Part shown: in pieces, positions 1 to 64,000 of the stretch
How the letters are laid out: each line of letters opens with the position of its first letter
How positions within the stretch are numbered: position 1 is the stretch's first letter
Assembly: GCF_057098645.1 (NCBI RefSeq)
Contig: NZ_CM169472.1
Length of the DNA stretch: 64,000 nt
Reading direction: 5' to 3' (one strand)
The notes under the pieces: model-generated
The model's input: the letters and a program-made list of their open reading frames with translations, nothing else
What the model was told of the DNA's origin: nothing
Database searches by the model: none
Translations under genes and position numbers: made by a program

Positions 1-10560: not shown

Positions 10561-10644
10561 TTATTCAATAAACTGACGGATCAGTTCCAGCAGCGCGATT
10601 AGCGCCTTAAGAACGATGAGAACTTTATCGAGAAAAGTTTTCAT
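10561..10644 (-). CDS. Candidate type I toxin, 27-aa TisB/DinQ-like small membrane peptide (MKTFLDKVLIVLKALIALLELIRQFIE)
   Basis: Hand-translated minus-strand ORF ATG(10644)...TAA(10561); GGGAG SD 6 nt upstream; amphipathic hydrophobic helix; core ALIALLELIR matches my recollection of DinQ; below the 60-aa cutoff of the ORF track. Confidence 0.55.
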   Translation of the reverse strand: MKTFLDKVLIVLKALIALLELIRQFIE

Positions 10645-10869
10645 CCGTTGCTCCCTTAAGGGAGAAAGACAATCACAGCTTACCCTTACGTTGCCTGTAA
10701 CTATGATTTTCTTCATGTGCTAGATGAGGACTGCCTCTCTCCAAATTAGAGCACCAGAATCAGCACCACCTGTATCCTGACCAGGACTTAAAAGTACTTT
10801 TCCGCACTGCGGTAATCCCTTGAGGCAGTATCACTACTAGCGTCGGGATTGTATCGCCAACATAGCTGT

Positions 10870-10898
10870 TTGAATATGTAGGCATCCTGACTTATAAT
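10870..10898 (+). promoter_or_regulatory. Near-consensus sigma70 promoter (TTGAAT-17-TATAAT) for the candidate antitoxin sRNA
   Basis: ttgaat at 10870-10875 and tataat at 10893-10898 with 17-bp spacer. Confidence 0.5.
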
Positions 10899-10904
10899 TC
10901 ACTT

Positions 10905-10990
10905 GCTAGATGAGGACTGTTTCATTTCTGCCCGGAACCACCAAGTCTTGGGCGGAAAAAATAAAAAAACCGACTGTCATGTCGGTTTTT
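10905..10990 (+). ncRNA. Candidate antisense sRNA (IstR/AgrB-like antitoxin), about 86 nt
   Basis: Starts about 7 nt after the -10; 5' end tgctagatgaggactg (10904-10919) is a direct repeat of 10718-10733, so it is complementary to the toxin 5' UTR; ends in hairpin ccgac-tgtcat-gtcgg followed by a T7 tract. Confidence 0.5.
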
Positions 10991-11055
10991 TTATATCTGT
11001 ATTCTGGTGCAACCATTCTGTTCTCACGACAATCGCCGTTTCAGAATACCGCCCA

Positions 11056-12165
<1,110 letters not shown>

Positions 12166-12218
12166 TCAAATCAGCTTGCGCGCTATTTTACGCGCCAACG
12201 CGCAAGGAAACTTGATTT

Positions 12219-13145
12219 TTAACTGCGTGGGTTGCCGAAAATTTCTAAAAATCCGCTGATTTCCGGCCTGCGCTGGGTAAACAAGGTCACAATATCTTCT
12301 ACCGCTTTGCCGCTGCCAAATTTGCGCCATGCCAGACTCAATGGCGAAGGAGGGCGCATCGTTGGGATTACCCGGCTGACCAGTTGTTGATTATCGATCA
12401 TTGACTGGCAAAGCGATTTTGGCAAAAAACCAATGCCAACGCCCGCCAGATGGGCGGCGATTTTCGTTTCCATATCAGGAACAATAATCTCTTTTTGACC
12501 CGGCAATCGCCAGGCGACGCGTTTGGTTAAGGTGCGGGCGCTGTCTTCAATATTGACCGCCGGAAAGCGCCGCAACTGCGCTTCTGTTAGCGGCTCTTCA
12601 ACGTTCGCTAGCGGATGATCCGCCGCCATGACAAAGCGCCATTGCACCGATCCTAAGGGATCAAGACTAAAGGTATTTGCCAGCGCCTCAGTTCCCGTGA
12701 CGCCGATAGCCAGCGAAAAACCTTCGTACAATAGCGAGTCCCAGACGCCCATATAGATTTGTCGGGAGATGTGAAACTGGGTAAAGGGGTAACGCTCATT
12801 CAGCCACGCCAGCAACTGGGCGACGGCCTGGGGGTTATAGAGCTGGTTGTTGATGACAATATTCACCTGGCGTTCCACGCCATCATTCACCTGTTGCAAC
12901 TCGCTGGGCATACTTTCCAGCCAGCTCAGCCAGTCTCTGGCCTGGGAAAGTAGATGCTCGCCAGCCGCTGTCAACGTCACGCTGCGAGTCGTGCGGAAAA
13001 ACAGCGCTACTCCGGTATTCTCTTCCAGAAGTTTAATGCGATAACTGATCGTCGCCGTGGTTTTACATAATCGTTCTGCCGCTTTTGAAAAACTTCCTGT
13101 TTCAGCAACCGCAATGAAAGTCCGCAAGGTTTCTGGATCGAACAT
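12219..13145 (-). CDS. allS: LysR-family transcriptional activator AllS
   Basis: 308 aa; N-terminal HTH; divergent from allA. Confidence 0.85.
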
Positions 13146-13252
13146 CTTCAGGTATCCCCTTTTAAATCCGCAAGTTGCGTGATTTTCTTATCCTCTGATT
13201 TATCAGTATTTTTACATGATAACCCTGTTCAATTTGTGGACTAAATCTAGTT

Positions 13253-13269
13253 TTGGAAAAATATTCCAA
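13253..13269. promoter_or_regulatory. Candidate AllR operator in the allS-allA intergenic region
   Basis: Palindrome ttggaaaa-a-tattccaa. Confidence 0.45.
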
Positions 13270-13374
13270 CTTTTGTGTTGATGTTGTTCTCTTAAGGTTT
13301 TAGATTGCCTGTTATTGAAACCAAGCTGACCGGTCGGCGGTGGTTGAACGGAATTATGTTACAAGGACAAAAAG

Positions 13375-13857
13375 ATGAAACTTCAGGTATTACCGTTAAG
13401 TCAGGAAGCCTTTAGTGCTTATGGCGACGTAATCGAAACGCAGCAACGGGATTTTTTCCATATTAACAATGGCCTGGTGGAGCGTTACCACGATTTGGCG
13501 CTGGTTGAGATTCTTGAGCAAGACCGTACGCTTATCAGCATTAACCGCGCGCAACCGGCGAATCTGCCGCTGACCATTCACGAACTCGAACGTCATCCGC
13601 TGGGTACTCAGGCCTTTATCCCGATGAAAGGTGAGGTGTTTGTGGTGGTCGTGGCGTTAGGTGACGACAAACCAGACCTGTCAACCCTGCGGGCGTTTAT
13701 TACCAACGGCGAACAGGGAGTGAATTACCATCGTAACGTCTGGCATCACCCACTTTTTGCCTGGCAGCGCGTCACCGATTTTCTGACCATCGATCGCGGC
13801 GGCAGTGACAACTGTGATGTTGAAAGTATTCCTGAACAGGAACTCTGTTTTGCGTGA
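13375..13857 (+). CDS. allA: Ureidoglycolate lyase
   Basis: 160 aa; position and length match AllA. Confidence 0.85.
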
Positions 13858-13934
13858 CGCCTGCAACCGACTTGCATAAGATAAACTAATTGTTCATTGT
13901 TTATGCTCACTTGTAGGTCGGAGTTAACGTAGGT

Positions 13935-14750
13935 ATGACGGAAGTTAGACGGCGCGGCAGGCCAGGACAGGCGGAGCCTGTGGCACAGAAGGGCGCACAG
14001 GCATTAGAGCGGGGAATTGCGATTCTGCAATATCTGGAAAAAAGTGGGGGAAGTTCATCGGTTAGCGATATTTCTCTCAATCTGGATTTGCCGCTCTCCA
14101 CGACCTTTCGCTTGCTGAAGGTTTTACAGGCAGCGGATTTTGTCTATCAGGACAGTCAGTTAGGCTGGTGGCATATAGGATTAGGTGTCTTTAACGTCGG
14201 TGCAGCGTACATCCATAACCGCGATGTCCTCTCCGTCGCCGGGCCGTTTATGCGCCGTCTGATGTTACTTTCCGGCGAAACGGTCAATGTCGCGATCCGT
14301 AACGGCAATGAAGCGGTATTAATTGGTCAGTTAGAGTGTAAATCGATGGTCAGGATGTGTGCGCCACTGGGCAGTCGTCTGCCACTGCATGCTTCCGGTG
14401 CGGGCAAAGCGCTGCTTTATCCGCTGGCGGAAGAGGAGTTGATGAGCATCATTCTGCAAACCGGTTTGCAGCAGTTTACGCCAACTACGCTTGTGGATAT
14501 GCCCACCTTACTGAAGGACCTGGAGCAAGCGCGTGAACTGGGCTATACCGTAGATAAAGAAGAGCATGTTGTAGGTCTGAATTGCATAGCTTCAGCAATT
14601 TACGATGATGTAGGTAGTGTTGTTGCCGCTATCTCCATCTCCGGGCCTTCATCAAGACTGACAGAAGATCGTTTTGTCAGTCAGGGTGAGCTGGTCAGAG
14701 ACACCGCCCGCGATATCAGCACGGCGTTGGGACTGAAAGCACATCCATAG
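13935..14750 (+). CDS. allR: IclR-family repressor AllR
   Basis: 271 aa; N-terminal HTH and IclR effector domain. Confidence 0.9.
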
Positions 14751-14762
14751 TGTCTGTCGCAT

Positions 14763-14787
14763 CCCGCTCTGCGGAGCGGGTTTTTTT
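14763..14787 (+). terminator. Rho-independent terminator after allR
   Basis: cccgctc-tgcg-gagcggg followed by ttttttt. Confidence 0.7.
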
Positions 14788-14802
14788 GACAAAATTTGAA
14801 AG

Positions 14803-14819
14803 TTAGAAAATTTTTCCGA
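14803..14819. promoter_or_regulatory. Candidate AllR operator upstream of gcl
   Basis: tagaaaatttttccgat, half-palindrome gaaaa/ttttc similar to the allS-allA site. Confidence 0.35.
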
Positions 14820-14839
14820 TTAATAGAGGTAGGAATAAA

Positions 14840-16621
14840 ATGGCAAAAATGAGAGCCGTTGACGCGGCAATGTATGTGCTGGCGAAAGAAGGTATCACCA
14901 CCGCCTTCGGTGTTCCGGGAGCTGCAATCAATCCGTTCTACTCAGCGATGCGTAAGCACGGCGGTATTCGTCACATTCTGGCGCGTCATGTGGAAGGTGC
15001 TTCGCACATGGCGGAAGGTTATACCCGCGCAACGGCAGGGAATATCGGCGTATGTCTAGGGACTTCCGGTCCTGCGGGCACGGACATGATCACCGCGCTC
15101 TATTCTGCTTCTGCTGATTCCATTCCTATTCTGTGCATTACCGGCCAGGCTCCGCGCGCCCGTCTGCATAAAGAAGATTTTCAGGCCGTAGATATTGAAG
15201 CAATTGCTAAACCGGTCAGCAAAATGGCGGTTACAGTACGTGAAGCGGCGCTGGTGCCTCGCGTGCTGCAACAGGCATTTCACCTGATGCGTTCTGGTCG
15301 TCCGGGTCCGGTACTGGTGGATTTACCGTTCGACGTTCAGGTTACGGAAATCGAGTTTGATCCTGACATGTACGAACCGCTGCCGGTCTACAAACCTGCT
15401 GCCAGCCGTATGCAGATCGAAAAAGCTGTAGAAATGTTAATCCAGGCCGAACGTCCGGTGATTGTTGCCGGGGGCGGGGTAATCAATGCTGACGCAGCTG
15501 CACTGTTACAACAGTTTGCTGTACTGACCAGCGTTCCGGTGATCCCAACACTGATGGGCTGGGGCTGTATCCCGGACGATCATGAACTGATGGCCGGGAT
15601 GGTCGGTCTGCAAACCGCGCATCGTTACGGTAACGCAACGCTGCTGGCGTCCGACATGGTGTTTGGTATCGGTAACCGTTTTGCTAACCGTCATACCGGT
15701 TCGGTAGAGAAATACACCGAAGGGCGCAAAATCGTTCATATCGATATTGAGCCGACGCAAATTGGCCGCGTGCTGTGTCCGGATCTCGGCATTGTCTCTG
15801 ATGCTAAAGCGGCGCTGACACTGCTGGTTGAAGTGGCGCAGGAGATGCAAAAAGCGGGTCGTCTGCCGTGTCGTAAAGAATGGGTCGCCGACTGCCAGCA
15901 GCGCAAACGCACTTTGCTGCGCAAAACCCACTTCGACAACGTGCCGGTGAAACCGCAGCGCGTGTATGAAGAGATGAACAAAGCCTTTGGTCGCGATGTT
16001 TGTTATGTTACCACCATCGGTCTGTCACAAATCGCTGCGGCACAAATGCTGCATGTCTTTAAAGACCGCCACTGGATCAACTGTGGTCAGGCTGGTCCGT
16101 TAGGCTGGACGATTCCGGCGGCGCTAGGGGTTTGTGCCGCTGATCCGAAACGCAATGTGGTGGCGATTTCCGGTGACTTCGACTTCCAGTTCCTGATTGA
16201 AGAGTTAGCCGTTGGCGCGCAGTTCAACATTCCGTACATCCATGTGCTGGTGAATAACGCCTATCTCGGCCTGATTCGTCAGTCACAACGCGCCTTTGAC
16301 ATGGACTACTGCGTGCAACTCGCTTTCGAGAATATCAACTCCAGCGAAGTGAACGGTTACGGCGTCGACCACGTAAAAGTAGCGGAAGGTTTAGGTTGTA
16401 AAGCGATTCGCGTCTTCAAACCGGAAGATATTGCACCGGCCTTTGAACAGGCGAAAGCCTTAATGGCGCAATATCGGGTACCGGTAGTCGTGGAAGTTAT
16501 TCTCGAGCGTGTGACCAATATTTCGATGGGCAGCGAACTGGATAACGTCATGGAATTTGAAGATATCGCCGATAACGCAGCGGATGCACCGACTGAAACC
16601 TGCTTCATGCACTATGAATAA
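14840..16621 (+). CDS. gcl: Glyoxylate carboligase (ThDP-dependent)
   Basis: 593 aa; position and length match Gcl. Confidence 0.9.
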
Positions 16622-16633
16622 GGGAGATAAATA

Positions 16634-17410
16634 ATGTTACGTTTCTCTGCTAATTTATCGATGTTATTTGGTGAATATGATTTTCTCGCCCGTTTTGAGA
16701 AAGCTGCGCAGTGTGGTTTTCGCGGCGTTGAATTTATGTTTCCTTATGACTACGACATTGAAGAATTAAAACAGGTGCTGGCGAGTAATAAACTCGAACA
16801 TACGCTGCACAATTTACCGGCGGGTGACTGGGCGGCGGGGGAGCGCGGTATTGCCTGTATTCCTGGTCGTGAAGAAGAGTTTCGGGATGGCGTAGCAGCA
16901 GCGATTCGTTATGCCCGTGCGCTGGGTAATAAAAAAATTAACTGTCTGGTCGGTAAAACGCCGGCTGGTTTCAGCAGTGAACAGATTCACGCAACGCTTG
17001 TAGAAAACCTGCGTTATGCCGCGAATATGCTGATGAAAGAAGATATTTTATTACTGATTGAACCTATTAACCATTTTGATATTCCTGGTTTCCATCTCAC
17101 CGGAACTCGGCAGGCGCTGAAATTGATTGATGATGTTGGTTGCTGCAATTTGAAAATTCAGTATGACATTTATCACATGCAGCGGATGGAAGGTGAATTA
17201 ACCAACACCATGACTCAGTGGGCCGATAAAATTGGTCACCTGCAAATTGCCGATAATCCGCATCGCGGCGAACCGGGGACCGGAGAAATTAATTATGATT
17301 ATCTCTTTAAGGTAATCGAAAATTCTGACTACAACGGTTGGGTTGGTTGTGAATATAAACCCCAAACCACCACGGAAGCCGGTTTACGCTGGATGGATCC
17401 GTACCGTTAA
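16634..17410 (+). CDS. hyi: Hydroxypyruvate isomerase
   Basis: 258 aa TIM-barrel-like ORF directly downstream of gcl. Confidence 0.85.
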   Translation: MLRFSANLSMLFGEYDFLARFEKAAQCGFRGVEFMFPYDYDIEELKQVLASNKLEHTLHNLPAGDWAAGERGIACIPGREEEFRDGVAAAIRYARALGNKKINCLVGKTPAGFSSEQIHATLVENLRYAANMLMKEDILLLIEPINHFDIPGFHLTGTRQALKLIDDVGCCNLKIQYDIYHMQRMEGELTNTMTQWADKIGHLQIADNPHRGEPGTGEINYDYLFKVIENSDYNGWVGCEYKPQTTTEAGLRWMDPYR

Positions 17411-17509
17411 AACGTAACGCTATTCAGGCAATGCTTTTTTAGGCCGCTAAGTTGGCAGGGGATCGTGTTGTCTGAATCCAGGAAAAGCAAAATTTAAAAG
17501 AGGTTAATT

Positions 17510-18388
17510 ATGAAACTGGGATTTATTGGCTTAGGCATTATGGGTACACCGATGGCCATTAATCTGGCGCGTGCCGGTCATCAACTGCATGTCACAACCA
17601 TTGGTCCGGTTGCTGATGAATTACTGTCACTGGGTGCCGTCAGTGTTGAAACTGCGCACCAGGTAACGGAAGCATCGGACATCATTTTTATTATGGTGCC
17701 GGATACACCACAGGTTGAAGAAGTTCTGTTCGGTGAAAATGGTTGTACCAAAGCCTCGCTGAAGGGCAAAACCATTGTTGATATGAGCTCCATTTCCCCG
17801 ATTGAAACTAAACGTTTCGCTCGTCAGGTGAATGAACTGGGCGGTGATTATCTCGATGCGCCAGTCTCCGGCGGCGAAATCGGCGCGCGTGAAGGTACGT
17901 TGTCAATTATGGTTGGCGGTGACGAAGCGGTATTTGAACGTGTTAAACCGCTATTTGAACTGCTCGGTAAAAATATCACCCTTGTGGGCGGTAACGGCGA
18001 CGGTCAAACCTGCAAAGTGGCAAATCAGATTATTGTGGCGCTCAATATTGAAGCGGTCTCTGAAGCTCTGCTGTTTGCTTCAAAAGCCGGTGCAGACCCG
18101 GTACGTGTGCGCCAGGCGCTGATGGGCGGCTTTGCTTCCTCACGTATTCTGGAAGTTCACGGTGAGCGCATGATTAAACGCACCTTTAATCCAGGTTTCA
18201 AAATTGCGCTGCACCAGAAAGATCTCAACCTGGCACTGCAAAGTGCGAAGACACTGGCGCTGAACCTGCCAAACACCGCGACCTGCCAGGAGTTATTTAA
18301 TACCTGTGCGGCAAACGGTGGCAGCCAGTTGGATCACTCTGCGTTAGTGCAGGCGCTGGAATTAATGGCGAATCATAAACTGGCCTGA
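17510..18388 (+). CDS. glxR: Tartronate semialdehyde reductase
   Basis: 292 aa; NAD-binding GFIGLGIMG. Confidence 0.9.
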   Translation: MKLGFIGLGIMGTPMAINLARAGHQLHVTTIGPVADELLSLGAVSVETAHQVTEASDIIFIMVPDTPQVEEVLFGENGCTKASLKGKTIVDMSSISPIETKRFARQVNELGGDYLDAPVSGGEIGAREGTLSIMVGGDEAVFERVKPLFELLGKNITLVGGNGDGQTCKVANQIIVALNIEAVSEALLFASKAGADPVRVRQALMGGFASSRILEVHGERMIKRTFNPGFKIALHQKDLNLALQSAKTLALNLPNTATCQELFNTCAANGGSQLDHSALVQALELMANHKLA

Positions 18389-18419
18389 TACCCGCAATAA
18401 AAATGGCCGATATCAGAAT

Positions 18420-18698
18420 ATGAATCGGCCAGCAATATTAAAAAAGAAAGCAGCCAAAGATGTTGCTTCAGTATTAAAAATAATATTTTTATTTTATTTG
18501 TTCCTCATAGCTAGATTAAAACAACGTTATTCGATACGTGAAATTAAGAGGGATTTATGGAACATCAGAGAAAACTATTCCAGCAACGCGGCTATAGCGA
18601 AGATCTATTGCCGAAAACGCAAAGCCAGCGGACCTGGAAAACATTTAACTATTTTACCTTATGGATGGGTTCGGTTCATAACGTTCCCAATTATGTGA
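18420..18698 (+). CDS. ybbV: Small predicted ORF (YbbV-like) overlapping the start of ybbW
   Basis: 92-aa ORF in an AT-rich stretch; no clear SD; coding status doubtful. Confidence 0.2.
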   Translation: MNRPAILKKKAAKDVASVLKIIFLFYLFLIARLKQRYSIREIKRDLWNIRENYSSNAAIAKIYCRKRKASGPGKHLTILPYGWVRFITFPIM

Positions 18699-20011
18699 TG
18701 GTCGGCGGCTTTTTTATTCTCGGCTTGTCTACCTTTAGTATTATGTTGGCAATTATCCTCAGCGCCTTTTTCATTGCCGCGGTAATGGTATTAAACGGTG
18801 CTGCGGGCAGTAAATACGGCGTACCGTTTGCCATGATCCTGCGTGCTTCTTACGGCGTACGTGGCGCACTGTTTCCCGGATTATTAAGAGGCGGTATTGC
18901 TGCCATTATGTGGTTTGGCCTGCAATGTTACGCGGGGTCACTGGCCTGCTTGATTCTGATTGGCAAAATCTGGCCGGGATTTTTGACTCTCGGTGGTGAT
19001 TTCACTCTGTTAGGCCTTTCTCTACCGGGCTTAATTACTTTCTTACTCTTCTGGCTGGTCAACGTTGGTATAGGTTTTGGCGGTGGCAAAGTTTTAAATA
19101 AATTCACTGCCATTCTTAACCCGTGCATCTATATCGTTTTCGGCGGTATGGCGATTTGGGCGATTTCGCTGGTCGGGCTCGGTCCAATCTTTGACTACAT
19201 TCCGAGCGGTATTCAGAAAGCAGAAAACAGTGGATTCTTGTTCCTGGTGGTGATTAACGCGGTAGTTGCGGTCTGGGCGGCACCGGCGGTGAGCGCATCC
19301 GACTTTACGCAAAACGCCCACTCGTTTCGTGAGCAAGCGCTGGGGCAAACGCTGGGTTTAGTTGTGGCCTATATTCTGTTTGCGGTCGCTGGGGTATGTA
19401 TTATTGCCGGAGCCAGTATTCACTACGGCGCTGACACCTGGAACGTGCTGGATATTGTTCAGCGTTGGGACAGCCTGTTTGCCTCGTTCTTTGCGGTACT
19501 GGTTATTCTGATGACGACCATTTCCACTAACGCCACCGGTAATATTATTCCGGCCGGTTATCAGATTGCTGCCATTGCACCGACAAAACTGACCTATAAA
19601 AACGGCGTACTGATTGCCAGTATTATCAGCCTGCTGATCTGCCCGTGGAAATTAATGGAAAATCAGGACAGTATTTATCTGTTCCTCGATATCATCGGCG
19701 GAATGCTGGGTCCGGTAATTGGTGTCATGATGGCGCATTATTTTGTGGTGATGCGTGGGCAAATTAATCTTGATGAACTGTACACCGCACCTGGCGATTA
19801 TAAATATTACGATAACGGTTTTAACCTCACCGCGTTTTCAGTAACTCTGGTGGCCGTTATTTTATCTCTTGGCGGTAAGTTTATTCCCTTTATGGAACCG
19901 TTATCGCGTGTTTCATGGTTTGTCGGCGTCATCGTCGCCTTTGCGGCCTACGCCTTATTAAAGAAACGTACAACAGCAGAAAAAACAGGAGAGCAAAAAA
20001 CCATAGGTTAA
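18557..20011 (+). CDS. ybbW: Allantoin permease (NCS1 family)
   Basis: 484-aa multi-TM ORF. Confidence 0.85.
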   Translation: MEHQRKLFQQRGYSEDLLPKTQSQRTWKTFNYFTLWMGSVHNVPNYVMVGGFFILGLSTFSIMLAIILSAFFIAAVMVLNGAAGSKYGVPFAMILRASYGVRGALFPGLLRGGIAAIMWFGLQCYAGSLACLILIGKIWPGFLTLGGDFTLLGLSLPGLITFLLFWLVNVGIGFGGGKVLNKFTAILNPCIYIVFGGMAIWAISLVGLGPIFDYIPSGIQKAENSGFLFLVVINAVVAVWAAPAVSASDFTQNAHSFREQALGQTLGLVVAYILFAVAGVCIIAGASIHYGADTWNVLDIVQRWDSLFASFFAVLVILMTTISTNATGNIIPAGYQIAAIAPTKLTYKNGVLIASIISLLICPWKLMENQDSIYLFLDIIGGMLGPVIGVMMAHYFVVMRGQINLDELYTAPGDYKYYDNGFNLTAFSVTLVAVILSLGGKFIPFMEPLSRVSWFVGVIVAFAAYALLKKRTTAEKTGEQKTIG

Positions 20012-20070
20012 TTAATCCCGATATTGAACATTGAGTTAAAAACCAATCTGTATTTTACAAGGAGTTTGTT

Positions 20071-21432
20071 ATGTCTTTTGATTTAACCATTAAAAACGGC
20101 ACCGTTATTTTAGAAAACGAAGCTCGCGTTGTAGATATCGCCGTTAAAGGCGGCAAAATTGCTGCTATCGGTCAGGATCTGGGCGATGCAAAAGAAGTTA
20201 TGGATGCGTCTGGTCTGGTGGTTTCGCCGGGCATGGTTGATGCGCACACCCATATTTCTGAACCGGGTCGTAGCCACTGGGAAGGTTATGAAACCGGTAC
20301 TCGCGCAGCGGCAAAAGGTGGTATCACCACCATGATCGAAATGCCGCTCAACCAGCTGCCTGCAACGGTTGACCGCGCTTCAATTGAACTGAAGTTCGAT
20401 GCCGCTAAAGGCAAGCTGACTATCGATGCGGCACAACTCGGTGGTCTGGTGTCTTACAACATCGACCGTCTGCATGAGCTGGATGAAGTGGGCGTTGTCG
20501 GCTTCAAATGCTTCGTTGCGACCTGTGGCGATCGCGGTATCGACAACGACTTCCGTGATGTAAACGACTGGCAGTTCTTCAAAGGTGCGCAGAAGCTGGG
20601 CGAACTGGGGCAGCCGGTGCTGGTGCACTGCGAAAACGCGCTGATCTGTGACGCACTGGGCGAAGAAGCGAAACGTGAAGGTCGCGTAACTGCCCATGAC
20701 TATGTGGCTTCGCGTCCGGTATTTACCGAAGTGGAAGCGATTCGCCGCGTGCTGTATCTGGCGAAAGTTGCCGGTTGCCGTCTGCACGTTTGCCATATCA
20801 GCAGCCCGGAAGGTGTTGAGGAAGTGACTCGTGCACGTCAGGAAGGTCAGGACGTTACTTGTGAATCCTGCCCGCATTACTTTGTACTGGATACCGATCA
20901 GTTCGAAGAAATTGGTACTCTGGCGAAGTGTTCACCGCCGATCCGCGATCTGGAAAACCAGAAAGGTATGTGGGAAAAACTGTTTAACGGTGAAATCGAC
21001 TGCCTGGTTTCCGACCACTCACCATGCCCTCCGGAAATGAAAGCCGGCAACATCATGGAAGCATGGGGTGGTATTGCCGGTCTGCAAAACTGTATGGACG
21101 TGATGTTCGATGAAGCGGTACAGAAACGCGGAATGTCTCTGCCAATGTTCGGCAAATTAATGGCGACTAACGCAGCAGATATTTTCGGTCTGCAGCAAAA
21201 AGGCCGTATCGCCCCAGGAAAAGATGCCGACTTCGTCTTCATTCAGCCGAATAGCAGCTATGTTCTGACCAATGACGATCTGGAATATCGCCACAAAGTC
21301 AGCCCGTATGTTGGCCGTACCATTGGCGCGCGTATCACGAAAACCATCTTACGTGGTGATGTGATTTACGACATTGAACAGGGCTTCCCTGTTGCGCCGA
21401 AAGGTCAATTTATCCTTAAACATCAGCAGTAA
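20071..21432 (+). CDS. allB: Allantoinase
   Basis: 453 aa; amidohydrolase metal-binding motif [10 protein letters not shown]. Confidence 0.9.
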
Positions 21433-21482
21433 TCTGGCCCCTGCAATGCCCGTCCTTGCGGCGGGCATTCTCCGGTTAAGGT

Positions 21483-22790
21483 GTGTTTATGTTCAATTTT
21501 GCAGTTAGCCGCGAAAGCCTGTTATCAGGATTTCAGTGGTTTTTCTTTATTTTTTGCAACACGGTTGTGGTTCCTCCTACACTACTTTCTGCTTTTCAGT
21601 TGCCGCAAAGTAGCCTGCTTACGCTCACGCAATATGCTTTTCTTGCTACCGCACTGGCCTGCTTCGCTCAGGCGTTTTGCGGTCATCGTCGCGCTATTAT
21701 GGAAGGGCCGGGGGGCCTGTGGTGGGGAACCATCCTAACTATCACCCTTGGCGAAGCATCGCGCGGGACACCGATCAACGATATCGCTACCAGTCTGGCG
21801 GTGGGGATTGCACTCTCCGGCGTGCTGACGATGTTGATTGGTTTTAGCGGATTAGGCCATCGCCTGGCACGGTTATTTACGCCGTCGGTGATGGTCTTGT
21901 TTATGTTGATGCTGGGCGCGCAGCTGACCACTATCTTTTTCAAAGGTATGCTCGGGCTGCCGTTTGGCATAGCCGACCCGAATTTTAAAATTCAGTTACC
22001 GCCGTTCGCGCTCTCGGTGGCGGTGATGTGCCTGGTACTGGCGATGATTATTTTCCTGCCGCAACGTTTTGCCCGTTATGGCCTGCTGGTCGGCACCATA
22101 ACCGGCTGGTTGTTGTGGTACTTTTGCTTTCCTTCTTCGCATTCGCTCTCCGGTGAGTTGCACTGGCAGTGGTTCCCGCTCGGCAGTGGCGGTGCTTTGT
22201 CTCCGGGGATTATTCTGACGGCGGTGATTACAGGTCTGGTGAATATCAGCAATACCTACGGTGCGATTCGGGGCACGGATGTTTTTTATCCGCAGCAGGG
22301 CGCGGGGAATACGCGTTATCGTCGTAGCTTTGTGGCGACCGGATTTATGACACTGATAACCGTACCGCTGGCGGTAATTCCATTTTCACCGTTTGTTTCA
22401 TCCATTGGTTTATTAACCCAGACTGGCGATTACACGCGGCGTTCGTTTATTTATGGCAGCGTTATTTGCCTGCTGGTGGCGCTGGTTCCGGCACTCACGC
22501 GACTGTTTTGCAGTATCCCTTTACCCGTGAGTAGTGCGGTCATGCTGGTTTCTTATCTGCCTTTACTCTTTTCCGCGCTGGTGTTTAGCCAGCAAATAAC
22601 GTTTACCGCTCGCAATATTTATCGACTCGCATTGCCGTTATTTGTCGGCATATTTTTAATGGCATTACCGCCTGTGTATCTGCAAGACCTTCCATTAACG
22701 CTTCGTCCTCTGCTCAGTAACGGCTTATTGGTCGGGATTTTACTGGCTGTTCTTATGGATAACCTTATTCCGTGGGAACGCATCGAATAA
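21483..22790 (+). CDS. ybbY: Putative purine/uracil permease YbbY
   Basis: About 433-aa multi-TM ORF; exact start codon uncertain (MFMFNF). Confidence 0.8.
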   Translation: MFMFNFAVSRESLLSGFQWFFFIFCNTVVVPPTLLSAFQLPQSSLLTLTQYAFLATALACFAQAFCGHRRAIMEGPGGLWWGTILTITLGEASRGTPINDIATSLAVGIALSGVLTMLIGFSGLGHRLARLFTPSVMVLFMLMLGAQLTTIFFKGMLGLPFGIADPNFKIQLPPFALSVAVMCLVLAMIIFLPQRFARYGLLVGTITGWLLWYFCFPSSHSLSGELHWQWFPLGSGGALSPGIILTAVITGLVNISNTYGAIRGTDVFYPQQGAGNTRYRRSFVATGFMTLITVPLAVIPFSPFVSSIGLLTQTGDYTRRSFIYGSVICLLVALVPALTRLFCSIPLPVSSAVMLVSYLPLLFSALVFSQQITFTARNIYRLALPLFVGIFLMALPPVYLQDLPLTLRPLLSNGLLVGILLAVLMDNLIPWERIE

Positions 22791-22811
22791 TTTGTTGAAA
22801 AAGGATTGATA

Positions 22812-23957
22812 ATGAAGATTGTCATTGCGCCAGACTCTTTTAAAGAGAGCTTAAGTGCAGAAAAATGTTGTCAGGCAATTAAAGCCGGGTTTTCGACCCT
22901 CTTTCCCGATGCGCACTATATCTGTTTACCGATAGCGGATGGCGGCGAAGGGACAGTGGATGCGATGGTCGCCGCGACGGGCGGCAACATCGTGACGCTT
23001 GAAGTCTGCGGGCCGATGGGCGAAAAAGTGAATGCTTTTTATGGCCTTACCGGCGACGGGAAAACGGCGGTGATTGAGATGGCGGCAGCAAGTGGCCTGA
23101 TGCTGGTCGCGCCTGAAAAGCGTAATCCGTTGCTGGCCTCCAGTTTTGGTACGGGGGAGTTAATTCGTCATGCGCTGGATAACGGCATTCGCCATATTAT
23201 TCTCGGCATTGGCGGCAGTGCGACGGTCGACGGCGGTATGGGCATGGCGCAGGCGCTCGGTGTGCGTTTCCTTGATGCCGACGGTCAGGTGCTGGTGGCT
23301 AACGGCGGCAATTTAGCGCGCGTGGAAAGTATTGAGATGGATGAATGCGATCCGCGTCTGGCGAACTGCCATATTGAAGTAGCATGTGACGTTGATAACC
23401 CGCTGGTAGGGGCACGCGGCGCGGCGGCGGTGTTTGGCCCGCAAAAAGGGGCAACGCCGGAAATGGTCGAAGAGCTGGAACAGGGGCTGCAAAATTACGC
23501 CCGTGTTTTACAACAGCAAACTGAAATCAACGTCTGCCAGATGGCGGGCGGCGGCGCTGCGGGCGGTATGGGTATTGCGGCGGCGGTATTTCTCAATGCG
23601 GATATTAAACCGGGTATTGAGATTGTGTTGAATGCGGTCAATCTTGCGCAGGCAGTGCAGGGCGCAGCACTGGTGATTACCGGGGAAGGGCGCATCGACT
23701 CGCAAACGGCAGGCGGTAAAGCGCCGTTGGGTGTGGCGTCGGTGGCGAAACAGTTTAATGTACCGGTGATTGGAATTGCTGGCGTATTGGGTGATGGCGT
23801 GGAAGTGGTACACCAGTACGGCATTGACGCGGTATTCAGCATTTTGCCACGTCTGGCACCTTTAGCCGAAGTGCTCGCCAGCGGTGAAACCAATCTCTTC
23901 AACAGCGCGCGAAATATTGCCTGCGCCATTAAAATAGGTCAGGGAATTAAAAACTGA
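22812..23957 (+). CDS. glxK: Glycerate kinase II
   Basis: Start at [14 protein letters not shown] gives 381 aa. Confidence 0.85.
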
Positions 23958-23971
23958 CTCTTACCTTTAAA

Positions 23972-24001
23972 GCGGATGCGATTTATTTCGCATCTTTTTT
24001 T
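23972..24001 (+). terminator. Rho-independent terminator after glxK
   Basis: gatgcgaaataaatcgcatc hairpin followed by a T tract. Confidence 0.65.
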
Positions 24002-24013
24002 ACCTGAATTTAC

Positions 24014-24043
24014 TACAAAAAAAGCCACGGTATAAACCGTGGC
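24014..24043 (-). terminator. Rho-independent terminator after allE
   Basis: gccacggt-ataa-accgtggc hairpin with a T-run on the minus strand. Confidence 0.6.
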
Positions 24044-24085
24044 AAAATCCAACATAGCTAAAAATAATCAGGCGAGTGGTATGAC

Positions 24086-24871
24086 TTAAATCTCTACGTC
24101 GCGGTTACAATCTTTCGAGTAAATATAGCTGAACGCTTCACCACGCCCTACGCCATAACCAGCCTGTAAAGAATAAGCGCCCATAAAGATGTAATCGCCT
24201 TTTTTCACCGGGATCCAGTTATTGTCGAGGTTATAAACCCCCTGACCGGAAAGAATATAGGCACCGTGTTCCTGAACGTGTGTTTCGATATAACCATGGC
24301 TGGCACCTGGTGCAAAAGAGAGGATATGCATGTTCATATCAAAACCTAACTCTTTGGGCAGAAAATCCAGCAGGATCACATCATCCATACCTTCATAGTG
24401 AATGCGTTCCAGTTCGCTGGCATTGCCAGAAACCAGCCACGGTGCATGGCCTTCTACCGGAACATAGCGGCGCTTATATAAAAAGATTTGGCTGTCTTCG
24501 GCCTGGGCGTTAACAAACGTCATTAAGGAGCCAGGCGGGCAATAAAGATAGCCACCTTCACTTAAGGCAAATGTTTTGCCTTCGGCTTTGGCAGTGATAT
24601 TTCCAGAGATCACATACAGGAACGTTTCAATGCCTTCGCCACCGAAGCCCTGTTGGTTGCCACCGTTTTGATGCAGTGTGACCAGATAATCAACAAAAGA
24701 GGCACCCAGCTTTGGCGTGGAGAGGATTGTCGCGTCACAATTTTCAAAGCCCGGAATAATATTTTTTACCAGACCGTCTGGTGTTAACAGTGCGAAATTA
24801 CCGTGTTTCACAATCGCACGGTTAGCCAGTAAATCATCGCGGTAACCGGTGACGTTATTTAAATATCCCAT
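24086..24871 (-). CDS. allE: (S)-ureidoglycine aminohydrolase (cupin)
   Basis: 261 aa; position matches AllE (YlbA). Confidence 0.85.
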   Translation of the reverse strand: MGYLNNVTGYRDDLLANRAIVKHGNFALLTPDGLVKNIIPGFENCDATILSTPKLGASFVDYLVTLHQNGGNQQGFGGEGIETFLYVISGNITAKAEGKTFALSEGGYLYCPPGSLMTFVNAQAEDSQIFLYKRRYVPVEGHAPWLVSGNASELERIHYEGMDDVILLDFLPKELGFDMNMHILSFAPGASHGYIETHVQEHGAYILSGQGVYNLDNNWIPVKKGDYIFMGAYSLQAGYGVGRGEAFSYIYSKDCNRDVEI

Positions 24872-24881
24872 TTATGACTCC

Positions 24882-26117
24882 TTATTTCTGCCAGGCAAGT
24901 TGATAAAGCATGAGTGCCAACGTTTTGACCCCTTCGGCAAGGTCGGTAATATTGGTGCGTTCTGCCGGGTTATGGCTGATCCCGTTGATGCTGGGAATGA
25001 AAATCATGCAGGTCGGCACGCGAGGCGCGAAAATTTGTGCGTCGTGCCCGGCACCACTGTGCATCACCCGGTAATTCAGTTTTTCGCTTTCACACAATTC
25101 TGTCAGGGTGGCGACCAGGTCCTTATTCATCGGCACCGGTTCTTCGTCCATCCATAAATCGATATCAATACCAATGTCCATTTCATCGCAAATCGCCCGC
25201 ATGTCGTTTTCTAACTGTTGGGTGAAATCACGCAGCACGGCGGCGTCGGTATGACGACAATCAATGGTGAACGTGGTTTTACCCGGCACCACATTCACCG
25301 TATTCGGGCGCGGCTCTACTTTCCCAAAGGTCAGCACCAGCGGGTCGCCCATCTTTTTCGCTTTTTCGATCGCCTGATGGCAAATGCGACTGAAAGCGTA
25401 AACCGTATCACGACGATAACCCATCGGCGTGGTGCCTGCATGGTTTGATTCGCCGTTCAGCGTCACCGTATAGCGACGTTGCCCGACAATTGCATTCACC
25501 ACGCCAATTGATTGCCCATTACTTTCCAGCACACAGCCCTGTTCGATATGCAGTTCGACAAAGGCTTTAATATCCTGACGCGGAGTTAGCGGGGCGTCCG
25601 GCAGAGTAAATCCGCAAGCCTTCATCGCATCGACAAAACTATTTCCTTTGGCATCACAGATATTCCGCACGTCGTCAGGATTCGCCAGTCCAAAGATATT
25701 TTTACTGCCCCAGAAAACATACGGGAAGCGGCTGCCTTCTTCTTCCGCCATCGCCACCACTTCAACCGTACGCAGCGGTGCGCCGTATTGAGTTTTCAGC
25801 CTGTCAATTGCCAGCCACGCCGCCAGCGCGCCGAATTGCCCGTCGAGGTTACCGCCGTTAACCACGGTATCGATATGCGAACCGCTCAGAACCACTTCCT
25901 GTGGATATTCGGTGCCACTCAGGCGACCGTATAAATTCCCCACTTCATCGAAACGTGTTTCCAGCCCACTTGCGGCCATTCTTTTTTTAAATTGCTGCTG
26001 GGTTTCCAGCCATTCCGGCGAATAAAGTAAACGGGTCATCCCACCCGTTGGGTCAGCGCCAAATGAGGAAAGCCAGGGCAGCGCTTCTTCTATGGCTTGA
26101 CGAAAATGTGTAATCAT
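24882..26117 (-). CDS. allC: Allantoate amidohydrolase
   Basis: Start at MITHFRQAIEE gives 411 aa; M20 peptidase family. Confidence 0.85.
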   Translation of the reverse strand: MITHFRQAIEEALPWLSSFGADPTGGMTRLLYSPEWLETQQQFKKRMAASGLETRFDEVGNLYGRLSGTEYPQEVVLSGSHIDTVVNGGNLDGQFGALAAWLAIDRLKTQYGAPLRTVEVVAMAEEEGSRFPYVFWGSKNIFGLANPDDVRNICDAKGNSFVDAMKACGFTLPDAPLTPRQDIKAFVELHIEQGCVLESNGQSIGVVNAIVGQRRYTVTLNGESNHAGTTPMGYRRDTVYAFSRICHQAIEKAKKMGDPLVLTFGKVEPRPNTVNVVPGKTTFTIDCRHTDAAVLRDFTQQLENDMRAICDEMDIGIDIDLWMDEEPVPMNKDLVATLTELCESEKLNYRVMHSGAGHDAQIFAPRVPTCMIFIPSINGISHNPAERTNITDLAEGVKTLALMLYQLAWQK

Positions 26118-26138
26118 AAGAAAGTCCTGTCTCAATAA

Positions 26139-27188
26139 TTATTGCGCAAAGGGATTTTTCGTTTCGTATGACGTGTTATAAAGCGCGTCGGAAATTAAAT
26201 ACTGGTAAATATCATCAACAATTTCGATGCCTTCGACGGCGGCTTTGCGTTGTTTAATATCCTGATCCTGTCCGGGATAATAAACCTGATTTAAACCGGG
26301 CGCGGGGGTAATGGCATTTAATTCGCGCATGGTCTGGCTAAGATGTTGACGGAATAATTCGCTGGAGGAGAAAAAGTTCGGGTTAATAACTACATGTAAT
26401 TGCCCCAAATTACGCCCGGCGTGTAAATCGTCATACATCGAACTAACCTGTCGCCCGAACGGTAAGCCGAGTAAGACGCCTGAGAGGACGTCAATCATCA
26501 TCATCAGGCCATACCCTTTCGGCCCGGCTGCGGGGAGCAGAGCATGTACCGCGAACGGATCGGTTGTTGGTGCACCGTTTTTATCGACCGCCCAGGTATC
26601 CGGGATAGACATATTACGCGAGCGGGCGTCGAGCACTTTTCCCCATGCCTGTACGGTAGTCGCCATATCAAAGGTAAGGATCTCGTCGCCTTCTCCCGGC
26701 GCGGCAAAGGCCAGTGGGTTAGTACCGTAGTAAATTTCCGCGCCGCCAAACGGCACCACCATCGGATCGGACTGGCACATCGAAATGCCAATTAATCCGG
26801 CGCGGGCTGCCTGCTGCACAAAATAAGAGATTGCGCCGCTGTGACCCATCCGGCTGATACCGACCACCGCAACGCCATTTTGCTGGGCGGTTTTGATGGC
26901 ATGTTCCATACCCATTTTCGCCGCGACCTGTCCGGCGGCATTGTCGGCATGTAAAATTGCCGAGCACGGCCCGGTTTCCTCAAGACGAAACTCCGGTTCG
27001 CGGTTGGTGCCGCCTTTTGAAATGCGTTCCGCGTAGTATTCCACGCGCACCGCGTCATGAGAGTGGATCCCTCTGGCATCGGCGTAAACCAATACTTCAG
27101 CCACGGTTGCAGCGTGCTCACGTTTTAACCCAGCCTGGCAGAGTTTATTCTCAATTAGCTGGTGGAGTGTTTCCCGACTGATTTTCAT
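26139..27188 (-). CDS. allD: Ureidoglycolate dehydrogenase
   Basis: 349 aa; position matches AllD. Confidence 0.85.
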   Translation of the reverse strand: MKISRETLHQLIENKLCQAGLKREHAATVAEVLVYADARGIHSHDAVRVEYYAERISKGGTNREPEFRLEETGPCSAILHADNAAGQVAAKMGMEHAIKTAQQNGVAVVGISRMGHSGAISYFVQQAARAGLIGISMCQSDPMVVPFGGAEIYYGTNPLAFAAPGEGDEILTFDMATTVQAWGKVLDARSRNMSIPDTWAVDKNGAPTTDPFAVHALLPAAGPKGYGLMMMIDVLSGVLLGLPFGRQVSSMYDDLHAGRNLGQLHVVINPNFFSSSELFRQHLSQTMRELNAITPAPGLNQVYYPGQDQDIKQRKAAVEGIEIVDDIYQYLISDALYNTSYETKNPFAQ

Positions 27189-27505
27189 CTGTCTTCCTTT
27201 TTAACGACGGTGTGAAGCATGACTGCAATTAACATACAGGGAAAATATCTGGATTATGTGATCCAGACAGGCAAAAAAATATAGTTAGAATTTATTTGAT
27301 AATCTTCGCGCTTTTAACCTGGTTGTTTAAAACAACCATGCTTATTAAAAAATAACGCGTAATAGTCTGGCGGTTATTTGAATTCTTTTGTTAATAATCC
27401 CTGTGTGATATTCATCACCTTATTTACTCGTTGTCATCGATACCGTAATCGCCACATTAACACTGCTCGTGCAATTGCCATGGGTGCAATTTTTAAGGAG
27501 TTGTT

Positions 27506-29173
27506 ATGATCCACGCCTTTATTAAAAAAGGGTGTTTTCAGGATTCGGTCAGTTTAATGATTATTTCACGAAAACTCAGCGAATCAGAAAATGTTGATGA
27601 TGTTTCCGTAATGATGGGTACGCCCGCCAATAAAGCGTTATTAGATACCACAGGTTTCTGGCATGACGATTTTAATAACGCCACGCCGAACGATATTTGC
27701 GTGGCAATTCGTAGCGAAGCGGCGGATGCGGGGATCGCGCAGGCGATTATGCAGCAGCTTGAAGAGGCGCTAAAACAACTGGCGCAGGGGTCAGGCAGCA
27801 GCCAGGCGTTGACGCAGGTGCGTCGCTGGGACAGTGCCTGTCAGAAATTACCCGATGCCAATCTGGCGCTGATTTCAGTGGCTGGCGAGTATGCGGCGGA
27901 GCTGGCGAATCAGGCGCTGGATCGCAACCTCAACGTGATGATGTTCTCCGATAACGTTACGCTGGAAGATGAAATCCAACTTAAAACCCGCGCGCGGGAA
28001 AAAGGCTTGCTGGTGATGGGGCCAGACTGCGGTACGTCGATGATTGCCGCCACGCCGCTGGCTTTTGCTAACGTGATGCCGGAAGGCAATATTGGCGTCA
28101 TTGGCGCTTCCGGTACCGGGATTCAGGAGCTGTGTTCGCAGATTGCGCTGGCAGGGGAGGGAATTACTCACGCGATTGGCCTTGGCGGGCGCGACCTCAG
28201 CCGTGAAGTGGGCGGCATCAGTGCGCTAACAGCGCTGGAAATGCTCAGTGCAGACGAGAAAAGCGAAGTGCTGGCATTTGTTTCAAAACCACCTGCCGAT
28301 GCTGTGCGTCTGAAAATTGTTAATGCCATGAAAGCAACCGGCAAACCGACGGTGGCGCTGTTTTTAGGTTATACCCCGGCGGTGGCCCGCGACGAGAATG
28401 TCTGGTTTGCCTCCTCGCTGGATGAGGCCGCACGCCTGGCTTGCCTGCTTTCACGCGTTACGGCGCGACGTAACGCGATAACGCCTGCCAGCAGCGGATT
28501 TATTTGCGGTTTGTATACCGGCGGTACGCTGGCTGCCGAAGCGGCGGGATTACTTGCCGGACACCTTGGCGTGGAAGCCGATGATGCCCATCATCACGGC
28601 ATGATGCTCGACGCCGATGGTCACCAGATTATTGACCTCGGCGATGATTTCTACACCGTCGGGCGTCCCCATCCGATGATCGACCCAACCTTACGCAACC
28701 AGTTAATTACCGATCTCGGCGCTAAACCGCAAGTGCGTGTGCTGCTGCTTGATGTCGTGATTGGCTTCGGTGCGACCGCCGATCCTGCCGCCTCGCTGGT
28801 AAGCGCCTGGCAAAAAGCCTGTGCTGCGCGTTCAGACAATCAACCACTGTATGCCATTGCCACGGTGACAGGCACTGAACGTGACCCGCAATGCCGCTCG
28901 CAGCAAATCGCCAAGCTGGAAGATGCGGGGATTGCGGTCGTGAGTTCGCTACCGGAAGCCACCTTGCTGGCGGCAGCGTTAATTCATCCGCTCTCGCCTG
29001 CCGCACAGCAACACACACCGTCATTACTGGAAAACGTCGCCGTGATTAACATCGGATTACGCAGTTTTGCGCTGGAGCTACAAAGCGCCAGCAAACCGGT
29101 TGTGCATTACCAATGGTCGCCAGTCGCCGGCGGCAATAAAAAACTGGCTCGTTTATTAGAACGTTTGCAATAA
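27506..29173 (+). CDS. fdrA: FdrA, CoA-ligase-like subunit of the oxamate carbamoyltransferase operon
   Basis: 555 aa; position matches FdrA. Confidence 0.85.
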   Translation: MIHAFIKKGCFQDSVSLMIISRKLSESENVDDVSVMMGTPANKALLDTTGFWHDDFNNATPNDICVAIRSEAADAGIAQAIMQQLEEALKQLAQGSGSSQALTQVRRWDSACQKLPDANLALISVAGEYAAELANQALDRNLNVMMFSDNVTLEDEIQLKTRAREKGLLVMGPDCGTSMIAATPLAFANVMPEGNIGVIGASGTGIQELCSQIALAGEGITHAIGLGGRDLSREVGGISALTALEMLSADEKSEVLAFVSKPPADAVRLKIVNAMKATGKPTVALFLGYTPAVARDENVWFASSLDEAARLACLLSRVTARRNAITPASSGFICGLYTGGTLAAEAAGLLAGHLGVEADDAHHHGMMLDADGHQIIDLGDDFYTVGRPHPMIDPTLRNQLITDLGAKPQVRVLLLDVVIGFGATADPAASLVSAWQKACAARSDNQPLYAIATVTGTERDPQCRSQQIAKLEDAGIAVVSSLPEATLLAAALIHPLSPAAQQHTPSLLENVAVINIGLRSFALELQSASKPVVHYQWSPVAGGNKKLARLLERLQ

Positions 29174-29182
29174 GGGGTTCCC

Positions 29183-30442
29183 ATGTTTACATCAGTGGCG
29201 CAAGCCAATGCTGCGGTTATCGAACAAATTCGTCGCGCTCGTCCACACTGGCTGGATGTGCAACCGGCTTCTTCACTTATCAGCGAACTAAACCAGGGCA
29301 AAACACTGCTTCACGCCGGGCCGCCAATGCGCTGGCAGGAGATGACCGGACCCATGAAAGGGGCGTGCGTGGGCGCATGTCTGTTCGAAGGTTGGGCGAA
29401 AGATGAAGCGCAGGCGCTGGCAATACTGGAGCAGGGGGAAGTGAACTTCATTCCTTGTCACCATGTGAATGCCGTCGGGCCAATGGGCGGTATTACTTCT
29501 GCCAGTATGCCGATGCTGGTGGTCGAGAACGTGACCGACGGCAACCGGGCGTACTGCAACCTCAACGAAGGTATCGGCAAAGTGATGCGTTTTGGCGCTT
29601 ACGGCGAAGATGTCCTGACTCGCCATCGCTGGATGCGCGATGTGTTAATGCCAGTATTAAGCGCGGCGCTGGGGCGCATGGAGCGCGGTATCGATCTCAC
29701 GGCAATGATGGCGCAGGGCATTACGATGGGCGATGAGTTCCATCAACGCAATATTGCTTCCTCAGCACTGTTAATGCGTACGCTGGCCCCACAAATTGCT
29801 CGCCTCGATCATGATAAACAGCACATTGCGGAAGTGATGGATTTCCTCAGCGTGACCGATCAGTTCTTCCTCAACCTCGCGATGGCTTACTGCAAGGCGG
29901 CGATGGATGCTGGCGCGATGATCCGCGCAGGCAGCATCGTCACGGCAATGACCCGCAACGGCAATATGTTCGGGATTCGGGTAAGCGGGCTGGGCGAACG
30001 CTGGTTTACTGCGCCTGTAAACACTCCGCAAGGTCTGTTTTTCACCGGCTTCTCGCAGGAGCAGGCGAACCCGGATATGGGCGATAGCGCGATTACCGAA
30101 ACCTTTGGTATCGGAGGTGCGGCAATGATCGCAGCGCCTGGCGTAACGCGCTTTGTCGGTGCGGGTGGCATGGAAGCGGCCAGGGCGGTATCTGAAGAGA
30201 TGGCGGAAATTTACCTTGAACGCAATATGCAGTTGCAGATCCCAAGCTGGGATTTTCAGGGCGCGTGCCTGGGGCTGGATATTCGTCGCGTGGTAGAAAC
30301 CGGCATTACGCCACTCATCAATACCGGTATCGCCCATAAAGAGGCGGGGATCGGGCAGATTGGCGCAGGCACCGTGCGGGCACCGCTGGCGTGCTTTGAA
30401 CAGGCGCTGGAAGCACTGGCTGAAAGCATGGGGATTGGTTGA
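29183..30442 (+). CDS. ylbE: YlbE (DUF1116), apparently intact
   Basis: Uninterrupted 419-aa ORF. Confidence 0.8.
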
Positions 30443-30452
30443 GGAACGCGCA

Positions 30453-31268
30453 ATGACGATCATCCATCCTCTGCTTGCCAGTAGTAGCGCACCGAATTAT
30501 CGCCAGTCCTGGCGGTTAGCGGGAGTGTGGCGGCGGGCGATTAACCTGATGACGGAAAGCGGCGAACTGTTAACGCTGCATCGTCAGGGTAGTGGTTTCG
30601 GCCCTGGAGGATGGGTGCTTCGCCGCGCTCAATTCGATGCGTTATGCGGTGGATTATGCGGCAATGAACGACCACAGGTTGTGGCTCAAGGGATTCGCCT
30701 CGGGCGTTTTACGGTTAAACAGCCACAGCGTTATTGTTTGCTGCGTATTACGCCGCCTGCGCATCCTCAACCGCTTGCAGCTGCATGGATGCAACGCGCG
30801 GAGGAAACCGGGCTTTTCGGGCCACTGGCGTTGGCGGCAAGCGATCCGCTGCCTGCTGAGTTACGCCAGTTTCGTCACTGTTTTCAGGCCGCGCTCAATG
30901 GCGTTAAGACCGACTGGCGGCACTGGCTGGGTAAAGGCCCCGGATTAACGCCGAGTCATGATGACACGCTGAGCGGAATGCTGCTGGCGGCCTGGTATTA
31001 TGGCGCTTTAGATGCGCGCTCCGGTCGTCCGTTTTTTGCCTGTTCCGACAATCTGCAACTCGTTACCACAGCGGTGAGCGTCAGTTATTTACGTTATGCC
31101 GCGCAAGGATATTTCGCCTCGCCACTCCTGCACTTTGTTCATGCTCTGAGTTGCCCGAAACGTACCGCTGTTGCGATTGATTCGCTGCTGGCGCTGGGGC
31201 ATACGTCAGGGGCAGATACACTGCTGGGGTTCTGGCTTGGTCAACAATTATTACAAGGAAAACCATGA
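30453..31268 (+). CDS. ylbF: YlbF (DUF2877)
   Basis: Start at MTIIHPLL gives 271 aa; the longer 302-aa track ORF overlaps ylbE and is probably an upstream extension. Confidence 0.75.
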
Positions 31269-32158
31269 AAACACTGGTTGTAGCTCTTGGGGGCAATGCC
31301 TTGCTTCAGCGCGGTGAGGCGCTGACGGCAGAAAATCAATATCGCAATATCGCCAGTGCTGTACCCGCGCTGGCGCGCCTGGCCCGTTCTTATCGGCTGG
31401 CGATTGTTCACGGCAACGGGCCGCAGGTGGGGCTGCTGGCATTGCAGAATCTGGCGTGGAAAGAGGTAGAACCGTATCCGCTGGATGTGCTGGTGGCAGA
31501 AAGTCAGGGGATGATTGGCTATATGCTGGCGCAGAGTTTGAGCGCACAGCCGCAGATGCCGCCCGTGACGACGGTGCTGACGCGCATTGAGGTTTCGCCT
31601 GATGATCCGGCGTTTTTGCAGCCAGAGAAATTTATTGGTCCGGTTTATCAGCCAGAAGAACAAGAGGCACTGGAAGCGGCTTACGGCTGGCAGATGAAAC
31701 GTGATGGTAAATATTTACGCCGGGTGGTGGCGTCTCCGCAACCGCGTAAAATTCTCGACAGCGAAGCCATCGAGTTGTTGCTCAAAGAGGGGCATGTGGT
31801 GATTTGCAGTGGCGGCGGCGGTGTGCCTGTGACGGATGACGGAGCAGGGAGTGAAGCAGTGATTGATAAAGATCTCGCCGCTGCGTTGCTCGCCGAGCAG
31901 ATTAATGCAGATGGACTGGTGATCCTCACCGATGCTGATGCGGTATATGAAAACTGGGGAACGCCGCAGCAACGCGCCATTCGCCATGCCACACCGGATG
32001 AGTTAGCGCCATTTGCCAAAGCCGATGGTTCGATGGGGCCGAAGGTAACGGCGGTGAGTGGTTATGTCAGAAGCCGTGGTAAACCCGCGTGGATTGGGGC
32101 GTTATCGCGAATTGAAGAGACGCTGGCGGGAGAAGCGGGGACCTGTATTTCGCTGTAG
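31265..32158 (+). CDS. ybcF: Carbamate kinase-like protein
   Basis: 297 aa amino-acid-kinase fold; 4-nt overlap with ylbF. Confidence 0.85.
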
Positions 32159-32189
32159 TGATGAGAGCATCCGGCAATCGGCGCACCAT

Positions 32190-32275
32190 GCCTGATGCGA
32201 CGCTTGACGCGTCTTATCAGGCCTACAATGGGTACCGGAGCGGTAAGTCGGATAAGGCGTTCACGCCGCATCCGG
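32190..32275. repeat. REP/BIME palindromic repeats
   Basis: gcctgatgcgacgcttgacgcgtcttatcaggcctac ... ggataaggcgttcacgccgcatccggc. Confidence 0.6.
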
Positions 32276-32294
32276 CAATCAAATGAGCACCTGC

Positions 32295-64000: not shown

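What the first reader, a model, noticed from the sequence alone, without database searches (positions are those of the whole stretch)
10561..10990. Candidate tisB/dinQ-like type I toxin–antitoxin module where K-12 carries rhsD
A 27-aa minus-strand ORF (10644..10561, MKTFLDKVLIVLKALIALLELIRQFIE) has a GGGAG SD and is a single amphipathic hydrophobic helix, the hallmark of TisB/DinQ-type membrane toxins. About 260 bp upstream on the opposite strand sits a near-consensus sigma70 promoter driving an ~86-nt transcript that ends in a strong Rho-independent terminator. The first 16 nt of that transcript (tgctagatgaggactg, 10904-10919; 19 of 21 if extended) recur as a direct repeat at 10718-10733, inside the presumed toxin 5' UTR some 75-90 nt upstream of the toxin ATG. 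The sRNA 5' end is therefore perfectly complementary to the toxin mRNA leader, the same layout as IstR-1/tisB and AgrB/dinQ. The toxin's own promoter is not clear by eye, and I saw no canonical LexA box, so SOS control is not established. I do not recall a TisB/DinQ-like locus annotated at this chromosomal position.
Basis: partly seen in the sequence, partly recalled or inferred. Interest (0 to 1): 0.85.

Follow-up and report, generated by a model that had tools for sequence, protein, structure and literature searches.

The report
A second DinQ/AgrB toxin-antitoxin cassette
This is a real small membrane-toxin gene paired with an antisense RNA, a second copy of E. coli's DinQ/AgrB system that lacks the DNA-damage switch; public genomes already annotate it and its family is described, so it is ordinary rather than new.

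Summary
The interpretation (a dinQ-like type I toxin-antitoxin) is correct. The implied novelty is not.

- **Toxin:** the 27-aa ORF scores 40.9 bits on NCBIfam's DinQ model (cut-off 30).
- **sRNA:** it scores 53.6 bits on Rfam AgrB (gathering 40).
- **Existing annotation:** RefSeq already labels the ORF "damage-inducible type I toxin DinQ" between ybbP and mnmH.
- **Frequency:** about 1,325 of 5,426 complete E. coli genomes carry the locus. The canonical dinQ-agrAB was confirmed in one carrier (O145 RM9872); a second match in the ten other carriers listed suggests the same.
- **Published family:** chromosomal and plasmid "dql" (dinQ-like) genes were described in 2016. A plasmid DqlB/AgrB pair was validated experimentally in 2025.

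The leader keeps the family's four-element switch that hides or exposes the ribosome-binding site, and the sRNA's 5' end pairs contiguously (18 bp) with element 2.

Differences from canonical dinQ:
- no LexA box (best 7.5 bits against 22.6);
- one sRNA instead of two;
- shorter pairing (20 Watson-Crick plus 6 G·U of 31, against 30 of 31);
- a peptide subtype shared with Photorhabdus and Hafnia.

The module is a 569-bp present/absent cassette that is more uniform than its flanks. 190 genomes carry a 108-bp deletion that kills the toxin, while the sRNA is almost always intact.

Interest is low.

The parts
10473..11041 (.). The whole 569-bp cassette, present or absent as one block between ybbP and mnmH
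   Evidence: Alignment with 'empty' ybbP-mnmH sites in LF82, BEN5202, MINF_1A and WB61. The junctions read GTGCA|TTTTGG and CCGTTT|CAGAAT, with only a 2-bp 'CA' ambiguity and no target-site duplication.
10561..10644 (-). Toxin ORF, 27 aa (MKTFLDKVLIVLKALIALLELIRQFIE), DinQ family
   Evidence: NCBIfam NF041472 toxin_DinQ scores 40.9 bits against a cut-off of 30. The ORF aligns with K-12 dinQ. GRAVY is 1.23 and the best 15-residue hydropathy is 2.73. The start is homologous to the experimentally defined 27-aa DinQ V start (PMC3567139).
10561..10716 (-). 51-aa ORF as called by PGAP (WP_001308457.1); probably over-extended
   Evidence: One search gives the annotation. There is no SD before ATG 10716. 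The analogous 49-aa ORF of K-12 dinQ is not the translated product (PMC3567139).
10651..10670 (-). Ribosome-binding-site hairpin: element 3 (10670-10658) pairs with element 4 (10657-10651), which contains SD GGGAG (10655-10651)
   Evidence: Palindrome I4. P(unpaired) of the SD is 0.01 in the full-length fold. This is a conserved helix with compensatory changes in the family alignment, columns 250-264.
10720..10744 (-). Element 2 plus the sRNA target in the toxin leader (mRNA nt 98-122). There are 18 contiguous pairs with the sRNA at 10720-10737, extendable to 10742
   Evidence: Direct repeat D2, exact 16-mer, duplex and co-fold, and alternative pairing with elements 1 and 3.
10822..10829 (-). 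Element 1 (ACUGCCUC, mRNA nt 13-20), which pairs with element 2 in the full-length transcript
   Evidence: MFE of the full-length mRNA pairs nt 13-20 with nt 105-112. It occupies the position of dinQ sequence 1.
10837..10853 (-). Inferred toxin promoter -10 (TACAAT, 10853-10848) and transcription start (about 10841); the 5' GCUAG (10841-10837) pairs with CUAGC (10724-10720)
   Evidence: TACAAT aligns with the conserved -10 (GTATAAT / GTATGAT) of dinQ and dql loci. The inferred start aligns with the mapped +1 of dinQ. The a/a' helix shows a compensatory U-A to C-G change. The -35 is weak and failed the consensus scan.
10516..10544 (-). Toxin mRNA terminator hairpin (12-bp stem)
   Evidence: Inverted repeat I2. 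It aligns with the terminators of dinQ and dql mRNAs and covaries.
10870..10898 (+). sRNA promoter TTGAAT-17-TATAAT, back-to-back with the toxin promoter
   Evidence: 10 of 12 matches. It aligns with the agrA and agrB promoters.
10906..10994 (+). AgrB-family antisense sRNA (about 86-89 nt): 5' pairing region, internal stem-loop, and terminator at 10961-10994
   Evidence: Rfam RF02891 AgrB scores 53.6 bits against a gathering score of 40, covering the full model. This is the same range as AgrB copies beside plasmid dql genes, 50.6-63.4 bits.
10490..10514 (+). Hairpin at the left end of the cassette, a 24/25 direct repeat of the sRNA terminator (10967-10991). It may terminate ybbP, or be a relic of a second agr copy
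   Evidence: Direct repeat D1. A terminator-like call was made on the minus strand only. It belongs to the cassette because it is absent from empty sites.

Best explanation
The region is a paralogous DinQ/AgrB-family (dinQ-like, 'dql') type I toxin-antitoxin cassette of 569 bp, sitting between ybbP and mnmH. The same genome also carries the canonical dinQ-agrA-agrB locus.

**Proposed mechanism** (inferred by homology plus in-silico folding; no experiment was done here):
1. A weak sigma-70 promoter (-10 TACAAT) makes a toxin mRNA of about 326 nt with a 197-nt leader.
2. In the primary transcript, element 1 pairs with element 2. The ribosome-binding site GGGAG is then locked in the element 3:4 hairpin, so the mRNA is translationally inert.
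3. 5' processing that removes element 1 lets element 2 pair with element 3. That opens the ribosome-binding site, and a 27-aa single-helix membrane peptide is made. When it accumulates it depolarises the inner membrane.
4. A strong divergent promoter constitutively makes an AgrB-type sRNA of about 86 nt. Its 5' end pairs with element 2 over 18 contiguous base pairs (about 23 with one mismatch). This restores the 3:4 hairpin and, as for AgrB/dinQ, probably triggers RNase III cleavage.

Unlike canonical dinQ, the cassette has no LexA operator. The toxin is therefore probably not SOS-inducible, and the PGAP product name 'damage-inducible' is a transfer by homology.
For: **Shown here**
- The peptide passes the DinQ HMM cut-off.
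- The sRNA passes the Rfam AgrB gathering score.
- The locus aligns end-to-end with K-12 dinQ-agrA in the same order and spacing. The leader is 197 nt against 194 nt in K-12.
- The -10, the +1, stem-loops SL2 and SL4, the SD hairpin and the terminator all align with five other dinQ/dql loci. 28 of 76 consensus pairs show compensatory changes. These include a/a' (U-A to C-G) and the SD hairpin (A-U to C-G) in this locus.
- Folding gives the same three states as the experimentally validated K-12 control:

| State | P(unpaired) of SD, this locus | K-12 control |
|---|---|---|
| Full length | 0.01 | 0.04 |
| 5'-truncated | 0.15-0.18 | 0.21 |
| sRNA site blocked | 0.01 | 0.02 |

- In the blocked state the 3:4 hairpin reforms.
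- Co-folding puts sRNA nt 1-18 on mRNA nt 105-122 and returns the SD to the 3:4 hairpin.
- The duplex of the 36-nt 5' end is -46.0 kcal/mol, against -23.8 ± 3.2 (minimum -38.3) for shuffles.
- Across the 7 mRNA targets tested (9 sRNAs from 7 loci), the presumed antitoxin at each locus has its longest contiguous pairing with its own mRNA (this locus: 18, against 5-15 for non-cognate mRNAs); the second agr copies (K-12 AgrA, the second IncI copy) do not. This indicates sRNA and target co-evolve.
- Population asymmetry fits toxin-antitoxin logic. The sRNA half is intact in 1,319 of 1,326 genomes. The toxin 5' half is intact in only 1,135 of 1,325, with a recurrent 108-bp deletion removing the start codon, SD and target.
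- No LexA box: the best hit is 7.5 bits, against 22.6 for the dinQ operator in K-12 and in the same O145 genome.

**From the literature**
- The dinQ/agrB mechanism (PMC3567139; PMC5066626).
- Plasmid DqlB/AgrB validated with compensatory mutations (PMC12365149).
Against: - Nothing was measured: no transcript, toxicity or rescue data exist for this locus.
- Pairing is the weakest in the family. It has 20 Watson-Crick plus 6 G·U of 31 positions, against 30 of 31 for AgrB/dinQ.
- The co-fold gain is only -16.6 kcal/mol. AgrB/dinQ gives -39.5. AgrA/dinQ gives -25.3, and AgrA does not protect against DinQ experimentally (PMC3567139).
- The sRNA's 5' end can form a weak hairpin with itself, -3.3 kcal/mol.
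- The toxin promoter has a poor -35 and failed the consensus scan. The transcription start and the processing site are inferred only.
- In the truncated fold the SD is only partly freed, because it pairs with nt 91-94.
- 14% of carriers have lost the toxin's 5' end, so the toxin is dispensable. These genomes may be one clone, so the asymmetry may reflect few events.
- The LexA matrix was built from operators recalled from memory.
Confidence: 0.8

Rival explanations
1. The cassette is a decaying relic. It is homologous to DinQ/AgrB but no longer works as a toxin-antitoxin pair: the toxin is barely transcribed or translated and the sRNA is an orphan.
For: - The toxin -35 is weak and no consensus promoter was called.
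- sRNA-target complementarity is degraded, 20 Watson-Crick of 31, with C-to-T drift.
- The co-fold gain is lower than for the non-protective AgrA.
- 190 of 1,325 genomes carry a deletion that kills the toxin.
- Strains with an IS200 insertion also exist (H21).
Against: - The ORF, SD, start codon, the four switch elements and both terminators are intact in 1,135 genomes.
- The cassette is 99.1-99.3% identical across lineages whose flanks differ by 2.4-5.8%.
- 18 contiguous pairs at the sRNA 5' end are retained and are specific to the cognate mRNA.
- The G·U-forming changes preserve pairing rather than destroy it.
- The sRNA promoter is near-consensus.
Confidence: 0.12
2. The sRNA's main role is in trans on the canonical dinQ mRNA or other targets. 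The cassette would then modulate the SOS-induced DinQ response rather than act as a self-contained module.
For: - The predicted co-fold gain with the canonical dinQ +44 leader (-16.2 kcal/mol, 18 pairs) equals that with its own leader (-16.6).
- The same genome carries dinQ, agrA and agrB.
- The sRNA outlives the toxin in the 108-bp deletion variants.
Against: - Pairing with dinQ is interrupted: the longest run is 12, against 18 for the cognate leader.
- AgrB already covers dinQ with 30 of 31 pairs.
- AgrA has better complementarity to dinQ than this sRNA, yet does not protect (PMC3567139).
Confidence: 0.05
3. The real product is the 51-aa protein annotated by PGAP (10716..10561), not the 27-aa peptide.
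For: RefSeq annotates the 51-aa form (WP_001308457.1) in many genomes.
Against: - There is no SD upstream of ATG 10716, which itself lies next to the sRNA target.
- The 27-aa start has GGGAG at 6-nt spacing and aligns with the start of all family members.
- In K-12 the equivalent long ORFs are not translated and only the 27-aa form is made (PMC3567139).
- A 27-aa record for the same gene also exists.
Confidence: 0.03

Closest known systems
dinQ-agrA-agrB of E. coli K-12 (gor-arsR intergenic region; Weel-Sneve 2013, Kristiansen 2016)
   Same: - The peptide is homologous, sharing the core ALIALLELIR and the same 27-aa length.
- Gene order is the same, with a divergent sRNA about 260-275 bp upstream.
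- The sRNA fold and terminator are homologous.
- The leader has a similar length (197 nt against 194 nt) and the same four elements and helices.
- The sRNA 5' end targets element 2.
   Different: - The chromosomal site is different (ybbP-mnmH).
- There is no LexA operator, against two in dinQ.
- There is one sRNA instead of two.
- The start codon is ATG rather than GTG.
- The peptide has 4 extra N-terminal residues, a 3-residue shorter C-terminal part, and a mid-helix Lys.
- Pairing is 18 contiguous / 20 Watson-Crick of 31, against 30 of 31.
- Nucleotide identity is only about 70% over the toxin and leader.
dql (dinQ-like) genes, dqlA/dqlB, of Enterobacteriaceae chromosomes and plasmids (Kristiansen 2016); DqlB/AgrB of pOXA-48 (validated 2025)
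   Same: - This is the category that fits best: a DinQ homologue outside the gor-ars site, with a sigma-70 promoter, a conserved leader and an AgrB-like sRNA.
- The paper states that some strains have dql genes together with dinQ.
- Five plasmid dql/dinQ-like loci tested also lack a LexA box, with best scores of 1.5-10.8 bits.
- AgrB scores are in the same range.
   Different: - It is not DqlB: the NCBIfam DqlB model scores 24.5 bits, below its cut-off of 35.
- The peptide differs from the plasmid 'MGAFIDKAI...FF' type. It is closest to chromosomal copies in Photorhabdus khanii (24 of 27 residues) and Hafnia paralvei.
- Whether the 2016 paper lists this exact locus could not be checked, because its figures and supplement are not held.
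tisB-istR-1 (E. coli)
   Same: It works in a similar way: a small hydrophobic toxin, a long inert leader activated by 5' processing, and a divergent sRNA whose 5' end pairs with the leader (PMC5066626).
   Different: There is no sequence relationship, since no TisB family hit appeared. tisB is LexA-controlled and this locus is not.
zorO-orzO (E. coli O157:H7)
   Same: It has a trans-encoded divergent sRNA with a short pairing region (18 nt, from my own knowledge) in a long 5' UTR that both inhibits and enables translation (title and abstract of PMC5397157). It is not SOS-controlled.
   Different: It is a different family. Rfam OrzO-P scores only 19.5-24.1 bits against a gathering score of 60. 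A distant zor/dinQ leader similarity has been noted on plasmids (PMC11264685).

Membership tests
DinQ/AgrB (dinQ-like, dql) type I toxin-antitoxin family | Small single-helix hydrophobic peptide homologous to DinQ | tested here: met
   NF041472 scores 40.9 bits against a cut-off of 30, E = 1.8e-10. The core ALIALLELIR is shared.
DinQ/AgrB (dinQ-like, dql) type I toxin-antitoxin family | Divergently transcribed AgrB-type sRNA upstream of the toxin gene, not overlapping it | tested here: met
   Rfam RF02891 scores 53.6 bits against a gathering score of 40, full length. It starts 262 bp from the toxin ATG.
DinQ/AgrB (dinQ-like, dql) type I toxin-antitoxin family | sRNA 5' end complementary to the leader region that contains element 2 | tested here: met
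   18 contiguous pairs, or 23 with one mismatch; cognate pairing is better than non-cognate. It is shorter and weaker than the 30/31 of AgrB/dinQ.
DinQ/AgrB (dinQ-like, dql) type I toxin-antitoxin family | Four leader elements able to pair 1:2, 2:3 and 3:4, so that the SD is closed, open, or re-closed by the sRNA | tested here: met
   In-silico only. The behaviour matches the K-12 control, and the helices are conserved with compensatory changes.
DinQ/AgrB (dinQ-like, dql) type I toxin-antitoxin family | 5' processing of the primary transcript to a translatable form; RNase III cleavage of the sRNA-mRNA duplex | not testable with these tools
   Needs primer extension, Northern blots or RNase III assays.
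DinQ/AgrB (dinQ-like, dql) type I toxin-antitoxin family | Toxicity (membrane depolarisation) of the peptide and rescue by the sRNA | not testable with these tools
   Indirect support only: the toxin 5' end is lost in 190 genomes, while the sRNA is intact in 1,319 of 1,326.
Canonical dinQ (SOS regulon gene of E. coli) | LexA operator(s) overlapping the promoter | tested here: not met
   The best site scores 7.5 bits, against 22.6 for the dinQ box in K-12 and in the same O145 genome; the training minimum was 15.4. The matrix was built from remembered operators.
Canonical dinQ (SOS regulon gene of E. coli) | Location between gor and the ars operon, with two sRNA copies (agrA, agrB) | tested here: not met
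   This locus lies between ybbP and mnmH and has one sRNA. The canonical locus is separately present at gor-arsC in the same genome.
DqlB subfamily | Match to the DqlB model (NF041473) above its cut-off | tested here: not met
   24.5 bits against a cut-off of 35. The peptide lacks the DqlB N-terminal segment.
TisB/IstR-1 | Sequence homology of the peptide and sRNA to TisB and IstR | tested here: not met
   No TisB family appears among NCBIfam hits even at E ≤ 10. No IstR hit appears in Rfam at E ≤ 10.

The most novel reading that the evidence does not exclude
The cassette is a recently acquired, LexA-independent DinQ-subtype module. Its peptide type is shared with Photorhabdus and Hafnia. It has spread by recombination into the ybbP-mnmH site of about a quarter of E. 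coli, as one alternative occupant of a site that holds rhsD in K-12 and a long insert in most other genomes. Its sRNA would also cross-pair with the SOS-inducible canonical dinQ mRNA. Carrying the cassette would then change how strongly DNA damage translates into DinQ-mediated membrane depolarisation or persistence.
Probability: 0.1. Interest if true: 0.45.

Novelty: already known. Interest (0 to 1): 0.2.

Why it matters
It matters little for discovery. Standard tools (NCBIfam, Rfam, PGAP) recognise both halves, and the dinQ-like family is published.

Its practical value is as an annotation correction and a strain-difference note:
- The product name "damage-inducible" is probably wrong for this copy, because no LexA box is present.
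- The 51-aa gene model is probably over-extended.
- No annotated feature lay under the sRNA match in any of the 30 RefSeq records listed (sampled from 1,326).
- About 24% of complete E. coli genomes, including O145:H28 and strain HS, carry two DinQ-type toxins and three Agr-type sRNAs. Work on SOS toxins, persistence or sRNA cross-talk done in K-12 does not describe them fully.

Tried and rejected
1. **Generic intergenic repeat.** Rejected. The 16-mer occurs only twice in the window, and each half of the module occurs once per E. coli genome. The REP elements at 10345-10472 are separate and lie outside the cassette.
2. **Hidden LexA box.** Rejected. The CTGTATCCTGACCAG stretch at about 10771 is the conserved SL2 of the leader, not an operator. 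The best matrix hit is 7.5 bits.
3. **Insertion or excision by recombination between the two 25-nt terminator repeats (10490 and 10967).** Rejected. Empty sites lack both copies, so the whole 569 bp is the indel.
4. **A remnant of the module at the edges of the K-12 rhsD island.** None found.
5. **Plasmid origin by near-identity.** No plasmid copy exceeds about 77% identity, apart from chromosome pieces filed as plasmids.
6. **Full-length RNAduplex energies.** Discarded as uninformative, because they ignore intramolecular structure and pair the RNAs end to end. They were replaced by the 36-nt duplex, ungapped pair counts and co-folding.
7. **Literature link between dinQ and ybbP/mnmH/selU.** None was found in the held library. 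The supplement of the 2016 dql paper is not held, so I could not check whether this exact locus is listed there.
8. **First K-12 control run.** It used the wrong GGAG as the SD. This was corrected.
Full report
**1. The observation**

- A 27-aa ORF (MKTFLDKVLIVLKALIALLELIRQFIE) runs from ATG 10644 to the stop at 10561 on the minus strand. It sits inside a longer 51-aa ORF that starts at 10716.
- GGGAG lies 6 nt upstream of the ATG.
- On the plus strand, TTGAAT-17-TATAAT at 10870-10898 matches 10 of 12 positions. It is the only promoter-like site between ybbP and the next gene.
- A 14-bp stem with a T run at 10961-10994 ends a transcript of about 86-89 nt.
- The 16-mer TGCTAGATGAGGACTG occurs exactly twice in the 64-kb window, at 10718-10733 and 10904-10919, with none expected by chance. 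The repeat extends to 20 of 22 nt.
- The sRNA is read from the plus strand and the toxin mRNA from the minus strand. This direct DNA repeat therefore makes the sRNA's 5' end complementary to the toxin leader, 74-89 nt upstream of the start codon.
- It is not a dispersed repeat. Each half of the module occurs once per genome in E. coli.

**2. What it is**

- The peptide matches NCBIfam NF041472 "damage-inducible type I toxin DinQ" at 40.9 bits (cut-off 30). It falls below the cut-off of the DqlB model, 24.5 against 35.
- The sRNA matches Rfam RF02891 AgrB over the whole model at 53.6 bits (gathering 40). It is one of only three Rfam hits in the window.
- The intergenic region is 100% identical to E. 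coli O145:H28 genomes. There PGAP annotates the 51-aa ORF as dinQ (WP_001308457.1) between ybbP and mnmH. Both the 51-aa and 27-aa forms exist in public protein collections under that name.
- The region aligns with K-12 dinQ-agrA along its whole length, in the same order and with the same spacing.
- The same O145 genome also has the canonical 27-aa dinQ next to gor, with agrA (91.1 bits) and agrB (106.2 bits).

This locus is therefore a second, paralogous copy.

**3. How it most likely works**

For K-12 dinQ, published experiments show the following (PMC3567139; PMC5066626).
- The primary transcript is inert, because sequence 1 pairs with sequence 2 and the SD is locked in hairpin 3:4.
- Removing the first 44 nt lets 2 pair with 3 and frees the SD.
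- AgrB binds nt 88-119, which include sequence 2. This re-closes the hairpin and directs RNase III cleavage.
- AgrA, with 25 of 31 complementary positions, does not protect.

I located these elements in K-12 from the SD position and mapped them onto the window.
- The family-conserved -10 aligns with TACAAT at 10853-10848, and the mapped dinQ +1 aligns with G 10841. That gives a 197-nt leader, against 194 nt in K-12.
- Element 1 is ACUGCCUC (10829-10822).
- Element 2 and the sRNA target lie at 10744-10720.
- Elements 3 and 4 form the perfect palindrome CUCCCUU/AAGGGAG around the SD (10670-10651).

A consensus fold of six dinQ/dql mRNAs recovers the a/a' helix, SL2, SL4, the SD hairpin and the terminator. 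28 of 76 pairs show compensatory changes. In this locus the a/a' pair changes U-A to C-G, and one SD-hairpin pair changes A-U to C-G.

Thermodynamic folding behaves like the K-12 control:

| State | P(unpaired) of SD, this locus | K-12 control |
|---|---|---|
| Full-length mRNA | 0.01 | 0.04 |
| After removing 20-50 nt from the 5' end | 0.15-0.18 (3:4 hairpin replaced by 2:3) | 0.21 |
| sRNA site blocked | 0.01 (3:4 hairpin back) | 0.02 |

Co-folding places sRNA nt 1-18 on mRNA nt 105-122 and returns the SD to the hairpin.

**4. Strength and specificity of the pairing**

- The 36-nt 5' end of the sRNA gives -46.0 kcal/mol with the leader, against -23.8 ± 3.2 for shuffles.
- Of the first 31 positions, 20 are Watson-Crick and 6 are G·U, with 18 contiguous from the 5' end. 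The differences from the target copy are mostly C-to-T in the sRNA, which keep pairing as G·U.
- Across the 7 mRNA targets tested (9 sRNAs from 7 loci), the presumed antitoxin at each locus has its longest run with its own mRNA; the second agr copies (K-12 AgrA, the second IncI copy) do not. For this locus the run is 18, against 5-15 for non-cognate mRNAs.
- The caveat is real. The net co-fold gain is -16.6 kcal/mol. That is well below AgrB/dinQ (-39.5) and below the non-protective AgrA/dinQ (-25.3). It also equals the gain predicted for this sRNA on the canonical dinQ leader, -16.2.
- An 18-bp uninterrupted 5' helix is within the range of validated type I pairs. IstR-1/tisB and OrzO/zorO use about 18-21 nt; this figure is from my own knowledge. 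Antitoxin function is nevertheless inferred, not shown.

**5. How it differs from canonical dinQ**

- **No LexA operator.** A matrix built from 25 remembered E. coli operators, with dinQ left out, scores the K-12 and O145 dinQ box at 22.6 bits. The best site in this cassette scores 7.5 bits, and the training minimum was 15.4. Five plasmid dql/dinQ-like loci also lack one, with best scores of 1.5-10.8 bits. The PGAP word "damage-inducible" is therefore probably wrong for this copy.
- **One sRNA instead of two.**
- **A different peptide subtype.** It has an ATG start, four extra N-terminal residues, a shorter C-terminal part and a mid-helix lysine.
- **Closest relatives.** A family-wide DNA pattern scan of one genome per species found 18 loci. 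The closest peptides are chromosomal copies in Photorhabdus khanii (24 of 27 identical, 77.6% nucleotide identity over 255 bp) and Hafnia paralvei. The P. khanii copy sits among a group II intron reverse transcriptase, a transposase-like ORF and a PIN-domain-like ORF; these ORF identities were read by eye.
- **Gene model.** The 51-aa PGAP model is probably too long. It has no SD, and the equivalent long ORFs of dinQ are not translated.

**6. Population picture**

- The toxin half is found in 1,325 of 5,426 complete E. coli genomes and the sRNA half in 1,326, always once and always on the chromosome.
- Nearly all genomes (5,415) also match at about 70% identity at canonical dinQ.
- ybbP and mnmH are close together in 1,856 genomes and far apart in the rest. 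K-12, BL21 and O157:H7 are among the latter, and K-12 has the rhsD island there.
- Four sampled short-gap genomes without the module have only REP elements. Aligning them defines the module as a 569-bp block, 10473-11041. Both terminator-like hairpins are inside it, there is no target duplication, and the junction has a 2-bp ambiguity.
- The block is 99.1-99.3% identical in lineages, including Escherichia sp. E1V33, whose flanking kilobases are only 94.2-97.6% identical. Canonical dinQ-agrAB diverges about as much as its neighbour gor, 94.4% against 94.8% in E. whittamii. This suggests recent spread by recombination rather than long residence.
- 190 genomes carry a 108-bp deletion between the 10-bp repeats GATGAGAACT and GATGAGGACT. 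It removes the start codon, the SD, the 3:4 hairpin and the sRNA site. PGAP still calls a 25-aa "DinQ" with an ATT start there.
- The sRNA half is intact in 1,319 of 1,326 genomes. This asymmetry is what a toxin-antitoxin pair predicts, but the deletion carriers may be clonal.

**7. What is known, and the verdict**

- Kristiansen et al. 2016 named dinQ-like (dql) genes, dqlA and dqlB, on chromosomes and plasmids of Enterobacteriaceae. They noted sigma-70 promoters, terminators, correctly placed SDs, the four-element leader, and strains with dql genes in addition to dinQ.
- T1TAdb predicted the matching sRNAs.
- DqlB/AgrB of pOXA-48 was shown in 2025 to be a working type I addiction module, using compensatory mutations.
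- I found no paper in the held library that discusses the ybbP-mnmH copy specifically. I could not see the 2016 figures or supplement.

It is, however, a database-annotated member of a published family. The small new points are the probable loss of SOS control, the unannotated sRNA, the over-long gene model, the cassette's present/absent nature and uniformity, and a possible cross-talk with dinQ. Interest is 0.2. My confidence is about 0.97 that it is a DinQ/AgrB-family locus, and about 0.8 that it works as described.

Noticed in passing
window 10473-11041 against flanks 9345-10344 and 11056-12055: The 569-bp cassette is 99.1-99.3% identical in E. coli lineages, and in Escherichia sp. E1V33, whose adjacent ybbP and mnmH kilobases are only 94.2-97.6% identical. 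It looks younger than its surroundings, which suggests recombinational spread.
   Followed up: partly
window 10616-10733; loci L004 and L005: A 108-bp deletion between 10-bp near-repeats (GATGAGAACT / GATGAGGACT) removes the toxin start codon, the SD and the sRNA target in 190 of 1,325 carrier genomes. PGAP still annotates a 25-aa 'DinQ' with an ATT start in some of them.
   Followed up: yes
window 10906-10994: The AgrB-type sRNA had no annotated feature under it in any of the 30 RefSeq records listed (sampled from 1,326 matches), although it passes Rfam's gathering score.
   Followed up: yes
window 10490-10514 and 10967-10991: A 25-nt direct repeat (24/25) of the sRNA terminator hairpin sits at the opposite end of the cassette, downstream of the toxin terminator. 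It could terminate ybbP or be a relic of a lost second agr copy. The origin is unexplained.
   Followed up: partly
window 10345-10472: REP-type palindromic units lie between the ybbP stop and the cassette, with partial hits to naRNA4 and ES036. Their copy number varies among 'empty-site' strains and accounts for intergenic gaps of about 58-340 bp.
   Followed up: partly
window 10870-10876: The sRNA -35 (TTGAAT) and the best candidate -35 of the toxin promoter (TATTCA on the other strand) occupy the same base pairs, so the two divergent promoters may compete for RNA polymerase. In K-12 the equivalent hexamer TTGCAA is a palindrome (read).
   Followed up: no
L007 6753-7429 (same O145 genome, gor-arsC region): The canonical dinQ, agrA and agrB are all present. 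This genome therefore encodes two DinQ-type toxins and three Agr-type sRNAs. arsR and arsB are not annotated there, only arsC.
   Followed up: partly
L025 3500-10000 (Photorhabdus khanii): The closest non-Escherichia relative of the toxin (24 of 27 aa) lies among ORFs that look like a group II intron reverse transcriptase, a Tn3-type transposase and a PIN-domain protein. That is a mobile context (ORF identities read by eye, not searched).
   Followed up: no
L017, L020, L029, L033 (contigs labelled Haemophilus, Lachnospiraceae MAG, Chryseobacterium): dinQ/dql-family leaders, some identical to E. coli dinQ, appear on short contigs of non-enterobacterial assemblies. Contamination or mis-binning is the likely cause.
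   Followed up: no
L012 962-1468 (IncI plasmid pSAN1-1727): The plasmid dqlB locus has two AgrB-like copies (59.4 and 50.7 bits) followed by a sok antitoxin RNA. This is a cluster of type I antitoxin RNAs.
   Followed up: no
hit H21, E. coli TB06052 (NZ_CM129848.1 3473688-3474857): An IS200C element is inserted inside the cassette in this strain.
   Followed up: no
window 24013-24079; 45497-45570; 43151-43170: Other features of the window are an STnc480 sRNA match (87.1 bits), a tRNA, and a sub-threshold LexA-like site TACTGTTTGTGCAAATAGTA. That site scores 14.7 bits, below the weakest training operator, and lies between two plus-strand ORFs.
   Followed up: no

Follow-up and report, generated by a model that had tools for sequence, protein, structure and literature searches.

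The stretch of DNA analysed here, referred to below as the window, comprises 64,000 nt of contig NZ_CM169472.1 (NCBI RefSeq assembly GCF_057098645.1). Between ybbP (7930-10344, plus strand) and mnmH/selU (11056-12150, minus strand), it carries a short minus-strand open reading frame for a DinQ-like (Dql) toxin together with a divergent gene for an AgrB-like antisense RNA (Table 1). The leader of the toxin mRNA contains, directly before the start codon, a small palindrome that includes the Shine-Dalgarno (SD) sequence.

Table 1. Coordinates of the features of the dql-agr locus, numbered from the first nucleotide of the window.
Feature	Position	Strand	Basis and remarks
Terminator hairpin of the dql mRNA	10516..10544	-	Inverted repeat with 12-bp stem and short U tail; aligned with the dinQ terminator
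Dql toxin ORF, 27 aa MKTFLDKVLIVLKALIALLELIRQFIE plus stop	10561..10644	-	NCBIfam match; start conserved in relatives
SD stem-loop, homologue of dinQ SL5 (3:4 hairpin)	10651..10664	-	Sequence, pair probabilities, homology, covariation; mRNA nt 178-191
SD stem-loop, 5' arm CUCCC	10664-10660	-	
SD stem-loop, loop UUAA	10659-10656	-	
SD stem-loop, 3' arm/SD GGGAG	10655-10651	-	
Sequence 3, GAUUGUCUUUCUCC	10661..10674	-	mRNA nt 168-181; would pair with the SD (closed) or with sequence 2 (open)
Antisense target site in the dql 5' UTR	10718..10741	-	Predicted duplex; mRNA nt 101-124
Sequence 2, GGAGAGAGGCAGUC	10729..10742	-	mRNA nt 100-113; partner of sequence 3, would be masked by sequence 1 or the antisense RNA
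SL2 block of the dinQ/dql 5' UTR, GUCCUGG...ACAGGUGGUGC...	10754..10787	-	Invariant columns in alignments A1-A3
Predicted 5' end and 5' strand of the S1 lock (sequence 1)	10822..10841	-	Alignment; pairs with mRNA nt 105-123 (10737-10719)
AgrB-like antisense RNA, putative antitoxin	10905..10992	+	Rfam RF02891; promoter and terminator scan

A dinQ-like gene and its antisense RNA between ybbP and selU

The 27-residue peptide matches the NCBIfam model toxin_DinQ (NF041472) with 40.9 bits against a cutoff of 30, whereas its score for DqlB (24.5 bits; NF041472/NF041473 pair of models) falls below the cutoff of 35; in contrast to a dqlB product, it therefore scores as toxin_DinQ. Alignment with 13 relatives places it in the class of small hydrophobic peptides (~23-31 aa) bearing the DinQ signature …LELIR…. 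In E. coli O145:H28 chromosomes in which this region is 100% identical, RefSeq annotates a 51-aa CDS (10561-10716, minus strand) as "damage-inducible type I toxin DinQ". This CDS, which spans the SD hairpin, is covered by the toxin_DinQ model only at residues 29-50. The start of the 27-aa frame is conserved across 14 relatives, but the in-frame extension upstream (the N-terminal 24 codons) is not, and most relatives have a stop 3-14 codons upstream, for which reason the 51-aa PGAP frame was rejected as the true product. Judging from these comparisons, the RefSeq CDS is probably over-extended and the conserved product is probably the 27-aa peptide initiated at 10644. The assignment of this peptide as a putative toxin rests on homology, namely the toxin_DinQ match, the RefSeq dinQ annotation and the adjoining Rfam AgrB match. 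Relative to K-12 dinQ, the window gene starts with ATG instead of GTG, and its peptide is three residues longer at the N-terminus.

Alignment to the mapped dinQ +1 predicts that transcription begins at G10841, with a TACAAT -10 box at 10853-10848. The predicted dql mRNA measures 327 nt (331 nt for dinQ) and has a 197-nt 5' UTR that shares 77% column identity with that of K-12 dinQ (L002), SL2 and SL4 included. A structured leader of the dinQ type (~190-200 nt) is thus present, as seen in alignments A1-A3 and in the predicted fold of the whole mRNA (z = -5.17 against shuffles). The dinQ leader family is absent from Rfam; in this region AgrB alone scores above threshold, and the remaining Rfam matches (STnc370, OrzO-P, mir-509 and others) stay below threshold and reflect terminators or chance.

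With its dinQ-like 5' UTR, sigma-70 promoter, terminator, four pairing elements and small hydrophobic peptide, the locus resembles the dql genes (dqlA/dqlB) of Enterobacteriaceae chromosomes and plasmids, in which the N-terminus is likewise often annotated over-long. These dinQ-like genes were defined by Kristiansen et al. (2016, RNA 22:1739; PMC5066626); most of its 14 dql sequences are reported to have the same four elements. Unlike dinQ proper, which lies at gor-arsR and in K-12 is accompanied by agrA and agrB, the window gene sits between ybbP and selU with a single agr-like gene, the two promoters standing back to back, and it has no LexA box. A CTG-N10-CAG box is absent from 10780-10930, where the best LexA-like site matches 11 of 20 positions, and is likewise absent at the 12 other dql loci examined, whereas K-12 dinQ has CTGTATGATTATCCAG. 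LexA regulation of dql was rejected on account of this promoter without a box. The missing box and the ybbP-selU site together mean that the locus is to be filed as dql and not as an orthologue of the damage-inducible dinQ; because the box is absent, "damage-inducible" is probably a misnomer for the ybbP-selU copy. The probable over-extension of the CDS and this probable error in the product name are the practical corrections to come out of the analysis.

The dql-agr module is carried by ~1,290 of 5,426 complete E. coli genomes (about a quarter); ~1,260 E. coli records contain it intact, at an identity of 99% or more. When 10351-11053 is set against K-12 (L025 4838-12130), the flanking homology breaks off precisely at the stop codons of ybbP and selU. 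In K-12 the slot between these genes holds the 7.3-kb RhsD element (rhsD-ybbC-ylbH-ybbD-ylbG), and here it holds REP elements and the dql-agr module; the ybbP-selU intergenic slot is a variable hot spot. The REP/BIME-type palindromic elements lie at 10355-10470, between ybbP and the toxin terminator, and are overlain by sub-threshold Rfam matches to naRNA4 (36.6 bits) and ES036 (35 bits). It is because of these elements that a 711-nt query matched 5,425 of the 5,426 genomes, in many places. The module is also flanked by a 25-nt direct repeat, AAACCRACTGTCATGTCGGTTTTTT, whose copies (10490-10514 and 10967-10991, 477 nt apart) are 96% identical. The right copy is the agr-like terminator and the left copy lies just beyond the dql terminator; the repeat may be what is left of a second agr copy, or else a scar of recombination.

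The antisense gene was recognised through a match of 10906-10994 to Rfam RF02891 (AgrB; 53.6 bits, gathering score 40, E = 1.2e-07). In the promoter and terminator scan it has a strong promoter at 10870-10898 (TTGAAT-17-TATAAT), and its terminator falls at 10961-10994. It begins 64 nt from the toxin +1, and the -35 regions of the two genes are back to back. The arrangement is therefore that of a divergent, non-overlapping AgrB-type RNA encoded 5' of the toxin gene and complementary to the sequence-2 region of its leader. The predicted duplex between the RNA and its target comprises 24 pairs with one bulged base (-47.7 kcal/mol), compared with -58.2 kcal/mol for agrB and -42.7 kcal/mol for agrA in the K-12 controls.

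Several minor observations attach to the antisense gene. A 22-nt direct repeat on the plus strand, TTCAYKTGCTAGATGAGGACTG, occurs at 10712-10733 and 10898-10919, and connects the plus-strand copy of the target site (first copy) with the 5' end of the agr-like gene (second copy). The first copy is preceded by a TATGAT hexamer (10702-10707), uncalled by the promoter scan, which hints at a weak cis-antisense promoter. The agr-like terminator gives a weak Rfam match to OrzO-P (24.1 bits against a gathering score of 60). A 2024 study found one stretch within zor's 5' UTR to be 71-74% identical to the leaders of plasmid dinQ ORFs (PMC11264685); it also remarked that nobody had proposed an evolutionary connection between zor/orz and dinQ/agrB.

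The Shine-Dalgarno hairpin and its predicted partners

On the plus strand, 10650-10664 reads g-CTCCC-TTAA-GGGAG, of which the perfect 14-nt palindrome occupies 10651-10664; the sequence-only reading of this DNA had noted the palindrome correctly but started it one base early, at 10650. In mRNA order the hairpin is followed by CAACGG and the AUG (10644-10642), the surrounding stretch being ...UUGUCUUUCUCCCUUAAGGGAGCAACGGAUGAAAAC.... The 3' arm is a well-spaced SD separated from the start codon by 6 nt. That reading had likewise taken the 3' arm for the SD and had placed the palindrome immediately 5' of the toxin start.

Taken by itself, the bare CTCCC-TTAA-GGGAG pattern is insignificant and occurs no more than by chance. 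The window contains 77 perfect inverted repeats with 5-bp arms and a 4-nt loop (~62.5 expected) and six perfect 14-nt palindromes (~3.9 expected). The hairpin alone is weak (-6.5 kcal/mol), and an isolated 35-nt segment around it gives z = -1.16, with 27 of 200 shuffles folding equally well. Because hairpins of this size are common by chance, the earlier suggestion that the palindrome independently supports the toxin call was overstated; what sets it apart from chance is its position, its homology and its covariation.

Homology gives the palindrome a counterpart of known function. According to the work on K-12 dinQ (Kristiansen et al., 2016), the primary dinQ transcript is untranslated: pairing of sequences 1 and 2 creates the S1 lock, and sequences 3 and 4 fold into SL5 (C173-G187, CUCCAU-CGC-AUGGAG), which encloses the SD. 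In RNA lacking the first 43 nt (start +44), sequence 2 is freed and pairs with sequence 3, which opens the SD, and binding of AgrB to sequence 2 re-closes SL5. The evidence reported for this scheme comprises SHAPE, destabilising and compensatory mutants, S30 in vitro translation and the effects of agrB. The window hairpin resembles K-12 SL5 in its position relative to the start codon, its UCC/GGA core and the use of the SD as the 3' arm. One pair differs on both sides (A-U in K-12, C-G in the window), and the stem has 5 bp with a UUAA loop, as against 6 bp with a CGC loop in K-12.

The palindrome is thus very probably the SD stem-loop of the minus-strand dql type I toxin mRNA and part of a switch of the dinQ type. 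An SD stem-loop in the DinQ/Dql family is already described biology, found here in a paralogue that RefSeq annotates. The likeness to K-12 dinQ extends to the remainder of the switch, with a predicted 1:2 lock, 2:3 opener and 3:4 closer, an antisense RNA predicted to target sequence 2, and a homologous 5' UTR and peptide. In the primary transcript, sequence 1 (nt 1-20) would pair with nt 105-123 as a long S1 lock. Because S1 would then occupy sequence 2, sequence 3 would be free to fold onto the adjacent SD as CUCCC-UUAA-GGGAG, and binding of the 30S subunit would be blocked. Were about 45-50 nt lost from the 5' end, sequence 2 would be released, and its pairing with sequence 3 in a more stable 14-bp duplex would draw the 5' arm off the SD. 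The divergent AgrB-like RNA would pair with sequence 2, allowing the SD hairpin to re-form. By analogy with the K-12 dinQ experiments, the window transcript would be translationally inert until processed at its 5' end, and the AgrB-like RNA would act as its antitoxin.

Similar logic is found in tisB/istR-1, zorO/orzO, shoB/ohsC and hok/sok, which share an inert structured primary transcript, activation by processing and an antisense RNA acting at a distance from the SD; for tisB, zorO, shoB and hok these likenesses are analogies and not homology. In Kristiansen et al. (2016), tisB is described as keeping its SD closed after processing and using a standby site, and hok as relying on a 5'-3' fold-back and 3' trimming.

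Folding of the full-length 327-nt mRNA is consistent with the closed state. P is 0.97 for the inner three pairs of the hairpin, the outer two being poorly supported (0.43 and 0.16); the S1 lock joins nt 1-5, 8-11 and 13-20 with 119-123, 115-118 and 105-112, respectively. Both elements appear in the minimum free energy (MFE) and centroid structures. Because the inner pairs are this probable and no SD base is more than 3% unpaired, the stem is favoured in its leader context, the outcome on which the proposal of an SD-occluding hairpin depended; that proposal is supported by the predicted full-length fold as well as by the positional and sequence homology to K-12 SL5.

The alternative pairings also emerge from the models. 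The 14-bp duplex GGAGAGAGGCAGUC : GAUUGUCUUUCUCC has a predicted energy of -22.2 kcal/mol. In an RNA shortened to the +44 equivalent it reaches P = 0.79 while the SD hairpin drops to P = 0.2, and blocking nt 97-123, the antisense target, in the shortened RNA returns the hairpin to P = 0.99. The mutually exclusive pairings 1:2, 2:3 and 3:4, the last enclosing the SD, are thus all represented among the predicted folds.

The energetic cost of opening the SD does not separate the two states in the window mRNA (7.8 kcal/mol full-length versus 7.1 kcal/mol 5'-truncated), since UGCUCU at nt 89-94 takes up the SD in the truncated fold. The same metric gives no separation for K-12 (3.9 versus 3.5 kcal/mol), a positive control in which the switch is proven, and since it fails there, SD accessibility was rejected as a discriminating test of the processing switch. 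The probability of SL5 in K-12 is 0.87 in the full-length and 0.68 in the truncated RNA. Loss of the hairpin on truncation is predicted for only 3 of 14 family members, a comparison that is uninformative because K-12 is not one of the three. Given the failure on the K-12 control and this family-wide result, folding supports the hairpin of the primary transcript but cannot establish the opening step.

Conservation of the pairings across genera

The family sample consisted of plasmid dql/dinQ loci and loci found by a pattern scan, with one genome per species; the scan added Pantoea, Hafnia, Cedecea, Photorhabdus, Leminorella, Citrobacter, Buttiauxella, E. whittamii and Escherichia sp. (same dql). 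The SD hairpin is present in the local MFE fold of 18 of 19 family loci. Among 14 distinct members, the stem core (U-A, C-G, C-G) is invariant. The first pair inward of it is C-G in six members and A-U in eight, and the second is U-A (5), G-C (5) or A-U (1). Both pair types occur inside each peptide subgroup, which implies several independent changes.

Canonical pairs fill 95% of the stem cells in the 14 members; sliding the partner by 1-2 nt lowers this to 42-53%. Conservation extends to the 2:3 duplex (-16 to -25 kcal/mol): all 14 members pair at its first seven positions, four pair types are seen at one position, and 84% of its cells are canonical against 48-62% in the slid controls. These counts were anchored on the invariant UCC/GGA core and so favour structure, which the slid controls partly offset. 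The MAFFT alignment A3 was rejected for pair counting; since loop and spacer lengths vary, it left the hairpin arms out of register. The loops of relatives vary freely (CGC, AUA, UUUUA, CUUAU, AUCA and others), and the DNA palindrome is unconserved. That pairing is kept while the sequence of loop and palindrome is not argues for selection at the RNA level.

This analysis has little import beyond annotation; it confirms that an SD-sequestering hairpin of a type I toxin is recognisable from raw sequence. The switch model published for dinQ is carried over to the ybbP-selU dql paralogue, with covariation in several genera as additional support.

A few dinQ/dql loci come from assemblies with unexpected labels: Haemophilus sputorum, Lachnospiraceae MAGs, an 'uncultured bacterium' bin and Chryseobacterium (L008, L010, L014, L020 and L022). 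L020 is identical to a Citrobacter contig, and L010 shows no difference from K-12 dinQ in the part compared, which suggests contamination or mis-binning and not true hosts. In L008 the SD stem is broken and the SD itself damaged.

Alternative explanations

A variant of the dinQ-type switch, which we consider unlikely, would have three states in this SOS-independent paralogue, with the SD handed after 5' processing to the UGCUCU anti-SD. The hexamer (10748-10753, minus strand) is invariant in the family, BLAST-collected members included. In the truncated fold it pairs with GGAGCA (the SD plus 2 nt), over 6 bp here compared with 4 bp possible in K-12, and an in silico mutation of it makes the SD cheaper to open, at 5.3 instead of 7.1 kcal/mol. 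The models thus point to UGCUCU as a possible second anti-SD, of a length specific to the dql lineage found here. Translation may then depend on an additional step, for instance a second cleavage or ribosome standby, and the single AgrB-like RNA, its strong promoter back to back with the weak toxin promoter, may be the sole antitoxin.

Quite unlikely, in our estimate, is that the SD hairpin is a by-product, with control exerted elsewhere by standby of the tisB type, by a second anti-SD or by antisense-driven decay of the mRNA. Sequence 3 is complementary to sequence 2, which contains GGAG, and would therefore be automatically complementary to the SD; the invariant UCC/GGA core belongs to the 2:3 duplex as well and is uninformative on this point. 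The SD still paired in the truncated fold, to the conserved UGCUCU, fits such a reading, and a standby mechanism for dinQ is one that Kristiansen et al. (2016) state they cannot exclude. However, the loop-proximal pairs, which lie outside the GGAG core, covary in 14 of 14 and 11 of 11 informative cells, and dinQ mutants that close or open SL5 shift in vitro translation accordingly (Kristiansen et al., 2016). Both observations speak against the by-product reading.

That the palindrome is a chance repeat, or a relic without present function in a decaying, unexpressed locus, is very unlikely. The excess of same-size repeats over expectation and the modest local z-score reported above would accommodate it, as would the broken stem of the L008 relative, but the locus retains its ORF, SD, promoter elements, terminator and antisense gene, the module is intact and nearly identical in the E. 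coli records counted above, and the structure is kept across genera with compensatory changes. Finally, that the 14-bp palindrome, perfect as it is down to its TTAA centre, serves as a DNA operator for a dimeric DNA-binding protein and not as RNA structure is extremely improbable, given that it lies ~180 bp downstream of the predicted promoter and that relatives retain the pairing while losing the sequence and its central symmetry, a pattern that fits selection on the RNA.

Follow-up and report, generated by a model that had tools for sequence, protein, structure and literature searches.

The 17-bp palindrome at 13253-13269 of the 64-kb stretch of DNA analysed here (the window) is almost certainly the AllR operator that represses the divergent genes allS and allA. 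This operator is already known rather than new: it was mapped experimentally in 2002 and figures in current motif compendia and biosensors, and the present analysis re-identifies it from raw sequence. Its value is that of a positive control, in which sequence reading located a functional operator at the right coordinates. Beside this intact, textbook site, the window carries a strain-specific degenerate operator upstream of gcl, which is the only mildly new element. The genes and the operator are laid out as follows, with gene names taken from the RefSeq annotation of near-identical genomes and, for allS, allA and allR, from Pfam.

12219-13145, minus strand: allS, LysR-type activator (RefSeq annotation; Pfam HTH_1 and LysR_substrate)
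13253-13269, no strand: core AllR operator as assigned here, the 17-bp palindrome TTGGAAAAATATTCCAA, centred on A13261
13375-13857, plus strand: allA, ureidoglycolate lyase (annotation; Pfam Ureidogly_lyase)
13935-14750, plus strand: allR, IclR-family repressor (Pfam HTH_IclR and IclR_C)
14840-16621, plus strand: gcl, glyoxylate carboligase, first gene of the gcl operon (annotation)

The palindrome is held in the 229-bp intergenic region (13146-13374) between allS on the minus strand and allA on the plus strand, with its centre 114 bp before the allA ATG; a preliminary description of this DNA had placed it in the divergent allS/allA region, and that placement is confirmed. The cognate repressor gene is intact in the same strain, with both Pfam domains present and no amino-acid differences between its product and K-12 AllR, and the AllR effector domain is matched in the PDB by 1tf1, titled 'Negative regulator of allantoin and glyoxylate utilization operons'. 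AllS differs from its K-12 counterpart by a single residue change, L101Q. A 2.8-kb stretch around the operator was matched in 5404 of 5426 complete E. coli genomes, most closely (99.9%) in E. coli O145:H28 RM12761, in which allS, allA, allR and gcl are annotated and with which the window is collinear across the entire allantoin cluster. In searches of E. coli genomes, two matches to the allS-allA-allR-gcl region fell on plasmids, not chromosomes. Within allD, at about 26479 of the window, there is an in-frame 3-bp ATC-repeat length difference from RM12761, the window having one additional unit. Three RNAs scored above the Rfam gathering threshold elsewhere in the window, all on the plus strand: the STnc480 sRNA after glxK (24013-24079), the AgrB antisense RNA beside the dinQ toxin gene (10906-10994) and a tRNA (45497-45570) annotated as tRNA-Arg in RM12761.

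The near-perfect inverted repeat reported in the preliminary description is indeed found at 13253-13269, where its arms, TTGGAAAA and TATTCCAA, form 7 of 8 possible pairs around the central A13261 (counted by script); the symmetry stops there, with none further out. Its half-sites, TTGGAA and TTCCAA, are separated by 5 bp and thus form a twofold-symmetric GGAA...TTCC arrangement spaced by approximately one helical turn. A repeat search with a seed of 6 and a minimum length of 7 did not return the palindrome because its exact arm runs for just 6 bases before the mismatch. When the window was instead searched with TTGGAAWAWTWTTCCAA, the operator was the sole match with zero mismatches, and allowing up to three mismatches added only the site upstream of gcl, with 0.52 matches expected. 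The specific sequence of the operator is therefore far beyond chance.

The identity of the site as an AllR operator is carried by its agreement with published sequences. The 37-nt AllR recognition site AAATCTAGTTTTGGAAAAATATTCCAACTTTTGTATT is quoted, from Rintoul et al. 2002, in PMC13300388, and it corresponds to the following region of the window.

13244-13280, no strand: extended region equivalent to the quoted 37-nt AllR recognition site, 36/37 identical to K-12 (PMC13300388)

The 17-mer, whose K-12 counterpart is at 532,329-532,345, occupies the centre of this region, and the single difference from the quoted K-12 site (A>G at 13277) lies outside the palindrome. The same base is the lone difference from K-12 MG1655 across the whole allS-allA intergenic region (228 of 229 positions identical). 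The window and K-12 share locus, 17-mer and AllR protein, and their intergenic regions are set apart by that one base, in a host background close to O145:H28; going by the secondary citations, the published site is centred on the palindrome rather than located elsewhere in the intergenic region. In addition, the AllR motif has been given as KTTGGAAWAWTWTTCCAAC within an A/T-rich palindromic class that also includes the motifs of IclR, KdgR and SsgR (PMC8222616, Table 1), and the window sequence TTTGGAAAAATATTCCAAC at 13252-13270 fits this consensus at 19 of 19 positions. AllR is documented to bind at two places, the gcl promoter and the control region shared by the divergent allS and allA; glyoxylate acts as its inducer and allantoin as its corepressor (PMC12535856; PMC10163214). 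AllR represses allS, and glyoxylate derepresses this gene to the level of an allR mutant (PMC12535856). At the operator described here, direct AllR binding, repression of both allS and allA, and release by glyoxylate would follow what the literature reports for the identical K-12 sequence (PMC12535856; PMC13300388).

Comparison across genera further supports the assignment. Ten loci were collected via AllA homologues 62-91% identical to the window's AllA, from E. fergusonii, Superficieibacter, Enterobacter, Buttiauxella, a Scandinavium-like metagenomic contig, Salmonella, Izhakiella, Budvicia, Yersinia and Serratia. The gene order allS (LysR), allA, allR (IclR), gcl, hyi is kept in nine of these, and all ten have an IclR-family gene alongside. 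Every locus has a TTGGAA-N5-TTCCAA box, with at most one mismatch, 101-130 bp before the allA ATG, and nine have a second such box 27-35 bp before the gcl ATG; across roughly 75 kb of the ten loci, just one further match was found with up to two mismatches. The identical 17-mer stands upstream of allA in seven of the ten other genera. Among genera the operator stays invariant amid flanking intergenic DNA too diverged to align: 14 of its 17 columns are unchanged, versus 12 of 212 columns elsewhere in the intergenic regions (Fisher p = 7e-13). Taking the allA and gcl boxes together, the arms are conserved and the central 5 bases vary. A matrix built from 21 orthologue sites, with the minor circularity that the window's own allS/allA site was among them, scored the allS/allA box at 27.3 bits and the gcl box at 14.3 bits over the 64-kb window, the next site reaching 6.6. 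Within the species, 5032 of 5403 complete E. coli genomes match the allS-allA control region at 99% identity or more. The AllR-operator call of the preliminary description thus holds up against the published site, the 19/19 consensus fit, the 228/229 identity to K-12 and conservation across genera.

The locus of Budvicia diplopodorum (locus positions 2734-3500 and 4925-5035) is a case of its own. It is without an adjacent allS, it has no good AllR box at gcl, where the best candidate scores 4.7 bits, and its box upstream of allA, GTGGAAATATTTTCCAA, is located at 130 bp. This suggests that the allA box may be the more persistent part of the regulon.

The operator would act by direct repression that glyoxylate relieves, as follows. 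AllR, encoded just downstream of allA, is expected to grip the TTGGAA and TTCCAA half-sites through its N-terminal helix-turn-helix domains, and its presence on the operator would switch off both divergent promoters. Repression would keep levels low both of ureidoglycolate lyase (AllA) and of the activator AllS, which turns on the allD and allF operons. Glyoxylate, the product of the pathway, would bind the AllR C-terminal domain and cause AllR to leave the DNA; allantoin is reported to strengthen AllR binding. Through the second AllR box, upstream of gcl, the gcl operon would come under the same glyoxylate/AllR switch.

Strict sigma-70 consensus scans found no promoter in either the allS-allA or the gcl control region. 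A lenient scan yielded several weak candidates, of which those with conservation support are given here together with the gcl box.

13216-13245, minus strand: candidate weak allS promoter; -35 TTTAGT from 13245 to 13240, 18-nt spacer, -10 TATCAT from 13221 to 13216, start at about 13209
13278-13306, plus strand: candidate allA promoter; -35 TTGATG at 13278-13283, 17-nt spacer, -10 TAGATT at 13301-13306, start at about 13313
14786-14814, plus strand: candidate gcl promoter; -35 TTGACA at 14786-14791, 17-nt spacer, AATTTT at 14809-14814 (9/12 in the lenient scan)
14803-14819, no strand: second AllR box of the regulon, upstream of gcl, in the degenerate double variant TTAGAAAATTTTTCCGA

The candidate allA promoter has 8 of 12 consensus matches in the lenient scan, with both hexamer blocks conserved across genera; the candidate allS promoter is one of several similar-scoring alternatives in that scan, and its blocks are partly conserved. 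The candidate -35 hexamers begin 7-8 bp beyond the box on either side, and the operator centre at 13261 is predicted to be the exact midpoint between the two promoters, some 52 bp from each predicted start. On these coordinates the 37-nt site quoted in PMC13300388 would touch both candidate -35 hexamers. Simple steric repression would not usually act from a site so far (approximately 52 bp) upstream of each start. The gcl-promoter operator shares the TTGGAA-N5-TTCCAA architecture and the regulator but differs in being near its gene rather than between divergent promoters: it overlaps the predicted -10 and start, in what appears to be the classical occlusion arrangement. Many IclR-family operators, which share the twofold half-site logic, are tandem sites bound by tetramers such as TtgV and spaced 18-22 bp centre-to-centre (PMC8222616). 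Unlike at those sites, there is no second full AllR box at that distance from the allS/allA operator, and a tandem arrangement was rejected, with no other intergenic site rising above the matrix background and the 6.6-bit site, next in score after the gcl box, being far away in the window.

Several further blocks beside the operator, within 13196-13248 and 13278-13310, are conserved: TGATTTAT, TATTTTTACAT, an invariant TGTG at 13235-13238, AAATCT, TTGATGTT and AAGGTTTTAGATTGCC. Of these, TATTTTTACAT agrees at 9 of 10 positions with the minus-strand half of the operator itself. The right-hand pair fits the allA promoter; on the left, the blocks may represent the allS promoter, auxiliary half-sites or the site of another regulator. 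Readings of the flanking blocks as sigma-54, CRP or FNR sites gave no fit on inspection.

Near the candidate gcl promoter, a small RNA, AllZ, is annotated in K-12 where it covers the 3' end of allR (window 14553-14787; positions 3130-3364 of the K-12 locus). Its end is an intrinsic terminator at 14763-14780 followed by a T-run, just upstream of the perfect TTGACA hexamer.

Could the site belong to a different protein? The paralogous glyoxylate-responsive repressor IclR might bind it instead of or besides AllR, a reading to which we give only a slim chance. The IclR operator of aceBAK/iclR, TGGAAATNATTTCCA, is likewise an A/T-rich GGAA...TTCC palindrome, in the same class as the AllR motif (PMC8222616); the operator core TGGAAAAATATTCCA at 13254-13268 departs from it at 3 of the 14 positions that it specifies, and the IclR effector domain (1td5) is the next-best PDB match to AllR. 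However, the IclR operator has other central bases, is without the outer T/A positions and serves the glyoxylate bypass regulon, whereas the 19/19 fit to the AllR consensus includes those outer T/A positions and flanks that the IclR motif leaves unspecified. Furthermore, in each genus examined the box is accompanied by allR and the all/gcl genes, and regulation here is credited to AllR both in PMC12535856 and in PMC13300388, neither of which reports IclR binding at this site.

Even less probable, in our estimation, is that the A/T-rich block owes its conservation mainly to a promoter role, as an UP element or -35 region of the divergent promoters, with its palindromy incidental. Such a role would agree with the location of A/T-rich sequence just upstream of candidate -35 hexamers on both sides and with the 4/6 resemblance of TTGGAA to a -35 hexamer, but the distance from TTGGAA to the nearest -10-like hexamer is 14 nt, too short for a promoter. 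Moreover, the same box recurs at gcl, in a different promoter context, in nine of ten genera, and conserved arms around five free central bases fit the site of a dimeric protein, not an UP element. That the palindrome is a chance inverted repeat without function has a negligible probability: palindromy alone is weak evidence, weakly beyond chance, because 37 17-mers in the window reach 7 of 8 pairs or more, versus about 24 expected from composition (about 0.08 expected in the 229-bp region), but the cross-genus invariance described above and the exact match to the published operator and consensus refute it.

With the AllR operator as the preferred reading of 13253-13269, the second box of the regulon merits separate consideration. 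The preliminary description had recorded a related half-palindrome upstream of gcl; a related site is present, but it is a full-length 17-bp AllR box, centred 29 bp before the gcl ATG, which looks half-palindromic because this strain carries two arm substitutions. The box reads TTGGAAAAATTTTCCAA in K-12 and TTGGAAAATTTTTCCAA in most E. coli, both perfect palindromes (8/8 pairs), versus 6/8 pairs in the window. The substitutions, one per arm, are 14805 G>A (G3>A) and 14818 A>G (A16>G), at positions that are invariant in all 42 half-sites collected, and the window's 14.3 bits on the matrix compare with 29.1 for the usual E. coli allele. Relative to the nearest genome, O145:H28 RM12761, the first 26.5 kb of the window contain 12 substitutions, two of which are inside this single 17-mer (binomial probability of about 3e-5, a post hoc estimate). 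G3>A alone occurs in three unrelated complete genomes (O157:H7 493/89, MB53 and 7_12_15B). A16>G alone was found by sequence in 95NR1 and O111:H8 8B, with 95JB1 taken as a third carrier from its identical search score. Both changes together were found in none of the 5404 complete E. coli genomes surveyed with a 181-nt query, and a literature search on the gcl box sequences and promoter names returned nothing further.

Judging from the substituted positions, the double variant probably makes AllR a weaker repressor of the gcl operon, with normal control expected to persist for allS and allA. It is conceivable, if rather doubtful, that it amounts to a natural operator-constitutive allele, in which the glyoxylate/glycerate branch (gcl-hyi-glxR-allW-allB-ybbY-glxK) would be uncoupled from AllR with allS/allA still repressed. 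The single changes turn up again in unrelated lineages, most of them of Shiga-toxin type (O157:H7 493/89, O111:H8 8B and 95NR1), a hint that higher gcl operon expression may have been selected for repeatedly.

From Escherichia to Yersinia and Serratia, the comparison cleanly shows conservation of the box, of where it stands with respect to allA and gcl, and of its association with allR. Within E. coli, the gcl operator variant may be relevant to how the metabolism of glyoxylate and allantoin differs from strain to strain.

Follow-up and report, generated by a model that had tools for sequence, protein, structure and literature searches.

The closest described system is the AllR operator of the gcl promoter (gclP) in E. 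coli K-12, where AllR repression of gcl is textbook regulation and has already been used in reporter strains. The original work on this operator (Rintoul et al. 2002, Walker et al. 2006, Hasegawa et al. 2008) is considered here as it is referred to in passages of PMC12535856, PMC8222616 and PMC11323563. The passage in PMC12535856, which cites Hasegawa 2008 and Rintoul 2002, describes both the allS-allA control region and the promoter of the gcl operon as targets of AllR binding, with glyoxylate as the inducer, and the corresponding passage in PMC11323563, citing Walker 2006, likewise places AllR at the gcl promoter and at allS-allA and describes its release by glyoxylate. A lux reporter has been built on an 82-bp K-12 fragment that its authors describe as tightly AllR-repressed (PMC13300388), and in the same paper the sequence recognized by AllR is given as that of allS-allA, with one differing base that lies outside the 17-bp core. 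The published AllR motif is the 19-nt sequence KTTGGAAWAWTWTTCCAAC (PMC8222616, Table 1), and the BoltzNet paper on AllR ChIP-seq refers to a model for AllR (PMC12059191). The next closest system is that of the paralogous repressor IclR, for which the box TGGAAATNATTTCCA has been published (PMC8222616). The IclR operator of aceBAK/iclR resembles AllR operators in its palindrome, in the GGAAA/TTTCC cores and in the response to glyoxylate, but it serves another regulator and another regulon, and AllR sites differ from the IclR box by an extra outer T/A (TTGG...CCAA) and by adjoining allR in every species.

The window analyzed here, a stretch of 64 kb, is E. coli DNA in which the genes follow the order allS, allA, allR, gcl, hyi, glxR, allW, allB and onward, as annotated in RefSeq for near-identical genomes. 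The cognate regulator is encoded in the same genome: allR (13935-14750, + strand) encodes the IclR-family repressor that recognizes the operator, and its 271-aa product shares 100% identity with K-12 AllR and matches PDB 1TF1 with E = 2e-110. It is followed by gcl for glyoxylate carboligase (14840-16621, + strand, a 593-aa ORF, named after the RefSeq annotation of near-identical genomes), which opens the repressed operon gcl-hyi-glxR-allW-allB-ybbY-glxK. The 89-bp gap between the two ORFs contains the intrinsic terminator of allR (14763-14787, + strand), consisting of the hairpin CCCGCTCTGCGGAGCGGG (14763-14780) and a T-run, and downstream of it the site under study. The terminator is the counterpart of the 3' end of the K-12 small RNA AllZ (b4831), which has been verified by northern blot and for which an own promoter was proposed (PMC8175672). 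AllZ is annotated at 533,629-533,863 in K-12, which corresponds to 14553-14787 (+ strand) of the window, i.e. the 3' part of allR through the terminator, and its 3' end adjoins the putative -35 element of gclP.

An earlier note on this DNA, made from the letters of the sequence, had proposed a candidate AllR site at 14803-14819, between the allR terminator and the gcl start, that would share a GAAAA/TTTCC symmetry with the site in the allS-allA intergenic region. Read directly from the window, positions 14803-14819 are ttagaaaatttttccga. The coordinates are therefore real, and the string quoted with them, tagaaaatttttccgat, is in fact 14804-14820, a one-base shift that is immaterial. The gene labels of the note are correct, since allR is K-12 AllR at 100% identity and gcl is the next gene in the RefSeq annotation, and the site indeed lies between the terminator with its hairpin and T-run and the gcl ATG at 14840. 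The symmetry is also there: the second site, TTGGAAAAATATTCCAA at 13253-13269 (no strand assigned), has it in common with the gcl site, and in the window it is canonical, with 0 mismatches. On the basis of motif, alignment and literature, we attribute TTAGAAAATTTTTCCGA at 14803-14819 (no strand assigned) to the AllR operator of the gcl promoter, whose 17-bp core it forms. Its inner core, gaaaatttttcc, spans 14806-14817, and the extended 19-nt motif around the 17-bp core spans 14802-14820. The two operators of the window are alike in motif and regulator, but the allS-allA operator serves two divergent promoters, and it has AAATATT in its center where the gcl site has AATTTTT.

How well does the gcl site compare with its described K-12 counterpart? 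It aligns base for base with the allR-gcl intergenic regions of K-12 and O145, and it agrees with the K-12 gclP operator in locus, as judged by synteny and alignment, in its distance to the gcl ATG, in the terminator, in the context of the putative -35 element and in the AllR protein. It also falls inside the equivalent of the 82-bp K-12 reporter promoter fragment, which corresponds to 14751-14832 of the window. The operator sequences themselves differ, with GTTGGAAAAATTTTCCAAT in K-12, GTTGGAAAATTTTTCCAAT in O145:H28 and GTTAGAAAATTTTTCCGAT in the window, the last having one substitution in each arm. The earlier note had overlooked these two departures from the canonical TTGG/CCAA arms. Its reading as an AllR site stands, given that the site and the operator of K-12 are orthologous and that the papers cited above place AllR at the gcl promoter, and in view of this orthology, the literature and the conservation in 21 species described below, the word candidate was too weak. 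The evidence supports that this is the known AllR operator of the gcl promoter, with the exact footprinted bases taken from secondary sources. An AllR site upstream of gcl is therefore already known and not in itself new, and the double-substituted allele is a small curiosity. The relief of AllR binding by glyoxylate is described for the canonical site of K-12, in the respective passages of PMC12535856 and PMC11323563, and is a candidate property of the window allele.

The similarity to the motif by far exceeds what can be expected by chance. When the 64-kb window was searched on both strands for KTTGGAAWAWTWTTCCAAC with ≤3 mismatches, and 100 shuffles were searched as control, matches were found at two places only, at 13252-13270 with 0 mismatches and at 14802-14820 with 3 mismatches, the gcl site thus agreeing with the motif at 16 of 19 positions. 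These 4 strand-matches compare with 0.28 expected, and none of the 100 shuffles reached 4. A weight matrix derived from 41 orthologous AllR sites, which gauges conservation among related operators and not affinity, ranked the allS-allA site first in the window (30.2 bits) and the gcl site second (20.8 bits), followed by a third-best site at 9.05 bits, at a background mean of -43. A scan that allows ≤2 mismatches would overlook the gcl operator in this genome, which is a point of caution for motif-based annotation. A text search of the literature for the sequence of the site gave irrelevant eukaryotic matches only.

The alignment of gcl promoters that the earlier note had suggested was run with one genome per species, found by a search for AllR. 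It comprised 21 usable loci from 9 genera (Escherichia, Superficieibacter, Klebsiella, Raoultella, Citrobacter, Buttiauxella, Izhakiella, Atlantibacter and Providencia), and the palindrome is present in all 21 enterobacterial species, in the form TTGGAA-N5-TTCCAA (in one case with TTTCAA) and at 29-44 nt 5' of the gcl ATG; in the window, the distance is 37 nt, and the same place is thus occupied in 21 species. A second copy lies in the allS-allA region of 20 of the 21 loci, the remaining locus being too short to cover that region, and no further copy beyond the gcl and allS-allA sites was detected in any of the 21. When the loci were aligned on the palindrome, the arm columns had a mean of 1.92 of 2 bits, the center 1.19 and the downstream flank 0.67. 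Outside the palindrome, strong conservation is limited to one block, the terminator stem with its T-run, at a fixed distance. The distance from the stem to the operator (14763-14802 in the window) is equal in most of the 21 species, and terminator, -35 element and operator seem to constitute one rigid and compact module of about 60 bp.

These data also bear on the alternative that the symmetry is a chance feature of an A/T-rich promoter spacer, or a hairpin in the gcl leader RNA, without any operator function. The region is indeed rich in A and T, and GGAAAA and UUUUCC could form a stem in RNA. Nevertheless, only 0.28 matches would be expected by chance, and the arms are almost invariant over 9 genera while the flanks drift. 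The center changes between species (AAAGT, AATAT, AAAAC, AAAAG) in a way that is not compensatory, the loop would have only 1-3 nt, and the putative transcription start lies 3' of the repeat, so that we regard this explanation as the most far-fetched of all those considered. Hardly more credible is a binding of IclR to the palindrome, be it instead of or alongside AllR. In our own comparison, the box TGGAAATNATTTCCA matches the canonical form of the gcl site (core positions 2-16) at 12 of 14 specified bases, and both IclR and AllR respond to glyoxylate (PMC11323563). On the other hand, this resemblance of 12/14 is found in the context of gcl/allR and not of aceBAK/iclR, the literature assigns gcl repression to AllR (PMC12535856, PMC13300388, PMC11323563), the site follows directly 3' of allR in 21 of 21 species, and it is paired with an allS-allA site of the same motif. 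Motif, position, orthology and the presence of the regulator place the site in the class of AllR operators, although the window copy lacks the canonical TTGG and CCAA arms of this class.

In the left arm, a G>A substitution at 14805 changes TTGG to TTAG, unlike in K-12, O145:H28 and all near relatives, and in the right arm, an A>G substitution at 14818 changes CCAA to CCGA, unlike in K-12 and O145:H28 (no strand assigned to either). Among the 46 symmetrized unique half-sites of the 21 species, the position corresponding to 14805 is G in 45, and the position corresponding to 14818 is A (T on the other strand) in all 46. In the weight matrix, the canonical O145-type operator scores 32.3 bits, the operator with 14805A alone 27.5 bits, with 14818G alone 25.6 bits, and with both changes, as in the window, 20.8 bits. 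A TTAGAA arm occurs in only one of the 41 orthologous sites, which is the allS-allA site of Atlantibacter subterranea (L027:2273-2289), a natural AllR box TTAGAAAATTTTTCCAA whose arm is like that of the window.

Within E. coli, these changes are rare. A 66-nt query was constructed such that megablast seeds only on genomes with at least one of the variants, and in 5,426 complete E. coli genomes it identified 6 carriers. Three of them have 14805A alone (493/89, MB53 and 7_12_15B), and three, of the O111 type, have 14818G alone (95NR1, 95JB1 and the O111:H8 strain 8B); both changes together were found in none of the 5,426. The exact O145-type 66-mer was present in at least 1,992 genomes, and the exact K-12-type 66-mer in at least 1,985. 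Metagenome contigs, retrieved with a pattern in which neither position was specified, were canonical (G and A) in 27 of 27 cases, and the double variant was found neither in these matched contigs nor in the public draft assemblies of the same lineage. The flanking haplotypes and the Gcl proteins differ among the carriers, which suggests more than one origin of the changes. In one of the carriers, MB53 (NZ_CP073939.1, 14805A alone), gcl is annotated as frameshifted, which could reflect a decay of the pathway or an assembly error.

The window derives from an O145:H28-related strain and, over 64 kb, is separated from RM12761 by 20 SNPs and an indel of 3 bp. Among these 20 SNPs are the two operator changes, 14805 G>A in the left arm and 14818 A>G in the right arm. 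The indel is an insertion of ATC at 26494-26496 in allD relative to O145:H28 RM12761; 95NR1 also has a longer allD (1,050 vs 1,047 bp). Draft assemblies of the same lineage were found by exact look-up of the YbbP protein of the window, and AllS was also looked up. One of them, L040 (GCA_015672775.1), has the canonical operator and is 3 SNPs away from the window in 14.4 kb, and 2 of these 3 SNPs are within the 17-bp operator core, for which we calculate a chance of about 4e-6 for a given 17 bp. Two further assemblies, L039 (GCA_019492485.1) and L041 (GCA_012249965.1), are 2 SNPs each from the window and carry 14818G only. Comparison of these near-identical genomes shows a series, from the canonical operator over 14818G to 14818G with 14805A. 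A dismissal of the substitutions as noise specific to the window was considered and rejected: 14818G is also present in sibling public assemblies of this lineage, and the variation therefore looks genuine. A further difference in the region, codon 101 of allS (window 12844), which encodes Q in the window and L in K-12 and O145:H28, was considered as a private change of the regulon and dropped. The exact AllS protein with Q101 is widespread in E. coli (551 index blocks, mostly beside a K-12-type gcl operator), and L101Q was therefore set aside as evidence, being a common polymorphism across distant backgrounds.

What would be the consequence of the two arm changes? We consider it very probable that the site is the gclP operator of AllR, in a copy that bears two rare arm changes and that is presumably weakened by them. 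Judged from the sequence comparisons, the double variant would be expected to bind AllR less well and to permit a higher basal expression of the gcl operon. In an O145:H28-related lineage that is nearly clonal, 14805 G>A and 14818 A>G would have been acquired one after the other, and the gcl operator would thereby have been weakened while the allS-allA operator and AllR remained unchanged. As AllR is 100% identical to the K-12 protein, there is no compensating change on the side of the protein. The score of the gcl site remains well above background, so that AllR may still repress the operon to a large extent, and the allS-allA operator of Atlantibacter with its TTAGAA indicates that one such change is tolerated somewhere.

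A more radical possibility is that the arm changes abolish AllR binding altogether, which would render the gcl operon constitutive and the sequence a mere relic. This would be in line with the position of both changes at invariant or nearly invariant positions of the 46 half-sites, with a loss of 11.5 bits in the score, and with the stepwise appearance of the changes in a lineage that has almost no other variation, as expected under selection for derepression. Yet 14 of the 16 specified core positions are kept, among them those of both GAAAA/TTTCC cores, the score continues to exceed the next best in the window by 11.7 bits, and the TTAGAA arm is part of a presumably functional operator in Atlantibacter. 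A complete loss of operator function is therefore unlikely, and we prefer the reading of a weakened operator. Only tentatively, and with more doubt than belief, one may go further and suppose that the operator is being dismantled stepwise in this O145:H28-related lineage under selection for a higher basal expression of the glyoxylate/allantoin genes, and that the same substitutions recur independently in unrelated lineages, namely in O111, in sorbitol-fermenting O157, in one poultry isolate and in one bovine isolate. If so, operator tuning would be a recurrent adaptive route in E. coli. The canonical, single and double alleles constitute a natural series for determining the share of each arm base in AllR affinity and in gcl repression, and this allelic series permits the question of whether a derepressed glyoxylate/allantoin catabolism is selected in Shiga-toxin-producing lineages.

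Mechanistically, AllR, encoded immediately upstream, recognizes the palindrome TTGGAAAA-N-TTTTCCAA, which is the canonical form of the AllR palindrome. A putative -35 element of gclP, TTGACA (14786-14791, + strand), is positioned at the end of the T-run of the allR terminator and lies within the equivalent of the 82-bp K-12 promoter fragment. In most of the 21 species, TTGnnn or TTAGAC is found 10-11 bp 5' of the operator, and Citrobacter R56 has TTCACA. At a spacing of 17 bp after TTGACA, a putative and weak -10 element, AATTTT (14809-14814, + strand), would coincide with the center of the operator, an assignment for which spacing is the only argument; a consensus sigma-70 scan of 14650-14900 reported no promoter. 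The palindrome would thus be placed 11 bp 3' of TTGACA, over the likely -10 region and 37 nt before the gcl ATG. As it covers this region, bound AllR should exclude RNA polymerase, and repression would be achieved by occlusion, a geometry that is as provisional as the -10 hexamer and the transcription start from which we infer it. Glyoxylate would free AllR and thereby permit transcription of the operon from gcl to glxK. Transcription would start near 14821, resulting in a leader of about 19 nt with the GAGG ribosome-binding site.

The location of the -10 element was also considered further downstream. In Providencia, the ribosome-binding site follows immediately 3' of the operator and leaves no space for a downstream -10 element. 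A -10 element ATTAAT/TTAATA (14819-14825), combined with TTGAAA at 14796-14801, was rejected, because the leader would lose its ribosome-binding site and because of the Shine-Dalgarno sequence that abuts the operator in Providencia. It was further considered whether the substitutions create a new promoter, and no convincing hexamer was found.

A last and minor observation relates to the gcl start itself. A weak AllR-like half-palindrome, GTAGGAATAAAATGGCAAA, is present at 14829-14847, where it is centered 27 bp 3' of the operator and overlaps the Shine-Dalgarno sequence and the start codon of gcl. With 3.5 bits, it is the 7th best site in the window. AllR is described as tetrameric, and it is therefore conceivable that GTAGGAATAAAATGGCAAA serves as an auxiliary AllR site, but the constraints imposed by the coding sequence and the ribosome-binding site account equally well for its conservation.

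What the first reader, a model, noticed from the sequence alone, without database searches (positions are those of the whole stretch)
18420..18698. Small ORF overlapping the 5' end of the allantoin permease gene
A 92-aa ORF begins in the AT-rich glxR–ybbW spacer and runs into ybbW in another frame. It has no obvious SD and a basic, low-complexity composition. It may be the ORF annotated as ybbV in K-12, but it may equally be non-coding leader sequence.
Basis: inference. Interest (0 to 1): 0.15.

Follow-up and report, generated by a model that had tools for sequence, protein, structure and literature searches.

The report
Spurious ybbV ORF over allW leader
The 92-codon reading frame is the old E. 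coli 'ybbV' annotation, and it is almost certainly not a gene: it is an accidental open frame running across a deletion scar, the conserved leader of the allantoin transporter gene allW, and the first 47 codons of allW read out of frame.

Summary
The ORF is real as a string: ATG 18420 to TGA 18698, 92 aa, identical to UniProt YBBV_ECOLI (b0510). Every test for a gene fails.

- **Annotation.** The held RefSeq K-12 record jumps from b0509 to b0511, and 40 sampled PGAP-annotated E. coli genomes do not call it.
- **Frame in E. coli.** An A6/A7 tract at codons 7-9 is A6 in 3393 complete genomes and A7 in 1646. In A7 genomes the ATG frame stops after 31 codons.
- **Frame elsewhere.** It is broken in E. 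whittamii, a divergent "E. coli E69", Salmonella, Citrobacter, Klebsiella and others.
- **Selection.** Substitutions in the overlap fall 66/61/256 on allW codon positions 1/2/3.
- **Signals.** No Shine-Dalgarno, off-frame codon usage, and the U and G of the ATG sit in a -15 kcal/mol hairpin stem.

What lies underneath:
1. A post-glxR hairpin.
2. A ~44-nt relic of the 3' end of an MFS transporter gene that still sits between glxR and allW in Salmonella, Citrobacter and Klebsiella. It is read in its old frame with the stop lost.
3. A ~60-nt allW leader with two conserved blocks, found only upstream of allW, mechanism unknown.
4. allW codons 1-47 in the +1 frame.

The finding is ordinary. The leader is a minor open lead.

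The parts
17510..18388 (+). glxR (tartronate semialdehyde reductase), the upstream gene; context only
   Evidence: ORF; annotated glxR in E. coli records
18404..18431 (+). Stable stem-loop just after the glxR stop (UGGCCGAUAUCAGAAUAUGAAUCGGCCA). The U and G of the ybbV ATG (18420-18422) are paired in its 3' arm. There is no U-tract on the + strand; the tail is U-rich on the minus strand.
   Evidence: strand folding -15.4 kcal/mol, z -4.6, 0 of 200 shuffles as stable. The structure is kept with different loop and inner-stem sequence in 'E. coli E69' and E. whittamii. Tail counts.
18420..18698 (+). The 92-codon ORF (historical ybbV / b0510); judged non-coding
18440..18445 (+). Poly-A tract, A6 here. 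The A7 allele shifts the frame so that the ATG-18420 frame ends at a TAG after 31 codons.
   Evidence: Alignment A1. An exact 66/67-nt match finds A6 in 3393 and A7 in 1646 complete E. coli genomes. ORF consequences.
18436..18479 (+). Relic of the last ~14 codons and stop region of an MFS transporter gene that lies between glxR and allW in Salmonella, Citrobacter FP75/werkmanii, Klebsiella and Raoultella. It is read by the ORF in the ancestral frame (AILKKKAAKDVASVL against Salmonella VTLYKKKATQRIASA*), with the stop lost through a 1-nt indel.
   Evidence: Collinear BLASTN to L010 (E 7e-17) and to Salmonella L131 (75% over 162 nt, E 2e-25). Codon comparison. MFS gene.
18448..18468 (+). Weak hairpin AAGCAGC/GUUGCUU inside the relic. 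The homologous hairpin sits in the 3' end of the MFS gene in Citrobacter and Salmonella.
   Evidence: strand folding -6.6 kcal/mol, z -2.3; homologous site flagged in L010
18498..18516 (+). allW leader block 1: TTGTTCCTCATAGCTAGAT (consensus TTGTTCCNCATAGCTAAAC)
   Evidence: Alignments A2-A4. Mean pairwise identity 0.71 against 0.33-0.41 in the flanks. Found only upstream of allW.
18524..18540 (+). allW leader block 2: ACGTTATTCGATACGTG (consensus ACGTWATYCGATRCGTG). It may form a 4-bp ACGU/ACGU hairpin.
18546..18553 (+). Shine-Dalgarno sequence of allW (AAGAGGGA)
   Evidence: anti-SD duplex -6.3 kcal/mol; SD-to-ATGGAA stretch 91% conserved
18557..20011 (+). allW (ybbW), allantoin transporter of the NCS1 family. 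Codons 1-47 are overlapped by the ORF in the +1 frame.
   Evidence: function from PMC10163214

Best explanation
The ORF is a non-coding, accidental open frame. It was once annotated as ybbV/b0510 and is no longer in the held RefSeq K-12 record. It joins four unrelated pieces:
1. An ATG that sits in a stable hairpin just downstream of glxR.
2. About 44 nt left from the 3' end of an MFS transporter gene deleted in the Escherichia lineage. This piece is still read in its old frame, but its stop codon was lost to an indel.
3. The AT-rich spacer and the conserved allW leader, which have no stop in this frame in about two thirds of E. coli.
4. The first 47 codons of allW read in the +1 frame.

The DNA does its work as the glxR-allW intercistronic region of the gcl-hyi-glxR-allW-allB-ybbY-glxK operon. 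The hairpin lacks a U-tract on the + strand, so read-through is expected (inferred). A conserved leader with a strong SD drives or modulates allW translation (inferred; mechanism not shown).

Shown here: the ORF, its identity with YbbV, the frame disruptions, the substitution pattern, the relic homology and the leader conservation. Inferred: that the ORF is not translated, and what the hairpin and leader do.
For: - **Annotation.** The held NC_000913.3 goes from b0509 to b0511 with no b0510. None of 40 E. coli genomes sampled across the ranking annotate anything between glxR and allW. The 2023 AllW paper lists the operon without ybbV (PMC10163214).
- **Population.** The A-tract is A6 in 3393 and A7 in 1646 complete genomes. 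In A7 genomes (ST69, SF166, KW21) the frame has no ATG left before position +136.
- **Phylogeny.** The ATG-to-stop ORF is intact only in A6 E. coli and Escherichia sp. E1V33. It is broken in 'E. coli E69', E. whittamii and every other genus examined.
- **Selection.** Across 13 species, differences in the overlap fall 66/61/256 on allW codon positions 1/2/3. allW-frame identity is 75-100% against 43-91% in the ybbV frame, and 7 of 13 species have premature stops in the ybbV frame. Salmonella and an Enterobacter-like genome behave the same way.
- **Synonymous sites.** Synonymous divergence of allW codons 2-47 lies within the range of the rest of the gene, at the 11th-25th percentile.
- **Signals.** Codon-usage log-ratio is -0.40, against +0.2 to +0.6 for neighbouring genes. 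The SD duplex is -1.5 kcal/mol against -6.3 to -8.4. The U and G of the ATG are paired in a -15.4 kcal/mol hairpin stem.
- **Homologs.** Only 9 database proteins match, all E. coli or Shigella where a source names the organism, with no Pfam or NCBIfam family. The one 58%-identical hit comes from an assembly in which the reading frame drifts into the allW frame.
- **Relic.**
- **Leader is not coding.** The distance from the start of block 1's GTTCC core to block 2's CGAT core is 31-35 nt, counted by eye on the sequences, so it changes by amounts that are not multiples of three.
Against: - The spacer has no stop in this frame, which is locally unusual: 0.4% of shuffles give an ORF this long.
- No ribosome-profiling or proteomic data for allantoin- or glyoxylate-induced cells could be consulted, so weak or lineage-specific translation in A6 strains is not excluded.
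- ASKA overexpression clones of ybbV came up in two screens (PMC8228696, PMC10299036). That shows an effect of forced expression, not native function.
- Absence from RefSeq reflects curators' and pipeline rules, not an experiment.
Confidence: 0.9

Rival explanations
1. YbbV is a genuine, young, lineage-restricted small protein: 92 aa, basic, with one hydrophobic stretch. It would be made only in E. coli lineages that carry the A6 allele.
For: The ORF is intact in about 64% of complete E. coli genomes. The stop-free run is locally improbable. The transcript exists as part of the gcl operon and is induced with it (PMC2241611).
Against: Frameshifted in 1646 genomes and broken in sister Escherichia species. 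No SD, start codon in a hairpin, off-frame codon usage. Substitutions ignore its frame. No family or homolog.
Confidence: 0.05
2. The ORF acts as a regulatory upstream ORF. Ribosomes reading it across the allW Shine-Dalgarno and start would couple or occlude allW initiation, whatever the peptide sequence.
For: It spans the allW ribosome-binding site and ends 141 nt inside allW. Such arrangements can modulate downstream initiation (general knowledge).
Against: An upstream ORF that mattered should persist as an ORF. It is lost in A7 E. coli and in all other genera, while allW and its leader are conserved. It also has no ribosome-binding signal of its own.
Confidence: 0.03
3. This is complementary to the main explanation, not exclusive of it. 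The conserved stretch under the ORF (18498-18561) would be a cis-regulatory RNA leader of allW. A GUUCC/GGAAC helix would pair block 1 with the G of the AUG plus the next four bases (GAAC) and enclose an ACGU/ACGU hairpin, which would gate translation initiation or mark a processing or protein-binding site.
For: - Blocks at 71-74% identity against 33-41% in the flanks, in taxa whose allW synonymous sites differ about half the time.
- The leader travels with allW whether the upstream gene is glxR, the MFS gene or another gene.
- The both-block motif occurs only upstream of allW in a metagenome-wide scan, and each block alone occurs only there in 0.9 Mb of held loci.
- RNAalifold predicts the two helices.
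- 96.5% of cells are paired, with one G-C to U-A double change in Buttiauxella and only wobble-compatible changes in the inner hairpin.
Against: - Only 9 pairs, and the consensus energy is -6.7 kcal/mol.
- The E. coli fold has z = -1.9.
- The single covariation is one lineage.
- Atlantibacter, O157 and E. whittamii weaken the outer helix.
- The structure was derived from these same sequences.
- The longest conserved runs are unpaired, which fits a protein or DNA site just as well.
- No Rfam family matches.
- The covariance model finds nothing beyond the training clade.
Confidence: 0.2
4. The spacer encodes, or terminates, a minus-strand (antisense) transcript over the allW leader, and the post-glxR hairpin is its intrinsic terminator.
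For: In five sequence-unrelated post-glxR hairpins of Enterobacteriaceae, the U-rich tail is on the minus strand (6-7 T of 10) and not on the plus strand (1-4 T). The scan tool flags minus-strand terminators in L132 and L010.
Against: - No conserved minus-strand promoter.
- No Rfam hit on either strand.
- Both flanks of the hairpin are A-rich on the + strand, so base composition may explain the asymmetry.
- The wobble changes in the inner hairpin would be A-C mismatches on the minus strand.
- The minus-strand ORF that starts in the reverse complement of block 1 varies from 4 to 19 codons (read by eye from the sequences).
Confidence: 0.08

Closest known systems
YbbV (b0510, UniProt YBBV_ECOLI), 'uncharacterized protein' of E. 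coli K-12
   Same: Identical 92-aa sequence and identical position between glxR and ybbW/allW.
   Different: Nothing differs; this is that ORF. It is no longer in the held RefSeq K-12 record, and no paper found gives evidence of native expression or function.
Shadow (overprinted) ORFs: chance open frames that overlap real genes in another frame
   Same: Half of the ORF is allW read in the +1 frame. Substitutions follow only the allW frame. About 50 comparable shadow ORFs of 92-199 aa occur in this window.
   Different: The upstream half lies in a spacer rather than inside a gene, and part of it is a former coding tail kept in frame.
Gene remnants / deletion scars (pseudogene fragments)
   Same: 18436-18479 is collinear with, and in the same frame as, the last codons of the MFS transporter gene that sits between glxR and allW in Salmonella, Citrobacter, Klebsiella and Raoultella.
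   Different: Only about 14 codons survive and the stop has been lost, so the fragment is fused to unrelated sequence on both sides.
STM0521 'ybbV' of Salmonella Typhimurium LT2 ('putative cytoplasmic protein', PMC3405474)
   Same: Same gene name and same neighbourhood. The Salmonella locus fetched here has an 84-codon +1-frame ORF that starts at an ATG 20 nt before allW and reads the same out-of-frame allW codons.
   Different: It begins inside leader block 2, not in a post-glxR hairpin. It shares only the out-of-frame allW part, at 53% identity, against 88% for AllW over the same bases. That STM0521 is this ORF is my inference; LT2 itself was not examined.
Intercistronic stem-loops and 5' leaders that tune expression within operons (for example REP-type stabilising hairpins, or translational operators)
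   Same: A stable hairpin after the upstream cistron, without a + strand U-tract, and a conserved leader ending in a strong SD.
   Different: No sequence relation to REP or to any Rfam family. No experimental evidence of processing, stabilisation or regulation.

Membership tests
Protein-coding gene (conserved small protein) | The reading frame is kept open, with the same start, in related strains and species | tested here: not met
   A7 frameshift in 1646 of about 5300 E. coli genomes. Broken in E. whittamii, 'E. coli E69', Salmonella, Citrobacter, Klebsiella, Raoultella, Buttiauxella and others.
Protein-coding gene (conserved small protein) | Substitutions show purifying selection in its own frame | tested here: not met
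   Differences fall 66/61/256 on allW codon positions 1/2/3. ybbV-frame identity is 43-91% against 75-100% for allW. Stops appear in 7 of 13 species. allW synonymous divergence is not depressed.
Protein-coding gene (conserved small protein) | Translation-initiation signals: a Shine-Dalgarno sequence and an accessible start codon | tested here: not met
   anti-SD duplex -1.5 kcal/mol against -6.3 to -8.4 for neighbouring genes. The U and G of the ATG are paired in a -15.4 kcal/mol hairpin.
Protein-coding gene (conserved small protein) | Codon usage and composition like those of host genes | tested here: not met
   log2 ratio of in-frame to off-frame codon usage is -0.40, against +0.22 to +0.61. 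GC3 is 0.33 against 0.42-0.53.
Protein-coding gene (conserved small protein) | Homologs or a recognised protein family | tested here: not met
   9 hits, all E. coli or Shigella where a source names the organism, with no Pfam domain apart from allW-frame chimeras. No NCBIfam family.
Protein-coding gene (conserved small protein) | Direct evidence of translation (Ribo-seq, mass spectrometry, tagged protein) | not testable with these tools
   No such data reachable. Papers that mention ybbV give operon lists, a microarray, RNA-seq (one calls it, without evidence, a transcription factor), a deletion list and ASKA overexpression only.
Regulatory leader peptide / upstream ORF | An upstream ORF is conserved wherever the regulated gene and its leader are conserved | tested here: not met
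   The leader and allW are conserved across Enterobacteriaceae, but the ORF is not. Block spacing varies 31-35 nt, so no common frame exists (counted by eye).
Intrinsic (Rho-independent) terminator of the + strand, for the hairpin 18404-18431 | A GC-rich stem-loop followed directly by a U-tract on the transcribed strand | tested here: not met
   The stem-loop is present, but the + strand tail is GCAAUAUUAA, with 3 T in 10. The scan finds no terminator.
Any Rfam RNA family, for the spacer and leader | A covariance-model score at or near the gathering threshold | tested here: not met
   No hit in the spacer at gathering thresholds. The best sub-threshold hits have E 0.37-6.9 and lie far below the cut-offs.
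Pseudogene relic of the glxR-allW MFS transporter gene | Collinear nucleotide homology to the gene's 3' end, at the same position relative to allW and in the same frame | tested here: met
   BLASTN gives E 7e-17 to Citrobacter and 2e-25 to Salmonella, with the alignment starting inside the MFS coding tail and running into the leader. Codon-by-codon frame match.

The most novel reading that the evidence does not exclude
The ~60-nt conserved stretch hidden under the ORF (18498-18561: blocks TTGTTCCNCATAGCTAAAC and ACGTWATYCGATRCGTG, plus the SD and AUGGAAC) could be an undescribed cis-regulatory element specific to the allantoin transporter gene of Enterobacteriaceae. One form would be a small leader RNA that pairs with the start-codon region. 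Another would be the target or body of an antisense transcript ending at the minus-strand-oriented post-glxR hairpin. Either would uncouple allW-allB expression from gcl-hyi-glxR within one operon.
Probability: 0.2. Interest if true: 0.4.

Novelty: not a real feature. Interest (0 to 1): 0.1.

Why it matters
Mostly as housekeeping. It gives explicit comparative grounds for leaving ybbV/b0510 out of E. coli annotation, and for distrusting the hits that ybbV ASKA clones or array probes produced in screens. The same-named Salmonella ORF may deserve the same treatment.

Two small by-products have some value:
- E. coli lost an MFS transporter gene from the middle of the allantoin/glyoxylate operon and still carries its last ~14 codons. 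This dates and localises a change in the pathway's transport repertoire.
- allW carries a clade-wide conserved leader that nobody seems to have described. It could explain how the transporter and allantoinase genes are expressed differently from the glyoxylate genes upstream.

Tried and rejected
- **Transcription-factor or regulon site.** The leader blocks do not recur elsewhere in the window or in 0.9 Mb of related loci. A metagenome-wide scan for both blocks found them only upstream of allW, plus chance matches in GC-rich coding DNA. By eye they do not resemble the palindrome-like sequence in the gcl promoter region. From memory of consensus sequences they do not fit sigma-54, sigma-28 (the block spacing varies), PurR, Cra, NAC, FNR, ArcA or RutR. 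These last comparisons are recollection, not tests.
- **Internal sigma-70 promoter for allW.** No consensus-like site in E. coli, Salmonella or Citrobacter, and only chance-level sites at non-conserved positions in Klebsiella and an Enterobacter-like genome.
- **AllZ sRNA pairing with the leader.** The duplex energy is no better than shuffles (-43.6 against -42.7 +/- 4.6). The published AllZ partners are grcA, ftsZ and bssR.
- **Small minus-strand ORF starting in the reverse complement of block 1 (ATGNGGAACAA).** Its length is 4 codons in E. coli and Salmonella, 6 in Raoultella, 10 in Citrobacter and 19 in K. spallanzanii, so it is not conserved (by eye).
- **P0005, a 91-aa protein 58% identical to YbbV.** It comes from an assembly whose ORF drifts into the allW frame, so it is an artefact.
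- **Covariance model of the leader.** It found no more distant homologs in Serratia, Rahnella, Budvicia, Providencia, Photobacterium or Firmicutes.
- **Literature.** A search for 'b0510' returned only unrelated reference codes. Two supplement searches for TSS or antisense data on ybbW/glxR found nothing, and one DOI was not held.

Full report
**Observation.** The ORF is exactly as described: ATG at 18420, TGA ending at 18698, 92 codons, + strand. It starts 32 nt after the glxR stop, inside the 168-nt glxR-allW spacer. It then runs 141 nt into allW (18557..20011) in the +1 frame. The window is E. coli; the 501 nt around the site are 100% identical to O145 strain RM9872. The predicted product is identical to UniProt YBBV_ECOLI and to the W3110, DH10B and DH1 entries. 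So this is the historical ybbV/b0510.

**Is it more than chance?** Window-wide it is not. The window holds 64 ORFs of 92-199 aa, about 50 of them completely inside longer ORFs. Locally it is a little unusual. The AT-rich spacer has no stop in this frame but 4 and 6 in the other two, and only 0.4% of dinucleotide shuffles of the spacer give an ORF this long. Ancestry explains part of that, as described below.

**Annotation and literature.** The held RefSeq record of K-12 MG1655 goes from b0509 (glxR) to b0511 (allW) with no b0510. None of 40 E. coli genomes sampled evenly down the ranking annotate anything under the match except glxR and allW. Eight papers mention ybbV:
- Two list it in the operon name.
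- One is an O157 microarray in which it rises with gcl.
- One lists it among the genes deleted in a genome-reduced strain.
- Two are ASKA overexpression screens.
- One is an RNA-seq study that calls it, without evidence, a transcription factor.
- One is a Salmonella array.

None shows native translation. The 2023 paper that renamed ybbW to allW lists the operon without ybbV.

**Frame conservation within E. coli.** An alignment of eight E. coli sequences shows a length polymorphism in the A-tract at 18440-18445, which is codons 7-9. Exact-match searches with the two alleles find A6 in 3393 complete genomes and A7 in 1646. With A7 the ATG-18420 frame ends at a TAG after 31 codons. The remaining downstream frame has no ATG before position +136. 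A gene under selection would not carry a frameshift in a third of the species.

**Frame conservation between species.** One scan of species-representative genomes with AllW gave 80 loci. Salmonella and an Enterobacter-like contig were added later. The full ORF exists only in A6 E. coli and the near-identical Escherichia sp. E1V33. It is interrupted in every other genome examined:
- 'E. coli E69' and E. whittamii
- Salmonella
- four Citrobacter
- two Klebsiella and Raoultella
- two Superficieibacter
- three Buttiauxella
- Atlantibacter
- two Izhakiella
- more distant genera.

**Selection.** In the 47-codon overlap, differences between E. coli and 13 other species fall 66, 61 and 256 on allW codon positions 1, 2 and 3. 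allW position 3 is position 2 of the ybbV frame, so every 'silent' allW change alters the hypothetical YbbV. Identity is 75-100% in the allW frame and 43-91% in the ybbV frame. Seven of the 13 species have a premature stop in the ybbV frame. Salmonella and the Enterobacter-like genome behave the same way. The synonymous divergence of allW codons 2-47 (0.47, 0.36 and 0.17 for three taxon sets) lies inside the distribution of 46-codon windows from the rest of the gene, at the 25th, 11th and 15th percentiles. So there is no sign of a second coding constraint.

**Intrinsic signals.** The region upstream of the ATG has no Shine-Dalgarno (-1.5 kcal/mol against -6.3 to -8.4 for allW, glxR, allB and hyi). 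The ORF's codon usage looks like an off-frame sequence (-0.40 against +0.22 to +0.61) and its GC3 is 0.33. The ATG lies in a stable hairpin at 18404-18431 (-15.4 kcal/mol, z = -4.6), with its U and G paired. The protein search returned nine sequences, all E. coli or Shigella where a source names the organism, several of them chimeras with the allW frame. The only divergent hit comes from an error-ridden assembly. No NCBIfam family matches.

**What is really there, part 1: a deletion scar.** An MFS transporter gene of 415-440 codons sits between glxR and allW in Salmonella, Citrobacter FP75, C. werkmanii, K. spallanzanii, K. oxytoca and Raoultella. Its best NCBIfam match is the D-galactonate-transporter subfamily, far below the cut-off. 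From 18436 rightward, the E. coli spacer is collinear with the last ~41 nt of that gene, its downstream spacer and the allW leader. BLASTN gives E 7e-17 to Citrobacter, and 75% identity over 162 nt (E 2e-25) to Salmonella. Codon by codon, E. coli reads AILKKKAAKDVASVLKII where Salmonella ends VTLYKKKATQRIASA*. So ybbV codons 5-18 are the old C-terminal tail of the MFS protein in its original frame. A one-base indel has moved the TAA stop out of frame. The left part of the spacer (18389-18435, with the hairpin) has no counterpart in those genomes. The Escherichia lineage therefore deleted the MFS gene and kept a ~44-nt stub. This helps explain why the frame is open there.

**What is really there, part 2: a conserved allW leader.** The 60 nt before the allW ATG contain two conserved blocks. 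They are TTGTTCCNCATAGCTAAAC (18498-18516) and ACGTWATYCGATRCGTG (18524-18540), followed by AAGAGGGAWTTATGGAAC. Among 11 lineages the blocks are 71-74% identical and the SD-start stretch 91%. The flanking linkers are 33-41% identical, and roughly half of the allW codons that keep the same amino acid differ between species.

The leader accompanies allW whatever lies upstream: glxR, the MFS gene or another gene. A metagenome scan for both blocks found true matches only in front of allW. Neither block occurs elsewhere in the window or in 0.9 Mb of held loci. The distance from block 1's GTTCC to block 2's CGAT is 31-35 nt (my count on the sequences), so the conservation is not protein-coding in any frame.

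No Rfam family matches. RNAalifold proposes a GUUCC/GGAAC helix that pairs block 1 with the G of the AUG plus the next four bases (GAAC), enclosing an ACGU/ACGU hairpin. On 22 distinct sequences 96.5% of cells pair. There is one G-C to U-A double change (Buttiauxella), and the inner hairpin varies only by wobble-compatible transitions. This support is weak:
- only nine pairs, with a consensus energy of -6.7 kcal/mol
- a z-score of -1.9 for the E. coli fold
- exceptions in Atlantibacter, O157 and E. whittamii
- a structure derived from the same sequences.

A covariance model finds nothing outside the training clade. I could not identify a promoter or a known operator. I leave the mechanism open and rate a cis-regulatory RNA at about 0.2.

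**What is really there, part 3: the hairpin.** It is kept in E. whittamii and 'E. coli E69' with different loop and inner-stem sequence. In E69 the ATG is gone. It has no U-tract on the + strand, which fits read-through within the gcl-to-glxK operon (inference). Its minus-strand tail is U-rich. The same orientation holds for five unrelated post-glxR hairpins in other Enterobacteriaceae (tool-flagged). This could mean a terminator for antisense transcription over the allW leader. It could also be a by-product of A-rich flanks. I found no promoter, no Rfam hit, no conserved minus-strand ORF and no published antisense data. It stays unexplained.

**Comparison with what is known.** The ORF is YbbV itself, so identity is not in question. 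What fails is membership in the class 'protein-coding gene': frame conservation, selection, initiation signals, codon usage and homologs were all tested and not met. Only direct translation data could not be tested. The ORF behaves like a shadow ORF joined to a pseudogene stub. The Salmonella LT2 'ybbV' (STM0521) is probably an analogous +1-frame ORF. In the Salmonella locus examined here, an 84-codon ORF starts at an ATG inside block 2, 20 nt before allW. LT2 itself was not examined, so this is inference.

**Verdict.** As a candidate gene it is not a real feature (confidence 0.9) and interest is low (0.1). The most novel reading left open is that the conserved allW leader, possibly together with the oddly oriented hairpin, is an undescribed regulatory element (probability about 0.2, interest about 0.4 if true).

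Noticed in passing
window 18436-18479; L010 1081-2403; L015 1111-2412; L131 1158-2405: E. coli has lost an MFS transporter gene (415-440 aa) that lies between glxR and allW in Salmonella, some Citrobacter, Klebsiella and Raoultella. Only its last ~14 codons survive in the E. coli spacer.
   Followed up: yes
window 18498-18561 and the homologous leaders in L008-L023, L031, L037, L038, L131, L132: A two-block conserved leader occurs immediately upstream of allW across Enterobacteriaceae and Izhakiella. It is found only in front of allW and matches no Rfam family. A weak two-helix RNA model is possible.
   Followed up: partly
window 18404-18431; L132 2397-2420; L016, L018, L023, L038 post-glxR hairpins: The GC-rich hairpins after glxR differ in sequence between genera, but all carry their U-rich tail on the minus strand. 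They look like terminators for antisense transcription rather than for glxR.
   Followed up: partly
L028-L030, L032, L033 (Listeria newyorkensis, booriae, grandensis, rustica, portnoyi): The AllW homologs of these Listeria species are 77-79% identical to E. coli AllW, whereas other Firmicutes are 51-59% identical. This suggests horizontal transfer between Enterobacterales and this Listeria group.
   Followed up: no
L012 (CACSKA010000001.1, labelled Chryseobacterium sp. 18061): The glxR-allW region of this contig has the same leader as Citrobacter sp. 18056 (L013) and is about 90% identical to E. coli AllW. The assembly label looks wrong, or the assembly is contaminated.
   Followed up: no
L003 (E. 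coli M15) column 213 of alignment A1; L004 (O157:H7 YB14-1): In strain M15, allW is annotated as a frameshifted pseudogene, with a T inserted at about codon 11. In the O157:H7 genome, allW is annotated at 1392 nt instead of 1455 nt.
   Followed up: no
window 24013-24079 (+), 10906-10994 (+), 45497-45570 (+), 14553-14787 (+): Rfam hits at gathering score are STnc480 sRNA, AgrB antisense RNA and one tRNA. The K-12 sRNA AllZ (the allR 3'UTR) maps to 14553-14787.
   Followed up: no
L008 about 2300-2350 ('E. coli E69'): This divergent Escherichia genome carries an extra ~35 nt (aaaaaggcatcgttgccgataaagcctcgatgcct) between the glxR stop and the hairpin. Its hairpin lacks the ATG.
   Followed up: no
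L004 (O157:H7) column 123 of alignment A1, equivalent to window 18500: O157:H7 has TTTTTTCC instead of TTTGTTCC in leader block 1. This removes the G of the proposed GUUCC/GGAAC helix.
   Followed up: no

What the first reader, a model, noticed from the sequence alone, without database searches (positions are those of the whole stretch)
27321..27337. 17-bp near-perfect palindrome in the allD–fdrA divergent control region
ggttgttt-a-aaacaacc is an 8-bp inverted repeat around a single central base, about 135 bp upstream of allD and 170 bp upstream of fdrA. Its symmetry and position suggest a dimeric regulator site, possibly for the LysR-type activator AllS, which is known to control allD. It does not match the AllR-like sites seen elsewhere in the window.
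Basis: inference. Interest (0 to 1): 0.35.

Follow-up and report, generated by a model that had tools for sequence, protein, structure and literature searches.

The report
Strain-specific palindrome in allD–allF control region
The palindrome is real, but its perfect symmetry comes from one extra G found only in the E. coli O145:H28 lineage, in the fastest-changing part of a control region where binding of the activator AllS has already been published, so it is a minor variant of something known rather than a new regulatory site.

Summary
The sequence is a perfect 9+1+9 palindrome, TGGTTGTTT-A-AAACAACCA, at 27320-27338, between divergent allD and fdrA/allF in an E. coli O145 genome.

The AllS guess is already in the literature. 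In K-12, a PRODORIC AllS motif maps to window 27324, and a 60-bp fragment equivalent to 27302-27362 was shifted by AllS-containing lysate (PMC12535856).

The symmetry itself is not a conserved or required feature:
- Only 25 of 5,426 complete E. coli genomes carry it; every one with a stated serotype is O145.
- 3,117 genomes have TGGTT-TTTAAAACAACCA. K-12, where AllS dependence was shown, has TGATT-TTTAAAACAACAA.
- The difference is one inserted G (27325), exactly opposite the unpaired C27333. This is the signature of quasi-palindrome template-switch correction.
- The palindrome lies in a 67-bp patch (27305-27371) that differs 18% from K-12, against 3.4% at four-fold degenerate sites.
- This patch is also the least conserved stretch across ten genera. 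Their equivalent spacers show no consistent dyad.

The conserved elements lie beside it: two related sites (27284-27304 and 27376-27396) and TGTGA motifs at a fixed spacing of about 146 bp.

Verdict: real sequence, known regulatory context, lineage-specific polymorphism, low interest.

The parts
27320..27338 (.). Perfect 19-bp palindrome TGGTTGTTT-A-AAACAACCA (9-bp arms, centre A27329)
   Evidence: Unique in the window. P=0.006 within the intergenic region.
27325..27325 (.). Inserted G that makes the palindrome perfect. Absent from all other E. coli alleles examined and from other Escherichia. It pairs with C27333 of the right arm.
   Evidence: Alignments. A 28-mer-exact search found 25/5,426 genomes with it. 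3,117 genomes have the -G form, and 18 have the identical 60-nt haplotype without G.
27302..27362 (.). Equivalent of the K-12 fragment allFp -203/-144 that was shifted by AllS-containing lysate. The PRODORIC AllS motif centre (-181) maps to 27324.
   Evidence: PMC12535856; coordinates mapped through alignment A1.
27305..27371 (.). Hypervariable patch: 12 differences in 67 bp against K-12, 16 segregating columns among 9 strains, and a conservation valley across genera.
27284..27304 (+). Site A, GTTAGAATTTATTTGATAATC. Nearly invariant in 10 genera of Enterobacteriaceae and centred about -70 from the inferred allD start.
   Evidence: The transcription start is inferred, not measured.
27376..27396 (+). 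Site B, ATTTGAATTCTTTTGTTAATA. A diverged copy of Site A, 92 nt downstream on the same strand. It overlaps the ArcA motifs predicted at -134/-117 by Kim & Kim and is centred about -67 from the inferred allF start.
   Evidence: A Site A weight matrix finds it as the second-best hit at +91/92 nt in 6 of 7 genomes. See also and PMC12535856.
27257..27263 (.). TGTGATC, invariant in every Enterobacterales locus examined. It is a CRP/FNR-type half-site about -36 from the inferred allD start.
27405..27419 (.). TGTGATATTCATCAC, a conserved CRP/FNR-like palindrome centred about 41.5 nt upstream of the inferred allF start.
27231..27236 (-). Conserved AACATA (TATGTT on the allD strand), the putative allD -10 hexamer.
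   Evidence: Conservation; its function is inferred.
27441..27446 (+). Conserved TACCGT (TAnnnT across genera), the putative allF -10 hexamer.
   Evidence: Conservation; its function is inferred.
26139..27188 (-). allD (ureidoglycolate dehydrogenase), first gene of allDCE.
27506..29173 (+). fdrA = allF, first gene of allFGHK (oxamic transcarbamylase and carbamate kinase).
   Evidence: PMC12535856.

Best explanation
The 19-bp perfect palindrome is a lineage-specific, 'perfected' form of an older imperfect inverted repeat, not a conserved operator.

Almost all E. coli carry TGGTT-TTT A AAAC AACCA, in which C27333 of the right arm has no partner. In the O145:H28 lineage a single G was inserted into the T-run of the left arm, exactly opposite that C. 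This is what happens when a nascent strand briefly copies the other arm of a quasi-palindrome during replication (template-switch correction). Simple slippage cannot place a G inside a T-run.

The repeat sits in the middle of a 67-bp linker between two conserved promoter modules of the divergent allDCE and allFGHK operons. Each module consists of a -10 element, a TGTGA motif and a GTTAGAATT-type site. The linker's length is held constant (TGTGATC to TGTGA is 143-147 bp across Enterobacteriaceae), but its sequence is free. Within E. coli it changes faster than synonymous sites.

The linker coincides with the 60-bp region to which AllS binding has been assigned in K-12, so part of it is probably touched by AllS. 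The dyad symmetry itself is neither required (K-12 lacks it) nor selected.

Shown: the sequence, its allele distribution, the derived state of the G, the lack of conservation, and the hypervariability. Inferred: the template-switch mechanism, the promoter positions, and the absence of a function for the symmetry.
For: Allele distribution:
- The perfect form is present in 25/5,426 complete genomes; all those with a stated serotype are O145.
- The -G form is in 3,117 genomes and the K-12 form in 729.
- The identical 60-nt haplotype without the G occurs in 18 genomes of other lineages.

Ancestral state: E. coli E69 and E. whittamii also lack the extra base, so -G is ancestral.

Mechanism: the inserted G pairs with the previously unpaired C27333. 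[quoted passage not shown] Perfect inverted repeats in proteobacteria are proposed to arise this way (PMC5941160).

Lack of conservation:
- The 10-nt bin 27319-27328 has the lowest cross-genus conservation of the upstream region, 0.51.
- Best inverted repeats in the equivalent spacers of 17 other Enterobacteriaceae are not enriched over shuffles and fall at different places.
- Predicted single-strand structures are not kept between E. coli alleles: -10.0 kcal/mol here against -2.8 in K-12.

Hypervariability:
- The patch differs from K-12 at 12/67 positions, against 16/465 four-fold degenerate sites (Fisher p=3.7e-5). The rest of the intergenic region differs at 1/250.
- It is the most divergent 67-bp stretch outside a REP array in 34.5 kb.

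Spacing: the distance between the TGTGA motifs is conserved.

K-12, which lacks the dyad, shows full AllS-dependent activation (PMC12535856).
Against: - The palindrome is improbable by chance within this intergenic region (P=0.006).
- It lies at the centre of the only fragment reported to bind AllS, and the PRODORIC AllS motif centre falls in its left arm.
- The sub-strings CTTTTAACCT and TTTAAAACAAC are invariant in the nine E. coli alleles aligned, so some constraint exists there.
- A local regulator's site can evolve quickly between genera, so lack of cross-genus conservation is not proof of no function.
- No binding or expression data exist for the O145 allele.
- The template-switch origin is inferred from the pattern of a single event.
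Confidence: 0.6

Rival explanations
1. The palindrome is the genuine AllS recognition site. An AllS dimer (one half of a LysR-type tetramer) reads the two arms, and from here AllS activates both divergent promoters. The O145 insertion improves or retunes that site.
For: - The PRODORIC AllS motif (score 1.00) is centred at a position that maps to 27324.
- The 60-bp K-12 fragment equivalent to 27302-27362 is shifted by AllS lysate.
- Delta-allS abolishes allF expression (PMC12535856).
- The palindrome contains a symmetric T-N11-A (27323-27335), the generic LysR-type motif.
- CTTTTAACCT and TTTAAAACAAC are invariant in E. coli.
- The palindrome is unlikely by chance locally.
Against: - K-12, the only strain tested, has neither the arms (TGATT/AACAA are not complementary) nor the spacing.
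- In 99.5% of genomes the half-site spacing differs by 1 bp from the perfect form. A dimeric reader would not tolerate that if the arms were the contacts.
- There is no conservation in Citrobacter, Klebsiella, Raoultella, Superficieibacter, Buttiauxella or Atlantibacter.
- The centre lies about -105 and -124 from the inferred starts, whereas the conserved Sites A and B sit at about -70 and -67, where LysR-type sites normally lie (starts inferred).
- The EMSA used crude lysate without a vector-only control.
- T-N11-A is frequent by chance in AT-rich DNA.
Confidence: 0.2
2. The AT-rich linker, palindrome included, is an architectural element. It would be bound or bent by ArcA-P or a nucleoid protein (Fis, IHF, H-NS), or it would simply set the phasing between the two promoter modules. 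Length and bendability would matter, not the palindrome.
For: - The TGTGATC to TGTGA distance is 143-147 bp in nearly all Enterobacteriaceae, and 146 bp even in S. marcescens and Providencia, despite free sequence.
- Kim & Kim predict an ArcA motif at -163, which maps to 27343 next to the right arm, and show ArcA dependence of allF.
- The spacer is 64-80% A+T in all genera except the K. oxytoca/grimontii pair, 52-53%.
Against: - K. spallanzanii carries a roughly 125-nt ERIC insertion in this linker, so length is not inviolable.
- I saw no IHF consensus by eye in either strand of the palindrome region.
- No binding data exist for any such protein here.
- This explanation overlaps the best explanation rather than excluding it.
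Confidence: 0.12
3. The palindrome is transcribed and acts as an RNA hairpin (attenuator, terminator or small RNA) in a long allF or allD leader.
For: - The consensus scan lists it as terminator-like on the + strand, with an 8-bp stem and 3-nt loop.
- A sigma-70-like match with -10 TAGAAT at 27286-27291 could start a transcript upstream of it.
Against: - The stem has only 3 G-C pairs and the tail is TGCTTATTAA, not a U-run.
- The hairpin is absent in K-12: -2.8 kcal/mol with a different fold.
- No structure is conserved in other genera.
- No Rfam family matches; the best hits are far below gathering scores.
- It lies upstream of both conserved -10-like elements.
- The activator sites reported by Kim & Kim lie downstream of it, which implies the allF promoter is nearer the gene.
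Confidence: 0.03

Closest known systems
AllS (LysR-type activator) binding region of the allD-allF (fdrA) intergenic region, E. coli K-12 (Rintoul et al. 2002; Kim & Kim 2025, PMC12535856)
   Same: Same locus and the same 60 bp. The published AllS motif centre (-181 from the allF ATG) maps into the left arm. AllS activates both flanking operons. There is no AllR site here.
   Different: The K-12 sequence is TGATT-TTTAAAACAACAA, not a palindrome. The perfect dyad is confined to O145:H28. The exact AllS contacts have never been footprinted in any text I could read, and the EMSA used crude lysate.
Quasi-palindrome-associated template-switch mutations (Ripley 1982; the thyA hotspot of Dutra & Lovett 2006; PMC7202029; PMC5941160)
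   Same: An imperfect inverted repeat becomes perfect through one change that is templated by the opposite arm. The change, a G inserted in a T-run, cannot be explained by slippage.
   Different: This is a single natural event inferred from population data, not a measured hotspot. Neither the strand nor the replication direction was tested.
Generic LysR-type regulator boxes (T-N11-A dyad; recognition site near -65, activation site near -35)
   Same: The O145 allele contains a symmetric T-N11-A (27323-27335) within an interrupted dyad upstream of a regulated promoter.
   Different: The position is about -105/-124 from the inferred starts. It is not conserved with the regulon. Sites A and B fit the positional rule better.
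AllR (IclR-type) operator TTGGAA-N5-TTCCAA
   Same: It belongs to the same regulon and is also an inverted repeat.
   Different: There is no sequence similarity (best 12/19). Delta-allR has no direct effect on allF (PMC12535856).

Membership tests
AllS / LysR-type operator | Interrupted dyad containing T-N11-A | tested here: inconclusive
   Present and symmetric in this allele (27323-27335). It is asymmetric in the common allele and in K-12. The motif is frequent by chance in 64% A+T DNA.
AllS / LysR-type operator | Recognition site centred about -65 (range -80 to -50) from the activated promoter's start | tested here: not met
   The centre, 27329, is about -105 from the allD start and about -124 from the allF start. 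Both starts are inferred from conserved -10-like hexamers and TGTGA motifs; no start-site data were available. Sites A and B lie at about -70 and -67.
AllS / LysR-type operator | Site conserved in orthologous control regions | tested here: not met
   It lies in the lowest-conservation bin of the region across 10 genera. No dyad is enriched in 17 orthologous spacers. It is variable within E. coli.
AllS / LysR-type operator | Direct binding by AllS and loss of activation when the site is mutated | not testable with these tools
   From the literature only: a 60-bp K-12 fragment equivalent to 27302-27362 is shifted by AllS-expressing crude lysate. No footprint or site mutant is reported (PMC12535856).
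AllR operator | Match to TTGGAA-N5-TTCCAA as at allS-allA | tested here: not met
   The AllR site was found at 13253-13269. The palindrome's best match to either AllR-controlled intergenic region is 12/19.
Quasi-palindrome template-switch product | The ancestral state is an imperfect inverted repeat at the same place | tested here: met
   TGGTT-TTTAAAACAACCA occurs in 3,117 genomes and on the identical haplotype background. Outgroup Escherichia lack the extra base.
Quasi-palindrome template-switch product | The mutation raises complementarity and is specified by the opposite arm | tested here: met
   Inserted G27325 pairs with the formerly unpaired C27333. The arms go from 5+3 with a bulge to 9 perfect pairs.
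Quasi-palindrome template-switch product | Derived state confined to one clade (a single event) | tested here: met
   All 25 carriers are O145:H28, O145:NM or unnamed strains. None was found among more than 5,300 other genomes.
Intrinsic terminator / structured RNA | G+C-rich stem followed by a U-run, conserved, within a transcript | tested here: not met
   The stem has 3 G-C pairs and no U-run. It is not conserved, has no Rfam match, and lies upstream of both inferred promoters.
Repetitive palindromic element (REP/ERIC/MITE) | Multiple copies in the genome | tested here: not met
   It is a single copy in 64 kb even with 3 mismatches allowed, and occurs at one place per genome in E. coli.

The most novel reading that the evidence does not exclude
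The published AllS operator assignment may be misplaced. The conserved activator sites of the oxamate-branch operons would then be the two related GTTAGAATT-type sites: Site A at 27284-27304 and Site B at 27376-27396. They lie 92 bp apart, about -70 and -67 from the two divergent promoters. The DNA between them, including this palindrome, would be a length-constrained but sequence-free linker. It evolves about five times faster than synonymous sites, either because overlapping quasi-palindromes make it a templated-mutation hotspot or because E. coli lineages are diversifying their allantoin regulation.
Probability: 0.3. Interest if true: 0.4.

Novelty: already known. Interest (0 to 1): 0.15.

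Why it matters
As it stands, it matters little.

Two things are of modest use.

First, it is a clean natural example of a quasi-palindrome being 'corrected' to a perfect one. It also warns that a striking palindrome in a single genome is weak evidence for an operator until other alleles are checked.

Second, the comparison shows where the conserved elements of the allD-allF control region lie: two related sites, two TGTGA motifs and a fixed spacing. These do not coincide with the published AllS motif. That gives anyone working on anaerobic allantoin regulation a specific set of mutations and footprints to try.

Tried and rejected
- **Conserved dyad or hairpin with changing sequence.** I tested the best inverted repeat and the DNA folding z-score in the equivalent spacer of 17 other Enterobacteriaceae. 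Nothing was consistent: the best other case was P=0.06 for inverted repeats, and only E. whittamii had a low z-score, at a different position. Rejected.
- **Compensatory change between the flanking CGCG/CGCG (window) and CTCA/TGAG (K-12) tetramers, as a long stem.** The other haplotypes break it and the predicted folds differ between alleles. Rejected as coincidence.
- **RNA element.** The Rfam E-value scan of 27100-27600 gave only two far sub-threshold hits, SCARNA7 and isrF. Rejected.
- **Repeat family.** There are no further copies in the window. Rejected.
- **AllR site.** No match. Rejected.
- **IHF site.** I compared both strands with WATCAANNNNTTR by eye and saw no match. This was not tested formally.
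- **Exact AllS site sequence.**
  - Rintoul 2002 is not held in the library.
  - The 2025 paper has no supplementary text available.
  - A full-text search for the K-12 sequence string found nothing.
  - Searches for AllS ChIP-exo and ArcA ChIP at fdrA also found nothing.
  - The motif boundaries therefore remain unknown to me; only its centre (-181) is known.
- **The pattern GAATTNNTTT-N1-4-ATAATC.** It hits only Sites A and B in 64 kb, but I derived it from those two sites, so the count is circular. The less circular weight-matrix test gives only 2.7 bits in E. coli (P about 0.1 alone). It gains weight from recurring at the same offset in 6 of 7 genomes.
- **Whether Sites A and B belong to AllS or ArcA.** This could not be decided. 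They contain TGTTA-like ArcA half-sites, and Site B overlaps the published ArcA predictions.

Full report
**What is there.** The window is E. coli. The allD-fdrA intergenic region is 100% identical to O145 strain RM9872, and the annotation gives allE-allC-allD on the minus strand and fdrA-ylbE-ylbF-ybcF (= allFGHK) on the plus strand. It reads TGGTTGTTT-A-AAACAACCA at 27320-27338, with perfect 9-bp arms. It lies 132 nt from the allD ATG (27188) and 168 nt from the allF ATG (27506).

In dinucleotide-preserving shuffles, a palindrome this good is expected 0.7 times per 64 kb; 3 are observed. Inside this 317-nt, 36% G+C intergenic region alone, the probability is 0.006. It is single-copy, matches no Rfam family, and does not resemble the AllR operator TTGGAAAAATATTCCAA that I located at 13253-13269.

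**What is already known.** Kim & Kim 2025 (PMC12535856) studied exactly this region in K-12.
- allF'-lacZ needs anaerobiosis plus allantoin, and drops from about 4,155 to 115 Miller units without allS and to 102 without arcA. Delta-allR has no direct effect.
- PRODORIC predicts AllS (score 1.00) centred at -181 from the allF ATG. It predicts ArcA at -163, -134 and -117, and finds no AllR site.
- A 60-bp probe, -203/-144, is shifted by lysate from AllS-overproducing cells.
- AllS dependence of allD comes from Rintoul et al. 2002, as cited there; I could not read that paper.

Mapping through the K-12 alignment, the probe corresponds to window 27302-27362 and the AllS motif centre to 27324, inside the left arm. 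There are caveats. Purified AllS failed, so crude lysate was used. The only negative control was the unrelated EBNA protein. No footprint or site mutant is reported.

**The symmetry is a strain-specific accident.**
- K-12 reads TGATT-TTTAAAACAACAA at this place. It has no G at 27325, A for G at 27322, and A for C at 37337's counterpart 27337. The arms are no longer complementary.
- In a nine-strain alignment the G at 27325 is unique to the window.
- Searches needing an exact 28-mer across the site count 25 of 5,426 complete genomes with the perfect form. Every one with a stated serotype is O145:H28 or O145:NM.
- By the same method, 3,117 genomes have TGGTT-TTTAAAACAACCA, including O157:H7, and 729 have the K-12 form.
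- The identical 60-nt haplotype minus the G exists in 18 genomes of other lineages.
- E. coli E69 and E. whittamii also lack the extra base.

The G is therefore a recent, single, derived insertion. It sits inside a run of T's, which slippage cannot explain, and it lies exactly opposite C27333, the one unpaired base of the ancestral imperfect repeat. [quoted passage not shown] The mechanism is inferred from the pattern, not demonstrated.

**The context is a fast-evolving linker between conserved modules.** Using AllD as a probe, I recovered 80 loci. The divergent allD-fdrA arrangement, with an intergenic region of 295-317 nt, is found in Escherichia, Citrobacter, the Klebsiella oxytoca group, Raoultella, Superficieibacter, Buttiauxella, Atlantibacter and others.

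The alignment shows these conserved blocks:
- the allD ribosome-binding site;
- AACATAC (TATGTT on the allD strand), a likely -10;
- TGTGATC at 27257-27263, invariant even in Serratia, Erwinia, Pantoea, Providencia, Budvicia and Pragia;
- GTTAGAATTTATTTGATAATC at 27284-27304 ('Site A');
- a related block at 27376-27396 ('Site B');
- the CRP/FNR-like palindrome TGTGAT-N4-ATCAC at 27405-27419;
- TAnnnT near 27441;
- a conserved allF leader.

The palindrome falls in the gap. The bin 27319-27328 has the lowest conservation of the upstream region, 0.51, and every genus has a different sequence there. I tested whether other genera keep a dyad of their own at that position. They do not: the best inverted repeats in 17 orthologous spacers are no better than shuffles and sit at different offsets. 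Predicted single-strand folds are not kept even among E. coli alleles.

What is kept is length. The distance from TGTGATC to the allF-side TGTGA is 143-147 bp in nearly all Enterobacteriaceae, and 146 bp in S. marcescens and Providencia. The exception is K. spallanzanii, where an ERIC element of about 125 nt has landed in the linker.

**Hypervariability within E. coli.** Between this strain and K-12, four-fold degenerate sites of allD and fdrA differ at 16/465 (3.4%). The patch 27305-27371 differs at 12/67 (18%; Fisher p=3.7e-5). The remaining 250 nt of the intergenic region differ at one position. Across 34.5 kb colinear with K-12, this is the most divergent 67-bp stretch apart from a REP array between ybcF and purK. 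Among nine strains, 16 of 67 columns segregate, in mosaic combinations. I have no firm explanation. Relaxed constraint alone should not exceed the synonymous rate. The remaining candidates are templated mutation at overlapping quasi-palindromes, recurrent transitions in the CGCG tetramers, recombination, and diversifying selection.

**Where an activator more plausibly sits.** The starts below are my inference from the conserved -10-like hexamers and from TGTGA motifs in class II geometry: about 27224 for allD and about 27453 for allF. On that basis, Site A is centred near -70 and Site B near -67. Those are the usual places for a LysR-type recognition site. The palindrome is at about -105 and -124.

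A weight matrix built from Site A in ten genera finds Site B as the second-best hit, on the same strand, 91-92 nt downstream, in 6 of 7 genomes. The scores are 18.5 bits in Atlantibacter, 12.5 in C. werkmanii and only 2.7 in E. coli. Nothing overlapping the palindrome scores above -13 bits. In Erwinia and Pantoea, Site A is a perfect TTAGAA-TAT-TTCTAA dyad, and TTCTAAC recurs at Site B.

These sites also contain TGTTA-like ArcA half-sites, and Site B overlaps the published ArcA predictions. I cannot say whether they belong to AllS, ArcA or both.

**Verdict.**
- Observation: confirmed.
- Interpretation: partly supported. The link to AllS is real but already published, whereas the inference from symmetry to a dimeric operator does not survive comparison with other alleles and genera.
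- Most likely account (confidence about 0.6): a lineage-specific, template-switch-perfected quasi-palindrome in a length-constrained, sequence-free linker of a known AllS/ArcA-controlled divergent promoter region.
- Main rival (about 0.2): a true symmetric AllS site. It is refutable by footprinting and by +G/-G reporter fusions.
- Novelty: already known.
- Interest: low (0.15). The side observations, namely the conserved architecture that disagrees with the published motif and the hypervariable patch, are worth a note to people working on this regulon.

Noticed in passing
window 27305-27371: A 67-bp patch differs from K-12 at 12 positions (18%), against 3.4% at four-fold degenerate sites and 0.4% in the rest of the intergenic region. 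It is the most divergent non-REP stretch in 34.5 kb and shows mosaic haplotypes among nine strains. The cause is unexplained.
   Followed up: partly
window 27284-27304 and 27376-27396: Two related sites (GTTAGAATTTATTTGATAATC and ATTTGAATTCTTTTGTTAATA) lie 92 nt apart on the same strand. The first is almost invariant in ten genera. The second is found at the same offset by a matrix built from the first in 6 of 7 genomes. They are candidate AllS and/or ArcA sites that do not coincide with the published AllS motif.
   Followed up: partly
window 27257-27263 and 27405-27419: TGTGATC is invariant upstream of allD in every Enterobacterales locus examined. TGTGAT-N4-ATCAC, a 9/10 match to the CRP consensus TGTGA-N6-TCACA, is conserved upstream of allF. 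Their spacing is fixed at 143-147 bp. Neither CRP nor FNR control was reported in the 2025 paper, which states that no Fnr site was detected.
   Followed up: partly
window 27464-27492 and 27218-27230: The conserved allF leader block GTGCAATTGCCATGGGTGCAATT contains the inverted repeat TTGCC-ATGGG-TGCAA and a terminator-like hairpin just before the Shine-Dalgarno sequence. A similar CATGACTGCAATT lies near the allD start.
   Followed up: no
L026 (K. spallanzanii) about 150-275 nt from the allD ATG; L037 (Serratia sp. Ag1) about 30-155 nt: ERIC-like repeat elements of about 125 nt are inserted in the allD-fdrA intergenic region. In K. spallanzanii the insertion is inside the variable linker, next to the position equivalent to the palindrome.
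   Followed up: no
L006 (E. coli TUM9757), alignment A2 columns 338-344: A 7-bp deletion removes the fdrA/allF start codon (ATGATCC). No fdrA CDS is annotated at that end of the fetched stretch, so the first gene of the operon is probably inactivated in this strain.
   Followed up: no
window 27318-27322: A Dcm methylation site, CCTGG, overlaps the left arm of the palindrome. It is absent in K-12, which has CCTGA. Dcm-DNA crosslinks induced by 5-azacytidine are reported to stimulate template switching (PMC6357072 abstract). Any relevance here is speculative.
   Followed up: no
window 14454-14471 and 44614-44632: These are the two other perfect palindromes with 9-bp arms in the window. CTGCAAACCGGTTTGCAG lies inside the allR coding sequence, and AATTAATATTATATTAATT lies elsewhere.
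   Followed up: no
window 32160-32295: The ybcF(allK)-purK intergenic region holds a REP/BIME array with a different copy number from K-12. It is the only stretch more divergent than the allD-allF patch.
   Followed up: partly
L020 and L021: Contigs labelled 'Sporobacter termitidis MAG' and 'Chryseobacterium sp. 18061' carry typical Enterobacteriaceae allD-fdrA loci, with AllD 83% identical to E. coli and the same regulatory blocks. This is probably contamination or mislabelling in the source assemblies.
   Followed up: no
L056-L089 (Paenibacillus, Bacillus, Sporosarcina and others): Firmicutes encode AllD homologues 65-68% identical to E. coli AllD. In most of these loci the fdrA homologue lies downstream on the same strand rather than divergent, so the gene pairing is kept but the shared control region is not.
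   Followed up: no

Follow-up and report, generated by a model that had tools for sequence, protein, structure and literature searches.

The allFGHK operon around ylbE (allG) in an Escherichia coli chromosome and the source of a K-12 'pseudogene' annotation

The allFGHK locus and its surroundings

At the centre of the locus is ylbE, also named allG, the second of four genes that follow one another on the plus strand of the window, by which we mean the whole 64,000-nucleotide stretch of DNA analysed here (Table 1). In the list of open reading frames and its translation, ylbE reads from ATG to TGA over 419 codons with zero internal stops, so that the uninterrupted 419-codon frame described in an earlier note on this DNA is there as described. 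The product matches the Pfam family PF06545 ('AllG') at 326.7 bits, against a gathering cutoff of 27, with positions 1–215 of the 215-position profile covered. Formerly known as DUF1116, this family now carries the name 'Oxamate carbamoyltransferase subunit AllG'.

Table 1 Features of the allantoin locus in the window
Feature	Position	Strand	Remarks
allE-allC-allD, divergent operon supplying ureidoglycolate and oxalurate (AllFGH substrate)	24086..27188	-	three intact ORFs
allD-allF (fdrA) divergent intergenic regulatory region	27189..27505	.	aligned to MG1655
allF (fdrA), oxamic transcarbamylase subunit related to succinyl-CoA synthetase alpha chain	27506..29173	+	555 aa, intact ORF
allG (ylbE), oxamic transcarbamylase subunit	29183..30442	+	419 aa, intact ORF, Pfam PF06545
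run of five G (ylbE nt 252-256)	29434..29438	+	four G in W3110 record and, by published position, U00096.2
allH (ylbF), oxamic transcarbamylase subunit	30453..31268	+	271 aa, intact ORF
allK (ybcF), catabolic carbamate kinase	31265..32158	+	297 aa, intact ORF

Flanking ylbE are fdrA (allF) on the upstream side and ylbF (allH) and ybcF (allK) on the downstream side. The order allF–allG–allH–allK on a single strand, with every member intact and the divergent allDCE genes adjoining, is the layout of an operon, and the complete fdrA-ylbE-ylbF-ybcF operon proposed earlier is present with all four reading frames uninterrupted. Shine-Dalgarno-like sequences precede each start codon (AAGGAG, AAGGGG, GAGGAA and AAGGAA); for ylbF the start was taken as the annotated ATG, the longest-ORF listing beginning further upstream at a TTG. 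The description of the genes as lying on the same strand with 4-nt overlaps is right for the strand and for the ylbF/ybcF junction (ATGA, 31265–31268), but elsewhere the genes do not touch, fdrA and ylbE being 9 nt apart and ylbE and ylbF 10 nt. Terminator-like sites within allFGHK were not above the chance rate in a pattern scan of the window.

The three partner proteins are recognizable from their families. AllF comprises the Pfam CoA_binding and Ligase_CoA domains and matches the NCBIfam model PRK06091 (FdrA) at 1043.6 bits. Its counterpart in the PDB is entry 3DMY, 'Protein fdrA', with succinyl-CoA synthetase alpha chains only distantly similar; a phosphohistidine motif of the succinyl-CoA-synthetase type (GHAG) was looked for in the AllF sequence, and none was obvious. 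AllH matches Pfam PF11392 ('AllH') at 101.7 bits, and a search for PDB homologs returned none for this protein. AllK falls in the amino-acid kinase family of Pfam (AA_kinase) and scores 620.9 bits, against a cutoff of 416, with PRK09411, the NCBIfam carbamate kinase equivalog. AllG and AllH, both matched by Pfam, gave no model match in the NCBIfam search.

Upstream, and transcribed away from allF, are allD, allC and allE, named after the annotation of the near-identical strain RM12761 and encoding intact proteins of 349, 411 and 261 amino acids, respectively. The larger cluster that runs from allS to allK is intact in 17 of its 17 genes.

Because ylbE is 100% identical in nucleotide sequence to about 25 O145:H28 and O145 E. 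coli genomes, and because a 50-kb comparison with RM12761 shows few differences (18 SNPs and a 3-nt indel), the window is, to judge from these comparisons, a chromosome of the O145:H28 lineage. Strains RM12761 and RM13516 are closer to it than RM9872. Within allD (minus strand), three nucleotides at 26494–26496 of the window (ATC on the plus strand) are absent from the O145 strains RM12761 and RM9872; owing to this in-frame 3-nt indel, which is polymorphic within the lineage, AllD has 349 residues in the window, as in K-12, and 348 in those two strains.

Two further observations concern a more distant part of the window. At 45497–45620 the tRNA-Arg gene argU is followed directly by envY, ybcH and nfrA, and no prophage is present; the match with RM9872 ends at the argU tRNA (45575), where that strain carries an integrase fragment, an IS3 element and a lambdoid prophage. 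K-12 presumably has DLP12 at this same site. Interrupted by a stop at position 80 of its 253 codons, envY (45619–46380, minus strand) is a pseudogene, as it is annotated to be in RM12761.

ylbE in K-12 and the pseudogene annotation

In the current record of K-12 MG1655 (NC_000913.3), ylbE (b4572, YP_009029994.1) is an intact coding sequence of 1260 bp and 419 amino acids at 548357–549616. Pairwise alignment of this gene with that of the window gives 11 nucleotide differences and no indel, and the proteins are identical at 417 of 419 residues without gaps, the differences being E38Q and A200T. The earlier note had referred to ylbE as annotated as a frameshifted pseudogene in K-12 MG1655 and had proposed alignment with the MG1655 gene as the check; that gene turns out to be intact and of equal length, the outcome which the note itself had named as contradicting it, and the supposed contrast between the two strains is lost. 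A strain-specific repair of a K-12 pseudogene was rejected as an explanation, ylbE being undisrupted in the MG1655 reference NC_000913.3.

The agreement with MG1655 extends over the whole operon. There, fdrA (b0518), ylbE (b4572), ylbF (b0520) and ybcF (b0521) have the same order, strand, junctions and lengths (555, 419, 271 and 297 aa), with allDCE upstream and purK downstream, as in the window. AllH is 100% identical between the two, AllF 98.2%, AllG 99.5% and AllK 99.7%, which leaves 10 amino acid differences in AllF and one in AllK. Outside the coding sequences, the window differs from MG1655 within the AllS region of the promoter, where there is a variable patch (described below), and in the spacer between ybcF and purK (32159–32294), which has 136 nt in the window and 194 nt in MG1655. 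As the alignment breaks within REP-like-looking sequence, the window spacer probably has one repeat unit fewer.

Across the species, and in K-12 too, ylbE is normally intact. Of 5426 complete E. coli genomes, 5420 have a match to the gene, with 97–100% identity, and in 5417 the match reaches a coverage of at least 80%. Natural disruptions of the operon do occur in E. coli but are rare, and are represented by the records NZ_CP029741.1, NZ_CP047277.1 and NZ_CM129037.1: among these three, one has a truncated match that spans only nt 822–1260 of ylbE, one has a frameshifted fdrA, and another has an IS1 in the intergenic region upstream of fdrA.

A frameshifted version of the gene is found in the RefSeq record of K-12 W3110 (NC_007779.1, 547581–548839), where ylbE has 1259 bp and is annotated 'frameshifted'. 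In a three-way alignment that includes the window, this version differs from the ylbE of NC_000913.3 at exactly two sites, a synonymous A/G at nt 114 and the run of five G at nt 252–256, which is one G short, so that the frame shifts after codon 85. The locus in U00096.2 and in the W3110 record is otherwise the same, with essentially the same sequence: four G stand there, and five in the window and in current MG1655. This one missing G is the whole basis of the annotation of ylbE as a frameshifted pseudogene.

Expressed in the old numbering, the two W3110 differences lie at 547,694 and 547,831, equal to sites published for U00096.2. A 2017 paper lists, against this old MG1655 reference, the changes 547,694 A>G and 547,831 +G under 'ylbE (pseudogene)', and describes the two changes as turning the pseudogene into a viable ORF (PMC5460176); in a 2011 paper, a frameshift in the K-12 strain NCM3722 is said to have 'restored an intact ancestral gene' (PMC3045373). 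According to the part of the EcoGene article that deals with the reference sequence, two groups reported minor errors in U00096.2, EcoGene confirmed them, and correction was planned in U00096.3, with ylbE not named in that part (PMC3531124). The corresponding part of an EcoCyc article gives 2013 as the year in which the MG1655 record was updated, and it, too, leaves ylbE unnamed (PMC5210515). It is the comparison of the records themselves that places the two ylbE sites among the U00096.2 corrections.

Could the frameshift be genuine? In that case slippage in the run of five G would have truly inactivated ylbE in K-12, or at least in the W3110 sub-lineage, and the intact copy in the window would mark a real metabolic difference from laboratory K-12. 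Homopolymer runs are prone to slippage, which speaks for such an event. The W3110 RefSeq record, which keeps its 1259-bp gene and the flag on it, points the same way, as do the older papers in which ylbE is treated as an MG1655 pseudogene 'restored' by mutations (PMC3045373, PMC5460176). Against a genuine frameshift stands the intact ylbE of NC_000913.3, together with the confirmation of U00096.2 errors, slated for correction, in the EcoGene passage cited above.

The distribution of the allele argues against it as well. With the W3110 version of ylbE as the query, four records are identical, namely W3110 and three MG1655-derived assemblies (strains CIT, LIM and CAR; NZ_CP026026/27/28), in all of which ylbE is one base short. 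The other K-12 derivatives among the matches listed, which include several MG1655 re-sequences, DH5alpha, DH1, C600, J53, NCM3722 and AG100, align with the W3110 query over 1260 bp with one gap. Dozens of independently sequenced K-12 derivatives have the 1260-bp ylbE. A 76-nt probe placed across the run and containing four G matches 5 of 5417 records at an identity of at least 99%, the remainder aligning over 77 nt. Overall, the frameshifted allele is present in only 4–5 of about 5,417 complete E. coli records, and each record that could be identified is a K-12 sequence, either a legacy one or one derived from the reference.

Apart from W3110, the records that retain the frameshift are confined to those with coordinates and length like those of U00096.2. 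In CIT, LIM and CAR the coordinates of ylbE equal the old U00096.2 numbering, and one of these genomes has 4,639,673 bp, which we take to be about the size of U00096.2; the pattern fits reference-guided assemblies. Since so few records have the four-G allele, and since the gene has 1260 bp in the other K-12 derivatives, the frameshift is best regarded as a legacy artefact and not as a property of K-12, and the frameshifted ylbE of W3110 is apparently an old sequence error that was left uncorrected and was handed down by reference-guided assembly.

Published genetics bears on the same point. Deletion of allG in MG1655 abolishes the formation of oxamate, and the AllFGH enzyme is active when its genes are cloned from MG1655 DNA (PMC11326118). 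As a pseudogene could yield neither this deletion phenotype nor an active cloned enzyme, ylbE is not a pseudogene in MG1655. A real K-12 pseudogene was rejected because of the sequence in NC_000913.3, the distribution of the allele and these genetic results for MG1655, and we consider inactivation of ylbE by slippage in K-12 or W3110 very unlikely.

The explanation that best accounts for the observations, and in which, taken as a whole, we have high confidence, has two parts. The gene in the window is allG (ylbE), which stands second in an operon conserved in E. coli, allFGHK (fdrA-ylbE-ylbF-ybcF), and the 'K-12 ylbE pseudogene' is a one-base undercount in the G5 homopolymer of a Sanger-era reference, the evidence for this second part consisting of secondary sources and the allele distribution. 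The published 'mutations restoring ylbE' are then simply the true sequence. The U00096.2 artefact lives on in the RefSeq sequence of W3110, in a small number of assemblies guided by the reference and in common belief about K-12, and such received K-12 annotation, when used as the baseline, leads to false contrasts in genome scans.

Variation in the allD–allF promoter region

The 317-bp intergenic stretch that separates allD from allF is identical to that of K-12 except for a patch at about 27305–27371, which contains 11 substitutions and one indel. In an alignment of nine strains, about 15 of some 23 variable columns fall within a 68-column patch, with flanks that are almost invariant. A 141-bp segment spanning the patch is 91–100% identical to the window across the species, compared with 97–100% for ylbE. 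The patch overlaps, by position only, the fragment used in AllS electrophoretic mobility shift assays (EMSA) and the predicted AllS site; the coordinates of the AllS fragment were taken from Figs 3 and 6 of PMC12535856 and placed on the window by arithmetic. Located within the patch is a perfect 8+8 inverted repeat, TGGTTGTT-TAA-AACAACCA (27320–27338), which is completed by an extra G in the lineage of the window (O145:H28) and is degenerate without it.

With the reading frame intact, the oxamate branch might still behave differently in this lineage, through the substitutions in AllG and AllF or through a changed AllS operator. The replacements E38Q and A200T in AllG and the 10 substitutions in AllF relative to K-12 could have such an effect, and so could the 12 differences from K-12 in the patch, among them the extra G that makes the inverted repeat perfect near the predicted AllS site. 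However, AllG positions 38 and 200 also vary in comparison with a distant homolog, PDB 3CLQ (a gap or E region at 38 and Ala at 200), the window AllG allele is shared, as a fixed allele, by more than 25 O145 genomes, and none of the 17 genes of the cluster has a frameshift or stop. The promoter patch, moreover, is polymorphic across all of E. coli, with conservation of the palindrome core, save for the extra G, and of the intergenic sequence outside the patch. A lineage-specific change in the behaviour of the oxamate branch is thus extremely unlikely in our estimate.

Expression of allFGHK could differ from that in K-12 because the AllS-binding promoter region differs at 11 substitutions and one indel. 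The extra G of the lineage, in particular, may alter the affinity for AllS and so give rise to heritable differences between strains in the induction of allDCE and allFGHK, an effect to which we assign only a small chance. If real, it would represent regulatory micro-evolution of anaerobic nitrogen scavenging from allantoin, as distinct from the presence or absence of ylbE.

The oxamate branch and its relation to known enzymes

The activities encoded by allFGHK have been established in MG1655 (Kim & Kim 2022, 2024). Mutants deleted for allF, allG or allH no longer convert allantoin to oxamate unless complemented from plasmids; the purified AllF-AllG-AllH enzyme catalyses the reaction of oxamate with carbamoyl phosphate, for which all three subunits are required, with Km values of 1.3 mM for carbamoyl phosphate and 36.9 mM for oxamate (PMC11326118). 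The full reaction is oxalurate + Pi <-> oxamate + carbamoyl phosphate (PMC11326118). Purified YbcF (AllK) of MG1655 is a carbamate kinase, and RT-PCR across every junction shows that allFGHK is co-transcribed (PMC9843812). Expression of the operon in MG1655 needs anaerobiosis and allantoin, and it depends on two activators, AllS and ArcA, for each of which EMSA shows binding to the allF promoter (PMC12535856). The earlier assignment of these genes to an oxamate carbamoyltransferase/carbamate kinase branch of anaerobic allantoin catabolism was correct, and the word 'putative' that accompanied it can be dropped for MG1655 (PMC11326118, PMC9843812).

Because the window proteins are 98–100% identical to the K-12 proteins that were tested, and because the cluster from allS to allK is intact, we infer that they perform the same pathway. 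Allantoin would be converted to ureidoglycolate by AllB, AllC and AllE, and ureidoglycolate to oxalurate by AllD. AllF, AllG and AllH, acting together as oxamic transcarbamylase, would then turn oxalurate and phosphate into oxamate and carbamoyl phosphate, and AllK would transfer the phosphate of carbamoyl phosphate to ADP, yielding ATP, NH3 and CO2. The four genes would be expressed as a single mRNA from the allD–allF intergenic region, activated by AllS in response to allantoin and by ArcA in response to anaerobiosis.

Published work already covers the gene and its operon as well as the enzyme activities and the regulators, and allFGHK is an ordinary operon of the core genome. With an intact ylbE in virtually all E. 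coli genomes, that of K-12 among them, the biological importance of its presence in the window is low.

Among proteins of known structure, AllG has a full-length homolog in PDB 3CLQ, a structural genomics entry for the DUF1116/AllG family, with residues 2–414 aligned at E = 2.7e-111. The depositors gave it no function, and it was solved alone, without AllF or AllH partners. With the classical transcarbamylases, namely ATCase (PyrB), OTCase (ArgI/ArgF) and YgeW, the AllFGH enzyme shares the type of reaction, in which a carbamoyl group is moved reversibly to or from carbamoyl phosphate, but the two kinds of enzyme have no sequence similarity (PMC11326118). Unlike the classical transcarbamylases, AllFGH is built from three different subunits, one of which is related to the alpha chain of succinyl-CoA synthetase.
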